From IMG/VR virus record IMGVR_UViG_2061766007_001614: DNA of 64,000 bases; one strand, given 5' to 3'. The notes below the pieces were generated by a model. It was not told the origin of the DNA. It was given only the letters and a program-made list of their open reading frames with translations, and made no database searches. Numbering within the stretch: the first letter of the stretch is position 1; each line of letters starts with the position of its first letter. Shown in pieces: positions 1-64,000 of this stretch. Origin of the DNA: an uncultured virus (IMG/VR IMGVR_UViG_2061766007_001614) (taxonomy: Duplodnaviria; Heunggongvirae; Uroviricota; Caudoviricetes). The position numbers and the translations under genes were made by a program.

Positions 1-145
1 ACAGACTAGGCTATACATCCGTAGGTAACTATATATTCTCTCTTAACGTAGTTCTCAAAGAACTAAGGCTAGTCAATATCGAACTTGTTGACCACTGTGT
101 AGTGGTTTAAGTACAAGCCCGCGACTTTAGTCGTGGGTTATTGAC
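1..145 (-). ncRNA. 5' part of IscB omegaRNA (HEARO-like) / left end of an IS200/IS605-family IscB element; the rest runs off the window edge
   Basis: Minus strand reads GTCAATAACCCACGACTAAAGTCGCGGGCTTGT...ACAAGTTCGATATTGACTAGCCT, nearly identical to the end at 5720-5780 that precedes the iscB ORF. Confidence 0.85.
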
Positions 146-2093
146 CAACAACCTCGATCAATTTTAATTTCTTCTTCTTTTGAGTCTTAAGTATTTCTTC
201 TACACGTTTCTTTTCTAGCATTCTCTCCCCTGGAGATATGGTCATGTTGGTATATTTATCCTTGAAAGTTTTCAGGACTCTTACCCTGACCAGCTCTTCT
301 TTAGGGCCGAAAGACCTTTCAGTGAAGCTCGACGCCGTAACTCTTTTGCTACCTGGGCGTGAAAGTAGTTCCTTCCATTGATTTATTATTTTCTGATTGT
401 CATATCTGAAGTCGAACTTTGGAATAGTCAGAATTTTTTCAACATCAAACTTCATGTCATATGGAATAACATATCCTGTTTTACCATCTACAAATCCCTC
501 CTCAAATAATGAAGGAAAAGGAGTTGCAAGAACCGCAGTATTAAGGTTTAACGCCTCAAGTACTGACATTGAGTAAGCCTCAAGGTCACTAAGCTGGACC
601 AGATAATCTGCCCTCTTGATAAAGCTCTGGATGTTCAGCCGAGGATCCATGTTGATAAAATTCTTCGGCGGATTCATAAGTCCTTTGTCAGAAAAGTTCA
701 GCCACGTAAATGGTATATTCTTCTCATTCATCATCTCTGCCAGCTTGCGGATTCTCTTATCGTTCTCACCCTTATCACCGGCCTGCATTCGTGTAGCAGA
801 TACCAGTAAGAGTTCATCTGCTTCAGGATATGAAAGATTGTTTATGACAATCCCATCCTTGGCTTCATCTCCCCAGGAATCTTTTGCAGCCTGTGAGACG
901 TTGACCAGGTAATCACTGTCATGAGGTATCTTGAATAACCTCTGCAGACATGCGTGACACATCTGGATTGACCGATTATACATTACATCCGGTGGAATTT
1001 TATCCTTCAGTCTGTTCAGGATAATGGTGTCACATACTATTGCATGTCTGCCATCGTTCTTGTACACAGGTACCAGTTTAGACAACCGCTCAATCTGCTC
1101 AGGTGGAAAGTCATCATACATTAGGATTATGTCGTAATCCTTTTTCAGATGCTGGATTGTGTTATACAGGAATGTTCCTATCCCACCCACCTTGTTCATG
1201 TACTCGCAGTACATAAGGATGTCTGTTTTTATTGCCGGATCTATCTGAGTATAGCTGTGATATGGTTCGCCTCTCAGTTCATGTCCCCATATGTTTATGC
1301 TTGCTGCTATCTGACAGTATCTTTTCAGCTCAGGAATGTCATTCTGACTGGTGATCAGCCATACTTCATTGACCTCATCCTCTTTTTTTATCTCTTCAAG
1401 GAGCCATTTCATGTCCTTAGTCACATGTTTGTAGTGGTAGACGATACGTTTGGTACGCATCATGCCCTTTTTAAACCTTTTGACCTTGGAATTGTCTACT
1501 CCGGTTCGATAGTAGTACATGTAATCTGTTATGGCAGTGTGCTTGAACTCTTTTTCTGGGTCTAAATACCCAACTTTCCTTGAAAAATCCTCGTCTTCCG
1601 TAGAATCTTTTTTTTCATTGAACCTTACATCGCCCAGGAACGACCTTCTGAAGCATCTCGTACATACCGACGGGTTCTTTAGCCTGTCATTGCTGTTTCT
1701 GAGCTTATATCCCTGCTGAAGACCGTCTTTGTTAAGAGATTTCCATGAGTAATCGATCATGTCAGGCTGTTCTTCTATCTTTTCCAGGAGTTTTTCTATA
1801 AAGTATGGTGGTACAAGGTCATCCGCATCAAGAAATTGGATGTATTCACCCTTGGCATACATCAGGCCAACGTTCCTGGCAGATGCGCAGCCACCATTTT
1901 CTTTCCTGTGGACCTGAACCCATACTTTATCGGTCTTAAAAGGTTTCTTACTCCCGTCATCTACTAAGATTACTTCAATTTCATCGGTTATCTGTTTATC
2001 AAGAACTGAAAGTAACTCGTCAGTGTATTCTTTTGCGTTGTAGTAGGGGATTATTATGCTAAGCTTAATCATAAAAATCCTCTTCTTTAACAT
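138..2093 (-). CDS. Two-domain glycosyltransferase (N-terminal GT2 + C-terminal GT-B/GT4-like)
   Basis: LSIIIPYYN...VDDGS...ARNVG...FLDADD (GT2); GGIGTF and EAYSMSVLEAL (GT-B); stop codon lies inside the IscB left end. Confidence 0.85.
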   Translation of the reverse strand: MLKKRIFMIKLSIIIPYYNAKEYTDELLSVLDKQITDEIEVILVDDGSKKPFKTDKVWVQVHRKENGGCASARNVGLMYAKGEYIQFLDADDLVPPYFIEKLLEKIEEQPDMIDYSWKSLNKDGLQQGYKLRNSNDRLKNPSVCTRCFRRSFLGDVRFNEKKDSTEDEDFSRKVGYLDPEKEFKHTAITDYMYYYRTGVDNSKVKRFKKGMMRTKRIVYHYKHVTKDMKWLLEEIKKEDEVNEVWLITSQNDIPELKRYCQIAASINIWGHELRGEPYHSYTQIDPAIKTDILMYCEYMNKVGGIGTFLYNTIQHLKKDYDIILMYDDFPPEQIERLSKLVPVYKNDGRHAIVCDTIILNRLKDKIPPDVMYNRSIQMCHACLQRLFKIPHDSDYLVNVSQAAKDSWGDEAKDGIVINNLSYPEADELLLVSATRMQAGDKGENDKRIRKLAEMMNEKNIPFTWLNFSDKGLMNPPKNFINMDPRLNIQSFIKRADYLVQLSDLEAYSMSVLEALNLNTAVLATPFPSLFEEGFVDGKTGYVIPYDMKFDVEKILTIPKFDFRYDNQKIINQWKELLSRPGSKRVTASSFTERSFGPKEELVRVRVLKTFKDKYTNMTISPGERMLEKKRVEEILKTQKKKKLKLIEVVGQ

Positions 2094-2295
2094 TTAGTCC
2101 CTCGTGGATAGTGGTGGTGATTATCTCATCCCAGTCAGACTCTATTTTATGGAAAGTCTCTTTGTATCTGTCTGGTTTTAGTAAAAACATCAGTACAATT
2201 CTTACAATTTCCAGATGCTCACGATGCAATACTCTTATCAGATTTAAAATTAAAACAAACTTCTTGTCTGCCAATACTTCTTTGACATCTTTCAC
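2065..2295 (-). CDS. hypothetical protein
   Basis: 76-aa ORF, GTG start after a GGGGG SD-like run, overlaps the GT start. Confidence 0.55.
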   Translation of the reverse strand: MKDVKEVLADKKFVLILNLIRVLHREHLEIVRIVLMFLLKPDRYKETFHKIESDWDEIITTTIHEGLNVKEEDFYD

Positions 2296-2409
2296 AGCAA
2301 TTTATCCCCCAAAAACAGAATAATATCAAAAATAATTTTTACCACTTCCCTTAACAGGAAGTTTACAAGGACTGCCCCTATTAGGATTATGATTGCATTC
2401 CCAATTACT

Positions 2410-2667
2410 TCAGCTAGTGGACTCTGTGGGATCTTCATCGGCCACCTCCACCATCCTTATACCCTTAATAGAAAAACGTATAGACTTATCATCGTATGGG
2501 ATTATATACCCGGCCTTCTTTAGTGCTTTCACATAAGAATGAACTGATGATAAGCTCTTTGCCCCCACTCCATCAGCTATCTCTCTGACAGATGGAGTAA
2601 CCTGATTCTTTAGCATGAACTCTCGGATAAATTCAAAAGCTTCACGTTGTCTTTTAGTTATAGCCAT
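2410..2667 (-). CDS. LexA-like N-terminal DNA-binding domain protein (no peptidase domain)
   Basis: ITKRQREAFEFI...PSVREIADGVG.KS.SSVHSYVKALKKAGYI matches the LexA winged HTH; only 85 aa. Confidence 0.8.
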   Translation of the reverse strand: MAITKRQREAFEFIREFMLKNQVTPSVREIADGVGAKSLSSVHSYVKALKKAGYIIPYDDKSIRFSIKGIRMVEVADEDPTESTS

Positions 2668-2704
2668 GTAGTTAAGCCCCTTTTAACAAAAATCACGGTG
2701 GATT

Positions 2705-2932
2705 TTACCACCTATNNNNNNNNNNATCATCGTACTCCACCTTGGTTTCTTCTCTAAGCCTAAACCACTCAATCATCTCAGGATTATCTACCTCAACTAC
2801 TTTTCCACAACTAAAGCAGTGATACCATCCGTCCTCGTACTTCCAGATAGGTTCTTCACATTCCGGGCAGCTTGGTCTTTTATAACACTTATCCTCGTGA
2901 AAATCGTAATCTGTTCCCCATATTGCTTTCAT
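2705..2932 (-). CDS. small zinc-ribbon protein
   Basis: CPEC...CFSC; start overlaps upstream stop; gap at 3' end. Confidence 0.55.
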   Translation of the reverse strand: MKAIWGTDYDFHEDKCYKRPSCPECEEPIWKYEDGWYHCFSCGKVVEVDNPEMIEWFRLREETKVEYDDXXXXRW

Positions 2933-3207
2933 CTTCTCCTTCTCCTCCGTAACTTCTTTGGGAATCTCATGTATAAATCATTCCCAGTCAATAACCATAC
3001 TCTAAATCCCTCTGGGTTTCTTAACGTTGCAGTAAACTCCATAGGCTCTGTTGTCCTTATGTACCGTTTGGTGTTGTCAATGCTATCAGGTGTTAAATCA
3101 ACCTCGTCTATATGACTTATAAGATTGATGTTTTTATATTCACCGTTCTCATCAAGAACAGCCATTCTTATACTGCTCAAATCCATCTTAATCGGCATCC
3201 CAATCAA
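2929..3207 (-). CDS. hypothetical protein
   Basis: 92-aa ORF with GGAG SD, coupled to the next gene. Confidence 0.55.
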   Translation of the reverse strand: MIGMPIKMDLSSIRMAVLDENGEYKNINLISHIDEVDLTPDSIDNTKRYIRTTEPMEFTATLRNPEGFRVWLLTGNDLYMRFPKKLRRRRRR

Positions 3208-3802
3208 TCTCCATCTTTACGTATTTAGGACAGTTCTTTACGCGAAACAGTACCGTGTCACATTCAAGTCCTACAGTACATTCATTCTCCTCTGCCGTGA
3301 CAAAGCCAGGATAATCAGCAACATGTCTTTTATTCCCACACGTTGNNNNNNNNNNNNNNTTCTTCAAAAACTCTTTTCATCCGAGCATTATCTTCTGCCC
3401 TTTCTTCTGGAGTTGGACAAATCATTCTTCTAAGTCTATTCATATCCCCGCTCCTATAGCCAATACAAAACCAACTATCAGCAGCAATCCACAAATCTTC
3501 TCAGCTATCCTAAGTGTTACCTCGTCCATATTTTGCCCCTATACCCTCTTCTGAACATCTCGTACATCTCATTTGGATCCTCGCCATCTGGGACATACAC
3601 TTCATACGTGGTAAAGTGAGTCCCACACTCAGGGCATTTCTTCCTTCTACGTACACGATTAGGGGGAGTATCTCTTGTATCTATATTGATTGTCTTTGGT
3701 GCTCCNNNNNNNNNNNNNNNNNNNNNNNNNNNNNATCAACCCCCATAAGCAACGCCGCTAAAGATATGGCGATGAATACTAATACTTTGAATTCAAACTC
3801 TT

Positions 3803-4015
3803 TCATGCATATCCCCTGGCCAAGTAACCTGCAACTGTCTCGTTGTTTTTAACATCCCCATTGACATTTCCATTGATAATGACAACTGTCTTGCACTTCT
3901 TAATACTCCCGTTAACGTTGCCGTAGACAATCACCACATCAGCATCTTCCACATCCCCGTTAACAGAACGGAGCTTTCGGGGGATAGACGGTTTTACTGG
4001 TATATTGGTTCCCAT
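3803..4015 (-). CDS. small beta-helix-like protein
   Basis: Repeated VNGDV/GNVNG motifs. Confidence 0.5.
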   Translation of the reverse strand: MGTNIPVKPSIPRKLRSVNGDVEDADVVIVYGNVNGSIKKCKTVVIINGNVNGDVKNNETVAGYLARGYA

Positions 4016-4223
4016 GCATCATTCCCCCTCGTCCATTAACCAGCCATAGACGGTCTGCCACGCTTCNNNNNNNNNNNNCTGGGTACACTCCGAAGTATCT
4101 GTTTATGGTAGCTGCAGCATCAATTGATTGTTCTCTGAGCGTTAGCAGTGCATCCAGTTCTTCTCTCCATTTATCCATATAAGTAACCTTTCCGCAAACA
4201 TGCGCGGGGACTCGTGACTTTAG

Positions 4224-5508
4224 TCATGAGAGGAGCGCTGTAAATTGGTTGCTAATAAATTGATTTTGGCGATACATCAATTGAATTTTACTCGGAACAA
4301 TCTCTAAAGTATCGCCTTGTAAATTTTTCAAAACAAAAGAACCTTTTAATCTTCTTCCGTGTATATACCACTCTTTACCTTTTGCTTTAACTGCATCAAA
4401 TAACCTATAGCCTTTTACATATATAGGTGCTTGGTTGAGTTTGCGTACCCCGCCTTTTAAGATAGACATTTTATGTATTTTCCTATTGTGACAACGAACT
4501 TTCTTTTGATAGTAAACAACTGTCTTGCACCACGGGTGAATAGCCTCTGGATAATCGCTGATACACCTTGCATCTATGTAATGCTCTTTAGGCAAGCTAT
4601 GTTCTATACGCTTATTCTTTGTGATATAGCCATATGTCATGTATACATTCGGATATATTCCTTTAAGTTTGTTATAGAAAGCCCACCTCATTACTCCCAT
4701 AAAGCTACTATTCTTAAAACTAGCACCACGCTTGATCGTCTTTGGAAGTTGGATATTCCCTTTATGGTACTGAGAGTGACAGTATTCACAAAGCGTTACC
4801 AGATTATTAGGTGCGTCACCGCCTGTCTTTCTACTCTCANNNNNNNNNNNNNNNNNNNNNNNNNNNNNNNNNNNNNNNNNCTTGACTTGCCCTTACAGCA
4901 TTGACAAATATGATTATCTCGCCATAGCACATATTCTCTAACGTTCCAAAAATCTAACTGCTCTCCTTGCTGATATTCAACTCCTTGTATGTCTGGATTT
5001 TTTATCTTTTGAATATCAAACTGTGCAGTTTCTACAGTAATCTTGGTTATTGGAAGTATCTTATGAACATTNNNNNNNNNNNNNNNNNNNNNNNNNNNNN
5101 NNNNNNNNNNNNNNNGATACTTGGTGCAAGCCATCCATCACCTCTACGTCTGTTATCAAATCTAGCCTTGCGGTATCTGGTTTTGCGGTTCCGTCTTGCT
5201 CTACGCATTTCTCTTCTCGTAGATAACAGTTCTACAATGTCGTTTCTTAATGTCACGTCAGCTTCGTAAAGAACTTTCGCTCCTGTATTGTCTCCTTTCG
5301 TAATGGCTGATATACCAATGTGTTTACTTCCTGCATCTACACCCAAAGAGATAGGTTGTGTTTGGTTATCACACGGATATAAAAGTTGTATTGTAAATGG
5401 ACAACGCTTTACTACCTTCGCCTTGCTATTTTTCAGAAGCACACGCACTTTAGCATGGTTTACTGTAGGCATTATAGGTTGTCCGTCTTGGTTTAACACA
5501 TAAACCAT
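4224..5508 (-). CDS. iscB: RNA-guided endonuclease IscB (split into 3 ORF pieces by N-gaps)
   Basis: PLMP-like GQPIMP, RuvC-I LGVDAGSKHIG, bridge helix RREMRRARRNRKTRYRKARF, RuvC-II ITVETAQFD, HNH CQCC, RuvC-III HYIDARCI. Confidence 0.92.
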
Positions 5509-5514
5509 AAGGCT

Positions 5515-5780
5515 GTACTCCTTTCAAAATTTAATCACTCACTCCGAAAAGTGGTTAGGTAGCCTTCGCCAATGTTAATGAGAGGTTTTGTATATCAGCA
5601 ACACTGTTCCTACCCAACAGAACTGTTTAATCACTGATCTTAGAGCTNNNNNNNNNNNNNNNNNNNNNNNNNNNNNNNNNNNNNNNNNNNNNNNNNNNNN
5701 NNNNNNNNNNNNNNNNNNNTAGGCTAGTCAATATCGAACTTGTATTCACAAGCTCGCGACTTTAGTCGTGGGTTATTGAC
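5515..5780 (-). ncRNA. omegaRNA (HEARO) upstream of iscB, partly in a gap
   Basis: About 270 nt non-coding leader starting GTCAATAACCCACGACTAAAGTCG and ending ...AACATTGGCGAAGG...AAAGGAG directly before the iscB ATG. Confidence 0.85.
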
Positions 5781-6267
5781 TATCTTTTACTTCACTTTCA
5801 TCTGACGTTGATACATCTTCTAAGAAGATTTCTACTGGTTCTTGCTGTACTACATATGTTTCAAGTCTATATCTCAATAATGGTGAATCTCCATACATAT
5901 GAGATATTCCTGATATCTTTATCTCATCACCTGACGCGAAATCCTTGCTCCCATGCTCATCTGCCTTATTAAAAGACTTAGCAATAGCCTCATTAAAAAT
6001 GATATACTCACCTACTCTCATTTCGGGAATAGAATTAGGTTGTTCATCAGAATAGACTAACACCTCCCCTTCCTGCAAGAAGAATAAATTTACTATATTA
6101 TTTTCTTGGTCTATCTTTGTATCAGTCAAATCCTCTATATTGACATCTTTATCTGCAAGCATTGATAAAATCTCATCAAATCTATCTTCATATTCTTCTG
6201 ATGAGAAATTTGGTATATGAACTATTGCCTGAATTGCTGTATTTGAATATAACTCTATCCTCTTCAT
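5773..6267 (-). CDS. hypothetical acidic protein
   Basis: 164-aa ORF; stop codon inside the IscB left end. Confidence 0.6.
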   Translation of the reverse strand: MKRIELYSNTAIQAIVHIPNFSSEEYEDRFDEILSMLADKDVNIEDLTDTKIDQENNIVNLFFLQEGEVLVYSDEQPNSIPEMRVGEYIIFNEAIAKSFNKADEHGSKDFASGDEIKISGISHMYGDSPLLRYRLETYVVQQEPVEIFLEDVSTSDESEVKDSQ

Positions 6268-6318
6268 TCTTTATATTCAACCTCCTGAATAAGATTCTTT
6301 GGATTCAAGAATCTTATA

Positions 6319-6987
6319 TTACTCATACGTNNNNNNNNNNNNNNNNNNNNNNNNNNNNNNNNNNNNNNNNNNNNNNNNNNNNNNNNNNNNNNNNNATTTT
6401 AAGATATCAAAATACTGTAAGGAACCTTTAAATGTTCCAAAATAATTCTCCATGTAAGATTCTTTTAGAAATGACTTTGATGGCATGAAATATTGTACTA
6501 CCACATTATGATATGGTTGACCCCATCTCTGATGATAAGAATCAAGCCTTGAAACCATCTTAGATATTGTTTGATTCGTGTATCTCTTATCGAAGGTATC
6601 ATTAACACCTGCTATGTAATCTGACTTATTTGTAAGATACACCACATCTTTATTTTTCAAAAATAGCATAGATTTCTTTGTGATATCTCTTAGATCACGC
6701 GAGTTACCCCTATAAAGAGAATAGTCATACCATGTCTCAAATCCACAAATACGAATACCTTTTCCAAAAATAGGACGATTTNNNNNNNNNNNNNNNNNNN
6801 NNNNNNNNNNNNNNNNNNNNNNNNNNNNNNNNNNNNNNNNNNNNNNNNNNNNNNNNNNNNNNNNNNNNNNNNNNNNNNNNNNNNNNNNNNNNNNNNNNNN
6901 NNNNNNNNNNNNNNNNNACTCTGAACCAAGCTTATTCACAAAGAAAAGAGTTGTATGATAATCACTTGAGATACCACCAGAACACAC
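6319..6987 (-). CDS. hypothetical protein (fragmentary)
   Basis: Open frame on both sides of gaps; ends uncertain. Confidence 0.4.
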   Translation of the reverse strand: MCSGGISSDYHTTLFFVNKLGSEXXXXXXXXXXXXXXXXXXXXXXXXXXXXXXXXXXXXXXXXXXXXXXNRPIFGKGIRICGFETWYDYSLYRGNSRDLRDITKKSMLFLKNKDVVYLTNKSDYIAGVNDTFDKRYTNQTISKMVSRLDSYHQRWGQPYHNVVVQYFMPSKSFLKESYMENYFGTFKGSLQYFDILKXXXXXXXXXXXXXXXXXXXXXXTYE

Positions 6988-7039
6988 CAGAGACCTTATT
7001 TCTCGTGTTTTACAATCATTAACAAGGAAGTAAACCTTA

Positions 7040-7690
7040 TCAGTTGCNNNNNNNNNNNNNNNNNNNNNNNNNNNNNNNNNNNNNNNNNNNNNNNNNNNNN
7101 NNNNNNNNNNNNNNNNTTAACTCTCCTATTACGGACTCTACCTCTTCAACACACTCATCAAGATAACCATCTTTATTTTCTGATATGAAATTAGGACTGA
7201 AATATTGTTCAATTTCTTTGAAATCTAAGTGGTCTTGATATAAACGTCTACAAGCTTCTATTACCTGCTCATCTGAGTGAGTCCTTTCCAACATTCTTCT
7301 AAGTCTTACTCTTGGTGGAACTTCTATATGAATCCAACACATATTAGGGTCTGAGTTTCTTTGTTTTACTTTTACTGCCTGATCTACAGAACCCCATAAC
7401 AGGTATTTCTTTGAATAATCTTGATATTTAGGAGTTGCATATCTTACTATATCAGATTTTCCTACGAAGTTATATTTACGACATTNNNNNNNNNNNNNNN
7501 NNNNNNNNNNNNNNNNNNNNNNNNNNNNNNNNNNNNNNNNNNNNNNNNNNNNNNNNNNNNNNNNNNNNCCTTTTCTAGGTTCTCTCGTCGTATATGTAAC
7601 TAGCTTTTCAAAATCAGAATTCCTCTTAAGAATCTTATTAGCTATTGTGTCTTTACCAGCTCCTCCAAAACCTGATATGAATACCAACAT
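7040..7690 (-). CDS. guanylate kinase-like P-loop kinase
   Basis: ISGFGGAGKDT Walker A and VTYTTREPR GMK motif. Confidence 0.8.
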   Translation of the reverse strand: MLVFISGFGGAGKDTIANKILKRNSDFEKLVTYTTREPRKXXXXXXXXXXXXXXXXXXXXXXXXXXXXXCRKYNFVGKSDIVRYATPKYQDYSKKYLLWGSVDQAVKVKQRNSDPNMCWIHIEVPPRVRLRRMLERTHSDEQVIEACRRLYQDHLDFKEIEQYFSPNFISENKDGYLDECVEEVESVIGELXXXXXXXXXXXXXXXXXXXXXXXXN

Positions 7691-8106
7691 TACTTTTTCT
7701 CCTGCATATGAATCACATCAGCAATAATCTCATACCTACGCTGATACTCAGCCTTTGATATATTATTGTCTGAATCCTGCTTTGTCCCCTTTAATAATAC
7801 AAAGAATCCCTTATCATCACCTGTTCCAGGAATTCTATAATAAGCTATAACCTCGCCNNNNNNNNNNNNNNNNNNNNNNNNNNNNNNNNNNNNNNNNNAT
7901 GGTTTGCTTACTGATAATACTGAATCTTTTGTTGAGTTCTTAAATTCTTTTGATAACTCTGCATCAATAGGATGATTCTTTCCAACGAATGACTCTGTAT
8001 TATTAGCAACTGACATTGACATCAGCATATTATTCCACACCAGACCTACTGTACACTCTGCTATACGAGAAATTATCTCAGCTAAGCTTTTATACCTATC
8101 AAACAC
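7690..8106 (-). CDS. hypothetical protein (N-terminus possibly in gap)
   Basis: 138-aa ORF coupled to the kinase. Confidence 0.45.
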   Translation of the reverse strand: MFDRYKSLAEIISRIAECTVGLVWNNMLMSMSVANNTESFVGKNHPIDAELSKEFKNSTKDSVLSVSKPXXXXXXXXXXXXXXGEVIAYYRIPGTGDDKGFFVLLKGTKQDSDNNISKAEYQRRYEIIADVIHMQEKK

Positions 8107-8221
8107 TTCTGATAAGTCATCATCTTTTNNNNNNNNNNTGTTTTGTATATGGTTAATTTATACCACTTAAAATCAAATATTTAGTGCATATTACCAGTTG
8201 CAACTACACAATATGGTATCT

Positions 8222-9193
8222 CTAATTTATTCCATCTCGTTTTCTTGTCTTTAGATAGTCTTCGAACGTCTCAGTAGCCCAGAATATAAATCGGTTATTA
8301 ACCCATCTTTGAAGATACCGAAGATCGCACCCTTTAGGAAGATGTTCTTTGTCATATAACATCACATACGGCGCAAAACCATGGTCTCGGAGCCAGTATA
8401 TCCTTTCCAGGTCTTCTGTTCTGACTACACGTTCTCTGTCTCCGCAAAGAACATATACTTGGAGATCCTTATTACGTACCTTACTGTGCTTACGAAACTC
8501 CTTGAACTTAGGTGTGATTATTTCGTAATCCTCGTATCGATCCCATGCAAAATGTATTGCGTCAAGCTTTATCTGGGAAAGCATTATTGCTTTTTCTTCT
8601 GTCATCATCCTAATGTCGAGCCCTTGATTAAAATTTACGTGTGTTTTGCTATCGATTAACTGCTGAAGTAAGCCTTTCCAGTCAGGACAGGCTAAAATAT
8701 TAGGATCATATAATACAATGTGCTTTTGACCTCTCCAAAACTCTGAGAGATCTGCAACCTTGTGTGAACACTGAGTTTCTTTTTTTGAGACTATACAGAA
8801 GTTGCAATTGCGAGGACATCCTCTTGTTAAGAATCCATAGGCTGTGTCTTTTGCTAACTCAGGATAGATACTGTAATCGGGATACATATGCTCTACCTCT
8901 TCAGGCAATGAAAGATCCTTTGACTTGTCGTATACTTCCTTGCCATCAACTACGGATATTGCATAGCCAGTTCCACCTTTTATTACCTTATCAGCATTGA
9001 TGTAGTATGGATAATCCGGTGAAAAACTAAACACTTTGCTGACATATACAATATCCATATGTCCACTAAACAAAGGCTGATACCATTCTACAGAGTCGCC
9101 TTGCTGTTTATGCCATTGAGACAACTTCATTAATGGCAATGACGGATAGCCTGAGCAGTCTACATCTATTAACCCTATTCTCACTTGCAGCAA
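8222..9193 (-). CDS. radical SAM protein
   Basis: RGCPRNCNFC CxxxCxxC motif; N-terminal IGLIDVD...PSLPLMKLS and FNQGLDIR typical of phage radical SAM proteins. Confidence 0.85.
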   Translation of the reverse strand: MLQVRIGLIDVDCSGYPSLPLMKLSQWHKQQGDSVEWYQPLFSGHMDIVYVSKVFSFSPDYPYYINADKVIKGGTGYAISVVDGKEVYDKSKDLSLPEEVEHMYPDYSIYPELAKDTAYGFLTRGCPRNCNFCIVSKKETQCSHKVADLSEFWRGQKHIVLYDPNILACPDWKGLLQQLIDSKTHVNFNQGLDIRMMTEEKAIMLSQIKLDAIHFAWDRYEDYEIITPKFKEFRKHSKVRNKDLQVYVLCGDRERVVRTEDLERIYWLRDHGFAPYVMLYDKEHLPKGCDLRYLQRWVNNRFIFWATETFEDYLKTRKRDGIN

Positions 9194-9789
9194 CTTGCAG
9201 CTCTTTTGAAAAAATCAAATATATTGAGCTGTCTTCCTTCCTGATGCAAAAGAAATCCCTTGTCACCGTCATACTGGTCTGCGTAATAAAACTTATGCCC
9301 ATGGCAGGACTTGCGCTTACCCTTCAGACACTTGTTAATCTCAGAGTCATCACACCTTAAGGCCCTGGCTGCAGCCATTTGTGATTCAAACCACTTCTCG
9401 TCACCATTTGCAAGGTTGACAGCAATAATTTCTCTCCTCTGATTAAAGCCTTTTATCTGTCCTCTGCGGCCTGCCAGCATGGAATTCTCCCGGGGAGTAC
9501 ACCACTCAAGGTTTGATACCCTGTTGTCATCCTTCTTGCCGTTGATGTGATTAACAAACGGCTTATTTTGTGGATTAGGTATAAAGGCCATTGCAATAAG
9601 CCTGTGAACTCTCACGTGCTCTGCTTTACCATTTAATTTAATCGACACTCTTTTGTATCCTTCAGGATCTGTATCCTGTGATTTAATCTTTCCATTCTTA
9701 TTCCTGACTCGTCCCAGATCGCTGACCATACATCCGTCTGCTCCTGGGATACTTTTCCAAATTTCCATTATATTCCCCCCTTGTGTCAA
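9181..9789 (-). CDS. NUMOD4/HNH homing endonuclease
   Basis: EIWKSI...VSDLGRVR; VHRLIA.AFIPNP..KPFVNHING.K.DNRVSNLEWCT; NUMOD1-like C-terminus. Confidence 0.9.
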   Translation of the reverse strand: MTQGGNIMEIWKSIPGADGCMVSDLGRVRNKNGKIKSQDTDPEGYKRVSIKLNGKAEHVRVHRLIAMAFIPNPQNKPFVNHINGKKDDNRVSNLEWCTPRENSMLAGRRGQIKGFNQRREIIAVNLANGDEKWFESQMAAARALRCDDSEINKCLKGKRKSCHGHKFYYADQYDGDKGFLLHQEGRQLNIFDFFKRAASCCK

Positions 9790-10552
9790 CGCCTTAAGCC
9801 CGCTCTATTACTGGCTTATATGAGTTTTAATTTACATCATTGACTGATAAAGTTAATTTTCTTTAGCAACAAAATCTTTGCACACATCTTCTTCCGGATC
9901 ACAGTTGCATTTGTACAGTTCAGACATGGAACACTGACATTTACCGGCTGAGAACCATATGCATCCCCCGCAATTACTCTCCTCTTTCTCCATAAGTCTT
10001 CTTCTCCAGTTCCTGATAGTTTTGGTTTGCTTCGTAAAGCTTTGTCTCTAAATCTTTAATGTGACTCCTAAGAGCTTCAGCTTCTTCCTTCTCAATTCTG
10101 AACTGAGGAAATACATCCCAACTCCAGTTCTTAAGATTCCCCAGCAACGCTCTAACCCTTTCTTCCGTTGTCATAATACTTTCCTCCCTTTCTCCATTCT
10201 TCCCGGTGTTCTTGCCTATACTTTCTCTGATAAGCGAGGATCTCGTCCCTTTTCTCCTGATATCTCTCGCGTGATTTTGCTTGGAGACGCTTCTTGTTTC
10301 TTTCGTAATAATTATCCCAACTAAACTTGCCATCAGTTTTGTTGTTTGCTCCCCTACCACGTGCCCCTTTGTCATGGATACATTGAGGAAGCTCGCAATT
10401 AAGACAATCCTTGTTGCAGCTCATTTTTAAATACCCCCTTAAACTTTGTTCTTTGATACCAGTCTTTCATCTGTGCTCGCCTCTTCTCCCGGTTCTCCCA
10501 GTATCTCTTTTTACTAGCAGCGATACATTCCTCTCTGTGAGCCATGTATCGC

Positions 10553-10927
10553 TTATGCTGGTATTCGCTTCTGTCCTTTGCCAATTGCTTCAATTTCCTT
10601 TCTGAATGCCACGCTTATATCTTCCTTAAAAGTTTCCTCTGTATTTAATTTATACTTGTTCTCCCAGAAATTTAAGAACCCCATGGAGAGTTCTCCGGCA
10701 AAATCAAAGTATGGTGTCTCCCAATACTTCTTCGGGAACTCTATGAATTCATCCACCACTTCTCTCCACCATTCATCGGAGAACTCAGCCTGACGTTTCT
10801 TGTAATACATCCAAAACAGTGAACTCATTATTTCTCTGTATGTTTTTTTATCCTTTACATGCGGTTCCAGCTCGGACCAGGCACTGTTTAAAATATCAAA
10901 TTTTATCTGTTGATCTTTGGTCATCAT
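10553..10927 (-). CDS. hypothetical protein
   Basis: 124-aa ORF directly downstream of the helicase. Confidence 0.6.
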   Translation of the reverse strand: MMTKDQQIKFDILNSAWSELEPHVKDKKTYREIMSSLFWMYYKKRQAEFSDEWWREVVDEFIEFPKKYWETPYFDFAGELSMGFLNFWENKYKLNTEETFKEDISVAFRKEIEAIGKGQKRIPA

Positions 10928-10940
10928 TATAATTCACCTA

Positions 10941-12874
10941 TTACTTCCAAGGCAGCGCCTCTAAGTCTTCATCAGTTATATCCTTGAACTCAATCTGTCT
11001 GATGTTGTCTGATATCTTTTCATCATGTTCTCCAGGCTTGCACCAGCCGTAGATTCTGTTCTCAGAAATATCATTTTTCAATCTTTTGGTTTCGATTTCA
11101 TAGAACATTGGATAATAATCATCATCCACTGACCCGAACCTAGCTTTTGCACAGTGCCAGACATTTGTACCGCCCAGGTTCCATTCACGTCCAAAGTACT
11201 GCTTATATGAATTTGAGAAGCTCTGATTTACTCTGTACACAAAAATGATATTGTCTACAGCGTTGACGATATCCGAGGTGCCACTGATATCATACATACC
11301 AAGTAATCCCATAGGCTTGCGTGGATGACATACAATGATTATGTGAACATTCTTTTTCTGTGCAAGCTCATGTACTCTCCACGCAAACGCAGACTGGGCT
11401 TCATACTTCTCCCGGTTAAGAGATGAAATATCAAGTGCCATCAAGTTATCAATGCAGAGCATATCAAGCTTGTGTTTATCAATCATCTTTTCGAGCTGCT
11501 CGATGATTGCATTAAAATCAAATCCATAATCATTGTTGTATAGCCAGAAGTGTCCCTCAAGCCAGTCGGCTATTCGCTCCTGATATTTGAAAGGTACATC
11601 GAAGTAATTCTCATATTGAGTCGTAGTAACAAAAGCTTTTCCAGCAGCCTGCAGATTCATCCATTTCATGAAGTCTCCGTCATCAAGCTCACCACTGAAT
11701 ACAGCGACGTTGTTTCCGGTATCTACTGCGTTAAGAATAATCTGTGAGAGAAGTGTCGACTTGGCACCGCCCGTCTGCCCACTGATGATTGTAACGTCCT
11801 TCTTTCGAAGTCCTCTGAAACGTTTGTCATAATCGGTGATGCCACTTCTTATGATCTGTTCTATCGGTCTTGGACGATGGATGATTTCATTTGCAGTGTA
11901 GAATATAGGCTCCCCTTCTTTAGCCTCAATGTGCTTGGGCTCCGGTGGAATATCCCTGTTGAATGACCTATACATTTGCTGCTCAATGTATTGCTGCTTT
12001 TTCTCATAAGCATCAGGCTCATACTTCATTCGAAGATCCTGCCATTTATAGCTACTGCATGAGTTATGAAAACATGTAAATGAGATTGCTCCGTTTCTAA
12101 ACTTTAGGATACATGAGTCCGGTGATTTGTGATTAGAGTCAAAAGGNNNNNNNNNNNNNNNNNNNNNNNNNNNCATACTTATTAAGCCACTCTTCCAGAT
12201 CAAATTCACGTGGCGAGAAATTGTTATATTGCTTTCTCTCTGGCTCATCAGGGATTACTTCACATAGTTTTTCAAGGTATGATTTANNNNNNNNNNNNNN
12301 NNNNNNNNNNNNNNNNNNNNNNNNNNNNNATTCGGTGAGGTCTAACTGTATCATTTGAACCTTTCTGAGCCAAAGTCCCATACAACTTACACACTCTTCC
12401 AGGATTAAAATTTTTCTTATCAACCTCAACTCTATCTGTTGAGAATAAATAATCTAATGCCCTAAGGGATTTCTCCATAAGACTTCTGNNNNNNNNNNNN
12501 NNNNNNNNNNNNNNNNNNNNNNNNNNNNNNNNNNNNNNNNNNNNNNNNNNNNNNNNNNNNNNNNNNNNNNNNNNNNNNNNNNNNNNNNNNNNNNNNNNNN
12601 NNNNNNNNNNNNNNNNNNNNNNNNNNNNNNNNNNNNNNNNNNNNNNNNNNNNNNNNNNNNNNNNNNNNNNNNNNNNNNNNNNNNNNNNNNNNNNNNNNNN
12701 NNNNNNNNNNNNNNNNNNNNNNNNGTTCAGTTCTTCCATGAAAACATCAACATCGTTGAAGTATCCGCTAAAGACCTTGCTGTCTTCACGAAGGATTCTG
12801 ATTTCAAACAACTCGTCATTAGGTTTCATCAGAGCTATTGTTTTTCTGATTTCTGCTTCATCAATGTAGTTCAT
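10941..12874 (-). CDS. Primase-polymerase-like / DnaB(SF4)-type helicase fusion (broken by gaps)
   Basis: N-terminal FEIRIL...SGYF...VDKKNFNPGRVCKLYGT, Zn-like CFHNSC, Walker A GQTGGAKST, IDNLM, VCHPRK, DISGTSDIVNAVD, KARFG. Confidence 0.8.
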
Positions 12875-13698
12875 TGCAACTTCCTCTTAAGTTGGCCATT
12901 GTTAACAGTTACTGTACTATCCTTACGAACAAAAGTACCTTCTTTTTCTCTCCTTTTCTCCCATGTGATAATGACGTTTTTCCAGTTAGTTATCTTAGTT
13001 TTCCCACGATACCAACTGCAGCCATCATAATAGTTAACAAATTCTTCAGCATCTATGTTGTTACCTCTGCTTCGGCAATACTCAGCTACCTCTTCCACCG
13101 TAGGTGGGAAATGTTTTTTCTTTTTTTCTGTTTTTGTATCTGTTTTTGTATTTGTATCTGTATCTGTATATGTGTTACAGTTTGTTTCACCAGCGTTACA
13201 CTTCGTTACATCACCGTTACATGGTAACGCTTCATCATCTTTTTCATTGCTCTCGAATTCAGATGGTTCCTGGTGTAGTGGTAGTTCTAACTGACCATTA
13301 GAGCTTTCTAATAGTTTCTTTCTAGCCCTGTGGGCTCTTACTCTTTTAGCAGACTCACTTTCACTGACAATTAGATTATCCATCTGAGTTAAAAACATCT
13401 CATCCTCGCTGACTAATTTGACAAGCCCCATTTTTTCAAGATACATGAGTGTGATCTTAACATTCTCAGGATCCTCATCAATCTCAAGTGCAAGCTCTTC
13501 ATAGAATGAATCCTCAATACCGTCAAAGTATAACCTTCCGTCACTTTTTAAACTTAGAAGCATGAGCTTTAAATAGATAATGGTATATGTATCTCCTCCA
13601 GCAATACGTCTAAGCTTCTTTATCTCTTTGTCTTGGAAAAACTCCTCCTTAAGTTTCAGCCAAAAATATCTTTTAACTGATTTTCTTTCGTTCCCCAT
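12871..13698 (-). CDS. phage replisome organizer / replication initiator
   Basis: RYFWLKLKEEFF..KEIKKLRRIAGGDTYTIIYLKLML; C-terminal PPTVEEVAEYC...FVNYY...W.....W. Confidence 0.88.
   Translation of the reverse strand: MGNERKSVKRYFWLKLKEEFFQDKEIKKLRRIAGGDTYTIIYLKLMLLSLKSDGRLYFDGIEDSFYEELALEIDEDPENVKITLMYLEKMGLVKLVSEDEMFLTQMDNLIVSESESAKRVRAHRARKKLLESSNGQLELPLHQEPSEFESNEKDDEALPCNGDVTKCNAGETNCNTYTDTDTNTKTDTKTEKKKKHFPPTVEEVAEYCRSRGNNIDAEEFVNYYDGCSWYRGKTKITNWKNVIITWEKRREKEGTFVRKDSTVTVNNGQLKRKLQ
13095..13230. repeat. putative iterons and low-complexity AT-rich tract inside the initiator gene (lambda-type ori)
   Basis: CGTTACA three times at 10-11 bp spacing (13194-13221) plus GTTACA and inverted GTAACG; adjacent TGTATC/TGTTTT repeats. 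Confidence 0.5.
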
Positions 13699-13723
13699 TA
13701 TTGCTATCCCCCTTAAGACTGAA

Positions 13724-13975
13724 TTATGAGTTGTACTCTTCAAAATAATTATTCATAAATCTTTCAGCCTCAGGGTTATCTGACTGCAAAGCCTTTATGG
13801 TGAGTCCCATTCTTACGGCGCCTTTAATTGCTTGGATAATCTGAACCTTATCCTTGGGCCATTCAAAACCATAATCCATTTGGATAGATTTCGAATAATG
13901 TGGATTGTCAAGCGTAATGTATACGCCATTGCTGGTGTCAATATCAGCAACATTGATTATTGCGCTGTCACTCAT
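13724..13975 (-). CDS. hypothetical protein
   Basis: 83-aa ORF with strong AGGAGGAG SD. Confidence 0.6.
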   Translation of the reverse strand: MSDSAIINVADIDTSNGVYITLDNPHYSKSIQMDYGFEWPKDKVQIIQAIKGAVRMGLTIKALQSDNPEAERFMNNYFEEYNS

Positions 13976-14734
13976 GTTTTTCTCCTCCTTTAGTTAGGTG
14001 AACGGGATCTCTCCCATTCGGTACACCCTCTCAATAGTTGCAGAANNNNNNNNNNNNNNNNNNNNNNNGCAGCCTGGATCTCCTTTTCTGTAGGAAAATC
14101 AAATTCCCCGAAGTTTACCACCTTGAATAGCTTGCCGTTGCTGTCAAACAGATTGATCTTGAATTCGTATATAAGTTCCTGTTCCATGAACTCCCCTCCA
14201 ATAGTCTTTATATAAGCTTAAATTTCGACGCGAAATGGTTCGGTCGATACTTTTATCATCGAAGCTGTTTCACTCCGACTAGACTCCATTCCTATGGACG
14301 CTACTCGGTAAAATTCATGCGCTGNNNNNNNNNNNNNNNNNNNNNNNNNNNNNNNNNNNNNNNNNNNNNNNNNNNNNNNNNNNNNNNNNNNNNNNNNNNN
14401 NNNNNNNNNNNNNNNNNNNNNNNNNNNNNNNNNNNNNNNNNNNNNNNNNNNNNNNNNNNNNNNNNNNNNNNNNNNNNNNNNNNNNNNNNNNNNNNNNNNN
14501 NNNNNNNNNNNNNNNNNNNNNNNNNNNNNNNNNNNNNNNNNNNNNNNNNNNNNNNNNNNNNNNNNNNNNNNNNNNNNNNNNNNNNNNNNNNNNNNNNNNN
14601 NNNNNNNNNNNNNNNNNNNNNNNNNNNNNNNNNNNNNNNNNNNNNNNNNNNNNNNNNNNNNNNNNNNNNNNNNNNNNNNNNNNNNNNNNNNNNNNNNNNN
14701 NNNNNNNNACTAACCATAGTTTGTCACCTCACAA

Positions 14735-14766
14735 AAATAGCCACCCACCCGTAGATGAGTGGCTTA
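14735..14766 (-). terminator. putative intrinsic terminator after ssb
   Basis: AGCCACTCA-TCTACGGG-TGGGTGGCT hairpin followed by ATTTTT on the minus strand. Confidence 0.5.
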
Positions 14767-14783
14767 TAATAACATTGGTTATT

Positions 14784-15194
14784 TTAATTGAAAGGGAGTT
14801 CCTCTTGGATTCCCTCTGGAATGTTCATAAATCCATCATCTGACTTTGGTACTGTATTCTGTGTTGGCTGTGAATTATTGCTCTTGCTGTCGCAGAACTC
14901 TGCCTCGTCAACATAGCAGTCCAGTGTGTATACCTTTCCATTCTTTCCTTCGTAGGATCCACTCTGAAGGTGACCGGAGATTCCGATTCTGCTTCCCTTC
15001 TTGAAATAGTTGTTGATAAACTCTGCTGATTTATCAAAGGCAACGCATGGGATAAAATCTGACTCGTACTGTCCCTGTGCGTTTTTGTACTTTCTCTGTA
15101 CTGCAACATTGAATCTTGCAACTGCTTTGCCTGACTGGGAATACTTAAGATCGATGTCTTTGCAGATATTCCCAACAATTTGTAGCTTGTTCAT
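14784..15194 (-). CDS. ssb: single-stranded DNA-binding protein
   Basis: MNKLQIVGNI.KD.DL...SDFIPCVAF...KKGSRIGISG; acidic tail EELPFN. Confidence 0.93.
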   Translation of the reverse strand: MNKLQIVGNICKDIDLKYSQSGKAVARFNVAVQRKYKNAQGQYESDFIPCVAFDKSAEFINNYFKKGSRIGISGHLQSGSYEGKNGKVYTLDCYVDEAEFCDSKSNNSQPTQNTVPKSDDGFMNIPEGIQEELPFN

Positions 15195-15577
15195 TAAATC
15201 TCTCCTCTCAAAATTTGATATGCTTTATTTAGTTGTTCCATTCCGAAGTATCCGAAGTGACAATCAGATACTTTGATATGCATCTTGTTAGCCAGATTTG
15301 AGTACGCTTTTCTCCTGGCTTCTTTTTTGTGCCGGGAGTCTTTCCACTGCGCATCGAAGAGATCATGGCACTTCATCTTGAGGTCACGCATCTCCTTGTT
15401 TGACAGAACTCCCATTGCCTCTGTAGGTCTTGGCTGATGTGTACCGACATATGCTCCGCATTCTGTACAGAAATAGCAGAGTCCGCTACCATATTCACGA
15501 CCATAGATTTTTGAGTTTGATATCAGTACAACCTTGCCACCGCAGAGGTTGCATGTTGTTGGATGAAGGTCAATCAT
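15194..15577 (-). CDS. DUF3268-like zinc-finger protein
   Basis: CNLCGG...IYGR...CTECGAYVGTH...G.L...HDLFD..W...CHFG. Confidence 0.75.
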   Translation of the reverse strand: MIDLHPTTCNLCGGKVVLISNSKIYGREYGSGLCYFCTECGAYVGTHQPRPTEAMGVLSNKEMRDLKMKCHDLFDAQWKDSRHKKEARRKAYSNLANKMHIKVSDCHFGYFGMEQLNKAYQILRGEI

Positions 15578-15887
15578 ACTTAAAGCCTTTCCATTTGTTG
15601 TAAATCAAGTCTTCTTCGTTCCAATCGGGATACTTGCTCTTTAAGTATTCTCTTGCTTTCTGCTTATACATATCACTCATGTCGCTCTCATCTAACAGAC
15701 GATGATGTATGCGACAAACTGTCAATAAGTTTTGTGGTATCCCGAGCCCTCCTTGACTACGTCTTATAAAATGGGCCTCTCCCCTAGCATTTGGAGACCC
15801 ACAAAAGATGCAACAGTGGTTGTCCCTTTCCTCAACCTCTTCACGCACTTTCGGAGGTATCGAGGTTGCTTTGGTTCTTTTTTTCAT
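15570..15887 (-). CDS. small HNH nuclease
   Basis: VEERD.HCCIFCG...AHFIRRSQGGLGIPQNLLTVCRIHH. Confidence 0.8.
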   Translation of the reverse strand: MKKRTKATSIPPKVREEVEERDNHCCIFCGSPNARGEAHFIRRSQGGLGIPQNLLTVCRIHHRLLDESDMSDMYKQKAREYLKSKYPDWNEEDLIYNKWKGFKYD

Positions 15888-16362
15888 ACTTCTGCTCCCA
15901 CAACATAGCCATATGCGCAATCTCGTCCGGCGTTGCAGTGCTAATCCCTTGTGCCTCACACTCTGCAACGGTTCCTTTTATGAGCGCATTCATTTCTATG
16001 CTGTTATATTCATGGCTTCCTCTATATACACGATAGAAGTACACAGGCCGTCCGTTTTCCTCAGAAACCTTTACGCATTTGGCATGAATGGTTTCCAGTT
16101 CCATCATGTATTCTTCTGGAGCGTTAGTCTTGTATATCAGCGGAACCCCCTCTTCTAAATACATGACCTGACCATAGTCTGCTATCAGATGGTTCTTGCA
16201 GTATGCCATAGATACCCCAAGTTTCTGTCTGAGCTTGTCGACCAATTGGTGAAAAAAAGCNNNNNNNNNNNNNTGCACGGACAAGTCCCATAGGATTTCC
16301 TTGTCCGCATTCATAAGGTGAGAAATAATGTCTATTGCTTTACCAGTTATTACTTCGCCCAT
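15841..16362 (-). CDS. NinB/Orf-like recombination accessory protein
   Basis: AFFHQLVDKL...GSHEYNSIEMNALIKGTVAECEAQGI.T pattern; located in the recombination operon. Confidence 0.6.
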   Translation of the reverse strand: MGEVITGKAIDIISHLMNADKEILWDLSVXXXXXAFFHQLVDKLRQKLGVSMAYCKNHLIADYGQVMYLEEGVPLIYKTNAPEEYMMELETIHAKCVKVSEENGRPVYFYRVYRGSHEYNSIEMNALIKGTVAECEAQGISTATPDEIAHMAMLWEQKYEKKNQSNLDTSESA

Positions 16363-16363
16363 A

Positions 16364-16786
16364 TCACACCCCGGTGGAACCAATCCCCCCACGATCTTCG
16401 TTACCCAAGTCATCAACCTCAGTAAAGGTTATCTTTGGCTGGTGTTCTATTATCCTGAACTGACATATCCTTGTTCCTTTGGCAATAGTAGTGTTCTCTG
16501 TTGCATATGCGGGGAAGTACCACATGTCTCCATTTCCGTGGTATGCTTCGTCCACAACACCTATACTGTTTGCCATCAGTATCTTGTATCTCTTAAAGGT
16601 TGAACTGCGTGGAGCTACAATAGCTTCATAACCATGAGGTAACTCCATTGCTACTCCCAAGGGGAGCAGTTTAAACTTCCCTTTGTTCATAATCACGTCT
16701 TCAGAAACATATAAATCTATCCAATCGCCCTGGGAAAGCTGAGTAATCTTCTCAATATCAGCTAGATACTTTATCTTTATCTCCAT
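16364..16786 (-). CDS. dut: trimeric dUTPase
   Basis: GDWIDL, APRSST, GVVDEAYHG, RICQFRI, RGGIGSTG. Confidence 0.92.
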   Translation of the reverse strand: MEIKIKYLADIEKITQLSQGDWIDLYVSEDVIMNKGKFKLLPLGVAMELPHGYEAIVAPRSSTFKRYKILMANSIGVVDEAYHGNGDMWYFPAYATENTTIAKGTRICQFRIIEHQPKITFTEVDDLGNEDRGGIGSTGV

Positions 16787-16796
16787 TTCACACCCC

Positions 16797-17481
16797 TCAC
16801 GCTGTCTTAGTTGGTCTCTTAAGCAGTCCTGTTAACACCGCAATGCACTTGGATGATGTAAGCGTCTGAAGCTCATTCGTCTTTGCGTACCTAATAACAT
16901 CATCCATGGAACCTGTGCGCTGAATTTCTGCCATGAGATACTCGTACTGCTCCTGACTCATCTTGTTATCTGCAGTAGGAACAAGTCTCTGATCAACGGA
17001 TGCCTTCATCTCTTCGTTAAGCTGCTCTTCTGTTTTCTTTGTAGTTTTCTTTTTGGGTTCCTGTGCTGGTGCATTGTTCTGCTGTTCTTGATATTCTGGT
17101 TCATCTGGATCTTTGTTGTCATCCAGAACAAACAAACCGCCAAGCGCATACTTTCTCGCATAACTTGAACAGGCTCCGGTGATCTGTGCAGGAGACATCC
17201 CTTTTACATCTATAGGCTCCCTTGCGTAGGCAGAATTTTCAATACTATCGCCCGTCTCCACATCTATAAAGCGGGCAACTGCTTTGATGTAGTAGCGGTC
17301 TCCTATTAATTCAAGATCATCTGATACAACCAGGACTGCCTTCTGTGCTTTTAAGAACGGCTTTGTTGCTTCAAGAATGCTTTNNNNNNNNNNNNNNNNN
17401 NNNNNNNNNNNNNNNNNNNNNNNNNNNNNNNNNNNNNNNNNNNNNNNNNNNNNNNNNNNNNNNNNNNNNNNNNNNNGCCAT
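16797..17481 (-). CDS. erf: ERF-family single-strand annealing protein (N-terminus crosses a gap)
   Basis: SILEATKP...YYIKAVA...YARE...GMSPAQITGACSSYARKYALGGLF.LDD.KDPD; SD AAGGAG before ATG at 17481. Confidence 0.88.
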
Positions 17482-17937
17482 AAGTTTCTCCTTTAATTTT
17501 CTTTGTGTTCTAAGTTTATTTTTGGTGTTCAATGCTTCTTCAAGTGTCCGAAATCTAAAACTCTCACCTTCAAAGTGAAAGGCGTAATGCTTTGTTAAGC
17601 CAGGTGTTCTATCATAATAAATNNNNNNNNNNNNNNNNNNNNNNNNNNNNNNNNNNNCTCTATAACTTTCTCTTAAGTTTTCAATCCGATTATCAGTACG
17701 TATCCTGTTGATATGATCTAACTCAGTTGACGGAAATTCGCCGTAGTTTAAAAGCCAAACAATCCTATGGGCTTTGAATTGTTTTCNNNNNNNNNNNNNN
17801 NNNNNNNNNNNNNNNNNNNNNNNGCCATCTTTGTCATAGGAACCATTTCCGCCTTTTCTATCCGTCCTCTCGAGCGTTCCGTCTCTGTGATATATGAAGT
17901 TTTCCAAAATGTACGATTTGTAATCGATAGTTTTCAT
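17480..17937 (-). CDS. HNH endonuclease with AP2-like C-terminus
   Basis: [39 protein letters not shown]. Confidence 0.85.
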
Positions 17938-18752
17938 TGTTCAATAATCCGGTATGAGATGCCACTTAGGTTTAATAAACCTTCAACCTCATCAGCATCT
18001 GCCTTGCTGATGATAAGCTTAACTGTCTGCAGATTATCCACCAGGTCATGTAGCTGGTCTACCGGTGCAGTGCTTTCAGTTTTCTTCGCTTCGGCTAATT
18101 CCGTTTTGGATTCCGAATCAGCCATCTGCTCTTGTATCCTCTGTTTGTCTGCGATATACTGGCTGTTTCTCTGAATTGCCTTGGTTAAATCGAAGTTGTT
18201 ATCCTGTAAAACCTTGATAAGTTCGTCCTCAATCTCACTGTTCAAAGCGTGAACCGCGTCGAGAGCTGACCGAACTCTAGTCTTTACTTCGCTGATGTCG
18301 TAAAGGATATCTGAATCCTTATAAGATGCGTTGTTCCACTGTTTCTTGGCTACCGCTTCGTAAGGGATGAGCCCTTTTAGGTCACCTATGTTCTCTTCGT
18401 ACAGTTCATGAAGGTGTGCCTGTTTTTCTGCAATTCTCTTCTCATCAAATGCCTTTACCTGGCTGTTAATCTCGTCAATCGGCTTGTCGCACAGCTCTAT
18501 GAGCTTCTTACATTCAGCTTCGAACTGTTCGAAAGGCTTCATCCATTCTTTCTTGAGATCCTTTCTCGCATCATCGATTGAAGTCCGGATTTTTCTGATT
18601 TCCGCCACGTCCTTTTTTGACTGGGTTATTGTGTCCTCTGTGACGATAATCCCTTGATAGACCGCCAGCTTTTCGTTGAGCTGCTTCTCAACATCCTTTA
18701 GGTTAGACTCAATCATTCCCTTTTTGTTCACCTGTGCCACTAACAAATCCAT
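17934..18752 (-). CDS. DUF1351-like coiled-coil protein
   Basis: IESNLKD...IVTEDT...KKDVAEIRK...RK..KKEWMKPFEQFE...PIDEIN.QVKAF; usual neighbour of ERF. Confidence 0.75.
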   Translation of the reverse strand: MDLLVAQVNKKGMIESNLKDVEKQLNEKLAVYQGIIVTEDTITQSKKDVAEIRKIRTSIDDARKDLKKEWMKPFEQFEAECKKLIELCDKPIDEINSQVKAFDEKRIAEKQAHLHELYEENIGDLKGLIPYEAVAKKQWNNASYKDSDILYDISEVKTRVRSALDAVHALNSEIEDELIKVLQDNNFDLTKAIQRNSQYIADKQRIQEQMADSESKTELAEAKKTESTAPVDQLHDLVDNLQTVKLIISKADADEVEGLLNLSGISYRIIEQ

Positions 18753-18776
18753 TTTATTCCCCTTTCATTAGTTAAT

Positions 18777-19355
18777 TTATTCGTGTTCTGTGTAGAACAA
18801 ATTATTATCGACTTCTGCGATAAAAGACAGAGTTCTTTTATGCCATGAATGCGGTGAGTTTGAGTTGCTTTCCCAATACAGCGCATGCTGTGTGGGATTG
18901 TACCCACTTTCCAATTGTGCCAGAGCCAGGTGCGAAGCAACATTTACATCCGCTTTTTCGTATGCTCCGCTTGACACTACAGTAAACTGGCTTTTGTCAT
19001 TGAGGATATCCCATAAGGTATCTCCCCATCCGTCTTCATAACGGTTGTATATAGTTCTCATGCACCAGAACTGTCCTTCCTGCCCTGGTCCGCCCTCGCT
19101 TCTTCCAACTTTAAGCAGAAGCTGTGCGTCTGAGTATGATAACTGAACTGTATTGTCCTCACCTCTTTCTGTAGGTTTACAAGTGTACAACAGTGATAAT
19201 TCTTCATCTGTCAGATAATGGATCTCCTTTGGCTTGATAGTCTCAACAATTACCGGTACTTCTTCCGGAACTTCCTCAGGCTCTGGAATAGCTGCAACAC
19301 TTACCATAGCCCCCAACAATAGTCCTGCGCCAAAAACTCCTAAAACTCTTTTCAA
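18777..19355 (-). CDS. SleB-like cell wall hydrolase
   Basis: N-terminal hydrophobic signal; LLKVGRSEGG...GQ....TIYNR...SQFTVV...ALYW. Confidence 0.7.
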   Translation of the reverse strand: MKRVLGVFGAGLLLGAMVSVAAIPEPEEVPEEVPVIVETIKPKEIHYLTDEELSLLYTCKPTERGEDNTVQLSYSDAQLLLKVGRSEGGPGQEGQFWCMRTIYNRYEDGWGDTLWDILNDKSQFTVVSSGAYEKADVNVASHLALAQLESGYNPTQHALYWESNSNSPHSWHKRTLSFIAEVDNNLFYTEHE

Positions 19356-19469
19356 TTTTCAATCTCCCATTAATTTCTACAACTTTAAAGAATATTGCCC
19401 CAATAAAAGTGTATAGTTTTATTATGTACCCCATAGAAACTGATTTCAACATAATAATTTCCCTTTGTA

Positions 19470-19691
19470 TTATGTCAGTGTCACGGTTATCTCTGCCCCG
19501 TCAGACATCCTGTAGATATCCATATCGTCATCATGGATCTCTTCTTCAAGGTCTCCCCTTCTTATGTTGGCCATGAACCCGTTGTCAGCATGGATGGCTA
19601 TAGTATCCTCAATCTCCTCCAGCAATACATTAGTTAACTGTGTCATAATCAGTACACCATATTCTGTTGTTATTTCGAAATTTGCATTCAT
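19470..19691 (-). CDS. small acidic protein, first gene after the SOS promoter
   Basis: 73-aa ORF with GAGGGGAG SD. Confidence 0.65.
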   Translation of the reverse strand: MNANFEITTEYGVLIMTQLTNVLLEEIEDTIAIHADNGFMANIRRGDLEEEIHDDDMDIYRMSDGAEITVTLT

Positions 19692-19721
19692 AGATTTACT
19701 TCTCCCCTCAACTGTAATATC

Positions 19722-19749
19722 ATTATATCACGAACATGTGTTCGTACAA
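19722..19749 (-). promoter_or_regulatory. sigmaA promoter overlapped by a LexA SOS (Cheo) box
   Basis: CGAACATGTGTTCG at 19731-19744 fits CGAAC-N4-GTTCG; minus strand TTGTAC-N16-TATAAT with extended -10 TGATATAAT. Confidence 0.85.
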
Positions 19750-20082
19750 TCGCAAGATATAGAATGCGTGGTTCTACATATTGTGTCAATAGCCTTGAGC
19801 ACGCATCACATCAGCGATTCAGAAGTGCACTTTTTGCTTGTGCAGTTTTAACAAACTTTCACGATAGCGTATTGGTCATATTTAATTTTGCTTTGTTGTA
19901 TTTATTCCGGGTGAAAATGGATATTGAATCTAAAGACATCCCCTGCAAAACTTATTTGATCTCATTTGTACGGACAAAATNNNNNNNNNNAGTATATTAT
20001 AGATGCTCCAATGTTCTGAGAGGGCATAGTTACCCCCTTAGGATGTTGTGGTTTGAGAGTTGAGAACCGGGCAAAGTTCAGA

Positions 20083-20241
20083 TCAACTCTCTTTTTTTGC
20101 GTACAAATCGTCCAGTGCTATTCNNNNNNNNNNNNNNNNNNNNNNNNNNNNNNGATCCTCTGCCATTTCTTCCAGCCTGGAATACTCTTCTCTTGAAAGC
20201 CTAACTCTTATATAGGCCTCACGTGGTTTACCTCTCGACAT
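20083..20241 (-). CDS. small ribbon-helix-helix-like DNA-binding protein
   Basis: MSRGKPREAYIRVRLSREEYSRLEEMAE...RIALDDLY; AAAGGAG SD; not in the ORF track; internal gap. Confidence 0.6.
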   Translation of the reverse strand: MSRGKPREAYIRVRLSREEYSRLEEMAEDXXXXXXXXXXXIALDDLYAKKES

Positions 20242-20336
20242 GCTTTTTCTCCTTTCGCTTGCTCTATTATAGTATAAGTGTTCAATAATGGCAACATTTA
20301 ATTTATACTACTTATCCCACAAAAAAGCAGCGTATT

Positions 20337-21234
20337 TTAGCCGCTGCTCTCGAAGAACTGCTGATATTCTTCTATCCATCTATGGATCCTTTGTAGCTTA
20401 CCGTATCTGTTTTCTATTTCTCCCTTGTGATTATCATATGCTTTCCTAATATCCGGTTGTTTATCTTCTTTCATGAAGCGTTTGATCATGTCAATCCTTC
20501 CGGAGTTCCTGAGTCCTACATATCCGAAGGCTTTACCATATCTCTTTTCTAATAATCCAACTCTTCTCTGTATTTTTCGTGTATTCTTGTATTCTGAATC
20601 GGTAAAAGCATTATACGTATCTTTAAATATATAAGGATCATCTTTTCTGTATCCTACTTTAAGTATGCCGTCTTCGTTATACTTGTCGTAGGTCTCGGAA
20701 GCTTCCTCTGCCTTGGCGACCAGTTTTTTTGATACTGTAAGCTTTCTGTAGCCTAAATCCAACACATTTCTCTTAATCTGAGACATGGATAATTGATAAA
20801 AATCCTTGTATCCAACACCAGAGATACCTTCAAATAATGCAAGTACCAGGAACTGATCAGAAACATTAGGGAAGGCTTCAATNNNNNNNNNNNNNNNNNN
20901 NNNNNNNNNNNNNNNNNNNNNNNNNNNTGTCAATCTCTTCATAATGATTCTGATTATCAAAGACCAGGTTTTCCTTTATGCACCATGATGTATATATTTT
21001 TAATTGCGAATTGAAATTTAACAATTGCTCCCAGGATCTGGTTGAACAGGATGCATACATATTTAGGATTTCCGTTGAAGTAAAGTTACTACAGTCCTTG
21101 GCAAGCTTCTCCTCATATTCTTTAGTGATGTTAAAGAAAACTCTGCAGATACTGCGTATACTGCGATATGTATTTTCTCTCTCACTAAAGTATCTTTCTT
21201 TCTGTTCATGATTGTAAAACTGTGCTTCAGACAT
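20337..21234 (-). CDS. SPbeta YopR/MrpR(SroF)-like repressor with tyrosine-recombinase fold (split by gap)
   Basis: YN.EQKERY...EE...KD..NFTS.EIL...Y..W; LALFEGISG resembles YopR LLFEGVSG; synteny with yopP/yopQ-like genes. Confidence 0.75.
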
Positions 21235-22430
21235 TAGTAACCCTCCTTCCCTAGTAGTTTATGCGTTCTCGTNNNNNNNNNNNNNTGGCCCAGCATAAAT
21301 TGACTTGTCTTCCATTACACTGTTTAGGTCCTTTTTAAACTGCTTCATGTTTTTATAATCACCATACTTCATTTCATATATGAGCATGTAAACATAACGT
21401 TTATCCCAAGGCTCATTAAATAAAGTGGGATTTTTAACTGCATGATATTCAAAAGCTTCTATCAGTTCACTTGAAATATTAATGATCGCCAGACGTTCTT
21501 CTGNNNNNNNNNNNNNNNNNNNNNNNNAACATCGACTATGTTGGATAGGTAGGCTGCATTTATGAGGCCTTTATTCCTGGATATCTGGCCGGCAAGAGCA
21601 AACTGGTTATCGTTATTCATTCTTTCTACAATCTTGTTGGATATCTTTGCAGTATCCATCGATTCAGAGTCAACCTTTCTCATCTTGGTTTTCTGATCTT
21701 CCTGCCAGATGAAACGCTTTGCCTTGCTTTCCTCAAACTGAACTACTCTCAATTCCATTTCATAATCAAAGTCGGGATTCTGAGAATAGATCTTAGACAT
21801 GGCAATGTATCTGTGGTATCCATCAAGAATATCAAGATATTCGACTTCATTTATAACAAGCTGGTTTCGCTTTTCGTCATATGCAAAGTCGGCATCTTCC
21901 GGTAGATTTAATGTGATTGTGTTGGGAATATAAAGATCGGACTCATANNNNNNNNNNNNNNNNNNNNNNNNNNNNNNNNNNTAGAACTCAGCTTTCCCTT
22001 TAACGATATGCTGCATCGTCCTCTGTGCATTCTCATTATAATTTATTAGCTGGGCATCCTTAAGCAGCATAAGTTCTTTAACTGATATCCTGCCTATAAA
22101 CTGTTCATCGTTAATTTTAGTCATTTGGAAGCGTAAAGGGAATGACAACTTCTCAATATTCCATTTCTCTCTTGAGAGGTTTTTGATCTCGCTTTTTGTA
22201 AAAAAGTCACTTACCTTATCGCCTGTAATGTACGCAAGAATAAATAGGGCAAATACATCCGCCTCAACCAAATCCTTTCGCAGAGTAATGTAGTCAGATG
22301 AAATTCTCTCCGGCATATCGAAAGTTTCCTTAGCTGCCTTGATCCATTTCTGAATGACTCTCTTGCTGTTAAGGTTCCTGCTAAAAAGCGCTGTAAGTTC
22401 CTTTTCTAGAACTTCCCTTGACTTAATCAT
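21234..22430 (-). CDS. DGQHR/ParB-like domain protein (SPbeta YopQ/SroE-like); C-terminus continues in another frame past a gap
   Basis: INYNENAQR, PNTITLN, ILDGYHRY, FIWQED. Confidence 0.75.
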
Positions 22431-22522
22431 AATATTTGCCCCGTAGACTTGTAAAATTATTTTTTACATTATAAAATTATCATAATTTTTTATTGTTATA
22501 ATATTTTATTGGTAAAATTATA

Positions 22523-23458
22523 TTAACACGCGNNNNNNNNNNNNNNNNNNNNNNNNNNNNNNNNNNNNNNNNNNNNNNNNNNNNNNNNNNNCATGGTGTT
22601 TCGGATATTAGCATGTCCCAGTTGCTGTGCAGTCAGGTAAATGTCGTGTGTCTTATCATAGAGTTTCATTGCACATGTTGACCTCATCTTGTGGGGAGTG
22701 ATGTGCTTGTCTATTCCCTGGCTTGCATTATGGATCATGTCCTGAACAGTTCTGGTAGCTATACGTTTGTTTCCCTTCTGGCTGATAAATAAAGCACCGG
22801 CATTATTGCCACATATCTCTTCTCTGTCTTTCATCCATGTCAGAATTGCTTTTGTGGTATTGGGCCCGATGCATACTGTTCTTTTCTTGTTTCCTTTTTC
22901 CACAACCTCAATAGTTCCTTTTTCAAAGTTGATATCTTCAATATCAATATTAACTATGGCAGAAACGCGAAGGCCGGTTGCACATCCCAGGGTAATGATA
23001 CACAGATCTCTGTTCTTGAATTTTGTCTTACTTTGTGTTGCCGACTCTTTTAATTTTGTCACCTCTGAGTCTGTCATATAAATGACACTTTCCTTTGTGT
23101 CTAGCTTTAACTTCATATCACTTGAGCACGGGTTCTTTTCTACAAAGCCATTACGCTCTAGGAAACTATAGAAGCTGGTCACTGCTGCAAGCTTAGTATT
23201 GACGATACTTGGACCATTTCCCTCACTGATGTGGTCAATATATCTATCAATATGCATCGGCTTTACTTCTGTTAAGGGAACTCCAATCCGGCTCATAAAT
23301 CCAATGTACTGATTAAGATACCCCAGATAAGCTCTGCGTGTAGTGCTGGTTCTTTTCTTGATACTTAACATATAATCCTGAAGTACCTGTGGTGCATTGT
23401 TTAATCTTTCTGCTATCCATTGCTCGATTCGTTTGTCTTGCTCTTCTCTTCCGCTCAT
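22523..23458 (-). CDS. tyrosine recombinase (XerC-like; SPbeta YopP/SroD-like position)
   Basis: RD...TGLRVS, EKGNK.R, HITPHKMRST, LGHANI. Confidence 0.9.
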   Translation of the reverse strand: MSGREEQDKRIEQWIAERLNNAPQVLQDYMLSIKKRTSTTRRAYLGYLNQYIGFMSRIGVPLTEVKPMHIDRYIDHISEGNGPSIVNTKLAAVTSFYSFLERNGFVEKNPCSSDMKLKLDTKESVIYMTDSEVTKLKESATQSKTKFKNRDLCIITLGCATGLRVSAIVNIDIEDINFEKGTIEVVEKGNKKRTVCIGPNTTKAILTWMKDREEICGNNAGALFISQKGNKRIATRTVQDMIHNASQGIDKHITPHKMRSTCAMKLYDKTHDIYLTAQQLGHANIRNTMXXXXXXXXXXXXXXXXXXXXAC

Positions 23459-26400
23459 ATTAGCTCCTTTCAGATCGTATCGTATGATACTTTATGATTC
23501 ATATAGTAGTTACCCATTCTGATTCTTTTGTACATATCTTTTTCATTTCCATTCATGTCAAAGTCATTAGGATCCGGAATGTTTGATTTTCTATAATATC
23601 CTTCAGATCTCTGTTTATCATTAAAATACTGGATGAATCTATTGTTTATCTCGTCTNNNNNNNNNNCATATTCCTGATGTGAACACCTTTTTCATTGTAC
23701 ATATAAGCATCTTTACCTTTAGCTTCAGCACAATAAAGATTGTCAATACTTACTCTCTTCCCAGTCTCGAGACTTCTTGTTGCACCTAATCTGTCGGTAT
23801 ATATTCCTGCTCGANNNNNNNNNNGGGATTTTTCTTTGCTACTATCGGATTCCCTTACTAAAAATCCGGTCTTAACATCCATATAAAAACCAACTTTCTT
23901 AATTGTAGATCCTGTTATTTCTGGTGGAATATCCAATATTCTACATACATATATTTTCCCATTGTTTAAGTCTTTATATGTAGGNNNNNNNNNNNNNNNN
24001 NNNNNNNNNNNNNNNNNNNNNNNNNNNNNNNNNNNNNNNNNNNNNNNNNNNNNNNNNNNNNNNNNNNNNNNNNNNNNNNNNNNNNNNNNNNNNNNNNNNN
24101 NNNNNNNNNNNNNNNNNNNNNNNNNNNNNNNNNNNNNNNNNNNNNNNNNNNNNNNNNNNNNNNNNNNNNNNNNNNNNNNNNNNNNNNNNNNNNNNNNNNN
24201 NNNNNNNNNNNNNNNNNNNNNNNNNNNNNNNNNNNNNNNNNNNNNNNNNNNNNNNNNNNNNNNNNNNNNNNNNNNNNNNNNNNNNNNNNNNNNNNNNNNN
24301 NNNNNNNNNNNNNNNNNNNNNNNNNNNNNNNNNNNNNNNNNNNNNNNNNNNNNNNNNNNNNNNNNNNNNNNNNNNNNNNNNNNNNNNNNNNNNNNNNNNN
24401 NNNNNNNNNNNNNNNNNNNNNNNNNNNNNNNNNNNNNNNNNNNNNNNNNNNNNNNNNNNNNNNNNNNNNNNNNNNNNNNNNNNNNNNNNNNNNNNNNNNN
24501 NNNNNNNNNNNNNNNNNNNNNNNNNNNNNNNNNNNNNNNNNNNNNNNNNNNNNNNNNNNNNNNNNNNNNNNNNNNNNNNNNNNNNNNNNNNNNNNNNNNN
24601 NNNNNNNNNNNNNNNNNNNNNNNNNNNNNNNNNNNNNNNNNNNNNNNNNNNNNNNNNNNNNNNNNNNNNNNNNNNNNNNNNNNNNNNNNNNNNNNNNNNN
24701 NNNNNNNNNNNNNNNNNNNNNNNNNNNNNNNNNNNNNNNNNNNNNNNNNNNNNNNNNNNNNNNNNNNNNNNNNNNNNNNNNNNNNNNNNNNNNNNNNNNN
24801 NNNNNNNNNNNNNNNNNNNNNNNNNNNNNNNNNNNNNNNNNNNNNNTTCAACTCAAGTACCTTTCGCTTGAGATTCTCAAATTGTATTTGCTCCATTTCA
24901 CAATTGCTCCAGTCTTTTAAGGTTTCCATGTTCACACCTCCGTTAATTTAATTTCATNNNNNNNNNNNNNNNNNNNNNNNNNNNNNNNNNNNNNNNNNNN
25001 NNNNNNNNNNNNNNNNGCTGATAGAAGAGTCCCTCGTTCTCAGGTTTAATCAGTGTGTCTATGTTTTGTCCGAAGACAATGTCTTGGAGCAGTCCGTCTT
25101 CAGGATGCTCAACCCAGTATCCAAGATCCTTTTCCTTTCCATATCTTTCGTCCTCTGCAGTTACAATCATGCAATATCTAAAAACGATCATTTCTTAGTT
25201 CTCCTTTCTTACATCACCCAGTACATAAGTTTCGTTTATGCATATTCTTGCCCATGTCTTATTGGAAAATTCGCTTACTTTCCCGTTTTGCCACTCCACA
25301 AATAACGTTGTAGCCCAGCGATTAGTAACGGGGTTATATTCATTTTTGCCTTCGTATATATCTACAACATATGGCTTAAATAATTTAGGAATGTAATTCA
25401 TAAGCTGTTTCTTCATTTGCTTACCTCTCTTTCACCGTTATCTCAATTCCGTACTTATCAAGGATTGACTTGTTGATTACCAGNNNNNNNNNNNNNNNNN
25501 NNNNNNNNNNNNNNTTTGGAAGTCTGAGTGCTCCGGCTAAGTAACGATAACCGTCTGCCCATCCATCAAATGTAAGTGCAGTCACATCTTTAGCTAACTT
25601 CGCTGCAAGTGTCATGTCTTTCCCTCCTTCAGCGCTTCTACAAAAGCAATCTCATCTTCGCCCCATGTCACTACATCCTCGTCTTCGTTTGAGTCATACA
25701 TGGTATCAAGCCAGTCGATCAGGCCCTGTTCGGGAGTGTCGTAACAAAAGACCTTTTCCCTATTGTCGATGTAGTACTTTCCATCCTTCATCCAGAAGTC
25801 GCCGTACCAGTTACCAACTTCCCTTAGCAGATTCTTTGCAGTTAATCCACCTCTAACAGTTATCATTTTCTCACCTCGTTTCTATCATCAATGCATCAGC
25901 AAACTGAATCACATCTTCCCATGTCAATTCCGGGATCATGTTAACTAAACGATTTAAGAATTNNNNNNNNNNNNNNNNNNNNNNNNNNNNNNNNNNNNNN
26001 NNNNNNNNNNNTTACCAAATCCCTTGTAAAGGAATACTCCATTGGCTCCTGGAATTCCTCTTCAAGAAACTTCAAAAAGCCATTAACATCAAAGTATTTA
26101 TTATCATTGAGATATCTCAAATCTTCGTTCATTCACTTACCTCCTTAGTAACTAAGATTAGCTGACAGATACTTGATACCCGCAGCCGCTGCTATTTCGC
26201 TTGCANNNNNNNNNNNNNNNNNNNNNNNNNNNNNNNNCGATATACATTGTTGTGTCATCTATGTCTCCGTCAAACCCAAGAGCCTCAAGTTCTTTTCTGA
26301 TAATCTCTTCTAGCGGCATCCTTATGTGCGCTTCCTCCGGAAGGCATGTGCTGGAGAGCACGGTTCGTTTTCCATTGATCAGCACCATTTCCGTTTCTTC

Positions 26401-26912
26401 TTTTTGTAGATTTGCTGCATACTCAAGAGCGCCTTCTTCAGTTTTAAATGTTTTCATTCGTCTTCCTCCTCAATTGTTATATATCCCTCTCTGAAACCAT
26501 ACTCAGCTCCGATTGGAGCGTCCGGGCACCATTGTGATGCATCCGCACTGATTTCCCAATCGTTATCAGTAATTTCCATCATTTTGTCGTAGATCTCAGA
26601 ATAATCATCGGCATCAATCGAATACGTTAAAAATGAATCATGTTTAGTTATCACTGCTTTTCTCATTTTCTTATCTCCTTTACTGAACAGTTACACTGAA
26701 CAACACCTCGTCTCCATTAAATCCTTGGAGTGTATATGTTCCATCATAGTCTGCATTGCTATCAGGCTCTCTGTATAATCCAATCTCTATATACTCATAA
26801 GGACTGCATCCATAAGTAAGAATGATCGGATGTTTTGACCAGGTTCCCTTTTCCATCTGTTTCCAATCTGGAAACTGTTCCATAATCTGTTGACACTTCA
26901 TGCCTATCCTCC

Positions 26913-27491
26913 TTACACGTCACAATGTTTTGTGTGATGAATTATTGTTTTCCCTTCGCATCTGTAAAAGCTGATGCTTGATGTGAACCATACTCCGGTA
27001 CAATCTCTTCCATCGTTGTATGGGTTATACCAGTGCTCCCATAGACCTTCTCTTATCTCTTTACACTCCTCATCAGTTAACTTCTCAGGTATTATGCATC
27101 TGAGAGTCACTCGATCCCATGAGCAAAACTCCTCTTTGTATGGCTGGTAGTAATCCCAGATAAGTGGATGTCCCTTGTAGTAATCAGGTCTGCTTTCAAA
27201 ACTCTTTTGTCTAGAGACCTCAGCTTTGTAGTTCTTTTTGCACTTGGCAAGCAGCTCTTCAATTGTTATCTTCATTTCATTTGTCTTACCTTCATGGATA
27301 AGTTCAAGGGCCAACCAGTATGGAAGGAAACTTGCACATGGCTCATTAAGTTTGTTGTTCTGTGATCGTTCGTAACAGCCATCATTAAGCTTGAATGCTG
27401 CAGAACCGCTATACGGAAAGCCTTTTGCCTTTTCGGCGTAGTATTCTTCCCATGACTTGATACTGTTGTACTTGTAACAATCTCTCATCAC
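26913..27491 (-). CDS. hypothetical phage protein
   Basis: 192 aa; C-terminal DCTGVWFT motif. Confidence 0.6.
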   Translation of the reverse strand: MMRDCYKYNSIKSWEEYYAEKAKGFPYSGSAAFKLNDGCYERSQNNKLNEPCASFLPYWLALELIHEGKTNEMKITIEELLAKCKKNYKAEVSRQKSFESRPDYYKGHPLIWDYYQPYKEEFCSWDRVTLRCIIPEKLTDEECKEIREGLWEHWYNPYNDGRDCTGVWFTSSISFYRCEGKTIIHHTKHCDV

Positions 27492-30188
27492 TGCACCTCC
27501 TTAATCTTTGTTACACAAACCTCGTAGCTGTCAGGGTTCTTTTCAAAATCAATCTCCTGGACATTATCAGAAGCAATCTCTTCTGCCCTCCCCATGATTT
27601 CAAAGATATTATCCGCTTCGATCTCGATTGTCTTTTTAGTTAATTCTGCAAATGTCACCATACACTTCATCTTTCCACCTCCATCTCAATCATGTTTGTA
27701 ACAACAAAATCCGTTGTGTATATTTCGTTTTCCAGCCTTGCGTGATTCTCTTCGAACCAACTTAAATCTCTGTCCGGTTCCGGATCCCAGGAGTTGTATT
27801 CCCTTTCCCACAGGTCTCTGAGTAAATCTGTCATCTGTCCCTGTTTCTTTGGAGCATATACGTTGATTGCATCTGTAAAAGACTCACTTCCTTTTCTGTG
27901 TCTATGCTTCACAATAATTTTCACTACTCTTCAACCTCCACTTCTACGATGTCGCTATTAGTAATTCCTAATGCAATCTTGCATATCTTCTTGGCTTCGC
28001 TTTTGCTTTTGGCACTGCATCTGAATCTGTAATGCATTCCTCCGGGCGAAAGATAAATTACACAATATCGTTTCATTTTGACACCTCCGTATAATAATCG
28101 CTGTATATCTCGTAATAGATGGATCTGACTTCTTCATGAGTCAGATTAAATTCTTCCTCAAGAATTCTCTCGTACTCGCTTATGACATATAATATTGCTC
28201 TGCGTCCTTCGCCGGTTCCCTTGTAACTGAAGTAAGCAAGAATATTATCTCTGTAACGCTTAATAAATCTGTCTCTCATAGCAGACCCTCCTTTAACATA
28301 TCTATCAATCCGCCATTGCTAGTATCAAATAACTTCTTAGCAAGCAGATGTCCTTCACTTTCATAAAAGCTGTCTATATGTAAGCACTTGTCCTGTGTGT
28401 CATCATTGGTAACCAGGATAAACTCTACATACTTCACATAGATTTCTCTTCCGACAACGATCATGGCATAGCAATCAATCCAGCCATCAGGATATTTCTC
28501 TTGACGCTGCCAGAACCGTTCTGCATAGTCCTCAAGGCCGTAGAACTTAACTGATATTTCGTTCTCGCTCATCCACTGCCATTCATCATCCATGTCAATT
28601 GCAATCCCATTAATGTTTTCCTCTGTAAATGTCATGCGCTCACCTCCTGTGCTCCAAACTCTTCCTTTAACTTTTCCGGTAACCATTTCTCTATAACCGA
28701 GATGTAATCATCCTCATATTCATCTGTCTCGAAGAAGGTCTCTTCAAATTCTCTGGCCAAGTCACACAGGACATCAAATACATCTGCCTTTATGCCACCA
28801 TCAAATATTTTTCCCTCTTTAACCATGCTGTTGTAGATGTTGTTCATTACCATGGCAGTTTCCATCAGACGCCTTGACTGGAACTCAGCAGTCTNNNNNN
28901 NNNNNNNNNNNNNNNNNNNNNNNNNNNNNNGAGTATTCCTGCCGAAGAAGGTATCATCTTTCCACCATGCGGTAGTATCCATTTCCTCACTGAAAATGAT
29001 TTCATTAAGTGACTTCTCTATCCATCCGGCAAGCTCATACGTATTGATATCCATCTCATCTTGTCTAAGTGGGTTATCATCCGTGATAAGTCCCTTTGCC
29101 TTATAGAATCTGTTGAGGTATGCAAATACCTCTGCAAACTCTTCATCTGTTGCATTGTTTAATGCCTTTGCCATCTCAAATGTGTTCATATCATTCTCCT
29201 TTCCATCCGCCCATCAGTTCCATTGCACGATCTATCAATTCTTTTGCCTTCTCTGTATGTTCGCTTACTCCGCAGTCCATTAAGCTATACATATAATCAA
29301 TTGCTGCATAACTTGCTTTGTCCATCTCCATCTTTGCATCCCATAAAGCCTGATCAACTTCGTTATTGATCACCGGCACCTCGTAAATGGTGAAGATGCA
29401 AACTCCTCGCTCTTCTCTTCCACATTCGAAGTATTCATCTCCTTCGCAATAATCAGTGTCCTCTATATCCATCCCATGTTCTTCGCACCATTCTTTAATG
29501 TGCTCCTCCAGGATTTCCATTGCCTCATCTTCCGTTTCAATATCCGGAACATCAGGCTGGTCCACATCGTAACTTCCATATCCATAAACCATATAACTCA
29601 TACAATCACTCTCCTTTCGCTAACAACATCTTCCCATCCATCCCATTCAGGGATGTAGTTTCCACCAAACATGCAGTCGATTGCCCACTCTCCGTTTGAT
29701 TCGTAAATCTGTGGAGCATCTAGCATGTACTCTCCAATCTCTTCCCAGATGATTTCATCTATCTCATCTGCAAGTTCCTTACTATCTACATATCCGATTG
29801 ATGATCCGGACTCGCTGCAGTAAACTGCATATCTGAAGATGTTCGCTATCTCTTCCTTTGCCCGGTTCCCTTTTGCGGACGCCATGTACTTTTCAACAAA
29901 CGCTTCCATGTGCTTATGCTGAAAAGCATTAATTTCATCCATGACTTTATCCCATTCATCTTCACTTTCCGTAGCCCTAAGTCGTTCTTCCAGGATATGC
30001 ATCTTTTCGTTGTACTCTTCAAATGTCATTCCTTAATCCTCCTCAATGCATTCACATACGGCATCTTCTTCGCCGCACTCATCACACTTGACTTCTACAT
30101 AAGAACCTACATAAATCTTAATTCCATGACTCGTAAGTCCTTGGATACACCATGAACACAGGTTAACTTTCTTCATTGCACACCTCCT

Positions 30189-30662
30189 TTACACAGCCAC
30201 TTTCTGTGGCATGATTCCCATTGCTATACATATCTCATCAACTTCTTCGTTACTGAGTATGCGGTTTACCTTTATCTCTCCGCTTATAAGCCATGGATCA
30301 CGCTGCTTTGCGTTGGTCTTGAATCTGTAGTATCCTTTCGGCACTGTTCTAAGACCGTTCTTTTCTGTTACCATCAGCTCCTTTCCTCTTATCTCACATT
30401 CAGCCCATACATTGTCAGGCCGTCTTGCTAACGTTCCATCCGGTTGTTTTTTTCCTATCCAGTCGGAAAAGGGTACTGAAGCACTATGCCACCCAGGTCT
30501 CAAACTCAGTTTCCCAAATTTCTTGCAGTACACATGGGTATCATCTACAAGCGGACCGCTAGTTGCCTTAAGCCATTTACCTATCACAACCTCTTTATTT
30601 TCCTCTATGTATAGCGGGTACAGCTTGCCGTTCCTTATCCGAAACAGTTTATATACTTTCAT
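30189..30662 (-). CDS. conserved phage hypothetical protein
   Basis: YKLFR..NGKLYPLY...GKLSLRPGWH...W.ISGEIKVNRIL. Confidence 0.65.
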   Translation of the reverse strand: MKVYKLFRIRNGKLYPLYIEENKEVVIGKWLKATSGPLVDDTHVYCKKFGKLSLRPGWHSASVPFSDWIGKKQPDGTLARRPDNVWAECEIRGKELMVTEKNGLRTVPKGYYRFKTNAKQRDPWLISGEIKVNRILSNEEVDEICIAMGIMPQKVAV

Positions 30663-30697
30663 GGCGTTTTCCTTTCTGGGGAGGACTTGCCTCCCAA

Positions 30698-31648
30698 TTA
30701 GTCTGTAACTTCAATCTCATATCTCATAAGGGCGTCTCGACACTCTTTTGAAATCATTCCATTTGCGTATTCNNNNNNNNNNNNNNNNNNNNNTACTGCC
30801 TCTTTATATTTCTTATATGCCAGGAATGCTTCATACTCTGTGTCAAAAGTTCCTATATAAATATGTTTATTTGCATTGCTGCATTCAGCAGAATATTTAT
30901 TAGTTGATTTCCTATAACGAACACCAGGCAAATATTGCCCTCTCTTATTGTTTCTAACAATATTATTTATTTCATTGGGAACAAGACAGCATTTATCAGG
31001 AGCGTACTCTCTATTGCCTTTGTAAAGTATATCTTTGTCTACATGGAAATGCGGATTACTCCTCCACGCCTCGTAGTTTTCTTGTTGTGTTATCCAGTTA
31101 TAAAAATTTGGATAGTATAAAAACTCTTCGCAAACAGTACAGTCGTCGTAGTATGCATAATTCTTTCTACGATTAGCGGAATAGCATCTATCGATAATGC
31201 CGTGCCATGTTATATATTCTTTCTCTTTATACATATCATGGCCACTTCCCTTTACTCCTATACCACTTATAGTTTGAGTAAAGGGATTACGAGTTTTCCC
31301 TTGTTTGAAATGTTCATATGAAGTTTTAATCGTTTGCGCTGGGTCGTTATCAAATTGTACGATTACATTTTCTGCAGCATGGTATTCGATTATCTTCATG
31401 AGACACCCCTGCTTATTGATATTTTCCTCTCCCAATCTTTCTTCACGAAGAGATTTTTCAAATGGAACGTTTGGGTTTCTGAATAATCCTTTGTTGAAGT
31501 GTGCCCACCTTGTTTTTACCAAAGTGCCGTCATCAAAACGTACTAGTATATCATTGCTTTTTACATAATCAACAATNNNNNNNNNNNNNNNNNNNNNNNN
31601 NNNNNNNNNNNNNNNNNNNNCAATGCGTTCATCTCTTTTGTTTTCCAT
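30698..31648 (-). CDS. HNH-type homing endonuclease with N-terminal repeats and AP2-like domain
   Basis: W.GIIDRCY...VCEEF..Y.NF..W...VDKDIL.KGNREY.P..CCLVP; YIGTFDTEYEAF.AY. Confidence 0.8.
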   Translation of the reverse strand: MENKRDERIXXXXXXXXXXXXXXXIVDYVKSNDILVRFDDGTLVKTRWAHFNKGLFRNPNVPFEKSLREERLGEENINKQGCLMKIIEYHAAENVIVQFDNDPAQTIKTSYEHFKQGKTRNPFTQTISGIGVKGSGHDMYKEKEYITWHGIIDRCYSANRRKNYAYYDDCTVCEEFLYYPNFYNWITQQENYEAWRSNPHFHVDKDILYKGNREYAPDKCCLVPNEINNIVRNNKRGQYLPGVRYRKSTNKYSAECSNANKHIYIGTFDTEYEAFLAYKKYKEAVXXXXXXXEYANGMISKECRDALMRYEIEVTD

Positions 31649-31667
31649 ACTTACTCCTTTTGGCTTC

Positions 31668-32369
31668 TTAATGCGCTCTAAAAATTACTGACTCACCTTT
31701 CTTTAGTACCCAGCAGCCTTTTGATTCAAACATGCATTCTGTACAATTTCCGCCACAATACACTGATCCATATCTTGGAGCTGTTGTTCTGCCATCGTCA
31801 TAAAGAACATGGCTCTGTGGAAGATTGTGAGGATTGTCCATTTCAAGACCTTCCCATGTGCTCATGATTGGTCTTACGTTCTTCGGGAACCTGTGCTTAT
31901 CCAGGAATGCATTGATTCCTTTGTAGTTCTTGGTGAAGAACAGAATCATTGTGTTCTTGTTCTGTCTTCCCAACTTAGCTACATAAGCGAAGTCATCATC
32001 ACTTAAGTCACCGCCTACGTTGATGCGAAGCTCTGCTACGAAGTTCGCTTTTACCTGAGCATCAATCTCTGCCCAGTATCTTTCTGGATCCACCTTGTGG
32101 ATAGCTGAGTTCTTTGCTCTGTCCTTGATTACTGCGGGATATATGAGGTCTGCCTTGAGGTCATAGCAGTTATGTGAACACTGCTTGCAGTTACCGCAAT
32201 CGATTACCGGCATAAGTGATACTGTCCAGCAGTTCTGTCCGGTCTTCTTGTTGCCTCGTTGAAGTTTGACATGCATCTTGTTTGCTGTCTTAAGAGCTTC
32301 CTTTCTTGCCTTTGTGATAGTTGCTACTCTCTTTTGGTAGCCGTCATTAGTCAAAGCCGCTTTTGCCAT
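31668..32369 (-). CDS. gp88-like Fe-S/radical-SAM-related protein
   Basis: GNKKTG...SL.PV.DC..C..C...CY; RINVGGD; FTK; C-terminal CGGNCTEC. Confidence 0.65.
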   Translation of the reverse strand: MAKAALTNDGYQKRVATITKARKEALKTANKMHVKLQRGNKKTGQNCWTVSLMPVIDCGNCKQCSHNCYDLKADLIYPAVIKDRAKNSAIHKVDPERYWAEIDAQVKANFVAELRINVGGDLSDDDFAYVAKLGRQNKNTMILFFTKNYKGINAFLDKHRFPKNVRPIMSTWEGLEMDNPHNLPQSHVLYDDGRTTAPRYGSVYCGGNCTECMFESKGCWVLKKGESVIFRAH

Positions 32370-32468
32370 GATTTAATTTTCCTTTCTTGTGGTTGCAAGA
32401 AAAGAAAACATGTACTAAAATAAAGTACACGCTTCCCTTTCTTTGGTAGGATTGAGTTGCGTTTTGAG

Positions 32469-32687
32469 TCATCGTGGTGCGAACACGGTGGCTCTTTTAT
32501 TTATGTGATAAGGTCGGTTGGTTTGACCTTTAACACCTTGGCTATCTGTACTGCCTTGGATAACGGGATNNNNNNNNNNNNNNNNNNNNNNNNNNNNNNN
32601 NNNNNNNTACCCACAAAGCGTTGCTAATTCGCTTTGAGACAGTCCTCTCTTGAGCCTCAGCTCTTTTATCAATTTTCCGTTAATCAT
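32469..32687 (-). CDS. XRE-family HTH protein (3' end uncertain, gap)
   Basis: GKLIKELRLKRGLSQSELATLCG. Confidence 0.75.
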   Translation of the reverse strand: MINGKLIKELRLKRGLSQSELATLCGXXXXXXXXXXXXXXPVIQGSTDSQGVKGQTNRPYHINKRATVFAPR

Positions 32688-33080
32688 AGTGTTAATCTCC
32701 CTATATCAGCCACCAATCCCGCAAGCTCACTGAGCTCTCCGGGATATTTGATGCTGTCAACGAATGGATAATGACCATTCTCTTTGTACTCATCCAACTT
32801 GTTACGGATATCCTTTAGGATCTCGTTGGTCTGAGCAATAAACAGTTTCTCTTTCTGGTCTAATTTGATCTCAATATTCATCTCGCTCTTCATCCTGCCT
32901 CCTCTCCGAACAGTTGCTCATAGCACTTCTCACAATAATGCTTTCCTTTAATTTCAACCACATCATCTTCTGAGTAGTGCGGTTTCCCGCATTCATCACA
33001 CTGCCATACCCAGTAGCCTTTGCTTCTTCCGCATCCAACACAGCCTTGCGGGCATCCAACACAATCGCTATCTTTGTATA

Positions 33081-33725
33081 TCATGTAGCCTCCTTTCTTT
33101 TGGTCGTCAGCGCCATATCTTTTACGTAGTCATGATTGATGTACTCGCTCACTTCTGCTTCAGTCATCAGTACAGCATGCTTATCAATATACCGTATATT
33201 CCTTTCGGTATACTTGATTTCCTTTTGGACGTACTGGTTGTCACGCCATGGAGTTGAGTCTTCCTCGTTGCCGTAGTCCTCATCCCACTGCATGTAATCT
33301 TCTGCATTACCTATCAGTTTGGAATTCCAGTCAAGGAATGCATACTTAAGAGTGACCGGACGGCCTTTGCGGTTCCAGTCAACGATCATATCAACAAGTA
33401 ACTGACCATCATTGTTATCCTGTCCAAGGAACATTTCGCATGACTCATTGTAGTAGCCTTCCTCATATTCCTTAATGATGTCCTGACTGAGTACAACGTC
33501 ATGATAATCAAAGTTGATATCTATGACTCGTTCTACCTTTGTGACTAATTCACTTCCCTTGTAGAACATCGTAGGAAATATCTTGTTGCTTTCCAGCCAC
33601 TGAATCAATCCTCTTGCTCTGGACACCATCCTGGTTCCGTAGTTCCATTGGAAGTACCTTGCTACCAACGCATACTTCCCATCCATCTGATTAACTCTGA
33701 AATAGATTTGGCTTCTCTGTCCCAT
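33081..33725 (-). CDS. conserved phage hypothetical protein
   Basis: MGQRSQIY...YFQWNYG.RMVSRA...DNNDGQL. Confidence 0.65.
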   Translation of the reverse strand: MGQRSQIYFRVNQMDGKYALVARYFQWNYGTRMVSRARGLIQWLESNKIFPTMFYKGSELVTKVERVIDINFDYHDVVLSQDIIKEYEEGYYNESCEMFLGQDNNDGQLLVDMIVDWNRKGRPVTLKYAFLDWNSKLIGNAEDYMQWDEDYGNEEDSTPWRDNQYVQKEIKYTERNIRYIDKHAVLMTEAEVSEYINHDYVKDMALTTKRKEAT

Positions 33726-36700
33726 ATCAATCTCCTTTCACTCTGCAAACTCATACTCTTCATCTTGCCATGCCTTCAGGTTGTCAAACAGTTCTCTTAC
33801 AGCCTTGGACGCATGTGTCTTTCCATCCGTCAGTCTTCCGTTTGAATACAGGATCTTTTTGCCCTCAGTAATCAGGTATACCCATTTCTGAACATCGCCG
33901 TCATTGCTTCTGTATTCATCAGCCCATTCGAATGACTGGCTATACTTTTCCAGACTGCCGTCTTCGTTGACCTTAGGGAACCGAACTCTCTTTTTCCCTA
34001 GCGTGTCGTTCTGTATGAAGTACAAGAACTGACCCAGGTTTTCAAACTGCCTTCCAAACGCCGGCATGTGGTTGTCGTTGAAGTACCTTACTCCCTTAAC
34101 AGTTATCATTTACGCTCCTTTCTCGGCTACGGTAAATCTTCTCTCTTTGCTATCTTTTGCAAAGATGTTGTACAGATCCGGGTATTCTACCTTGAATGTC
34201 TTGGTGTCAAACTTTGCCTTGTTGACAAATATCCACTTGATGAGGTACTTCTCTGTGTTGAGCTCCTCACTNNNNNNNNNNNNNNNCTTTTTGATTTTTT
34301 CCATCTGAGCTTTCAGCTCTGCCATCTCAGCCTGCAGTGCCATAAACTTCTTTGCCTTCATGTTGATTGCTCTCTCTGTCATAATTACATCTCCTTTACT
34401 CTGATATCAAAATCATCAAGTGTCTCGCCACTCCAGCAGCCATCATCTTTCCATTCCTGGATCCTATCCTCTGCTTCCTCCGTAGCAGCTTCCAGAGCTT
34501 CCTCTTCACTTTCATACTCATCATCATCAATGCCAGTTCTATCCATGATGCAGTTCCCTTCGTGCCAAATCTCGTACTTATACATTGAATACCTCCTTTC
34601 CTGTCAGTCCCATGAAGTACCGGTCTTTGTTTCCGTTCCAGTAATGCTCGTCAAGTTCCTCAAGTGTTATTGTTCCAAGCTCAAGGGCATTGAATGTTTC
34701 CCTAACCATGTCATCGCTTGTAAACCCTCTTGCAATGTCTAAGCGGAATGGTTCGTCTTCTCTTATCCAGTAGCGACCTCTCTTTGCTTTCGGATACGCT
34801 CCGATGGATAATGTGTCGAAGATATGTGGGTAATCCTCTTTCCAGTTCTCAAGCTGGATTTCCGTTCCGTCCGGCATCTTAGTTCTTTCAAGTACTGTCA
34901 TGCATATACCTCTCTTTCGTAATAGTCATGAAGCATCTTTCTGTACTTCTCAGGCATCTTTCTGTACATTCTTACCTTGTGTCCGCTGCTCCACGCATTG
35001 ATATAGACTTCCTTTACCACGGTTGTTTTAAGTCCTTGCCCAAACATGATGGTCAGCCCGTAACCAAGACATCCAGGAATAATTTCTACAACTTCACCTC
35101 CCTTTCTTCTGTATTCATCGCTTAATTTTTCTACTGCTCCGCAAGTGTAAAGCATTCGCTCACCTCCCTTTACCATTCTTCGATACGTTTATACCCTCTG
35201 CAAGTAATACATTCTTCCTCTNNNNNNNNNNNNTTTTCTCACAACCATCTACAAACCACTGCTTACTTCCGCCGTAATACTCATAACAGTCATGTCTTGC
35301 ATATCTGCATTCTTCACAAAGTTTTGTCGTTTCCATTTGTTTACCCCCAATCTCCAAGGCATCTGTCTTCCATGGCATCAAGCTCTTCCCAGCTGCACTG
35401 CACAACTGACTTGTTTGGCTTGCAGTGGTACACCGGCTCACAGTTCCAACACACTGTTCTGTATGGATTTCCGGGATATCCGAACTGTAATAAGTCGAAT
35501 TCCTTTCCGCACTTGGGACAAATCCGCTTTGACTTGCCCTCCAGATCTACATGTTCGTAACTCATCTCTGCCTCCTTTACCTTGACAACATGTCGTACAT
35601 CTCCCAGCTTTCATCACGGTCATGGAGACACACAGGATAACTTACTCCCGTTGCTTCATGAAACCTTGCATCGCTTGTGCTTATAACCGCTCCGCCAAAC
35701 ATCCAGCCTGCTCCCTTGGGCTCTGCGTATGGCTCAATGTGGACGTAAGTCTTATAACCAAACTGCCTTGTGACAACCTTGCAGAGGTTCTCAGGCGGAT
35801 TGTTCTCGTCAATCTCCGTTGGACCATCCTCACAGATAAGCAGAATGTTGTCGTACCTTTCGCTTATCCCATGATTACTGCAGTTCCCTAGGTCTTTTGG
35901 CTCGCAAATGCTGCATCTTAGTGCTCTCATTACTCGTCCTCCTCTACTTCATAATCAATAACAGTTCCATCAAATTTCTCTTCTAGATAAAAAACGATGT
36001 CATCCGTATCTATTTCCCAACAATCGCTTGGGATTTCAACCTCGCTTGGAAGACCTTCCTCTTCCCACTCAATGTTGATTGCCTTACGGTTACGAGTTAA
36101 ACCAAAGAACTCAATCTGTTCAGTATCCATATCAATTTCCTCAGAGAAGAATCGATAGGCACTGTCTCTGTCTTCTTCCAGCAACTTATGTAATGCCATT
36201 GTTGCTATTTCTTCCAAGCGTCCTCTGTTAATTTCCATCACTTATCCTCCAAATCTGCAATCTCGCTCCTAAGCTGGTCAAGCCATCCCTCAATCGCATC
36301 TGCCTCATACTCGGCGTCTGCCTTGGTGTATATACTCCTAGAGGCATGCTCAGCGATCTCACTTAATGTACTTCTGATGTCTTCAAATGTGCTCATAACA
36401 ATTCCTCCTTATCGTATGCTAATGTAAACGTTTGCCTTATTTGCGTTTAATGCATCCTGGTAGTAGTCATCCAAGTCCGCCTTCAAAATATCTGTTGCTA
36501 CTTTGTAGATGCATTTAAAATCCTTATCGTAAGCGGAGAACTCAATTCTTTTCGGGGCATCCCATCTGCTAAAGAACTCCTCTGCCTTGATGGGCTTTCC
36601 GCCATAGAATGCCTTTCCGTTCCGGATACGGGATCCGCCAGGGAATACCGTTCCACCGTAGTCATAACTGTCAAGCGTAGGCTCCACGTATTCCGTTGCC

Positions 36701-36949
36701 CATCCATGCTCAACTTCAAATCTTGCGTGCTCTCTCATGAGCTGTAGTTGCCTTTCGACATATTCCGTCTGAGCTACCTTTAGGGATTCCTTTGTGTAGA
36801 ACAATGTATCCTTTGGATGTATCAGGCACTTATCCCAACATCTTTTTCCTCTCCAATCCCTAANNNNNNNNNNNNGAACAGCATCAGCTTTCCGTTAGGA
36901 AACTCAACCAATCTCTTGTTCCTCAATGAATCATGACTCATCCAATCAC

Positions 36950-37150
36950 CTCGCTTTGCACAATATATATATTTTTTATTCTTATATTCTTTATTCTTCT
37001 ATTGTTGTCGTTCTGCATGTCGTTCGTTTGACGTTTTGTTTGTCGTTTGTTTGTCGGCACATGCCCTCAAACCCAGAACTGGTCTGGCTTGCAGCTTGTC
37101 GTTTGTTTGCCGTTTTGTTTGTCATCCGAGTGACGTTTTGTTTGTCGGTA
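36950..37150. repeat. intergenic array of (C)GTTT(T)GTTTGTC repeats plus AT-rich tract
   Basis: About 5-6 imperfect copies between 37020 and 37148, next to TATATATTTTTTATTCTTATATTCTTTATTC. Confidence 0.7.
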
Positions 37151-37153
37151 TTT

Positions 37154-37627
37154 TTACCTTTGCATCAGGTCATATAGCCTTGCCTTTAGCTGTATAATCT
37201 CATCATCCTTTGCCTTAAGTGCCTTAAGAGTGCCGTCCATATCTCTCTTGCACTCATACAGCTGACTGTTAAGTGTTTCAGCGTTTGCTTTCTGCACGCC
37301 AGCAGCTTTCTTGGCATCATCAATCTTTTCCTTTGCGGCCTCAGCTTCTCTCTTGTAGTACTCAAGGTCTGCCTGCATCTCAGCTATCTTGTTGGAGTGG
37401 TTCAGGTACCACTTGATAGCTGCCGTGGTTCCATATGCCACACCGTATATCCGGTACCATGTCTCATTCAGTGCCGGGTCATTGCACAGCTCCGTGTTTT
37501 CCTCTTCCGTTGCGTGGCCTATCAGATCCTGGTAAGTAATCACTGCTTCATTATTAAGGGGAAGCAGATGTCCGCTCTCACTTGCTACACGGTTTACAAG
37601 TTCCCTTATTGTCTTTTCTTTTATCAT
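37154..37627 (-). CDS. coiled-coil hypothetical protein
   Basis: C-terminal heptads ending IIQLKARLYDLM. Confidence 0.65.
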   Translation of the reverse strand: MIKEKTIRELVNRVASESGHLLPLNNEAVITYQDLIGHATEEENTELCNDPALNETWYRIYGVAYGTTAAIKWYLNHSNKIAEMQADLEYYKREAEAAKEKIDDAKKAAGVQKANAETLNSQLYECKRDMDGTLKALKAKDDEIIQLKARLYDLMQR

Positions 37628-38191
37628 GCTATTCTCTCCCTTCTCTTCCTGATTCTGCATACACCGAAGTAATGCTGTGCGTGCAGTCTGTACTCTTTGT
37701 AGTCTGCCTTCGCTTCCTCGTAAGTGTCATATGAACTCTCTTCTTCCCAGCCGTAGCCGTAATTCAGTTCAATGCACCATACGTCTTTTGTTTTTCTTTT
37801 GTACATATCATCCTCTCCTTCTTGGATCGTAGATATCCATTTCCTCTACGGTGTCAAACACCACAAGCTCGAACATTTTCCCGTTACGGATTGCCAGGTC
37901 CCTGTTTTCTGTTGGCTCAATGCCTCTTGCCGGTTCACCGTACACATTGAAGTAAACGTACATCCTCTACCTCCTTGAATGCCTCAAAGGGACTGCTAAA
38001 CGTCTTCCCTTGGAATGTCCATAACCCGCTATTCATGCGGGTTATGTGAGTTTTGCCTTGGTCATCGACCATGACTGCTACATTGTTCTTTACAACTAAT
38101 CCTTTCATTTTCGTTACCCCCTAGACAGCTAGCACGCTTTGACACGTGCCAACCGTTAATTTATGCCACTTATCAGAATTCGAAAGCCACG

Positions 38192-38968
38192 TCANNNNNN
38201 NNNNNNNNNNNNNNNNNNNNNNNNTACCATCTGCGTCATCCCCTCAAGATCGAATCCGTTAAATCCCTTGGGCATTACAAGAACCTCATGCACTGATGAA
38301 GGAAGTACAAAGAAGCCTTCCTTGTACTTCTTCTTAAGGCTGGGGAGCAGTCCAAGGATTGCAGATGCTCCAAAGCATTTTGCCTTGTTAGTTACGATCA
38401 TCGGGCCGTCCGGAATATCTTCAAATTCATCATCTCCGGTTAATTCCGCCATAAAACCTAACAGGCTCTGCGTTGAGATATCCTTTGCAGTGTTATTGAT
38501 GGCCAGGTCTATGACTTCCTTTTCCGTTACGCCCCATCTCTCGACGTGTTCCTTGGTAACCTTGATAGACCCATTTGTGCCTGCTACCTCAACATTTACA
38601 TAGGGAACCATGATAAGGTCTGCAAATCCTCTTCCCTTAGCACTGCGCTTTACCTCTGCCTTGGTGGACTTGTTATAAAGTCTGATGCTCAGTCTTTCTT
38701 TTACAAATCCCTTGTAATCCAGGAACTTCTCCGGATCAAATCCGCCTTCTACCTTGTTAGTTTCCGCCAGTCGTCTTACTTCCTTTGCGGCATCCTCTAC
38801 GCTCAGGCCTCTCTCAAACATCTGGTCAACATATACCGTGGGCTTTATCACACCCTGATCCACTACGATTCCGGTAAACTTCACACCGTTTGCCTTCTCA
38901 ACTTCCTTTACCTCTGCGTTTCCGATCATCTGTGCTACTTCTGTTGCATACTCAAATACTGTTGCCAT
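38192..38968 (-). CDS. DUF5688-like protein
   Basis: KANGV..TGI...P.VY; VTN....GAS.IL; FFVLPSSVHEVLVMP. Confidence 0.7.
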   Translation of the reverse strand: MATVFEYATEVAQMIGNAEVKEVEKANGVKFTGIVVDQGVIKPTVYVDQMFERGLSVEDAAKEVRRLAETNKVEGGFDPEKFLDYKGFVKERLSIRLYNKSTKAEVKRSAKGRGFADLIMVPYVNVEVAGTNGSIKVTKEHVERWGVTEKEVIDLAINNTAKDISTQSLLGFMAELTGDDEFEDIPDGPMIVTNKAKCFGASAILGLLPSLKKKYKEGFFVLPSSVHEVLVMPKGFNGFDLEGMTQMVXXXXXXXXXX

Positions 38969-39650
38969 AATTCAATTCTCCTTTTCTTTGGTAGGTGTTT
39001 ATGTTCCTTTATTCAGTTGTCTTTTGTGAATTGCCCCGTGGTTAATTTATACCACTTATAGAGTTGACTGTCAATCAACTCTAGGCGGCATATCCATTTC
39101 CATTTCGGTGATGTACAACTCGTAGTCGTACTGGTAACCGTCACGGAGAGATTCTCTGAGATCCCTTACGGTTCCGTTACAGATATGCACATCCGTCTCG
39201 ATTTCCGTTACGGTAGATCCTTCGAATGAGTGCGGTGTAAAATTAAAGGCTGCCTGCTTTGCCTTGTCATAGGAGCTGTAAACTCCCAGTACCACATCCC
39301 CTGACACGTTGTCATCAAACTCTTCACAGTTGTCATAGTACTCAGATAACACATATACCTTCATTTCCGTTATCTCCTTTCCGGGCTCATAATCATGTCG
39401 CCCTCAATCCAGTAGCCTGACCAGATAACATCAACTATCTCGTCATCCACTATCGTTTCAGTTCCGTTGTCGTACATGGTGCAGATAACAATGTCGCCCT
39501 CTTCCAGATCCTCGGGCTCATAGAACTCCCACTCATGTCCCGTGGCGTCAACACAGATTGCCTTGTCCGCCATGAGATCAACTCGGGTGATTTCCATTGC
39601 CCGTGGATACGTGTTCTGCAGTGTGAATGCAGTCGTCAAAGCTAATAACA

Positions 39651-39911
39651 TTACTCTTCCTCCATTTCGTTAAGCAAATCCCTGAGAGCTATCAGCTCCT
39701 CACCGGTAAGCCCGATTCCCTTGGTTGCAGATGATACTCCGTCCTTCTCTTTCCAGATGCGGATTTCGTACTTAGGCTCGTTTCCGTTCCATGATGCATA
39801 GTCCAGGCGGACAACGGTTCCCTTGCCTCTGTCTGCAATAACTCCGCACTCCTCAATGACTTCCATGCTGATTTCCTTTTCCTTTGCTGCTGTTCTGATA
39901 ATCTTACTCAT
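39651..39911 (-). CDS. PC4/YdbC-like ssDNA-binding protein
   Basis: L..ASWNGNEPKYEIRIW......KGIGLT.EEL..LRDLL; GAGGAAGG SD. Confidence 0.8.
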   Translation of the reverse strand: MSKIIRTAAKEKEISMEVIEECGVIADRGKGTVVRLDYASWNGNEPKYEIRIWKEKDGVSSATKGIGLTGEELIALRDLLNEMEEE

Positions 39912-40225
39912 ATTTACCTTCCTCTCTTCCTTTACAGTTGCGGTCATCTTTATACCAGTTTCCTTTATGGTGGCAGATACCATGAGGTACATCATCCTGT
40001 CCCCATGAATCCCATGATGTCGGTCCCACGTCTTCGTAGAACTTACATCCGAAGCAGTCGTCACAGAAGTACAAGGCACGCTCACCAGCCGCCTCCAGCT
40101 TTGCTTTGTTTGCCTTGCAATACTCCCAGCGTTTAGCTTGCTGCTCGGCCTCATACTCCTCGTCTTCCCATCTGCTACGGTTATACTCAGCTACACTTCC
40201 GTAGCAACGCTCGATTCTAGCCAGG

Positions 40226-40549
40226 TCATCCATTCAGCACCTCTTTCCAGAACTCTTCCCTTTGCCGGTCGTTCATATGCTCATACGACCAGTTGAGCAC
40301 CGCATTCTTGATTTCCCTTATGGACTTAACGCCCATATTGCGCATCTTATAAAGATCCGCGCTGCTGATTTCCAGTAGATCATCCACCGTCTTTATCTGA
40401 GCTCTCTTGAGCCCGTTTGATGCACGGGCCCCCAGGTTCAGCTCATCGATTGAAACTCCCTTTGTGTTGTACACCGGGAATCCACTCAGGCCACTCTTTA
40501 GCTTGAAGCCTTTCGTTTCCATTACTGCCAAGTCACTGCTAAAACTCAT
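40226..40549 (-). CDS. stand-alone RNA polymerase alpha-CTD-like protein
   Basis: SIDELNLGARASNGLKRAQIKTVDDL...L.KMRNMGVKSIREIK parallels RpoA CTD [22 protein letters not shown].EL...KVRNLGRKSLEEV. Confidence 0.85.
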   Translation of the reverse strand: MSFSSDLAVMETKGFKLKSGLSGFPVYNTKGVSIDELNLGARASNGLKRAQIKTVDDLLEISSADLYKMRNMGVKSIREIKNAVLNWSYEHMNDRQREEFWKEVLNG

Positions 40550-40984
40550 TTCGCTTTTACCTCCCATTCATAGTTGTTTAGCTTGCACTGTCCTACCTTG
40601 TTGGCATCCGCATCGAATACCACAAGTCGTTTGCCTATTACCAATACTTCAACACCGGATTTCTCTTTGAACATAGTCCTTACCTTCCTTTCTCTCAGTC
40701 TCCATAGTAATCGTTGATCGCATCCTGAATGTCGCTTGTCCAAACCTCAATCATCCTGACTCTCCTTTCCGTCTGCCTTTGGCAGCTCCCTTTCAATAAG
40801 CACCTTTACCTTATCCAGTGCCTGTAAGTCATCAATATGCATTGTCTTTTCTGCACACTCTGCGTAAAACTCCGCAAAGAGCGCATTCAAGAGAATTCCG
40901 TTCTGCATGAGCGTCACCATCCTTTCCCTAACACCGTGCGTGTTTTTAATGTGGTTATCGCATCCACAAAAAAGCACCGTCTGC

Positions 40985-42058
40985 CTTTGAGGCCAGGAGC
41001 CATAATGCTCCGGACGATGCTCTGCGTTTTAATTTCGTAGCAGATCGCAAACTGCCTAGTGGATTGCTTCCCTTTGCGGGTACGCCTTACGCGAGCAATC
41101 CAAGTGTGGAGAACACCCCTCTCCACGGGAGGCTTGACACATCTTATCCACCTTTCTCACAAGATTTCGCTTGTCAAGGAGCTACTCCCCTGTAGGCTCA
41201 CTTTGCTTAGGTAGAGCTTCTCGTTCACCTATCATACCATTCCTAGGCAGTATGATTTACCTTTGGGATTTCCCTTTTCCCACGACATCGGAGTTTGCTT
41301 TATCTACCCACGGTTTCCCGCCTAGAAAGGAAGTATCCTTCTCCCTCAAAAGCACCATTTGCCTTGAAGCCAGACGCTTTCCGTCATGGTGCTGATGAGC
41401 CCCGTTTCGCTTTAGGTGTCTGACGTTCTAGGGTGCGCGCTTACCCTAGGATACGCCACTGCCACTCAATGAAGGCTTTGGTTTGCCTTCTGGGGCTGTT
41501 TACCTTGAGGTTACCGGCCTCAAGGGGTGTTTGCGCTTTTCCCTTAGCGACCACCTGGACGGGTTACGCCCATTTCCCTCGGTGGATAGAGAGAGTGCAC
41601 GCATAGACCATGCACGATCCCATAAGCCATCATCTCCTTTCTCAGAAGGGTTCTGCCTTATGGTGCAGTTCCCTTCCTGTCCACTGTTTAGGCCGTGGTC
41701 TCTCGCCTGTCTCCACTTCCCAGGGCTGGTGACATTACCCCTTTATCGTTGGTGTATTCTGCGCCCCACCAACCAGGGCTCCTGAGTTCGTCTCATCCTG
41801 ATTACCTCGTCAAAACCATGTCTCGCACCTACACACTAGCCTCTGCTAGCCCTCAACCTCATGAGTCAGCCCCCGTCATTCGTCAATGACAGGCTATAAC
41901 TCGCCTCATTATTGCACCTCGGTGCAGTTACCCATACCGGCTATTATGTCACTGACATGCCACCGGTAAGCATGTCAGCTAAGACGCCTAGTTTTTAGGC
42001 TCAGCTAAACGCCGCGTCAAGCGTCGCCGTCCGCCTCTTCAGGGATGGGTTTATATAG
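40985..42058 (-). ncRNA. candidate large ornate non-coding RNA (about 1.07 kb, 5' boundary at a gap)
   Basis: GC-richer than flanks, no credible ORF, more than 15 inverted repeats, GNRA-type loops on the minus strand, loop-to-distal complementarities. Confidence 0.7.
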
Positions 42059-42300
42059 CNNNNNNNNNNNNNNNNNNNNNNCTAATGCACACGGACTTGT
42101 GACCGTTCACCCGTCAGGGTGAGTGCATTAAGGCAGGATCCACCCGCCCCACTCTGCAGTTATTCCTCAAGTATTGACCCTAGAGCCTTAGAAAATGCTT
42201 CATCGTCCCACTCAATATTCCCAGCATCAACCGGGATTTCATGGGCAAACATCTCGTCAATGTACTCAAAGAGGTCGTTCAGGTTCATCTCATCCATAAG

Positions 42301-42492
42301 TCATCCTCTCCAATCTCGTTCACCCATCGCCAGTCCCATCCGGTTATAATTCACCACCGCGGTCCTCGCGTAGTCATACTCCATCGGTGTCTCACCGGCC
42401 CGGCCCTCGAGATACACATCATCCCAGGCCGCTTTGATGTATGACCCACCAGCAAACGTTTTACCATGATACTTCGCCTTGATCGTTACCAT
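42301..42492 (-). CDS. small hypothetical protein
   Basis: 63-aa ORF with GAGAGGGA SD. Confidence 0.55.
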   Translation of the reverse strand: MVTIKAKYHGKTFAGGSYIKAAWDDVYLEGRAGETPMEYDYARTAVVNYNRMGLAMGERDWRG

Positions 42493-42652
42493 AATCCAAT
42501 CCCTCTCTTTCGTGTGTTGACAGACAGTCGCCCCTCAGAATCCATAGTCGCAATAGCCCTATGAACCCCTACCCGGTGCAACCTTATCTGACACTATTAC
42601 TATGCAATAGGGAAGCGGGTGTTTAAGGGCACACCCACCAAAGCCCCGTAAA

Positions 42653-43225
42653 TCATCCCTGAAGTGATGCATAGAGGTAAAGCGCAAGCTGTACTTCCCA
42701 CTGCTTCGCACTCCTCTTGGCAAACTTCACCGGCTCATACTTTCCAAGCCTAAGCCCTGTATATCTGCATGACTTGAATCCCTCGAGAATAGTCTCGTTA
42801 GCATCCCTGTAGGGCTTAACCTTTACTCCCAGTACATCTCCGGCCACCTTGCAGAGCCTCTTTACCGTGTTTGCATCTACCGTGTTCTTCTGAAGTCGTT
42901 CGATGCAGTTAGCGACTTCTTTCAAAAACTCCTCGGACGCCTCGAGCTTATCGGTGAAACGTCCCATTGCCAGTGTGATTAAGTCCTTATCACCCTCTGA
43001 CAGCTTGTCATAAGCATCCTTGCGTGCCAGTACGTCCTCAGCATCCTTGAGTGCCTTGTCAAGATTGGCAGTTGCCACGATTACAAAAGGCGAGTCCTCT
43101 CCAAGATCCTTTTTCAGGTTCTTCAGTTCGTCCTCTTTCGCTGCTATCTGCTCAGCCTTTTTCACGTACTGAACGTAATCCTTTACGATTGAATAATCCT
43201 TACGAGTCTCAAATAATGACATATA
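42653..43225 (-). CDS. hypothetical helical protein, first gene of the left arm
   Basis: Long ORF; GAGAGGA SD before MSLFETRK. Confidence 0.65.
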   Translation of the reverse strand, partial: YMSLFETRKDYSIVKDYVQYVKKAEQIAAKEDELKNLKKDLGEDSPFVIVATANLDKALKDAEDVLARKDAYDKLSEGDKDLITLAMGRFTDKLEASEEFLKEVANCIERLQKNTVDANTVKRLCKVAGDVLGVKVKPYRDANETILEGFKSCRYTGLRLGKYEPVKFAKRSAKQWEVQLALYLYASLQG

Positions 43226-43704
43226 GTCCTCTCTTTCCCCGTCCATCGACGGCATAAACAATGTTTTTTGGTATGCCCTATTGCACACTAATAGTGCCAG
43301 ACTATAAGCCTAGCACTACACACGGTTTATACGGGATTTATGGAATTATTCCATGCGGTTGTCTGTCAGTCGATTATTCCTAAGCACGCCCCTTTTGTGA
43401 GGTCGCCCCGTTNNNNNNNNNNNNNNNNNNNNNNNNNNNNNNNNNNNNNNNNNNNNNNNNNNNNNNNNNNNNNNNNNNNNNNNNNNNNNNNNNNNNNNNN
43501 NNNNNNNNNNNNNNNNNACCCTTTTGTTGCATAATACACGCCTAGCATGCTACCTATCTAATAGGTTATGTCCCTGTTAAGGGTCGGACAAAACTCTTAA
43601 CGATTGACAAAAGTCAATCCGTCGGCGCTTGCCCCTGCGCCCCTATTGAATTATTCAACTAACCGATAAACACTACCTCCTAACCGCCTAGGCTCTTGCC
43701 CTTG

Positions 43705-43745
43705 GCTTGATGTAATAATAGCACTCAAAAAATTTTTCCAAATTT
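43705..43745 (-). promoter_or_regulatory. putative early sigmaA promoter for the left arm
   Basis: Minus strand TTTGGAAAAATTTTTTGAG-TGCTATTAT (extended -10) ahead of a structured leader. Confidence 0.45.
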
Positions 43746-44231
43746 TCGCAAAGTGGCTATTTTACGCGGTTTGCGGGGGTTGGTATTAGCGGACCGGATC
43801 CACTCCAGGCTGCTTCCGGGGGTAGCTGGCTCATCCCCATACTCACGTAAATCAATCCCAGTATCCTAGTGGTATTTAAGCCGGTATAGGAATCCAGTAA
43901 CCATCGGACTTTCCAGAAGATGAATAAGCAAAATGCAAGTCTCGTTGCAAAACGTCGTTCAGTAGCTTGCATCAACTTGCAGAAATTAAAGTAAGACTAA
44001 TAAATAAGAGGATATATAAAGACTGCATGGTAGGGATAACTTGCCGAGAGGTCAGAGCTGTAGAGGATTCAAGCCGAAGGCAAAAGAAAAAACACTATCA
44101 CGTTGATCGCGATCTTTTCACGCGGTCAACTAGGCCTGTCCGGCCGTAGGACGAGAGGGTACGAAAGGCGAAATCTTTTCATGAGCTTTGAGTAGGGGCG
44201 CGGAGCCCCTAGTAGTGGGGATCTAGAAAAA

Positions 44232-44447
44232 TGTTGGACAGTTAAAACGTATATAAAGGATATTAATTACATGTATATAGAATTTAACTGTCCAACAATT
44301 CACATTGGTCATTTTGCATAAAGTGATAAATGGCTTGCTTTAGGGATTTTTTGAAAAAGTTATAGAAAATTTGTCTATTTAGAATTTATATATATAGCGG
44401 GTCAAAAATTTTTGGTAATTATATATATAGAATTTAACTGTACAACA
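44232..44447. repeat. inverted and direct repeats upstream of the right arm
   Basis: TGTTGGACAGTTAAA (44232-44246) / TTTAACTGTCCAACA (44283-44297); 24-bp direct repeat TATATAGAATTTAACTGT(C/A)CAACA at 44274 and 44424. Confidence 0.85.
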
Positions 44448-44502
44448 TTTGGTAAACAGAGTAAAATTAAATCACATCATCTTGTATGATGCTGGAGGCC
44501 AA

Positions 44503-45480
44503 ATGACGGAGGGGCAAGTATTCAAAAACTACAAAGAGCTGTGTGCTTATATGGGAGAAGATGCTGTTGATGGCAATAGTAAGATAAAGCAGTTGCGTAG
44601 ATGGTCATACTTGTTTACCTGGCATAAGGTTGGATACAAGATAATTATAGATGAGGTGTTTAATGACGCTACTGCCCCAGAGGATTTTAGAAGTGGGGGA
44701 AATAATGATACCCATGTTGATATCATGTATCCCTACGTCCAGTCTCATATCCTGGGGGTAGATCCTGACGAGTATCTTGGAACACAAAGACTGTTAGGTA
44801 GTGCCATGAGGCTGATACCCATGAGTGCGTATAGACAGATAAATGACCGGGGTATGAAGTCAGAAGACTTTTATAAGAAGTATGGGCTTCAGGAAGTGGG
44901 GTCATTTGAAGAGTATGTGTCCGTTGCGGGAATAGTGATGAAGGATACTATCGTCCGGTGCATGCGTAGGATGCAGAAGAATAAAGAGCTGAAGTTTACA
45001 GAAGCTGAAGTATTTATTGCAAAGGATGGGCGTAGACGGTATCTGTGTCTGGATGGATATGACGAGCTGGTCCGTAAGGTTGAGTATGAAGTCTGTAATG
45101 AAATTGCTGCAGAACTGGGGCTGAAAACAAAAGGTAGACAATTGATCCATTATATCAAAGGCCGCCGTGAGCTGATGCAGAAATACTTCAGACGGTGTAT
45201 GGAGGAGCTCTTAAAGAATGAGGAGCTGGTAAAAGAACTGCGGTTGCAGTATACGCTGATCACCGGTCGTGAACTAAACCTGGATAATGTGTGTGAGTAC
45301 TATAAGGTGTTGCATATCATTGATTATGATGAGGAACGAATAGAGAAGGCTCGGGGGCCTGATTATAATGATGATAAACAGCTGAGGCTGATATATGAGG
45401 ATGTAAAACCCAGGGTTGCAGCCAGAGTTGCATCATCAAAGAAGGACGTAGAGAAAATAGAAAAGATGCTGTTTCACTGA
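44503..45480 (+). CDS. putative DNA-binding phage protein
   Basis: GQVFKNYKELC...GNSKIKQL..W...K.GYKIII.EV N-terminal motif; GGAGG SD. Confidence 0.6.
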   Translation: MTEGQVFKNYKELCAYMGEDAVDGNSKIKQLRRWSYLFTWHKVGYKIIIDEVFNDATAPEDFRSGGNNDTHVDIMYPYVQSHILGVDPDEYLGTQRLLGSAMRLIPMSAYRQINDRGMKSEDFYKKYGLQEVGSFEEYVSVAGIVMKDTIVRCMRRMQKNKELKFTEAEVFIAKDGRRRYLCLDGYDELVRKVEYEVCNEIAAELGLKTKGRQLIHYIKGRRELMQKYFRRCMEELLKNEELVKELRLQYTLITGRELNLDNVCEYYKVLHIIDYDEERIEKARGPDYNDDKQLRLIYEDVKPRVAARVASSKKDVEKIEKMLFH

Positions 45481-45576
45481 TTTTTCTTTTAAGTTATACA
45501 CAGATAAATTAACTAAGTATGATATACTATATGTAGTTGTTGGGGGCAAAATACAAAAAAGGTAAAGAGGGGTAAC

Positions 45577-47265
45577 ATGTCACAGAGTGGGTTGAGAATT
45601 TGTAATATCCAAGGGGCAAGTATCTATGAGTATATGAACGGCTTCAGGGGTCACATGGATATTACCAAGGCAATGCTCGTCAACAGTTTGTTTCTGGATT
45701 ATCTACTGGATAATGATCTGCTAGTGGTCCAGAAAGACTTTACACGGAGCATTATATGCCTGGAATTCGGATATGGGACAAAAGATTTTAATAGTNNNNN
45801 NNNNNNNNNNNNNNNNNNNNNNNNNNNCATTTAAAAAAAGAAAATATTTCCGAAGAAACAAAAAATCGTTTGGAAAAACTTTTAGAGAATATAGAAACGA
45901 ATAAAGATAAGTGTGTAAAGATCTCAAAAGAAGCCCTGAGGGAGAAATATTATACAGAGGGTGTGGAGATAACCTATCGGACGTATGATAAGAAAGGCCG
46001 TGAGGTGGTCAGTCGCAGGAATACTATCCGGTATAAGATGCTGTACCGTACCCCGGGTAAAGCCAAGAAAGGTACGTGCATGTTTATCGATGAGCGTATC
46101 TATGATCAGGTGCATGAGTTCCTGTATATGGGAATTAACCCACCTGCAGAGAAAGCTCCCATTGTTGAGCTCGGGGCCTACTCTTCTCTCATAACCAGTT
46201 CTATCGAGGGGCGTGTACAAATAAAGCCAAATGAGATCCTGTGCCTGAAGGATGTTGACTCTATCTTTAGAACAAAAGTTATGTCTGTTGAGACTGACGA
46301 GAATAAACACTGCTTCATTGCTGAGAAAGAAAATTATGAAGTGGTGAATACTCTCTTTGATGGCCAGGGGCTTATTGATGAAAGCATATTCCCTGAATGG
46401 GGGGATGGATATATCCTTCTTAGACATCATATGACTAAGCTTGCTGCATTTAAGACAAGGATACAGAAGTTCTTTAAAGACCAGTATGGCGATAAGTATG
46501 AGACTGCAACAGTAAAGGATATGTGGGACCGTGATGTCAGGATAAAAGACGTAAAACTGATAACTACTAATAATGCCTTCAAATGGTTAAAATTTCAGGT
46601 GCCGTTTGATTACTGGGCTAGCTGGATTCGGAAGAACGGGTGTCAGTTTGGGATAGTAAAGACTGCTCATGAGTCAAAGCTTGGTGACGTACAGAGGATG
46701 AGCTATCAGATGATGAACTCACTTGATATAGAATCCATGCCGGCTGTCTGCAGCAAAACTGTAGAATTTATAAATAAACTAAAAAACGATAACGAAACTT
46801 TTTTAGAATATTTAGAAAAAAATAAAAATTTTTCAAATGACTTTGAAGTTTTGATCGCGCTATGTAAGCATAATCAAGATTTCGTAAATAGTAGATATTT
46901 CAGGGAAAGGCGCCAAGCTATTGTGAACTCCTACGTCCTTAATTTTAAGAATGGACGTAGCATTCAGGATGCTGATAACCTGACAATTGTCGGTTCACCG
47001 TATGCAATGCTGCTACATGCCATTGGGCGCGATCCGTTAAAGGATCCCACCTTTGAACATGAAAACGGTTGCATACAATGTTATACAAAAAGATTTAAAG
47101 ACGGGGAATATCTTGCATCGTTTAGATCTCCGCAAAATGCAAGAAACAACATTGGTTATTTACATAATCATAGTTCTCCGGAAATGGAACGGTACTTCGA
47201 TTTAGGCGAATTGTGTATAGCTATCAATATGATAGAAACAGATTTCCAGAATCGTCACAACGGGT
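45577..47265 (+). CDS. YonO-like single-chain (two-barrel) RNA polymerase, exon 1 (frame break at gap 45796-45827)
   Basis: YRTPGKAKKG.C.F, LFDGQGLID, LLRHH..K, MSYQM.NSL, FRSP, ends ...FQNRHNG. Confidence 0.85.
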
Positions 47266-48140
47266 TAACATACTGGCCCAGCGTACAGGAATGTGCGTAA
47301 CAAATACCTTGTGAAAATCAGAAAGCTAAATGTGTGTATGAGTGAAATAGAAATTTGGAAAGAAATAGAAGGATATGATGGTGCTTACATGATAAGCAAT
47401 CTAGGCAGGATAAAGTCAATGCCTAGACTATCAAAGCAAAACCATTTACTTCCAGAAAAGCTTCTTAGCATCAGCCATAATAATAGTGGTTATTGCGACG
47501 TGTCATTATATTACGATGGCCATAGGTATCACGAAAAAATTCATCGACTTGTGGCTAAAGCATTTGTTGATAATCCAAAAGGATTAAATGAAGTGGACCA
47601 TATAGACACAAACAAAGACAATAATCGTTATGATAATCTTAGGTGGACTACACACTCAGAAAACCATCTAAATCCGCTGACTGTTAAAAAGACAAGGCAA
47701 TCTCATTTAGGTAAAAAGTGGTCCGCCGCTCAGAGAGAAAAACAGCAAAAGAAAATTGAGGCATTCCGCAACGGAGAGCTAGTTGCTTGCTTCGAGAGCT
47801 ATAGCGATTTGGATCATAACAGCAAAGAAGTTCTGGGAACGCAGTTATGGAATGTATATGCTCGAGAAGTCATCAAAGGAAAGCGGGAGTCATACAAAGG
47901 ATTCACATTTAAAGAAGCATAAATTATTCATACACACACATGCTAACTAGATTACGAAGTTCGCGAATTCTATTTAGTGTAGCGAATGAGTTTAGAGACT
48001 AGGAAATTGACTAAGAAAAGAATATATTTCCCACGAGTGCAAGGATCCCCACCGTATATTACGAGGGATAAGACATAGTCCGACACTCCAGTGAAAGCTG
48101 GAGCAGCCTTGGATAAAGAGCCAAGGACAAAACAAAAAAG
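47266..48140 (+). mobile_element. group I intron (IA2-like) with HNH ORF
   Basis: 5' splice after U in P1 GGGU/UA..UGGCCC; P3 CCTTG/CAAGG; P7 GACTA/TAGTC with AAGACATAGTCC; P8 and P9 hairpins; terminal G at 48140; splicing restores the frame. Confidence 0.88.
47338..47922 (+). CDS. intron-encoded NUMOD4/HNH homing endonuclease
   Basis: EIWKEIEGY.G.Y.ISNLGRIKS; IHRLVA.AF..NP....EVDHID.NK.NN...NLRW.T. Confidence 0.9.
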   Translation: MSEIEIWKEIEGYDGAYMISNLGRIKSMPRLSKQNHLLPEKLLSISHNNSGYCDVSLYYDGHRYHEKIHRLVAKAFVDNPKGLNEVDHIDTNKDNNRYDNLRWTTHSENHLNPLTVKKTRQSHLGKKWSAAQREKQQKKIEAFRNGELVACFESYSDLDHNSKEVLGTQLWNVYAREVIKGKRESYKGFTFKEA

Positions 48141-49138
48141 CAGATCAGGACAGTGATACTATATACACAACTAACCAAAAAGATATCGTAAGACATGCGG
48201 AATATTGTTACAGGAACTACCCCACTATTGTTAATAATATCCCTAAAGATTCAAACACGTACAGATATGACATGAAAGATTTTGCAAAGGTGGACAATGG
48301 GCTTGCGGCTTCTCAACTCGCAATTGGGGAGTCATCTAACTTAGCGCAGATAGCTTTGACATATACGTACAACTTCGAGGATAGAAAGTACTCCGACTAT
48401 GTATGTATACTTGCGACTATCGCGCAGGTCGCTGTGGACAGCTCCAAGAGGGCTTATGATATCGACATTGGCGAAGAAATCAGGCGCATCAAAAAGGATA
48501 TGGATCTTGAAAATAACGGTCTACCTTTCTTCTGGTTGGTAACCAAAAGGGACAAGCGTAAAGTCCGCAACGAAGATCAGCGCAAGGCCCGGGACAAAAA
48601 TAATAAAGATAGGATACGAAAAAAAATCGAACCTTCGTTGGACTGTCCTATGAACTATTTATACCGGCTTAGATTTGGACGAACTCAGTATGAGAAGGCA
48701 ACAATTGACATGAGTCATTTTTGGATTAAACATGATATACATAATGGGCGCCGTAATTCAAAAGCGGTTGAAGAACTTATCCAGAACTATTCAATAAAGC
48801 TGTATGAGTACAATTCAAGTGAATACAAAGATGACTCAGACTATCTTTTGCTGAAAGATGACTTTGATAACTTAATTAGTGATATAAAGAAGATATACAT
48901 ATCAAGGAACTACCTGGGAATGATGTCTTGGCTGATTAACAGGGCGTTCTGTATAGGCGATGGAGTAAAGAAAAACAAAAGCCAGATGGATTCAAAATTA
49001 AGCAAGAATAGGTCAATCCTTTTAAAAACACTATATGTTGTATCACCAGAAGTATTCTTACAATGTTTTGTGGAAAAAAGGTGTACACTTGAGCACAATG
49101 AAATCGCTGAAAGTCGCATTATGACTGGTATAAATTAA
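48141..49138 (+). CDS. YonO-like RNA polymerase, exon 2
   Basis: Begins (T)CA GAT CAG GAC AGT GAT = S-D-Q-D-S-D, in frame with ORF 48272-49138; IGESSNLAQ, AQVAVDSSK. Confidence 0.85.
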
Positions 49139-49287
49139 TCATGCAATAAAAAACTTATGAAGAGGGAATAAATTTATGAAGAAAATCAAAGTCGAGGTCC
49201 AGAGTACACTGACCTACAAACCATTTGAGAATATCGGGGAACTTCTTAAGAAAGCTAAGAAAGAACCCAAGAAGGAGGAAAAGAAGA

Positions 49288-49902
49288 ATGGAACTGTTTG
49301 AACTTCCCATCGACTTACCCTCCCCTTCTGTTCTACCCAAACCAGACGAAATGCTTTACTGGGAGTTAAAGGAGCAAAGGACATACTGGATCGATTACGA
49401 GATAGACGATTCATATCTTCTGATAACCTTAGCCAAGGAGATAATCCGTATCAATAATGAGGAAGCAGGGATAACTACTCCGGAACCCATTATCCTGTAT
49501 ATCCATTCGTATGGTGGAGACCTCGACCAAGCACAGTTCTTCTGCGACCTTGTAGAATCAAGCCATGTGCCGATCATCACAGTAGCTACGGGAGCAGCCA
49601 TGAGTGCTGGCCTTCTGATATTTTTATCGGGAAAACGTAGATATGCTTTCAGACACTCTTCCCTATTGATACATCAGGGCAGTGCCTCATTTAGTGGTAC
49701 TGCTGAAGAGATCGATTCAGCACAGAAGAGTTATAAAAGAAAGCTTGATAAGATGAAGAGATATATCCTCTCTCGCACGTCTATAAACGAGAAACTCTTC
49801 GAGAAGAACAAAACAAAAGACTGGTATGTCTCAGGAGATGAACTAATATCCCTGGGCATAGCAGACAAGATAATCGAGAACTTTAGTGACATTAAGTTAT
49901 AA
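49288..49902 (+). CDS. ClpP-like protease
   Basis: PIILYIHSYGGD, GAAMSAG (Ser), LIHQGS (His), DWY. Confidence 0.85.
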   Translation: MELFELPIDLPSPSVLPKPDEMLYWELKEQRTYWIDYEIDDSYLLITLAKEIIRINNEEAGITTPEPIILYIHSYGGDLDQAQFFCDLVESSHVPIITVATGAAMSAGLLIFLSGKRRYAFRHSSLLIHQGSASFSGTAEEIDSAQKSYKRKLDKMKRYILSRTSINEKLFEKNKTKDWYVSGDELISLGIADKIIENFSDIKL

Positions 49903-50053
49903 GAAAGATACTTGCCATCTGTCATCAGAGCATTCTATATGGATGCTCTGGTGGCGGTCCTCAATTCTTTTTATAGGGGGCACTGGCCTCCCGGTGCCCC
50001 ATTGCAAACAACGGAGCTCTATGCTCTTTTTTTATGAGTAAAAGGAAACAGTT

Positions 50054-51340
50054 ATGCCAAGACCAAAAGGAAATAAAAACACTCTCCCGCCTATTAAAAA
50101 GGTCCGGGAAGAAAATGAAAAACTGCGAGCGGCTATGGAGAATGGATGCCGCTGTGCAAAGTGTGGCCAGATAAAAGATAAAGATAAATGGTTTTATTGG
50201 GATGCCGATCCCATGCTTGGTGGTGATTCGTTCTCGCGTATATGTAAAGACTGTGCAAAGGGAATTGCCCTTGGACGGGATGAAGAAGGACACGAGATGG
50301 AGAACCCCACAAAGGAAACTGCCCAGAAAGCTCTTATGTATCTGAACAGACCTTTCCTTGATACTATATGGAATGCGTCCGTTCAGGAGTCGCAGAATAT
50401 GATGACCGGAAAGAATAAGTGGAATATCTGGTCTGCATATGTGAAAAACATGCAGATGCAGCAATATGCCGGTATGACTTATCTGGACTCTGACCACTTA
50501 AAGAAAAGTACCAAGGTAGAAAAATCCGGTAAACGGACAAGCGTTAATAAAATGCTTGAAGACCATGCCGGTATGGATACCTATGATTCATTTGCTAAGA
50601 ATAAAGCTGATGTTGTAAGGCTGCTTGACTATGATCCATTTGAAGCGGAGCTCATAGCTGACCAGCCTTTTTTATATGCGCAGCTTTTGATGCTTATGGA
50701 TTCAAACCAGGATCAGGAAATGGATATGATAAGAACGTCCTCTGCAATTTCAATTGTAAGAGGATTTCTTCAGGAAAATAAACTGAATGACGCTATATCA
50801 AAACTCATGGGAGATATTGAACATGTCCAAAGGAATTCCGCTACTATCAAGTCTCTTCAGGATGCTAAACAGAAGGTTGTTGCGCAGATAACAACACTTG
50901 CTGCAGAAAGCTGCCTGTCACTAAAGAACAGTAAAACAGCTACCAGAGGGGACAATACCTGGACTGGAAGAATTAAGAAGATAAGAGACCTGAACCTTTA
51001 TGAGACCAACGGTTTTGATATTGCAACCTGTAAAGGCATGCAACAGGTTCAGGAGATATCCGATGCTTCCATAATGAAACAGCTTGCTCTTGATGATAGT
51101 GACTGGTCAGATATGGTCGCCGAACAGCGGAACCTGATAGCAGAACTTCAGAAAGAGCGAGACCAGTACAAGGAAATAAATCGTCTTTTATTGAAGGAAA
51201 ACATAGGGCTTAAAGACACATTGGAAGAAAAAGGATATGACGTAAAAGGAAACACCAAAAATCTTAAAGAGATCTACTCTGTATTTGCGGGACAGGAGGA
51301 AGACATCGATGAAGAACCAGAAACTGATGATGCCGACTGA
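50054..51340 (+). CDS. zinc-finger protein upstream of terminase (possible small terminase/packaging protein)
   Basis: CRCAKC...FY...ICKDC, LNRPF...W; position as in the SPbeta-like head module. Confidence 0.55.
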   Translation: MPRPKGNKNTLPPIKKVREENEKLRAAMENGCRCAKCGQIKDKDKWFYWDADPMLGGDSFSRICKDCAKGIALGRDEEGHEMENPTKETAQKALMYLNRPFLDTIWNASVQESQNMMTGKNKWNIWSAYVKNMQMQQYAGMTYLDSDHLKKSTKVEKSGKRTSVNKMLEDHAGMDTYDSFAKNKADVVRLLDYDPFEAELIADQPFLYAQLLMLMDSNQDQEMDMIRTSSAISIVRGFLQENKLNDAISKLMGDIEHVQRNSATIKSLQDAKQKVVAQITTLAAESCLSLKNSKTATRGDNTWTGRIKKIRDLNLYETNGFDIATCKGMQQVQEISDASIMKQLALDDSDWSDMVAEQRNLIAELQKERDQYKEINRLLLKENIGLKDTLEEKGYDVKGNTKNLKEIYSVFAGQEEDIDEEPETDDAD

Positions 51341-53361
51341 CATGAACCTCCCATACGATAAGGATTTCTTTAAAGATTATGGAGTATACGTTAAACCGAT
51401 AAATTACGCATTGTCCCAAAGGAAGGTAGAATCCTTACTTGAGATAGCCAAGATGCAGAAGTACTTCCAATGCAATCCAGTCCAATGGATAGATATCATG
51501 TACAATATTGAGCTTATAGACTCGCAGGCTCTTGTTGTACAGAAATCGTGGACATGTCCTCATTTCCTGGCAGTGTGCAGTAGGGGATGGGGAAAGTCTA
51601 CAGTTATAGATCTGGAGCTCATGGCTAAAGATTCTCTGTTTTGTAATTACTGGGCATATATTGCTTCTGGTACCGGCTCACAGGCCGAGAATACTTTTAT
51701 TACATTAGAAAAACTGGCAAACGATAATATAGATACTTTTGAAGGCTCGACGGGAAAAATCTTCAAAGACGAAGTTATAGTAAAGGCGGCCTCGGGAGAT
51801 GGCTTTTGTCACACTCCGGGTAGCTTTAACTACCAGCTTTATAACGGATCACAAACGGCAACATTAAATTCGAACATAGATTCGAAGCGTGGTTTCAGGG
51901 GCTCCGTTATATTTGATGAGNNNNNNNNNNNNNNNNNNNNNNNNNNNNATGAAGGTGTATGGAGCATTTGCCATTGTTGAAAAAGGTTTTAAGACCGGTA
52001 AAGTAGACGGTCATTCCATAGACCCTATACGACAGAGAACTTTTGCAACTAATATCCCAAATCAGTTGTTTTATATTTCTTCTGCATCTTCTACAGACAC
52101 TCCGTTTTATGCTTTATATAAAGAATTTTCAAAGCGAATGATAATGGGTGACCCTGACTATTATGTTGTCCATATTGATTGTGAGCAGGCATTTAAACCT
52201 ACTCTCCGTGGAGAACTGATAGCTCCCCTCCTCTCTCGTTCGACTGTTAAGTCTGAGATGAGAACCAATCCTGAAAAGGCAAGGCGCGAGTATTATTGCC
52301 AGTTCACAACAGATGCGGGTAACGATGCCATTGTTAAACGAGGAGTTATTGTAAGGAATGAAGAAATACGTCCGCCTGTCCTCAGTGGTGATGGCAAGCA
52401 CAAATATATTATTGCTTATGATCCTGCTCGTCAGAGGGATAACTCTTTCATTCTTGTAGGAGAAGTGTATGACGAAAAGAACCCTGACGGTTCAAAAGAT
52501 ACCAAGTGCCGATTGGTAAATGGTATCAATCTGTTGGATGTAGGAAAGAAAATTAAAAGTCCTATGCAGACTCCCGACCAGGTGAAGTATTTAAAACAAG
52601 TCATATTGGACTATAATGCCGGTGCGGATAATTACGACAATATAATCGGAGTATATATTGATGCCGGAGCCGGTGGTGGTGGAGTATCCATTGCGGATTA
52701 CCTCATGGCTGACTGGGAGGATGACAAAGGGAATCTTCATCCGGGACTCATTGATAAAGAATTCTCTGAGGACTACGTGAGTAAATTCCCTAATGCTATA
52801 AATAAATTGCATCTTATGGCTCCATCTAAGTGGAAGTCTCAGATGTTTGAAGAACTGATTGAGATGGTCAACCAAGACAAAATAAAATTCACTGCGTCCT
52901 ACGACCATAAAGGATATATCACAACTTTTGATATAGATGAGGATCTTCTAAAAAAGGAAAAGAAACGCATCAGTGATAAGTTGAAAGCTGAACAGGGACT
53001 GGAGGGTGACGAACTTACCAAGGCAGTAAAAGAAGAACTGACAAAAGCGGAAACTATCAAGACAAAGATGGTGAAGCTTAGCTGGTTTGAAGAGCTTGCC
53101 CTTAGTAATATTGATGCCCTAAAAGAGGAGGCAGTGAACATCGCGAGGAAGAAGAATACTTCCGGAAGAGATTCTTTCGATCTCATCCCGGAAAAGGCTC
53201 ATACTCTTCACGATGATAGAATGTACTGCCTGAGTCTTCTCAGCCATTCGCTTTATGGACTACGTAGAAAAGAATTAGTTGGAAGACCAAAACAATCAAA
53301 TGATGAATTACTAAGGAAGCTTGCATCAAGTATGCGGGCTTCTTCTATTATTCAAAGATAA
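51309..53361 (+). CDS. terminase large subunit (split by gap)
   Basis: SRGWGKST Walker A, IFDE Walker B, YISSAS coupling motif, AYDPAR RNase H fold, HDDR. Confidence 0.9.
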
Positions 53362-53377
53362 GAAAGGGGGACTGCCG

Positions 53378-54952
53378 ATGGCACGAACTAAAGCGGGTAC
53401 GGACAGTACCCCTAGAAAAGCACTTGAAGAAATAAGAGCGGAATTCAATAAAGAGGAAGCCAGACGTAAAGAGAATTACGAGAATGCTATGGAAGCTCTG
53501 AAAAAATTCCGCGACCCAAGTAAAGCTGCAGATATCACTCTGAACAGCTATGAGCGTAAAAAGATACGTGAGTATTTAAAACGTCCTGCTAGTAGTGAAG
53601 ATAAACTCAGGGAAGTAGCTGATTATCTGTATTACCGTAATCAGATACTGTATAGATTGTGTCATTGGTATGCGTCTATGTGGTCACTGGAATGTAGACA
53701 GATTATTCCAGGCTACTCTCTCACTGCTCAGAACAATCCGCAGTCAATGCTAAAGCAGTATGAAGAAACTCTTGATAAGTTGGATTCATTTAATATTCAG
53801 GGTAATTGGCATGACGTGGCACTGAGATGTTACCTGGAAGATGTATGCTTTACTATCTTTTTCCGTGATGGCAAGGATTCATTTTTCTATATCATGAACC
53901 CTGATGAGTGTCGCATAGATGGACGATATCTAAGCGGTGACTTCTCCTATAGTGTGAACATGGCCAAGTGGAAATCTGATAAGAAAAGACAGCTTGCTAG
54001 CTGGCTCGGAGAACCATTGGTATCGATGCTCAGGGAATATGACGAGACGGGCGCTCAGTGGATACATATGCCTGATGAATGGGGCGCTGCATTTAAGTTT
54101 AATTCAGACAGACCCTATCTGGTCATCCCACCTACTGCTGCTCTTCTGCAACAGATAGCTGCGCTGAATGATATCGCAGACCTTCAGGCACTTAAGGATG
54201 AAGCCTCTGTGTACAAGTTGCTGCTCGTTCCCATGAAGGTATTGTCCGGGGCCAAGAATTCTGATGATTGGGCGGTATCTATAGATTTATTGATTGAGTA
54301 CTACGACATCATGAAACAGATACTCCCTGAGTATGTTGCGTCAGCGCTAATCCCCGGAGAAGTTACGAATGATAACGTTATCGATTTTTCGACAACGTCA
54401 GCTGATAAGGATGTAGACAGGCTTCAGCAAAGCCAGGATACTCTAACAAGTACCTCAGGTGGTTCCATCCTTAATATGAAGTATGTTAACAGTAACTATG
54501 CTTTTGCAGCTTGGCTGAAAGCTGAATCCGAGTTTGCTATATCATCTCTTATACCTCAGATAGAGGGCTTTACGAACAGGATGCTTAAGTATGATATCCA
54601 AAACGGTGCCCCTGTATTAGGAAGAAATGAGCCATGCAAGATAAAGTATTTCGAGGTCACAATCTTTACAAAGGATGATCTTCGAGACAGTCTTCTTTCT
54701 TCATGCCAATACAGCTTCAGTAACCGAATGGCATATAACACGTTTAATGGTATCTCGGAAAGAGCTACGCTCTCGATGGAATTTTTCGAAACACAAGTGC
54801 TTCATCTTCCAGAGCTGATGACTCATCCGCTCCAATCAAGCTATACCACATCAGGTGAAGGTGGAGCTCCCGAGAAAAGTCCCGATGAACTGACTGATTC
54901 TGGTGAACGGTCCAGGAATATGGGGAGAAAGGAGGGAATAGATGTTTCGTGA
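53378..54952 (+). CDS. portal protein
   Basis: About 525 aa directly after terminase; C-terminal PLQSSYT...GGAP. Confidence 0.75.
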   Translation: MARTKAGTDSTPRKALEEIRAEFNKEEARRKENYENAMEALKKFRDPSKAADITLNSYERKKIREYLKRPASSEDKLREVADYLYYRNQILYRLCHWYASMWSLECRQIIPGYSLTAQNNPQSMLKQYEETLDKLDSFNIQGNWHDVALRCYLEDVCFTIFFRDGKDSFFYIMNPDECRIDGRYLSGDFSYSVNMAKWKSDKKRQLASWLGEPLVSMLREYDETGAQWIHMPDEWGAAFKFNSDRPYLVIPPTAALLQQIAALNDIADLQALKDEASVYKLLLVPMKVLSGAKNSDDWAVSIDLLIEYYDIMKQILPEYVASALIPGEVTNDNVIDFSTTSADKDVDRLQQSQDTLTSTSGGSILNMKYVNSNYAFAAWLKAESEFAISSLIPQIEGFTNRMLKYDIQNGAPVLGRNEPCKIKYFEVTIFTKDDLRDSLLSSCQYSFSNRMAYNTFNGISERATLSMEFFETQVLHLPELMTHPLQSSYTTSGEGGAPEKSPDELTDSGERSRNMGRKEGIDVS

Positions 54953-55496
54953 TATTGTATTGATCTTAGCTGGTGGTGGTGCCTTAGCTGCAATGCTAAA
55001 GTTTATCGAGTTTCTGATAGATCACCATACAAAAAGAAGAGAACGTAGGGAAGACAAGAGGGACGCATTAGGAAATCTTCGAACAGAATTAAAGGACCAT
55101 CTTACAAACGTCAATCTTGATTGGAAAAGAGACTATTGCGACAAGCATTTTGAAGCGATAGGAGAATTAAAGGAAGTCTCTGGTCAGCTTAAGGACAATG
55201 TGATACTCCTTACCCAAACGGTAACATCAATGAAAGAGTATAACGTACATGTTGGCAGTGCTGTCCAGGGAATAATCCATGACAGGATAATCCATAACGT
55301 AGATTGTTATATTGCCAGAGGTGCAATAACTCGTGAGGAACTGTCCACCTTGAAGTCAATGTATGAACCATACAAAGAACTGGGCGGTAATGGATCTGTA
55401 AAAGATGCATGGGATATTGCAAGCGACTTACCGGTTATAACAAAAGAAGAAGCAGCCAAGCTTGACTTGGAACTTGAACGAAAGAAATTTGCATGA
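54942..55496 (+). CDS. holin-like/membrane-anchored protein
   Basis: N-terminal TM segment; HDRI...YI.RG.IT..EL....MYEPY.ELGGNG. Confidence 0.55.
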   Translation: MFRDIVLILAGGGALAAMLKFIEFLIDHHTKRRERREDKRDALGNLRTELKDHLTNVNLDWKRDYCDKHFEAIGELKEVSGQLKDNVILLTQTVTSMKEYNVHVGSAVQGIIHDRIIHNVDCYIARGAITREELSTLKSMYEPYKELGGNGSVKDAWDIASDLPVITKEEAAKLDLELERKKFA

Positions 55497-55512
55497 AAGG
55501 AGGAAACGATGC

Positions 55513-55758
55513 ATGAGTTATTGGTTAGATAGCTCCCAGCAGTATTCGGGATTCCCAACCCAAAGAGACTTTTACTGCGATACGCCGGATGATATCTCCA
55601 ATCTTCCCACAATAACGCAACCAGGCGTTCAACAGGGAGATGATACCATATCGTGTCAGATTGTATCTCCGGGTTCAAGTTGTATGTGTCTTTCTCCTGC
55701 CACGCTTTACTTCCTAAACAGTGAAGGCCGATGGGTAGACGGAAAAAAGGAGGGGTAA
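55513..55758 (+). CDS. small virion-associated protein
   Basis: FYCDTPDDISNLPT...PGSSC.C......Y.LNSEG.W. Confidence 0.55.
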   Translation: MSYWLDSSQQYSGFPTQRDFYCDTPDDISNLPTITQPGVQQGDDTISCQIVSPGSSCMCLSPATLYFLNSEGRWVDGKKEG

Positions 55759-55761
55759 TTT

Positions 55762-56214
55762 ATGGATAAGAAAACCTTATTCCTTCTTTTGAACCGCATC
55801 AGCGAGATGGGCGGGGATACATATACAAAAGACGAGATCGACGACATGATTGCGCAGCTGCGTACTTTTGAAATGGAAGTAGTCTTAAGGCTGCCAACAG
55901 AAAACATCAAGACCAACTGTATTTACTTTGTGCCCAGAGGACAACTTGGGCAGGATGCTTATTATGAGTATGTCTATGTAAATAACAAGTGGGAGTTCGT
56001 CGGATCAACAGAGGTAGACCTGACTAATTATTGGACCATCAATGAGACAAAACAATACATTGAGGACAATAAGTATGTACTGCCTCAGGCCACCGAGGAT
56101 ACCTTAGGTGGAATAAAGCTAAGTAATAACGGCGCCGTCACGTTAGACGAAGATGGCAATGCTGTTATCGCAACTACAAGTGAAGAAGACATTGCGGCTC
56201 TCTTCGCTTCATGA
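55762..56214 (+). CDS. fibre-like structural protein
   Basis: YTKDEID, LPT..I....IY.VP...YYEY..VN.KWE.VG; LPQAT..TLGGIK. Confidence 0.6.
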   Translation: MDKKTLFLLLNRISEMGGDTYTKDEIDDMIAQLRTFEMEVVLRLPTENIKTNCIYFVPRGQLGQDAYYEYVYVNNKWEFVGSTEVDLTNYWTINETKQYIEDNKYVLPQATEDTLGGIKLSNNGAVTLDEDGNAVIATTSEEDIAALFAS

Positions 56215-56260
56215 GTAAAAGGGACACTATTAAAAAACTAAAACAAAGGAGAAAAAAACA

Positions 56261-57358
56261 ATGGCAGATATTAATAAGACTTATGTTGACTATGCTGGTT
56301 TGTCAAAATATGACGAGCTGATTAAAGGTAAAATGGCTGCGGATATCGCAACCGAAGCAACCAGAGCAACTGGCGTAGAGGCCGGACTTCAGAGTGCAAT
56401 TGATATACTTAATGGCAATGATACCACTACCGGTTCCGTAGCCAAGGCCGTAAAGGATGGCGTTGATGCTCTTGACGCTCAGCTTGCAGCTGTAGCAAAG
56501 TCAGGCGATGCTGATGACGTTGCATATGATAATACTACATCCGGACTTGCAGCTACTGATGTCCAGGCTGCAATCGATGAAGTTGCTGCTGCTTCTGCAG
56601 GCGGTGTTTCATCAAAGACTGTTTACATGGTAGATAATGGAGCTACTTCTGCTTATGCAAAGGTATATAACATTTACCAGGGTGACCAGGGAAGTGCTGC
56701 TGATCCTGAAGTAACAGAGCTTATTGGAACGATCAATATTCCTAAGGATAAGGTTGTTGAGGATGGCTCGGTTGTATCTATCTTCTTCGATTCTTCAGAC
56801 AACACTCTTCATGAAGGTTCTATCTCTGGTACAGACGTAACAGAACTTATCGTAGGAGCAGGTGGCACAGCTACATCAGCAGATGCCGGTAAGTACATTA
56901 AACTTACACTTCAGAATGTAACAGATCCTCTGTACATTGCAGCTCAGTCACTGGTTGATATTTATACTGGTGGAACAACCGCAGAAGCCACAGTATCAAT
57001 CAGCAATGCTAACGAAATCACAGTATCAATTGGAACAATCGCTGCTACAAAGATTTCTCACAATTCAAGCACAGTTGAGGCAGCTCTCAATGTTCTTGAG
57101 GGTGATTCCACAACAGCTGGTTCAGTTGCAAAGGCAGAGGCAGATGCAAAGGCATATGCAGATGGACTTGTAGCTGGTCTTGATACATCCAGCGATGTTG
57201 CTCTTTATAGCCATGACACAACAACTGGCGCTGTAACATTTACCGGAAGCCTCGCTGAGTCTGATGGTATTATCGGAGAAGGATCAGGTGATGATGTAAT
57301 CTTCACTCCTGTTACAAATTCAGAGATTCAGGCACTCTTCGCTTCTGTTTCCGCATAA
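56261..57358 (+). CDS. fibre-like structural protein
   Basis: Ala/Thr/Asp-rich; EATRA..E, GSVAKA repeats, YDNTTSGL.ATDVQAAIDE, INIPKD. Confidence 0.6.
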   Translation: MADINKTYVDYAGLSKYDELIKGKMAADIATEATRATGVEAGLQSAIDILNGNDTTTGSVAKAVKDGVDALDAQLAAVAKSGDADDVAYDNTTSGLAATDVQAAIDEVAAASAGGVSSKTVYMVDNGATSAYAKVYNIYQGDQGSAADPEVTELIGTINIPKDKVVEDGSVVSIFFDSSDNTLHEGSISGTDVTELIVGAGGTATSADAGKYIKLTLQNVTDPLYIAAQSLVDIYTGGTTAEATVSISNANEITVSIGTIAATKISHNSSTVEAALNVLEGDSTTAGSVAKAEADAKAYADGLVAGLDTSSDVALYSHDTTTGAVTFTGSLAESDGIIGEGSGDDVIFTPVTNSEIQALFASVSA

Positions 57359-57381
57359 AATTAAATTGAAAGGAGATTGCC

Positions 57382-58468
57382 ATGTCTGACATAACGAAAA
57401 AGTATGTGGACTATGCTGGCCTTCAGGAATATGACAGCCAGATAAAGGGTGTAATCTCCACGGACTTTGTAGGGGCTACGTCATCTGCGGATGGCGCAGC
57501 CGGCAGAGTACCGGCTCCCGAATCCGGAGACGAAAATAAATTTTTACGTGGAGACGGCACTTGGGCAGCTTCACCGGCTGCTAGCGGTGTTACCGGTGTA
57601 AAAGGTAATTCTGAAATAAACTATCGGCAGGGCGATGTAAATATAACTCCAGACAATATTGGGCTGGGTAATGTTGGAAATTATAAAGCAGTTTCAACAG
57701 TTGCAAATCAAGAGCTTACCGCAGCGGAACAGTCAAATGCCAGGACCAATATTGGCGCTTTAGATGATAGTATTTTTTCCAATTGTGATGCTTGGTATCC
57801 TAAAACTTGGAATGGATTGACTGAGTTTTTAGCAGTTGACGTCTGGACGGATGGAGATAACATTTATTATTCACATGTTCTTTTTCCAGAGGGTACTAAT
57901 AAACAATATGTCCTTAATGTAGCTACATCCACTTGGTCTCCTAAGACTTGGAACGGATTGACTGAATTTTATGGACGTTTTGTCTGGACGGATGGAGATA
58001 ACATTTATTATTCAGAGATTACTGTTCCAGAGGGCATTAGTAATCAGTATGTTCTTGATAAATCTACTTCCACCTGGTCTCCTAAGACTTGGAACGGATT
58101 GACTNNNNNNNNNNAACATTAATGAATCGGCTATTTGGCGAGATGGGACTAATACATATTACTCTAGATATAACTCTGTTAGTTCAGACCAGTATGTCTT
58201 AAACAAAGCGAAAGTTTTAGGTACAGCAGCCATAAAGAATGTTGCCATTAGCGGTGATGCTAGTTCGACACAAGTAGTTATGGGTAATGATAGTCGTCTT
58301 ACTGATGCTCGAAATGCTGCGGACGTTTCAGCCTGGGCCAAAGAGTCTACAAAGCCGACATATACTGCTTCTGAAGTAGGAATATTTAGTGGAACCTCCT
58401 CGGAATGGGATCAGCTGACTTCAACCCAGAAGGCCTCTTATACAATCGTAATCCTAGCTGACGATTAA
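57382..58468 (+). CDS. fibre/adhesin with tandem WSPKTWNGLT repeats (crosses a gap)
   Basis: G.VPAP..G...KFLRGDGTW, VTGVKGNSE..YR.G.VNITP; 3 or more repeats of about 46 aa; frame after the gap joins ORF 58280-58468. Confidence 0.7.
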
Positions 58469-58479
58469 AAGGTGATTCT

Positions 58480-58650
58480 ATGAATTTTATAAAGACAAGC
58501 GATGCAGAACTTGCCAAAGAGCTAAGGGCTTCTGGATATAAGGAGCTAAAAAGCCAGGGCAAGTTTTTTGTATTCATAAACAATGGGGATACCACCTTCT
58601 CTGCTGAACAGAAAAAGAAGATGGTAATGACCAATAAGATGGAGGTTTAA
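58480..58650 (+). CDS. small conserved head-module protein
   Basis: MNFIKTSDAELAKEL...G.......F.FINN, 56 aa; not in the ORF track. Confidence 0.6.
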   Translation: MNFIKTSDAELAKELRASGYKELKSQGKFFVFINNGDTTFSAEQKKKMVMTNKMEV

Positions 58651-58651
58651 A

Positions 58652-60233
58652 GTGAAAAAGAAACTCTTAACACTAGAAGACCTCGTCAAGTTTTGCAGAG
58701 AACAGAAACTGTTCTCATTCAGCTCAAAAGAGAATGGATACCAGTTATGTGTATCTGTTCCCGCTACATTTGAGAAACAGGAAGATGAAAGCTCTTCTCT
58801 TCTGTTTTCAAAGATAAAGGCTTTTCACACAGGCCGCAACAGAAACGACTCTAGTGTAACTGTTGAGGCTGCAGAAAAGTCCTTGAGCACCTTTGCTTAT
58901 AAGCCTATACTGGCAGCCTTTACTACCGACAAGAACGGTAATGAAGACTTCATGTCTCATGAGATGGAAATCGATGATGACGGTAATGTTATTTATATTG
59001 AACAGCAAGTAGGCAGCTTTACTGCTGATGCCCCATTCATGGAAAAGGATCCTGAGCATGAGGACAGACAATATGTATATGCTCTAGCAGCTATACCCCG
59101 TGAGTACACCCATGCTGCGGATATTATTGAACGCAAAGGTGGGACTAAAGTATCAGTAGAACTCATTGTCAATAAGTTTTCCTATGATGAAGAGGAAGAT
59201 GTTTTATTGTTGGAAGACATTGAGGTATCAGGACTTACGCTCCTCGGCATATCCGAAGAAGGCGGCGACCCTAAGAAGGACGCTGTTGAAGAGGGCATGG
59301 AAGGTGCACGTCTTGATATTGCTGACTTTAGCAGACAGAAGAACAGTTCATTCTCATATGAGAAGCTGGAAAGTGTTATCAAAGAGACTATCATACAGAC
59401 TCTTAATGATAATAAAACTAAGGAAGGAGGAAATACGATGAAGTTTAGTGACGAGAAACTAAACGAGCTGCTTGAGAAGTATGCGGTTAAGTCAGAGGAT
59501 CTGACCTTTGACCTTGAAGCGATTGAATCTGACGAAGCTCTTGAAAAGGCTTTTGAAGCACAGTTTTCAGTTCCTTCCGCAGAACCTGAGCCAGCTCCTG
59601 AGGAGAAGACAATCACAATGTCTCTGACTCTTGGTGATACTGTAAAAGAGTTTTCAAGGAGTCTCTCAGAAGTTATTTATGCTTTGTCAGACCTTGTCAA
59701 TGCTACTTATAGTGAAGACAACACTATCTACTGCGTGGACGTATTTGATGATGGCAGTGCCAAATCTAAGTACCTTATCATGCAGGATATGTTTACCGGT
59801 AAAGCTTACAAGCAGAGCTGGTCATTTAAAGATGGTGTTTATTCTCTCAAGGGTGAAAGGGTTGACGTTTACAGTGTATGGGTAACAGCTGAGGAAAAAG
59901 AACAGCTTGAGGCTATGAAAGCCAACTATGCTGCTAACGAGACAAAACTTGAAGAGGCAACAAAAGAACTTGATCTTTACAAGGCAGAACCTGAGAAGGT
60001 TGAGCTTCTTAATTCGGATGACTACTCCGTTGTCCGTGATACTGCTGAGTTTGCAGAGCTTTCAAAGAGAGAGTCTTACTTCTCTCTCACCAAGGAAGAC
60101 CTTACTCAGAAGCTTGACGGCATGCTTGTAGAGTTTGCCAAGAAACAGTCAAGAGAAACAAAGGTTGAACCGGTTGCTGCAAAGAGATTTGGTTTCGGTG
60201 AGCCCGAAGCTAAGTCAGGCAGATACGGCGGAG
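58652..60233 (+). CDS. prohead protease/scaffold protein (C-terminus in gap)
   Basis: HTGRNRN.S, YKPILA, FMSHEM, VSVEL, GLTLLG...GMEGA; acidic coiled-coil C-half. Confidence 0.75.
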
Positions 60234-60243
60234 NNNNNNNNNN

Positions 60244-60417
60244 GGTAATAAACAATATGTTCTTGATGTGGCCACTTCCACCTGGTCTCCTAAGACTTGG
60301 AACGGATTGACTGACATTTATGGGCCGAGTATTTGGACGGATGGAGATAACATTTATTATTCGAATAGTAATAAACAATATGTTCTTGATGTGGCCACTT
60401 CCACCTGGTCTCCTAAG
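60244..60417 (+). repeat. extra unit of the fibre WSPKTWNGLT repeat, flanked by N-gaps
   Basis: Translates GNKQYVLDVATSTWSPKTWNGLTDIYGPSIWTDGDNIYYSNSNKQYVLDVATSTWSPK, matching 57790-58104. Confidence 0.85.
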
Positions 60418-60457
60418 NNNNNNNNNNTATGTTAAAATATTTATCCCGGAGGTTCTT

Positions 60458-61246
60458 ATGAGCAGAAAAAACGATATTTGTGGTATTTATAAAATCATCA
60501 ACAATGTAAATGGCAAACTTTACATTGGTCAATCAAAAAGGATATACACACGTTGGACTGAACATAAGAAAGAATTACGACGTGGAAAACATGGTAACCC
60601 GTATCTTCAAAAAGCATGGGATAAATATGGGGAAGCCGCTTTTTCTCACGAACTAATTGAAGAGTGCAGTGAAGACATTCTAGATGAGAGGGAGTGTTAT
60701 TATATTAAGTTGTTCAATACTATGAATGAATTAAATGGGTATAACCTTACATCGGGAGGCGGGCGTAAAAAACAATACTCCGCTTCAACAAGAGCGAAAT
60801 TAAAAATCAATGGAACTGGTTCCAATAACCCTAATAGCAAAAAAGTAATCTCGCTTGAAGATGGTGTTATTCACGAATCTATAAATCTCGCTGCTAAGAC
60901 GCATAATACGCATGCTGCTATGATATATAGATGTTGTACCCTGAAGAGGTATACTGCGGGTGGATATCATTGGATGTATTATGACCAGTATCTATTGTCT
61001 TCACCTCAACAGATTGAAGAACTTCTATCCAAGCGAGACAATGGGAAGACGCGAAGCGTAATATACCTGAACACAATGAAGGTCTACTCTTCAATTAAAG
61101 AAGCACATGAAGACACTGGGGCAAACGCTAATAGCATTAACCAGTGTTGTATACATGGAAGGCCTAATGCCGGTTATACAGATGACGGCAAACCAAGAAT
61201 TTTCATGTATTACAAAGAATATTTAAGCAAGAATGAGGCGGGATGA
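60458..61246 (+). CDS. GIY-YIG homing endonuclease with NUMOD repeats
   Basis: CGIYKIIN.VNGKLYIGQS..I..RW..H...L...H.N.YLQ.AW.KYG; GYNL..GG. Confidence 0.92.
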   Translation: MSRKNDICGIYKIINNVNGKLYIGQSKRIYTRWTEHKKELRRGKHGNPYLQKAWDKYGEAAFSHELIEECSEDILDERECYYIKLFNTMNELNGYNLTSGGGRKKQYSASTRAKLKINGTGSNNPNSKKVISLEDGVIHESINLAAKTHNTHAAMIYRCCTLKRYTAGGYHWMYYDQYLLSSPQQIEELLSKRDNGKTRSVIYLNTMKVYSSIKEAHEDTGANANSINQCCIHGRPNAGYTDDGKPRIFMYYKEYLSKNEAG

Positions 61247-61287
61247 CCGCCTTATTTTATTACTAATATTTCGAAAGGAGAAAAATT

Positions 61288-61758
61288 ATGATTGATATTC
61301 GTAAAGGCAGCCATATTTCTAGCTTCCCAACGCTCATCTCATCAATGATGAATACTTACAAAAGAGTATACAACATCACTCTTGGCGCTGCTACTGATAA
61401 TGGTCAGCTGGCTACACGTGGCGCATATATTTCATTTGATAACTATGCTCAGGGAGCTGTTACAGATGGTGACGTAACAATCAGAGTAAATGAACTTGGA
61501 GCAGATGGAAGATGGATTTGTGAGGTTATGGCCCTTCCTTCAGATGAGGTTCTTTATCTCTATAATTCACCAGTTAGTGAATATAGCGAGAGGGATCTTC
61601 AGGATGAGTCACTCTTCTACAATGCTCAGGGCGATGTAGTTCAGGGCGCTCCGCTTCTTATAGGAGACCTCTTCTCTCTGAGTGAAAACGCATTTGTGGG
61701 AACTCCTGCAGCAGGCAAGACTGCCGAGTATACAAGCGGAAAATATGAAATTCAGTAA
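61288..61758 (+). CDS. putative capsid decoration protein
   Basis: 156 aa directly before MCP; DNG...FYN..G..V.G..L..GD.F. Confidence 0.6.
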   Translation: MIDIRKGSHISSFPTLISSMMNTYKRVYNITLGAATDNGQLATRGAYISFDNYAQGAVTDGDVTIRVNELGADGRWICEVMALPSDEVLYLYNSPVSEYSERDLQDESLFYNAQGDVVQGAPLLIGDLFSLSENAFVGTPAAGKTAEYTSGKYEIQ

Positions 61759-61784
61759 ATCTAGGAAAGGAGAAAAGATTAACT

Positions 61785-62894
61785 ATGAAAAAGAATTTTA
61801 GTTCACATGTTATGACTGTATTTTCTGATTTTAATACAGATCACGAAAGCATGACAAACCTTATGACTGATCTTGCTCTTGGCCGTGAGATTTACGATGG
61901 TGAAAAGAAAATTTCAAAGGCAGAGGCAAACGAAACCGTGCGAAACTTTGCACTCAGCATTCTCGGTATTGATGACAATAAAGATGCTAAAACTTTTAAG
62001 CGTGCATGGAGAGATCACAGTCGTGAGTGGTTCGATGTTATCGAAGATACTGTTGATAACGTTATTGAACTTGGTATCCAGTCAAGCGAATGGTTTGAGG
62101 ATTTAGTAGAAAGAAAGACTCTTAACTATTTCGATAGACAGGATTTCTATATTGATACTGACTCTATACTTGCAGTTGCGAAAGCAGGCGTATCCCATCA
62201 CACACATCCTCTTCAGAGGCTTGGTAGGGGTACAACTGTATCTCTGACTCCCGACCTTTATGTAGTTAAGGTTGGCGCAGATATTAACCGCTATATCACC
62301 GGACAAGAGGACTGGGCTCGTCTTGTAAATGCAATTGCTAGAGCATTTATGATAAAGATTCAGACCGAAGTATTCAATGCAGTTGATACAGCTGCTACTC
62401 TCCTTCCAGTTAAGGGAACAGACTTTGTCAATACTGGAACACTCTCATCTGCAACTAAGGGTGCATTTGACCTTATAGTATCTAACGTATCTTATGCTAA
62501 CCCTGGCGCAGAGATCATCATCATGGGAACAAAGAATGCTCTTCAGAAGCTCAATGCTCTTGGAGATGTTAACTGGATTTCTAACCTTGCAAAGGATTCT
62601 GTATACAATATCGGTCGTATGGGCCTGTATGAGGGAACCAGGTTAGTTGAAATTGACAACCGTTTCACCGATAAGACTTATACTGCAAAAGTCTTCAAAG
62701 ACAACAGGCTCCTTATCCTTCCGGTAATTGGTGACGCTGGAAAGTTTGTTAAGGTTATCGATGAAGGCTCTGTAGAGATCGAGCACACAGATAGAGATGA
62801 GAAGTATTCATCAGATCTTATGACCATGGAAGTTCAGAGAAGATTTGGTGTCGGTGTTGTAATCGGCCACCAGTTCGGACAGTGGACAATTTAA
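61785..62894 (+). CDS. major capsid protein
   Basis: 369 aa after scaffold and decoration genes; strong SD; IMGTK.AL.KL, G.YEGT.LVEI; followed by a terminator. Confidence 0.75.
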   Translation: MKKNFSSHVMTVFSDFNTDHESMTNLMTDLALGREIYDGEKKISKAEANETVRNFALSILGIDDNKDAKTFKRAWRDHSREWFDVIEDTVDNVIELGIQSSEWFEDLVERKTLNYFDRQDFYIDTDSILAVAKAGVSHHTHPLQRLGRGTTVSLTPDLYVVKVGADINRYITGQEDWARLVNAIARAFMIKIQTEVFNAVDTAATLLPVKGTDFVNTGTLSSATKGAFDLIVSNVSYANPGAEIIIMGTKNALQKLNALGDVNWISNLAKDSVYNIGRMGLYEGTRLVEIDNRFTDKTYTAKVFKDNRLLILPVIGDAGKFVKVIDEGSVEIEHTDRDEKYSSDLMTMEVQRRFGVGVVIGHQFGQWTI

Positions 62895-62901
62895 TATTGA
62901 T

Positions 62902-62927
62902 GAGGGCGGCATAGCGCTGCCCTCTTT
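62902..62927 (+). terminator. putative terminator after MCP
   Basis: GAGGGCGGC-ATAGC-GCTGCCCTC-TTT. Confidence 0.6.
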
Positions 62928-62964
62928 ATGAGTAAAAGGAGAANNNNNNNNNNNNNNNNNNNNN

Positions 62965-63485
62965 GCTTTAGTAAAAAATGACCAACAGGGAATGACAATT
63001 GATGTCGAAAACCTAAAACAGAAAAAGAAGTTCGAACAGACAGATTATATTATGTGTCGTTCTGTTATAACTGGGGGGTTATACCTGGAAGGAACTAAAA
63101 CCAAGCAGGTCTATTCGTGGACTGATTATGGTGACGAGACTGAAGTAGAATATAGAGATCTTGTTGCAGAAGTGCGTCAGCGCTCAGAATTTATTTTTGC
63201 ACCGAGGTTAATTGTTGAGGATGAGGACTTTGTTGAAGAATTCCCTCAGCTAAAACAATTCTATAATCAATACTATAGCGTCAAAGAGCTCGGGAAGATT
63301 CTTGGGCTACCAGTNNNNNNNNNNNNNNNNNNNNAGAGGAGCTCCCAAAAGGAGCAAAAGAATCATTAAGGAACATTGCAGCTTCGCAGATTGCAAGCGG
63401 AATCATCGATTCTGTTTCAAAAATAAAAAAGTTGGATGAGATATATGATACTGACCTTGAATTTCTTTCAAGCCTCATGAAATAA
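62965..63485 (+). CDS. head-associated protein (start in gap, internal gap)
   Basis: I.CRSV..GGL...Y.W..YGD..EVEYRDL...F.PR; frame after gap LPKGAKESL...DS.SKIK.L. Confidence 0.6.
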
Positions 63486-63496
63486 AGGAGGTTATT

Positions 63497-63955
63497 ATGG
63501 CCTCTGTAAAATACGAAACAATATTTTCTTTGTTCCTCGGAAGCATAACGGACTACAAGCTTGCTTCGTTAAATGAAGAAGATGCCAACACTGTTATGAC
63601 AGAGTACTTTCACAAAGCATTAGCTGCATCTTATCTGAGCCGTATTTTTTCTACAATGAGTACTGATGATGAGAATCAGACGTTCTTTTATGAATTAAAG
63701 TATAAAACCGACATGGACGAAACAGATTTTGTTTGTAATGCTATTGCTAAGTGGATGGTATATGAGTGGTTGCACAATCAAGTTCGTAGCGTAGTAAATA
63801 CTGCTCAGTTTTTTGGTGGTTCCGAACAGAAATATTATTCGCAGTCAGCTCATATAGGCGAACTACGCGCCCTTCAGGATGATGCCTACAAAGAAGCAAG
63901 ATCATTTGTAATGGATAGAGGATGGATAAACAACTCTTACCTGGGAGGTCAGTGA
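63497..63955 (+). CDS. putative head-tail connector/completion protein
   Basis: YE.IFS.FL..ITDY...M..EW....V.S...Q.FGG.EQK.YSQ..H; AAGGAGG SD. Confidence 0.6.
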   Translation: MASVKYETIFSLFLGSITDYKLASLNEEDANTVMTEYFHKALAASYLSRIFSTMSTDDENQTFFYELKYKTDMDETDFVCNAIAKWMVYEWLHNQVRSVVNTAQFFGGSEQKYYSQSAHIGELRALQDDAYKEARSFVMDRGWINNSYLGGQ

Positions 63956-64000
63956 TGGATATTGTACGTTATACATACGGTGACTTTGCCGGACTCCAGA

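What the first reader, a model, noticed from the sequence alone, without database searches (positions are those of the whole stretch)
40985..42058. Candidate giant structured ncRNA (about 1.07 kb) at the head of the phage early arm
Seen: a GC-richer kilobase with no credible gene in an otherwise gene-packed arm, filled with perfect stems. Examples are TGGATTGCT/AGCAATCCA (41060/41094), GTGGAGA/TCTCCAC (41106/41120), CTTGACA/TGTCAAG (41133/41172), AGCACCAT/ATGGTGCT (41351/41386), CTAGGGT/ACCCTAG (41428/41443), GAAGGC/GCCTTC (41471/41485), CCTTGAGG/CCTCAAGG (41503/41518) and CTGACATGC/GCATGTCAG (41952/41970). Several loops read GAAA/GTAA (GNRA) on the minus strand, the sense strand of the arm. 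There are two pseudoknot candidates: the loop of ATCATAC/GTATGAT (41231-41256) carries CTAGGCA, complementary to TGCCTAG at 41053, and the loop CCGGTA of the 41952 hairpin is complementary to TACCGG at 41935. Known: phages carry large ornate RNAs such as GOLLD and ROOL, which are shorter than this. Inference: a possibly new large RNA class. It could be a scaffold/cage, an anti-defence decoy, or an antitermination element for the roughly 40-kb arm downstream.
Basis: partly seen in the sequence, partly recalled or inferred. Interest (0 to 1): 0.85.

Follow-up and report, generated by a model that had tools for sequence, protein, structure and literature searches.

The report
Twister-fronted kilobase phage noncoding RNA
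A ruminant-gut phage carries a gene-free stretch of about 1.1 kb, unusually rich in hairpins, that sits right behind a self-cleaving twister ribozyme and matches no catalogued RNA family, so it is probably a new large structured RNA of unknown function.

Summary
All 11 stem and pseudoknot words sit at the stated coordinates. Perfect local hairpins number 10, against 1.7 in shuffles (0 of 500 reach 10). No frame is open, under the standard code or with any single stop reassigned.

A type-P5 twister ribozyme (Rfam RF02684, 42.5 bits, cut-off 37.6) lies at 42158..42091 on the minus strand. It follows a 45-aa ORF directly and precedes the stretch directly. A Y-shaped stem plus U6 (41022..40968) closes the unit, which I estimate at about 1.16 kb.

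The body matches no Rfam family at E up to 10, including GOLLD, ROOL, OLE and introns. Relatives occur in four laid ruminant-gut runs from four other studies, and in one metagenome contig with different neighbours and no twister.

Those relatives differ by 1-2-nt indels, some compensatory stem changes, and a 335-nt domain swapped for 37 nt. Covariation is only modest because homologues are few.

Six of eight related phage loci hold an unrelated, equally gene-free kb-sized RNA-like cassette at the same slot, with tRNA-like T-arm hairpins at its ends.

Best reading (0.6): a new, modular, large structured phage RNA. Its function is untested.

The parts
42091..42158 (-). Type-P5 twister self-cleaving ribozyme. 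It starts 2 nt after the stop codon of the 45-aa ORF. The predicted cut (site recalled from the literature, not from a call) lies between 42130 and 42129.
   Evidence: Rfam RF02684: 42.5 bits against a gathering score of 37.6, E 1.7e-5 for the whole window, model positions 1-58 of 58. Its local fold has z -3.4.
42060..42081 (.). Run of 22 N (withheld letters) between the ribozyme and the RNA body. Its content was not examined.
   Evidence: It is one of 53 N runs scattered over the window.
41855..42059 (-). 5' variable domain. It includes the 9-bp hairpin 41952/41970 and the multi-hairpin fold 41930-42058.
   Evidence: Fold z -2.8. It is present at about 97% identity in the X8 contig. It is replaced by a shorter, unalignable 5' part in L009.
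41398..41854 (-). Conserved core: a chain of local hairpins. These include GUUGGUG/CACCAAC with a 12-nt loop, CCAUAAG/CUUAUGG, GUGCAUG/CGUGCAC, a 28-nt stretch invariant against L009, and CCUUGAGG/CCUCAAGG with loop CCGGUAA.
   Evidence: L009 is 87.7% identical over 41506-41796. The X20 contig is about 91% identical over 41470-41758, and X3, X8 and X9 also cover it. Compensatory changes are listed.
41063..41397 (-). Optional 335-nt domain with many hairpins, including 41133/41172, 41231/41250 and 41351/41386.
   Evidence: A 72-kb contig of run X8 joins 41062 to 41398 with 37 other letters between them. A loose end in X9 agrees (tables 5, 5c, 7).
40968..41062 (-). 3' domain. A Y-shaped stem (41022..40974) is followed by U6 (40973..40968), a terminator-like 3' end.
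   Evidence: Fold -36.4 kcal/mol, z -2.3. The simple terminator scan does not list it. X8 and X9 cover it.
42160..42297 (-). Upstream 45-aa ORF whose stop abuts the twister. It follows 63-aa and 211-aa ORFs of the same operon.
   Evidence: No family match.
40747..40920 (-). First ORF downstream of the RNA. The listed GTG start at 40977 overlaps the terminator. I read an ATG at 40920 or 40908 behind a GGAAAGGA as the likelier start.
   Evidence: The choice of start is my reading.

Best explanation
The unit at about 42158..40968 on the minus strand is a large, modular, structured non-coding RNA of a temperate ruminant-gut phage, and it represents a family not in Rfam.

Proposed course of events. 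The RNA is transcribed with the leftward early operon, or possibly from a promoter of its own at its 5' edge. The twister ribozyme cuts the transcript just after the 45-aa ORF. This separates the upstream mRNA and leaves the RNA with a 5'-hydroxyl end. A Y-shaped stem plus U-run ends it, giving a product of about 1.16 kb.

Make-up. The body has a conserved core of about 450 nt, built of local hairpins, many capped by GNRA-type loops. Around it sit exchangeable peripheral domains.

What is shown. The ribozyme match, the lack of coding capacity, the hairpin and GNRA excess on the minus strand, the frame-breaking indels, some compensatory changes in relatives, and the domain swap.

What is inferred. 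That the ribozyme cleaves in vivo, that a discrete stable RNA accumulates, and that it acts in trans as a folded scaffold or assembly in the manner of GOLLD and ROOL.
For: 1. Twister. RF02684 scores above its gathering cut-off over the full model length. It lies on the same strand as the flanking genes and directly 5' of the stretch.

2. Hairpins. 10 perfect hairpins against 1.66 in shuffles, 0 of 500 reaching 10, and unique within the contig. The span-limited minimum free energy is -350.7 against -298.7 +- 12.6 in 60 shuffles.

3. Strand. 6 of 15 small loops start with GNRA on the minus strand, 0 of 11 on the plus strand, and 0 of 60 shuffles reach 6. The terminator-like stem plus U6 is also on the minus strand.

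4. Not coding. Stops of all three kinds occur in all frames. There are no family hits. Within otherwise 88-97% identical sequence, relatives carry 1-nt and 2-nt indels (table 4).

5. Structure kept in relatives. I took a structure from the window alone and counted it on the window/L009 alignment. Of 93 pairs, 5 changed on both sides and stayed paired. Slid controls gave 0-2, and 12 of 500 shuffles reached 5. Four of the 5 lie in well-aligned helices. In runs X3, X8 and X9, 41840 C>T goes with 41845 G>A. In X8, 41864 A>G goes with 41901 T>C. Changes at 41569, 41835, 41865 and 41898 keep pairs through G-U on the minus strand only (my mapping). In L009 the stem CCUUGAGG/CCUCAAGG is rewritten while its loop CCGGUAA is kept.

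6. Modularity. The 335-nt domain is replaced by 37 nt in X8 and X9. The 5' domain is replaced in L009.

7. Divergence. In the X8 contig the RNA diverges no faster than the adjacent genes: 22 differences in 662 nt, against 6 in 176 and 16 in 369 (table 8).

8. Independent contexts. L009 has different upstream genes.

9. Same slot in related phages. Six of eight loci hold another conserved ORF-free kb-sized element there.
Against: Homologues are few, so covariation is weak.

- On the window/L009 alignment, paired and unpaired columns differ equally often: 32 of 181 against 29 of 162.
- Single-sided changes in helices split 5 that keep a pair on the minus strand against 6 that give A-C, which would be G-U on the plus strand. 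That comparison therefore gives no strand signal.
- 41519 C>T in X8 breaks a minus-strand pair, unless a partner change lies among the 53 differences that one search did not print.
- Long-range pairs of the window's own minimum-free-energy fold mostly break in L009: 26 of 111.
- Energy z-scores of 400-nt windows are not distinctive, and the plus strand scores at least as well.
- There is no direct evidence of transcription. The only RNA-library hit is one 476-nt contig of a relative about 91% identical, and DNA carry-over cannot be excluded.
- L009 has no twister, so the ribozyme is not an obligatory part of the family.
- Among 83 other phage twisters sampled, none is followed by an ORF-free kilobase. 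The adjacency could therefore be incidental.
Confidence: 0.6

Rival explanations
1. It is a cis-acting leader rather than a trans-acting RNA. The long structured segment would control read-through of its own terminator, or the stability of the downstream early mRNA (small ORFs, an RpoA-alpha-CTD-like protein, a PC4-like protein). This would be an outsized antitermination or processing element.
For: It lies inside an operon and ends in a terminator-like stem. That stem must be read through for the roughly 40 kb of downstream minus-strand genes, unless they have promoters of their own. Twister and hammerhead ribozymes have been proposed to process polycistronic mRNAs and to alter their stability (PMC6765202, passages read).
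Against: No antitermination RNA family of Rfam matches at E up to 10. By my recollection (not checked here), the known elements are tens to about 100 nt long, not 1.1 kb. Whole domains of 335 nt come and go without loss of the neighbouring genes. Related phages with the same downstream genes lack it: 0 of 8 loci.
Confidence: 0.12
2. It is not a functional RNA. It would be a non-coding spacer, decayed gene remnants, or a DNA-level element whose inverted repeats act as DNA (protein-binding palindromes, or an origin or packaging site). The twister would be next to it by chance.
For: The window/L009 comparison gives no strand preference, and paired and unpaired columns differ equally often. Perfect palindromes are by nature strand-symmetric. 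Phage twisters are common and usually sit between small genes.
Against: The GNRA-loop excess is found on the minus strand only. Several changes are wobble-compatible on the minus strand only. There are no direct repeats or iterons. The replication genes lie about 28 kb away. Divergence in the X8 contig is no higher than in the neighbouring genes. The element recurs in a different genomic context in L009.
Confidence: 0.13
3. It is a selfish, mobile RNA-level or cassette-like element. Examples would be an ORF-less intron-like element or a ribozyme-associated element that moves between phages without serving the phage.
For: It is patchy. It is absent from 8 of 8 related phage loci and present next to unrelated genes in L009. 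GC is higher than in the flanks. It carries its own processing and termination signals.
Against: No group I or II intron, retron or other mobile-RNA family matches at E up to 10. It interrupts no gene. There is no reverse transcriptase, transposase or homing endonuclease next to it. No terminal repeats were found. It has a single ribozyme, not a flanking pair.
Confidence: 0.1

Closest known systems
GOLLD RNA (Rfam RF01998)
   Same: A very large, hairpin-rich RNA encoded by phages and prophages. It has a conserved part plus a less conserved part, and its function is unknown (PMC12286853, passages read). Here too there is a conserved core with exchangeable domains.
   Different: The Rfam library gives no match at E up to 10. 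The window has no tRNA. This RNA is longer (about 1.1 kb). A twister sits at its 5' edge. Multimer or cage formation is untested.
ROOL RNA (Rfam RF03087)
   Same: It was first found in cow rumen metagenomes and occurs in phages and prophages. It has many multistem junctions and its function is unknown (PMC5737381, PMC12286853, passages read). The habitat is the same: the runs laid here are ruminant-gut runs.
   Different: No Rfam match. This RNA is about twice ROOL's average 581 nt. No tRNA neighbours. The pseudoknots are not supported here.
Twister ribozyme, type P5 (RF02684), as an mRNA-processing element
   Same: The 5' element is a member by Rfam's own cut-off. As in other phage examples, it sits just after a small ORF inside an operon.
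   Different: Among 83 other sampled phage twisters with at least 900 nt downstream, none is followed by 1 kb with a longest open frame of 90 codons or fewer (minimum 95, median 165). Here the figure is 80 over 1091 nt.
The 'family B' element of related phages
   Same: It occupies the same slot in the leftward early operon. It is about 0.8-1.4 kb, ORF-poor, purine-rich on the sense strand and conserved, and its predicted pairs covary. Its ends are marked by RNA-processing-type signals.
   Different: No detectable homology. An nhmmer profile gives no hit at E up to 100. A covariance model of its core gives no hit at E up to 10 in the window or L009. Its ends carry tRNA-like T-arm hairpins rather than a ribozyme.

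Membership tests
Twister ribozyme type P5 (RF02684), 5' element only | Score at or above Rfam's gathering cut-off over the full covariance model | tested here: met
   42.5 bits against 37.6, model positions 1-58 of 58, E 1.7e-5 for the whole window.
Twister ribozyme type P5 (RF02684), 5' element only | Site-specific self-cleavage giving a 2',3'-cyclic phosphate and a 5'-OH | not testable with these tools
   This needs an in-vitro cleavage assay or sequencing specific for 5'-OH ends. The runs laid were contigs, which cannot show RNA ends.
GOLLD (RF01998) | Match to the family covariance model (conserved 3' region) | tested here: not met
   No hit at E up to 10 in 40400-42700 on either strand. 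None at the gathering score in the window.
GOLLD / ROOL | Frequent location next to tRNA genes or tRNA islands | tested here: not met
   ARAGORN finds 0 tRNAs in the 64-kb window. Rfam finds none.
GOLLD / ROOL | Encoded in phages or prophages | tested here: met
   The window carries portal, terminase, head protease, integrase and replication genes.
ROOL (RF03087) | Match to the family covariance model | tested here: not met
   No hit at E up to 10.
GOLLD / ROOL | Homo-oligomeric nanocage assembly | not testable with these tools
   This needs cryo-EM, native gels or mass photometry.
Group II / group I introns, OLE, RNase P, tmRNA | Match to any Rfam model of these families; for introns, interruption of a host gene | tested here: not met
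   No hit at E up to 10. The upstream ORF ends at its own stop codon before the ribozyme. ARAGORN finds no tmRNA.
Protein-coding gene or pseudogene | An open frame, family similarity, or indels in multiples of three | tested here: not met
   The longest open stretch on the minus strand is 80 codons and no stop reassignment helps. None of the 13 ORFs has a significant Pfam or PHROG hit. Relatives carry 1-nt and 2-nt indels.
Conserved structured RNA (generic criterion) | Statistically supported covariation in an alignment of homologues | tested here: inconclusive
   Only two alignable sequences plus variant lists were available. Five compensatory pairs against 0-2 in slid controls, with 12 of 500 shuffles reaching 5. 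Paired and unpaired columns differ equally often, and G-U against A-C outcomes split 5:6.

The most novel reading that the evidence does not exclude
This is a previously undescribed class of ornate phage RNA of more than 1.1 kb, longer than GOLLD and so among the largest structured non-ribosomal, non-intron RNAs of bacteria and phages. A twister ribozyme releases it from an early operon.

It would be one of at least two unrelated kilobase-scale RNA cassettes that occupy the same slot in a clade of ruminant-gut temperate phages. The other cassette is bracketed by tRNA-like elements.

That would point to a general 'large RNA slot' whose products are cut out of the transcript by RNA-processing signals and act as RNA-only scaffolds or assemblies during infection or lysogeny.
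Probability: 0.35. Interest if true: 0.85.

Novelty: new variant of a known kind. Interest (0 to 1): 0.7.

Why it matters
Very large structured RNAs outside ribosomes and introns are rare. The few known ones (OLE, GOLLD, ROOL) turned out to form unprecedented RNA-only assemblies, and their biology is still unknown.

A new family of more than 1 kb from the habitat where ROOL was first found, with a defined self-cleaved 5' end, would be a ready-made object for cryo-EM and for asking what such RNAs do for phages.

It would also give one of the orphan phage twister ribozymes a concrete job: liberating a non-coding RNA from an operon. The parallel with the tRNA-like-flanked cassette in sister phages suggests that the slot, rather than the sequence, is what is conserved.

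The caveat is that the structural evidence rests on few homologues and there is no expression data.

Tried and rejected
Searches for homologues of the window RNA
- blastn (distant mode) against 50,697 GenBank phage records: no match.
- Exact or degenerate pattern scans of IMG/VR: 0 window-type hits in 4 scans. The 7 matches were the family-B contig plus 6 unrelated coding sites.
- GTDB species genomes: 0 hits in 2 scans.
- JGI metagenomes: 1 hit, L009.
- Loci around relatives of the two flanking proteins: none found.
- nhmmer of the RNA against 136 further loci (L010 and up): nothing.

Window RNA against family B
- By eye they share a word (GGUGGGGC..AUACACC). In family B that word is a hairpin loop whose stem covaries; in the window it is a stem strand.
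- The profile search and the covariance-model search found no link. I rejected homology as undetectable.

Pseudoknots and kissing loops
- The words exist, but loop-loop complementarity is not above chance.
- An 8-nt complement, UAUCCACC against GGUGGAUA, lies inside the optional domain that X8 and X9 lack.

Other checks
- Folding energy per 400-nt window does not discriminate the region from the coding flanks.
- The window's own long-range minimum-free-energy pairs are not kept in L009.
- Runs with small shares that I did not lay (X15-X19) are not used as evidence.
- Parts of the stretch without cover in X3, X9 and X20 are not interpreted.
- The X20 RNA-library contig shows presence only, not transcription.
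- Rfam finds no tRNA at the T-arm-like hairpins of family B, and ARAGORN finds none either. 'tRNA-like' there rests on a motif count and my own reading.
- Literature searches listed no paper describing a kb-sized phage RNA behind a twister. The 2023 phage survey PMC10690425 reports candidates of 29-151 nt only (passages read). Its supplements were not opened.

Full report
**Setting**

The window is a phage contig; no whole genome is held for it. A minus-strand arm runs from about 43288 downwards. It holds small early genes, an RpoA-alpha-CTD-like protein, a PC4-like protein, an integrase, and SSB, ERF, replisome-organiser and DnaB-like genes. A plus-strand arm from 44449 holds the head protease, terminase and portal genes. 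The window carries 53 scattered runs of N. One of them, 42060-42081, touches the finding, and I did not look into it.

**The observation**

The hairpin density is real. There are 10 perfect hairpins (stem >=7, loop 3-40) in 40985-42058. In 500 dinucleotide shuffles the mean is 1.66 +- 1.33 and none reaches 10. The 52 other N-free windows of the same length have a median of 3, and the highest non-overlapping one has 6.

The region is not coding:
- All three stop codons occur in all six frames.
- The longest standard open stretch on the minus strand is 80 codons.
- No single stop reassignment opens the region.
- Thirteen internal ORFs give no Pfam hit and no significant PHROG hit.

GC is modestly higher than in the flanks.

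Thermodynamic z-scores alone are not convincing. The figure is -4.4 for 999 nt. In 400-nt windows, however, the region does not stand out from coding neighbours, and the plus strand scores as well as the minus.

The only Rfam match at gathering level in the whole window is a type-P5 twister ribozyme at 42158..42091 on the minus strand (42.5 bits against 37.6, full model length). It begins two bases after the stop codon of a 45-aa ORF, and the ORF-free stretch follows it.

At the other end, 41022..40974 forms a Y-shaped stem followed by six U at 40973..40968. The simple terminator scan does not list it.

From the literature as I recall it, twister cuts at the U-A step of the conserved UAAUGC. 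That would be between 42130 and 42129. The 3' product would then be about 1.16 kb, start with a 5'-OH and include the 3' part of the ribozyme.

A -10-like TATA word lies just after the N run. A promoter of the RNA's own therefore cannot be excluded.

The body matches no Rfam family at E up to 10 on either strand.

**Strand**

Four things point to the minus strand: the gene orientation, the ribozyme, the U-run, and the loops. Six of 15 predicted 4-5-nt hairpin loops start with GNRA on the minus strand, against 0 of 11 on the plus strand. In 60 shuffles the mean is 1.1, the maximum is 4, and none reaches 6.

**Relatives**

GenBank phages, IMG/VR and GTDB genomes gave nothing.

Public runs do hold the stretch. 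One search returned 20 rows in 14 studies, 3 of them from the possible source sample. I laid 4 runs from 4 other studies, and all 4 hold relatives.

- Run X8 (sheep gut): a 72-kb contig about 96-97% identical that also carries the flanking genes.
- Runs X3 and X9: fragments.
- Run X20 (an RNA library): one 476-nt contig about 91% identical over 41470-41758. This shows presence, not transcription.

One JGI contig, L009, is 87.7% identical over 41796..41506. It is preceded by different genes, a shorter and unalignable 5' part, and no twister.

**What the variation says**

*Indels.* One- and two-base indels are tolerated inside otherwise conserved sequence (table 4). That excludes coding.

*Domain swap.* In X8 a contig joins 41062 to 41398 with 37 other letters in place of 335 nt, and X9 agrees. 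By my reading the replacement folds into a small hairpin. This is how peripheral domains of large RNAs behave.

*Compensatory changes in the runs.* 41840/41845 change together in X3, X8 and X9. 41864/41901 change together in X8. By eye, CCC/GGG becomes UCC/GGA in an X3 loose end.

*Wobble-compatible changes.* Four single changes keep pairs through G-U on the minus strand only. One change, at 41519, does the opposite. One search left 53 differences unprinted, so partner changes may be hidden.

*Window against L009.* I took a structure from the window alone (pair span up to 70 nt). Of 93 pairs, 5 changed on both sides and stayed paired. Slid controls gave 0-2, and 12 of 500 shuffles reached 5.

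*Evidence on the other side.*
- Paired and unpaired columns differ equally often (32 of 181 against 29 of 162).
- Single-sided changes split 5 pair-keeping against 6 A-C.
- Long-range minimum-free-energy pairs mostly fail in L009.

Overall, local hairpins are supported, the global architecture is unknown, and the covariation evidence is suggestive rather than conclusive.

*Divergence.* In the X8 contig the RNA diverges no faster than the neighbouring genes: 22 in 662, against 6 in 176 and 16 in 369.

**Comparative context**

Eight IMG/VR loci were found through the 476-aa plus-arm protein (59-80% identity). They share early-arm genes with the window. None has the window's RNA, and none of the 7 loci scanned has a twister.

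Six of the eight loci (L001, L002, L003, L004, L005, L006) hold something else at the same slot. Two of these, L001 and L002, are identical over the element, so there are five distinct sequences. It is a purine-rich, ORF-poor stretch of 0.8-1.4 kb, homologous among themselves (nhmmer E from 4e-127 to 2e-7). Of 68 predicted pairs, 31 show compensatory change. No Rfam match was found in the five of these loci that were scanned, or in the L001 element region at E up to 10, and no GenBank phage matches.

Its ends carry T-arm-like hairpins, a 5-bp stem with a 7-nt loop of the form U[UG]C[AG]AN[UC]. Eight of the 13 such hairpins in 268 kb of the seven loci lie at its ends. ARAGORN and Rfam do not call them tRNAs.

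This 'family B' is not detectably related to the window RNA. I read the two as alternative cassettes in one slot, each bracketed by RNA-processing-type signals: a ribozyme here, tRNA-like elements there. That reading is inference.

**The twister in perspective**

Many hold arrays of 2-8 copies. Of the 83 occurrences with at least 900 nt downstream, none is followed by 1 kb with a longest open frame of 90 codons or fewer; the minimum is 95 and the median 165. The window has 80 over 1091 nt.

A twister in front of an ORF-free kilobase is therefore unusual. Either the pairing is meaningful or it is a one-off adjacency. L009 shows the RNA can exist without it. A published proposal that bacterial twisters process polycistronic transcripts fits the role proposed here (PMC6765202, passages read).

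**Comparison with the known**

GOLLD and ROOL are the closest in kind. They are large, ornate, phage-borne and of unknown function, and ROOL comes from rumen (PMC5737381 and PMC12286853, passages read).

Membership fails on the tested features. There is no covariance-model match and no tRNA neighbourhood. Cage formation cannot be tested here.

Three literature searches listed no description of such an RNA. A 2023 survey of phage structured RNAs covers 29-151-nt candidates only. A 2026 preprint on phage ncRNA arrays concerns arrays that template cDNA synthesis by a reverse transcriptase (passages read); I saw no repeated units in this stretch and no reverse transcriptase among the ORFs scanned.

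**Verdict**

The most likely explanation is a new, modular, large structured phage RNA of about 1.16 kb, whose 5' end is set by a twister ribozyme and whose 3' end by a terminator-like stem (confidence 0.6).

The rivals are a cis-acting leader (0.12), a non-functional or DNA-level element (0.13) and a selfish cassette (0.10). Function is unknown. My committed guess is a trans-acting folded scaffold or assembly of the GOLLD/ROOL kind, and that guess is inference only.

Noticed in passing
L001 7260..6000 (-), L006 7300..6080 (-), L003 6170..5290 (-), L004 7725..6372 (-), L005 7112..5660 (-); L002 is identical to L001 over the element: A second, unrelated kb-sized ORF-poor conserved element ('family B') sits at the slot syntenic to the finding in related IMG/VR phages. 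Of 68 predicted pairs, 31 show compensatory change. There is no Rfam or GenBank-phage match. T-arm-like hairpins (GGUUCGAnUCC type) stand at its ends. It looks like another undescribed large phage RNA.
   Followed up: partly
IMG/VR loci L017 onwards, e.g. L094 (8 matches in 5 kb), L032 (5), L096 (4), L061 (5): Type-P5-like twister ribozyme patterns are frequent in viral contigs. They often form arrays spaced about 200-1500 nt apart, with small ORFs between them. This suggests systematic chopping of phage operon transcripts.
   Followed up: partly
window 40226-40567 (-): A 113-aa phage protein that consists essentially of an RNA polymerase alpha C-terminal domain (Pfam PF03118, E 3.9e-19). It lies about 400 nt downstream of the RNA's end in the same operon and is a possible modulator of host transcription.
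   Followed up: no
L009 1306-1357 (+): A sub-threshold match to the F. prausnitzii HDV-like ribozyme model (21.2 bits against 44, E 0.46). It lies between two ORFs about 230 nt upstream of the L009 copy of the RNA. If real, a different self-cleaver would stand near the RNA there.
   Followed up: no
window 40675-40694 and the contig of run X8: The X8 relative carries 435 extra letters in place of 18 nt inside or next to the 65-aa ORF downstream of the RNA (table 5). This is a gene-sized indel in the early operon.
   Followed up: no
window 42200-42599 (-) and 43000-43399 (-): These stretches, which cover the small ORFs and the start of the operon upstream of the twister, fold with z -4.05 and -3.46 (15 shuffles). 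That is as strong as or stronger than the finding itself in windows of the same size.
   Followed up: no
window 51285-51980 and 51889-53361 (+): The terminase large-subunit similarity (phrog_2) is split over two overlapping ORFs, with an N run (51921-51948) at the junction. The split could be a frameshift, an intervening element or an effect of the masking.
   Followed up: no

Follow-up and report, generated by a model that had tools for sequence, protein, structure and literature searches.

A predicted self-splicing group I intron beside the catalytic aspartate codons of a YonO-like RNA polymerase gene in a gut phage

The interrupted polymerase gene

The 64,000-nucleotide stretch of an uncultured virus of the Caudoviricetes analysed here (IMG/VR record IMGVR_UViG_2061766007_001614), referred to as the window, contains a gene for a YonO-like RNA polymerase that is split by an insert of 875 nt (Table 1). 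Exon 1 starts at ATG 45577 and ends with AAC GGG T at 47265; the insert occupies 47266-48140, its final base in the window sequence being G48140; and exon 2 opens at 48141 with CA GAT CAG GAC AGT GAT. When the exons are joined, ETDFQNRHNG-S-DQDSDTIY is translated across the junction, the insertion point lies 2 bases 5′ of the first catalytic Asp codon, and the spliced frame comprises 559 + 1 + 331 = 891 codons if 21 nt are assumed for the N gap. The insertion point is uninterrupted in 12 of 14 related viral loci, and the other two (L007 and L010) carry an insert at the same base. The nearest intron-free relatives are 84% identical over the exon 1 part and 79% over exon 2. Thus, the boundaries, the insert length and the in-frame NG-S-DQDSD junction given in a preliminary description of this DNA were borne out by the sequence and by the contiguous relatives; intronless homologs of 79-84% identity run without a break through HNG-S-DQDSD, and the placement of the insert next to the metal-binding loop agrees with the junction and with the DQDSD alignment given below.

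Table 1. Positions of the polymerase exons, the intron, its helices and its endonuclease gene in the window
Feature	Position	Strand	Remarks
Exon 1 of YonO-like RNA polymerase	45577..47265	+	559 codons + 1 nt with 21-nt gap; phrog_8308, E 3.9e-73; holds D252, R273, K278, R507 and P509 equivalents (L001 numbering)
Assembly gap	45796..45827	.	32 N; 11 letters shorter in public contig
P1	47262-67/47274-79 (47262..47279)	+	Splice pair U47265.G47276
Group I intron, subgroup IA architecture	47266..48140	+	Terminal G48140; sequence, relatives, covariation
P10	47273-47275 with 48141-48143	+	3 bp, can pair; sequence
P2	47281..47300	+	GGAA loop; contains exon-1 in-frame stop 47298-47300
5′ strands of P3, P4, P5 and 13-bp P5 extension	47307..47343	+	Extension buries ATG 47338; P3-P5 covary in relatives
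P3	47307-13/48038-44	+	
NUMOD4 + HNH homing-endonuclease gene, P5 loop	47338..47922	+	194 aa; 209 aa from GTG 47293; DH..N..N residues
3′ strands of P5 extension, P5 and P4; P6, P6a, J6/7	47926..47994	+	Bulged A in P4; third P6 pair G.A; L6a strand of P11, 47968-47971
P7, P7.1, P3 3′ strand, P8, J8/7	47995..48081	+	P11 strand, 48014-48017
P7	47995-48001/48076-81	+	G47997-C48080 guanosine-binding pair by analogy
P9, P9.1, linker to terminal G	48086..48140	+	GAAA loop in P9
Exon 2	48141..49138	+	Opens with D-Q-D-S-D triad (48143-48157); 331 codons; 79% identity to L001/L002, residues 1-320

As printed, exon 1 shifts frame across the run of 32 N. In a public contig extending over all of this stretch (its sequencing run may be that of the source sample), 21 nt stand in place of the 32 N; because this contig is 11 letters shorter at this point and restores the frame, the frameshift is an artefact of the gap, and a programmed frameshift at 45796-45827 was ruled out. 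Both junctions are also covered (47120-48301), with 3 differences, by a contig from a second study (run X3), which rules out an assembly error as the source of the insertion. No contig joint skipping exactly the intron was found in the 4 runs examined among 22 listed, no RNA data set was among those listed as containing the sequence, and scans for promoters and terminators gave chance-level results. In unspliced RNA, the exon-1 frame would run into a stop at 47298-47300 without reaching the Asp triad, and translation from exon 2's first Met (48272) would begin beyond it. Because of this arrangement the polymerase needs splicing, as had been proposed, and gene callers return two ORFs, neither of which holds the catalytic triad.

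Pfam gave no match for the host protein. In PHROGs, the family matched was phrog_8308, both for the intron-free relative L001 (E 1.4e-91) and for an 835-aa protein of SPbetaL8 (1199 bits). The latter is annotated as hypothetical, and we infer from its size, motif and position that it is YonO. The profile match to SPbetaL8 was distant (probability 94.9%, 24% identity), and the residues aligned with DQDSD of the window were FDNDGD in SPbetaL8 and DFDGD in Enterocloster phage PMBT24. Neither exon 1 nor the family profile gave a significant match in sequence searches of the PDB, and only fold comparison worked. An AlphaFold model of L001, which is 79-84% identical to the window, was built from 113 sequences (pLDDT 88; a model from 10 sequences reached pLDDT 47 and was unusable). 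Its best PDB matches were QDE-1 and RDR2 (E ~1e-12), followed by the Thermus phage gp64/gp62 and crAss phi14:2 polymerases, and it has a double-psi-barrel fold like that of QDE-1. Residues D252, R273, K278, R507, P509, D555, D557 and D559 are invariant in 113 aligned rows and, as mapped by alignment and motif, present in the window; eight residues, including those of DxDxD, are reported to be invariant in two-barrel polymerases (PMC2919709). The fold of the L001 model, the eight residues and phrog_8308 together bear out the YonO-like identity suggested earlier. From sequence and model, the host gene probably encodes a single-chain two-barrel YonO-like RNA polymerase, whose activity may be DNA- or RNA-templated.

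Upstream of the polymerase gene, a helicase and a replisome organiser are encoded on the opposite strand; genes for a Clp-type protease, a terminase and a portal lie downstream of it. The window protein resembles SPbeta YonO in being a single chain of ~100 kDa with an Asp triad, encoded upstream of packaging and structural genes and belonging to phrog_8308 (for SPbeta, via the SPbetaL8 protein); it differs in sequence (~20-24% identity) and in its triad, DQDSD. SPbeta YonO is reported to be required for late genes (PMC5467207), and by analogy the polymerase of the window would transcribe late genes, namely the downstream terminase-portal-head operon. A second, intron-free copy of the polymerase gene may be present outside the window.

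The ribozyme and its endonuclease gene

All helices (P1-P6, P6a, P7, P7.1, P8, P9 and P9.1) could be placed in the window. The U.G splice pair in P1 was present in 11 of 11 ORF-less relatives, in which the adjoining pair changes on both sides, and a terminal G was found in 40 of the 41 relatives and window copies listed (L097 ends in A). Across the 11 ORF-less relatives (256-343 nt), 90% of cells were paired and 52 of 73 pairs showed two-sided change, in a structure drawn from these same 11 sequences. None of 500 shuffles was as high, a control that related sequences can beat, and slid controls were paired at 32-43%. Moreover, two compensatory changes were seen in P7 of L007, and the 3′ half of the intron outperformed 196 of 200 shuffles in folding (z -2.3). 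An alternative in which the P3 5′ strand pairs with the sequence CACGAG was rejected, no covariation being seen by eye. With its helices located and covariation found in relatives, the group I intron originally described from the P1 U.G pair, P3, P7, P8, P9 and terminal G is confirmed, and its sequence predicts that it is self-splicing.

Searching with group I models, as the preliminary description had suggested, detected the intron at a level below the usual threshold: Rfam RF00028 gave a weak match (26.2 bits, E 2.6e-4, compared with a gathering score of 50), and no intron match was obtained in Rfam at the gathering score. A standard cmscan would therefore miss this intron, the low score arising because the ORF splits the core. 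A family model found one intron in the window, which is itself in the training set of that model. The window copy departs from the family in the G.A pair of P6, the bulged A of P4 and AAGACA in J8/7, and it lies on a long branch (0.41) with at most 67% identity to any relative; because of these non-family core positions and the long branch, its activity may be reduced.

P7 is separated from the 3′ strand of P3 by an additional stem, P7.1, with two-sided change at 5 of 5 pairs. It is a single stem, followed by the conserved unpaired CACGAG, and no P7.2 is present. Introns of subgroup IA2 have two stems, P7.1 and P7.2, and P11, a pseudoknot of subgroup IA in which the P7.1 loop pairs with L6a, is the mark of IA1; a 1991 study by Jaeger reportedly deals with subgroup IA. 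At least 4 Watson-Crick pairs of P11 could form in 23 of 29 dereplicated introns, compared with 40% of cross pairs, and none of 2000 permutations was as high (one mis-anchored row was kept in this test). In the 11 ORF-less relatives, 4 of 4 P11 columns changed on both sides and 74% were paired. P11 of the window has 4 bp in the family register (47968-71 with 48014-17), the 5-bp maximum found by the script lying in the adjoining register. An insertion between P7 and the P3 3′ strand had been noticed before and called IA2-like. The insertion is indeed there, in the form of the P7.1 stem, but the IA2 label is rejected in view of the single stem and the covarying P11; on these subgroup definitions, the intron is closer to IA1 than to IA2 and is IA1-like.

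The ORF in the P5 loop matched Pfam PF07463 and PF13392 above cut-off. Its product aligned over nearly its whole length with PDB 1U3E (E 3.8e-14; entry title 'HNH homing endonuclease'), which we take to be I-HmuI from SPO1 and with which it shares NUMOD4 and HNH. I-HmuI nicks the intron-free allele near the insertion site. The window ORF differs from the gene for I-HmuI in its setting, the P5 loop of an IA1-like intron that interrupts a gene for an RNA polymerase, and its putative target is the intron-free allele. Its ATG is without a clear ribosome-binding site and inside the 13-bp stem; the upstream GTG overlaps the exon-1 stop and is not conserved in L007 or L010. Judging from this arrangement, it is possible that the endonuclease is translated from unspliced RNA by coupling. 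In relatives, the P5 loop holds an HNH gene, a GIY-YIG gene or nothing. The nearest endonuclease is that of L010 (55%), whose ribozyme is only 42-69% alike; because an alike endonuclease occurs there with a divergent ribozyme, ORF and ribozyme appear to travel separately. Neither the HNH/NUMOD4 ORF nor the frame change at the N run of exon 1 had been recorded in the preliminary description.

Distribution of related introns in the polymerase gene and elsewhere

Introns of the same family were found at five sites in the polymerase gene (codons 328, 554 [site A], 556, 558 and 648/649 [site B], L001 numbering), three of them at DxDxD codons (554, 556 and 558, the last two between the aspartates). 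At all five sites the upstream exon ends in G(G/A)NU, matching the guide sequence, and the bases 3′ of the site are mostly CA (UY at the codon-556 site). Of the best 80 among 222 viral loci, 18 had an intron at site A, as did 3 of 49 spanning genome loci; the best 80 among 505 metagenome loci were all uninterrupted there, but the score ranking of these loci favours intron-free genes; the loci counted are not independent. Site B was filled in 7 of 78 spanning viral loci. The site-A introns range from 275 to 1424 nt and contain an HNH ORF, a GIY-YIG ORF or none. On a tree of 91 hand-selected exon-1 proteins, 29 of them intron-bearing (L153 was dropped for a frameshift), intron presence needs 22 changes, compared with a mean of ~25 for shuffled labels, and is no more clustered than under such shuffling. 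Moreover, L040, which has the intron, is identical to L038, which has none, over the exon-1 protein stretch compared, and the closest relatives of the window gene (L193, L194, L201 and L001) are without an intron. This distribution is a pattern of homing and loss, not that of a fixed regulatory part.

Likeness between introns at different sites was also examined. L118 carries identical, ORF-less introns of 276 nt at A and B, 284 nt apart on one metagenomic contig in which assembly could homogenise copies. The A and B introns are 97% identical in L125 and 96% in L124 (A with ORF, B without), and L111 and L121 carry the lineage of L118, L124 and L125 at A with B empty. A single clade of site-B introns was rejected (p-AU 2.4e-7; 12 of 41 rows). 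The other cross-site neighbours, L093/L030 and L036/L097, come from related host genes. Some ribozymes are mosaic: the window copy and L007 are 86% identical in P1-P2 and 91% from P9 to the end, and 29-67% between, and L093 at site B and L030 at site A are 93-96% identical at both ends and 64-65% in P6a-P7.1. Among the endonucleases, those at site B in L058, L081 and L093 are alike (34-50%) but unlike the one in L030.

The core motif had 116 matches in 114 viral loci, 45 in the polymerase family and 71 elsewhere or unplaced. When 13 downstream exons of motif matches were scanned, 5 were assigned to tape-measure, 3 to capsid, 1 to terminase and 1 to dUTPase genes, and 3 had no assignment. For the 5′-junction pattern, 8 of 40 matches were outside the polymerase gene; six look like chance, and L102/L110 open another weakly matching intron.

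Origin of the introns and known counterparts

The YonO-type gene of this gut phage very probably carries a group I intron whose P5 loop houses an HNH gene; the intron is predicted to self-splice and is likely a selfish element spread by endonuclease homing. An 891-aa enzyme would result once GTP had attacked at the U.G pair and the exons had been ligated at the terminal G, and unspliced RNA would give a 570-aa product without the triad. The endonuclease would nick intron-free alleles near the site, and repair would copy the intron in; the site would persist since imprecise loss beside the invariant aspartates would be lethal. The intron could instead be a regulatory switch for the polymerase, given that the enzyme cannot be made without splicing, that the gene is just upstream of terminase and portal, and that the SPbeta enzyme is needed for late genes (PMC5467207). 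We consider this highly improbable, because intron presence is patchy, as homing predicts: the closest relatives have none, introns are scattered over the host tree with length and ORF content varying freely, and no riboswitch or other Rfam family was found at threshold near the intron. It is harder still to credit that the gene is a dead pseudogene in which the insert no longer splices, or a product of wrong assembly; many N gaps occur in the window and a few core positions are non-consensus, but both exons are open with 79-85% identity to intact relatives, all helices can form, and the contig from the independent study spans both junctions. By analogy, the intron might be not only a parasite but also a weapon, with an HNH enzyme that damages the polymerase gene of co-infecting intron-free relatives to the benefit of the carrier. 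PhiPA3 gp210 has the same arrangement, a putative group I intron with an HNH nuclease in an RNA polymerase beta-subunit gene, and is reported to act in this way on the gene of a co-infecting relative (Birkholz 2024, PMC11620839); in the window the catalytic HNH residues are present, and intron-free close relatives exist. Many site-A introns, however, lack an ORF, and we regard a weapon as unlikely, although it would be compatible with, and not exclusive of, a selfish homing intron.

With regard to the several sites, the intron relatives probably exchange stretches of ribozyme sequence. Much of the likeness is accounted for by recombination among introns that are in place already, because the ribozymes are mosaic and several site-B endonucleases are alike, and we lean towards DNA-level ectopic recombination (concerted evolution) rather than new reverse-splicing insertions; Twort already provides an example of a gene with three similar group I introns (PMC3073962). 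Conversion cannot found a site, however, and both the guide-matching G(G/A)NU exon shared by all five sites and the occurrence of one lineage at A with B empty (L111, L121) and at both sites (L118, L124, L125) speak against it. Alternatively, the family may jump to new non-homologous sites by way of its RNA guide (reverse splicing), with first-site introns repeatedly giving rise to second-site ones within a phage lineage. This reading rests on the five G(G/A)NU sites, the identical L118 copies and the presence of the same core in tape-measure, capsid, terminase and dUTPase genes, and we hold it to be doubtful; a 2014 review describes the ectopic-transposition route as lacking direct evidence. 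If it is true, these phages would offer a natural test system for that route.

Introns in phage RNA polymerase genes have been reported before, as introns of group I and group II within AR9/PBS1's virion RNA polymerase beta′ gene (PMC12350094) and as an intron in the RNA polymerase gene of 201phi2 (gp273/274; PMC2919709). PhiPA3 resembles the window in having a putative group I intron with an I-HmuI-like HNH enzyme beside conserved aspartates of a phage RNA polymerase; it differs in that its polymerase is multi-subunit, in a nucleus-forming phage, with the site after two beta-subunit aspartates, whereas that of the window is a single chain with the site at the DxDxD loop. AR9/PBS1 and 201phi2 have self-splicing introns in phage RNA polymerase genes, as is predicted for the window, but in another polymerase class and, for AR9/PBS1, with another endonuclease family. 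Disruptions of the DxDxD motif have been described for crAss-like phages, and intron insertion at active sites is a textbook expectation (PMC12908238). A literature search, outside which lay supplements and subscription papers (for example, the intron tables of PMC12350094 and PMC11878797), found no published yonO intron, look-ups for the two-site copies and for P11 likewise yielded none, and the word 'intron' is absent from the SPbeta YonO paper (PMC5467207) and from a preprint on SPbeta relatives. Hence, the earlier suggestion of a little-described intron target holds for YonO as far as this search went, but not for phage RNA polymerase genes in general, which PhiPA3, AR9 and 201phi2 had already established as targets. 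As with the Twort introns and with related introns at two rDNA sites (PMC3984707), related ribozymes occupy several sites in one gene; unlike those reported cases, the polymerase introns are spread over five sites in a phage clade where alleles may be empty or filled, and they include one identical ORF-less pair.

The single insertion in the window is an expected kind of event, and the multi-site pattern carries most of the interest. As a hot spot, the polymerase gene offers empty alleles next to introns that have or lack an endonuclease ORF, at several sites; therefore, the origin of new group I intron sites, by reverse splicing or by DNA recombination, can be tested in it. Because gene callers give two ORFs without the triad and the Rfam threshold misses the intron, YonO-type polymerases of gut phages are under-counted. 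Relatives in genome collections were mostly on Clostridia contigs, and the best metagenome sources were cattle and sheep gut.

Intron copies within one polymerase gene and in other genes

Among the related viral loci, L118 carries two identical ORF-less introns of 276 nt, at 2262-2537 and 2822-3097, which occupy two sites of one polymerase gene. The corresponding intron pairs in L124 and L125 were found to be 96-97% alike. A related intron with a long ORF was present in the terminase large subunit gene of L169, where the insertion point, as read by eye, is the Walker A motif. The same intron core was also found repeatedly in one other gene (L284, L303, L307, L338, L341, L369, and others); the downstream exon of this gene starts with GETNRNID, and the gene weakly matched phrog_9288. 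Moreover, in L102 and L110 (at ∼3007-3250), another gene contained an ORF-less intron-like insert of a different type, which gave a weak match and had the same 5′ junction as the polymerase-gene introns.

At the 3′ end, the L097 intron (3008-4431), located at the same site as the window's intron, has A rather than G as its last base, which may be either a sequence error or a natural variant. The 3′ intron ends in L291 and L295 were likewise unclear.

Other features of the window

In the window, it is only at a 28-N gap (51921-51948) that the terminase large subunit gene seems to break into two ORFs, and this split is probably a further gap artefact. When the GIY-YIG ORF was examined with both Rfam and the family model built from the polymerase-gene introns (window copy included in training), no intron signal was detected. 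The 5′ portion of this ORF is flanked by N gaps and repeated sequence occurs there. The Twister-P5 ribozyme adjoins an N gap and lies in the arm of opposite transcription direction.

Coordinates of the related terminase intron and of other features in the window
Feature	Locus	Position	Strand	Remark
Related intron with long ORF	L169	11316-12520		In terminase large subunit; 49.6 bits
Terminase large subunit, seen as two ORFs	Window	51285-53361	+	
Glycosyltransferase-like and radical SAM genes	Window	138-2093, 8222-9193	-, -	Phage arm
GIY-YIG-type homing endonuclease ORF	Window	60320-61246	+	Surrounded by head genes
Additional HNH endonuclease ORF	Window	30698-31648	-	
Twister-P5 ribozyme	Window	42091-42158	-	42.5 bits, above Rfam gathering score
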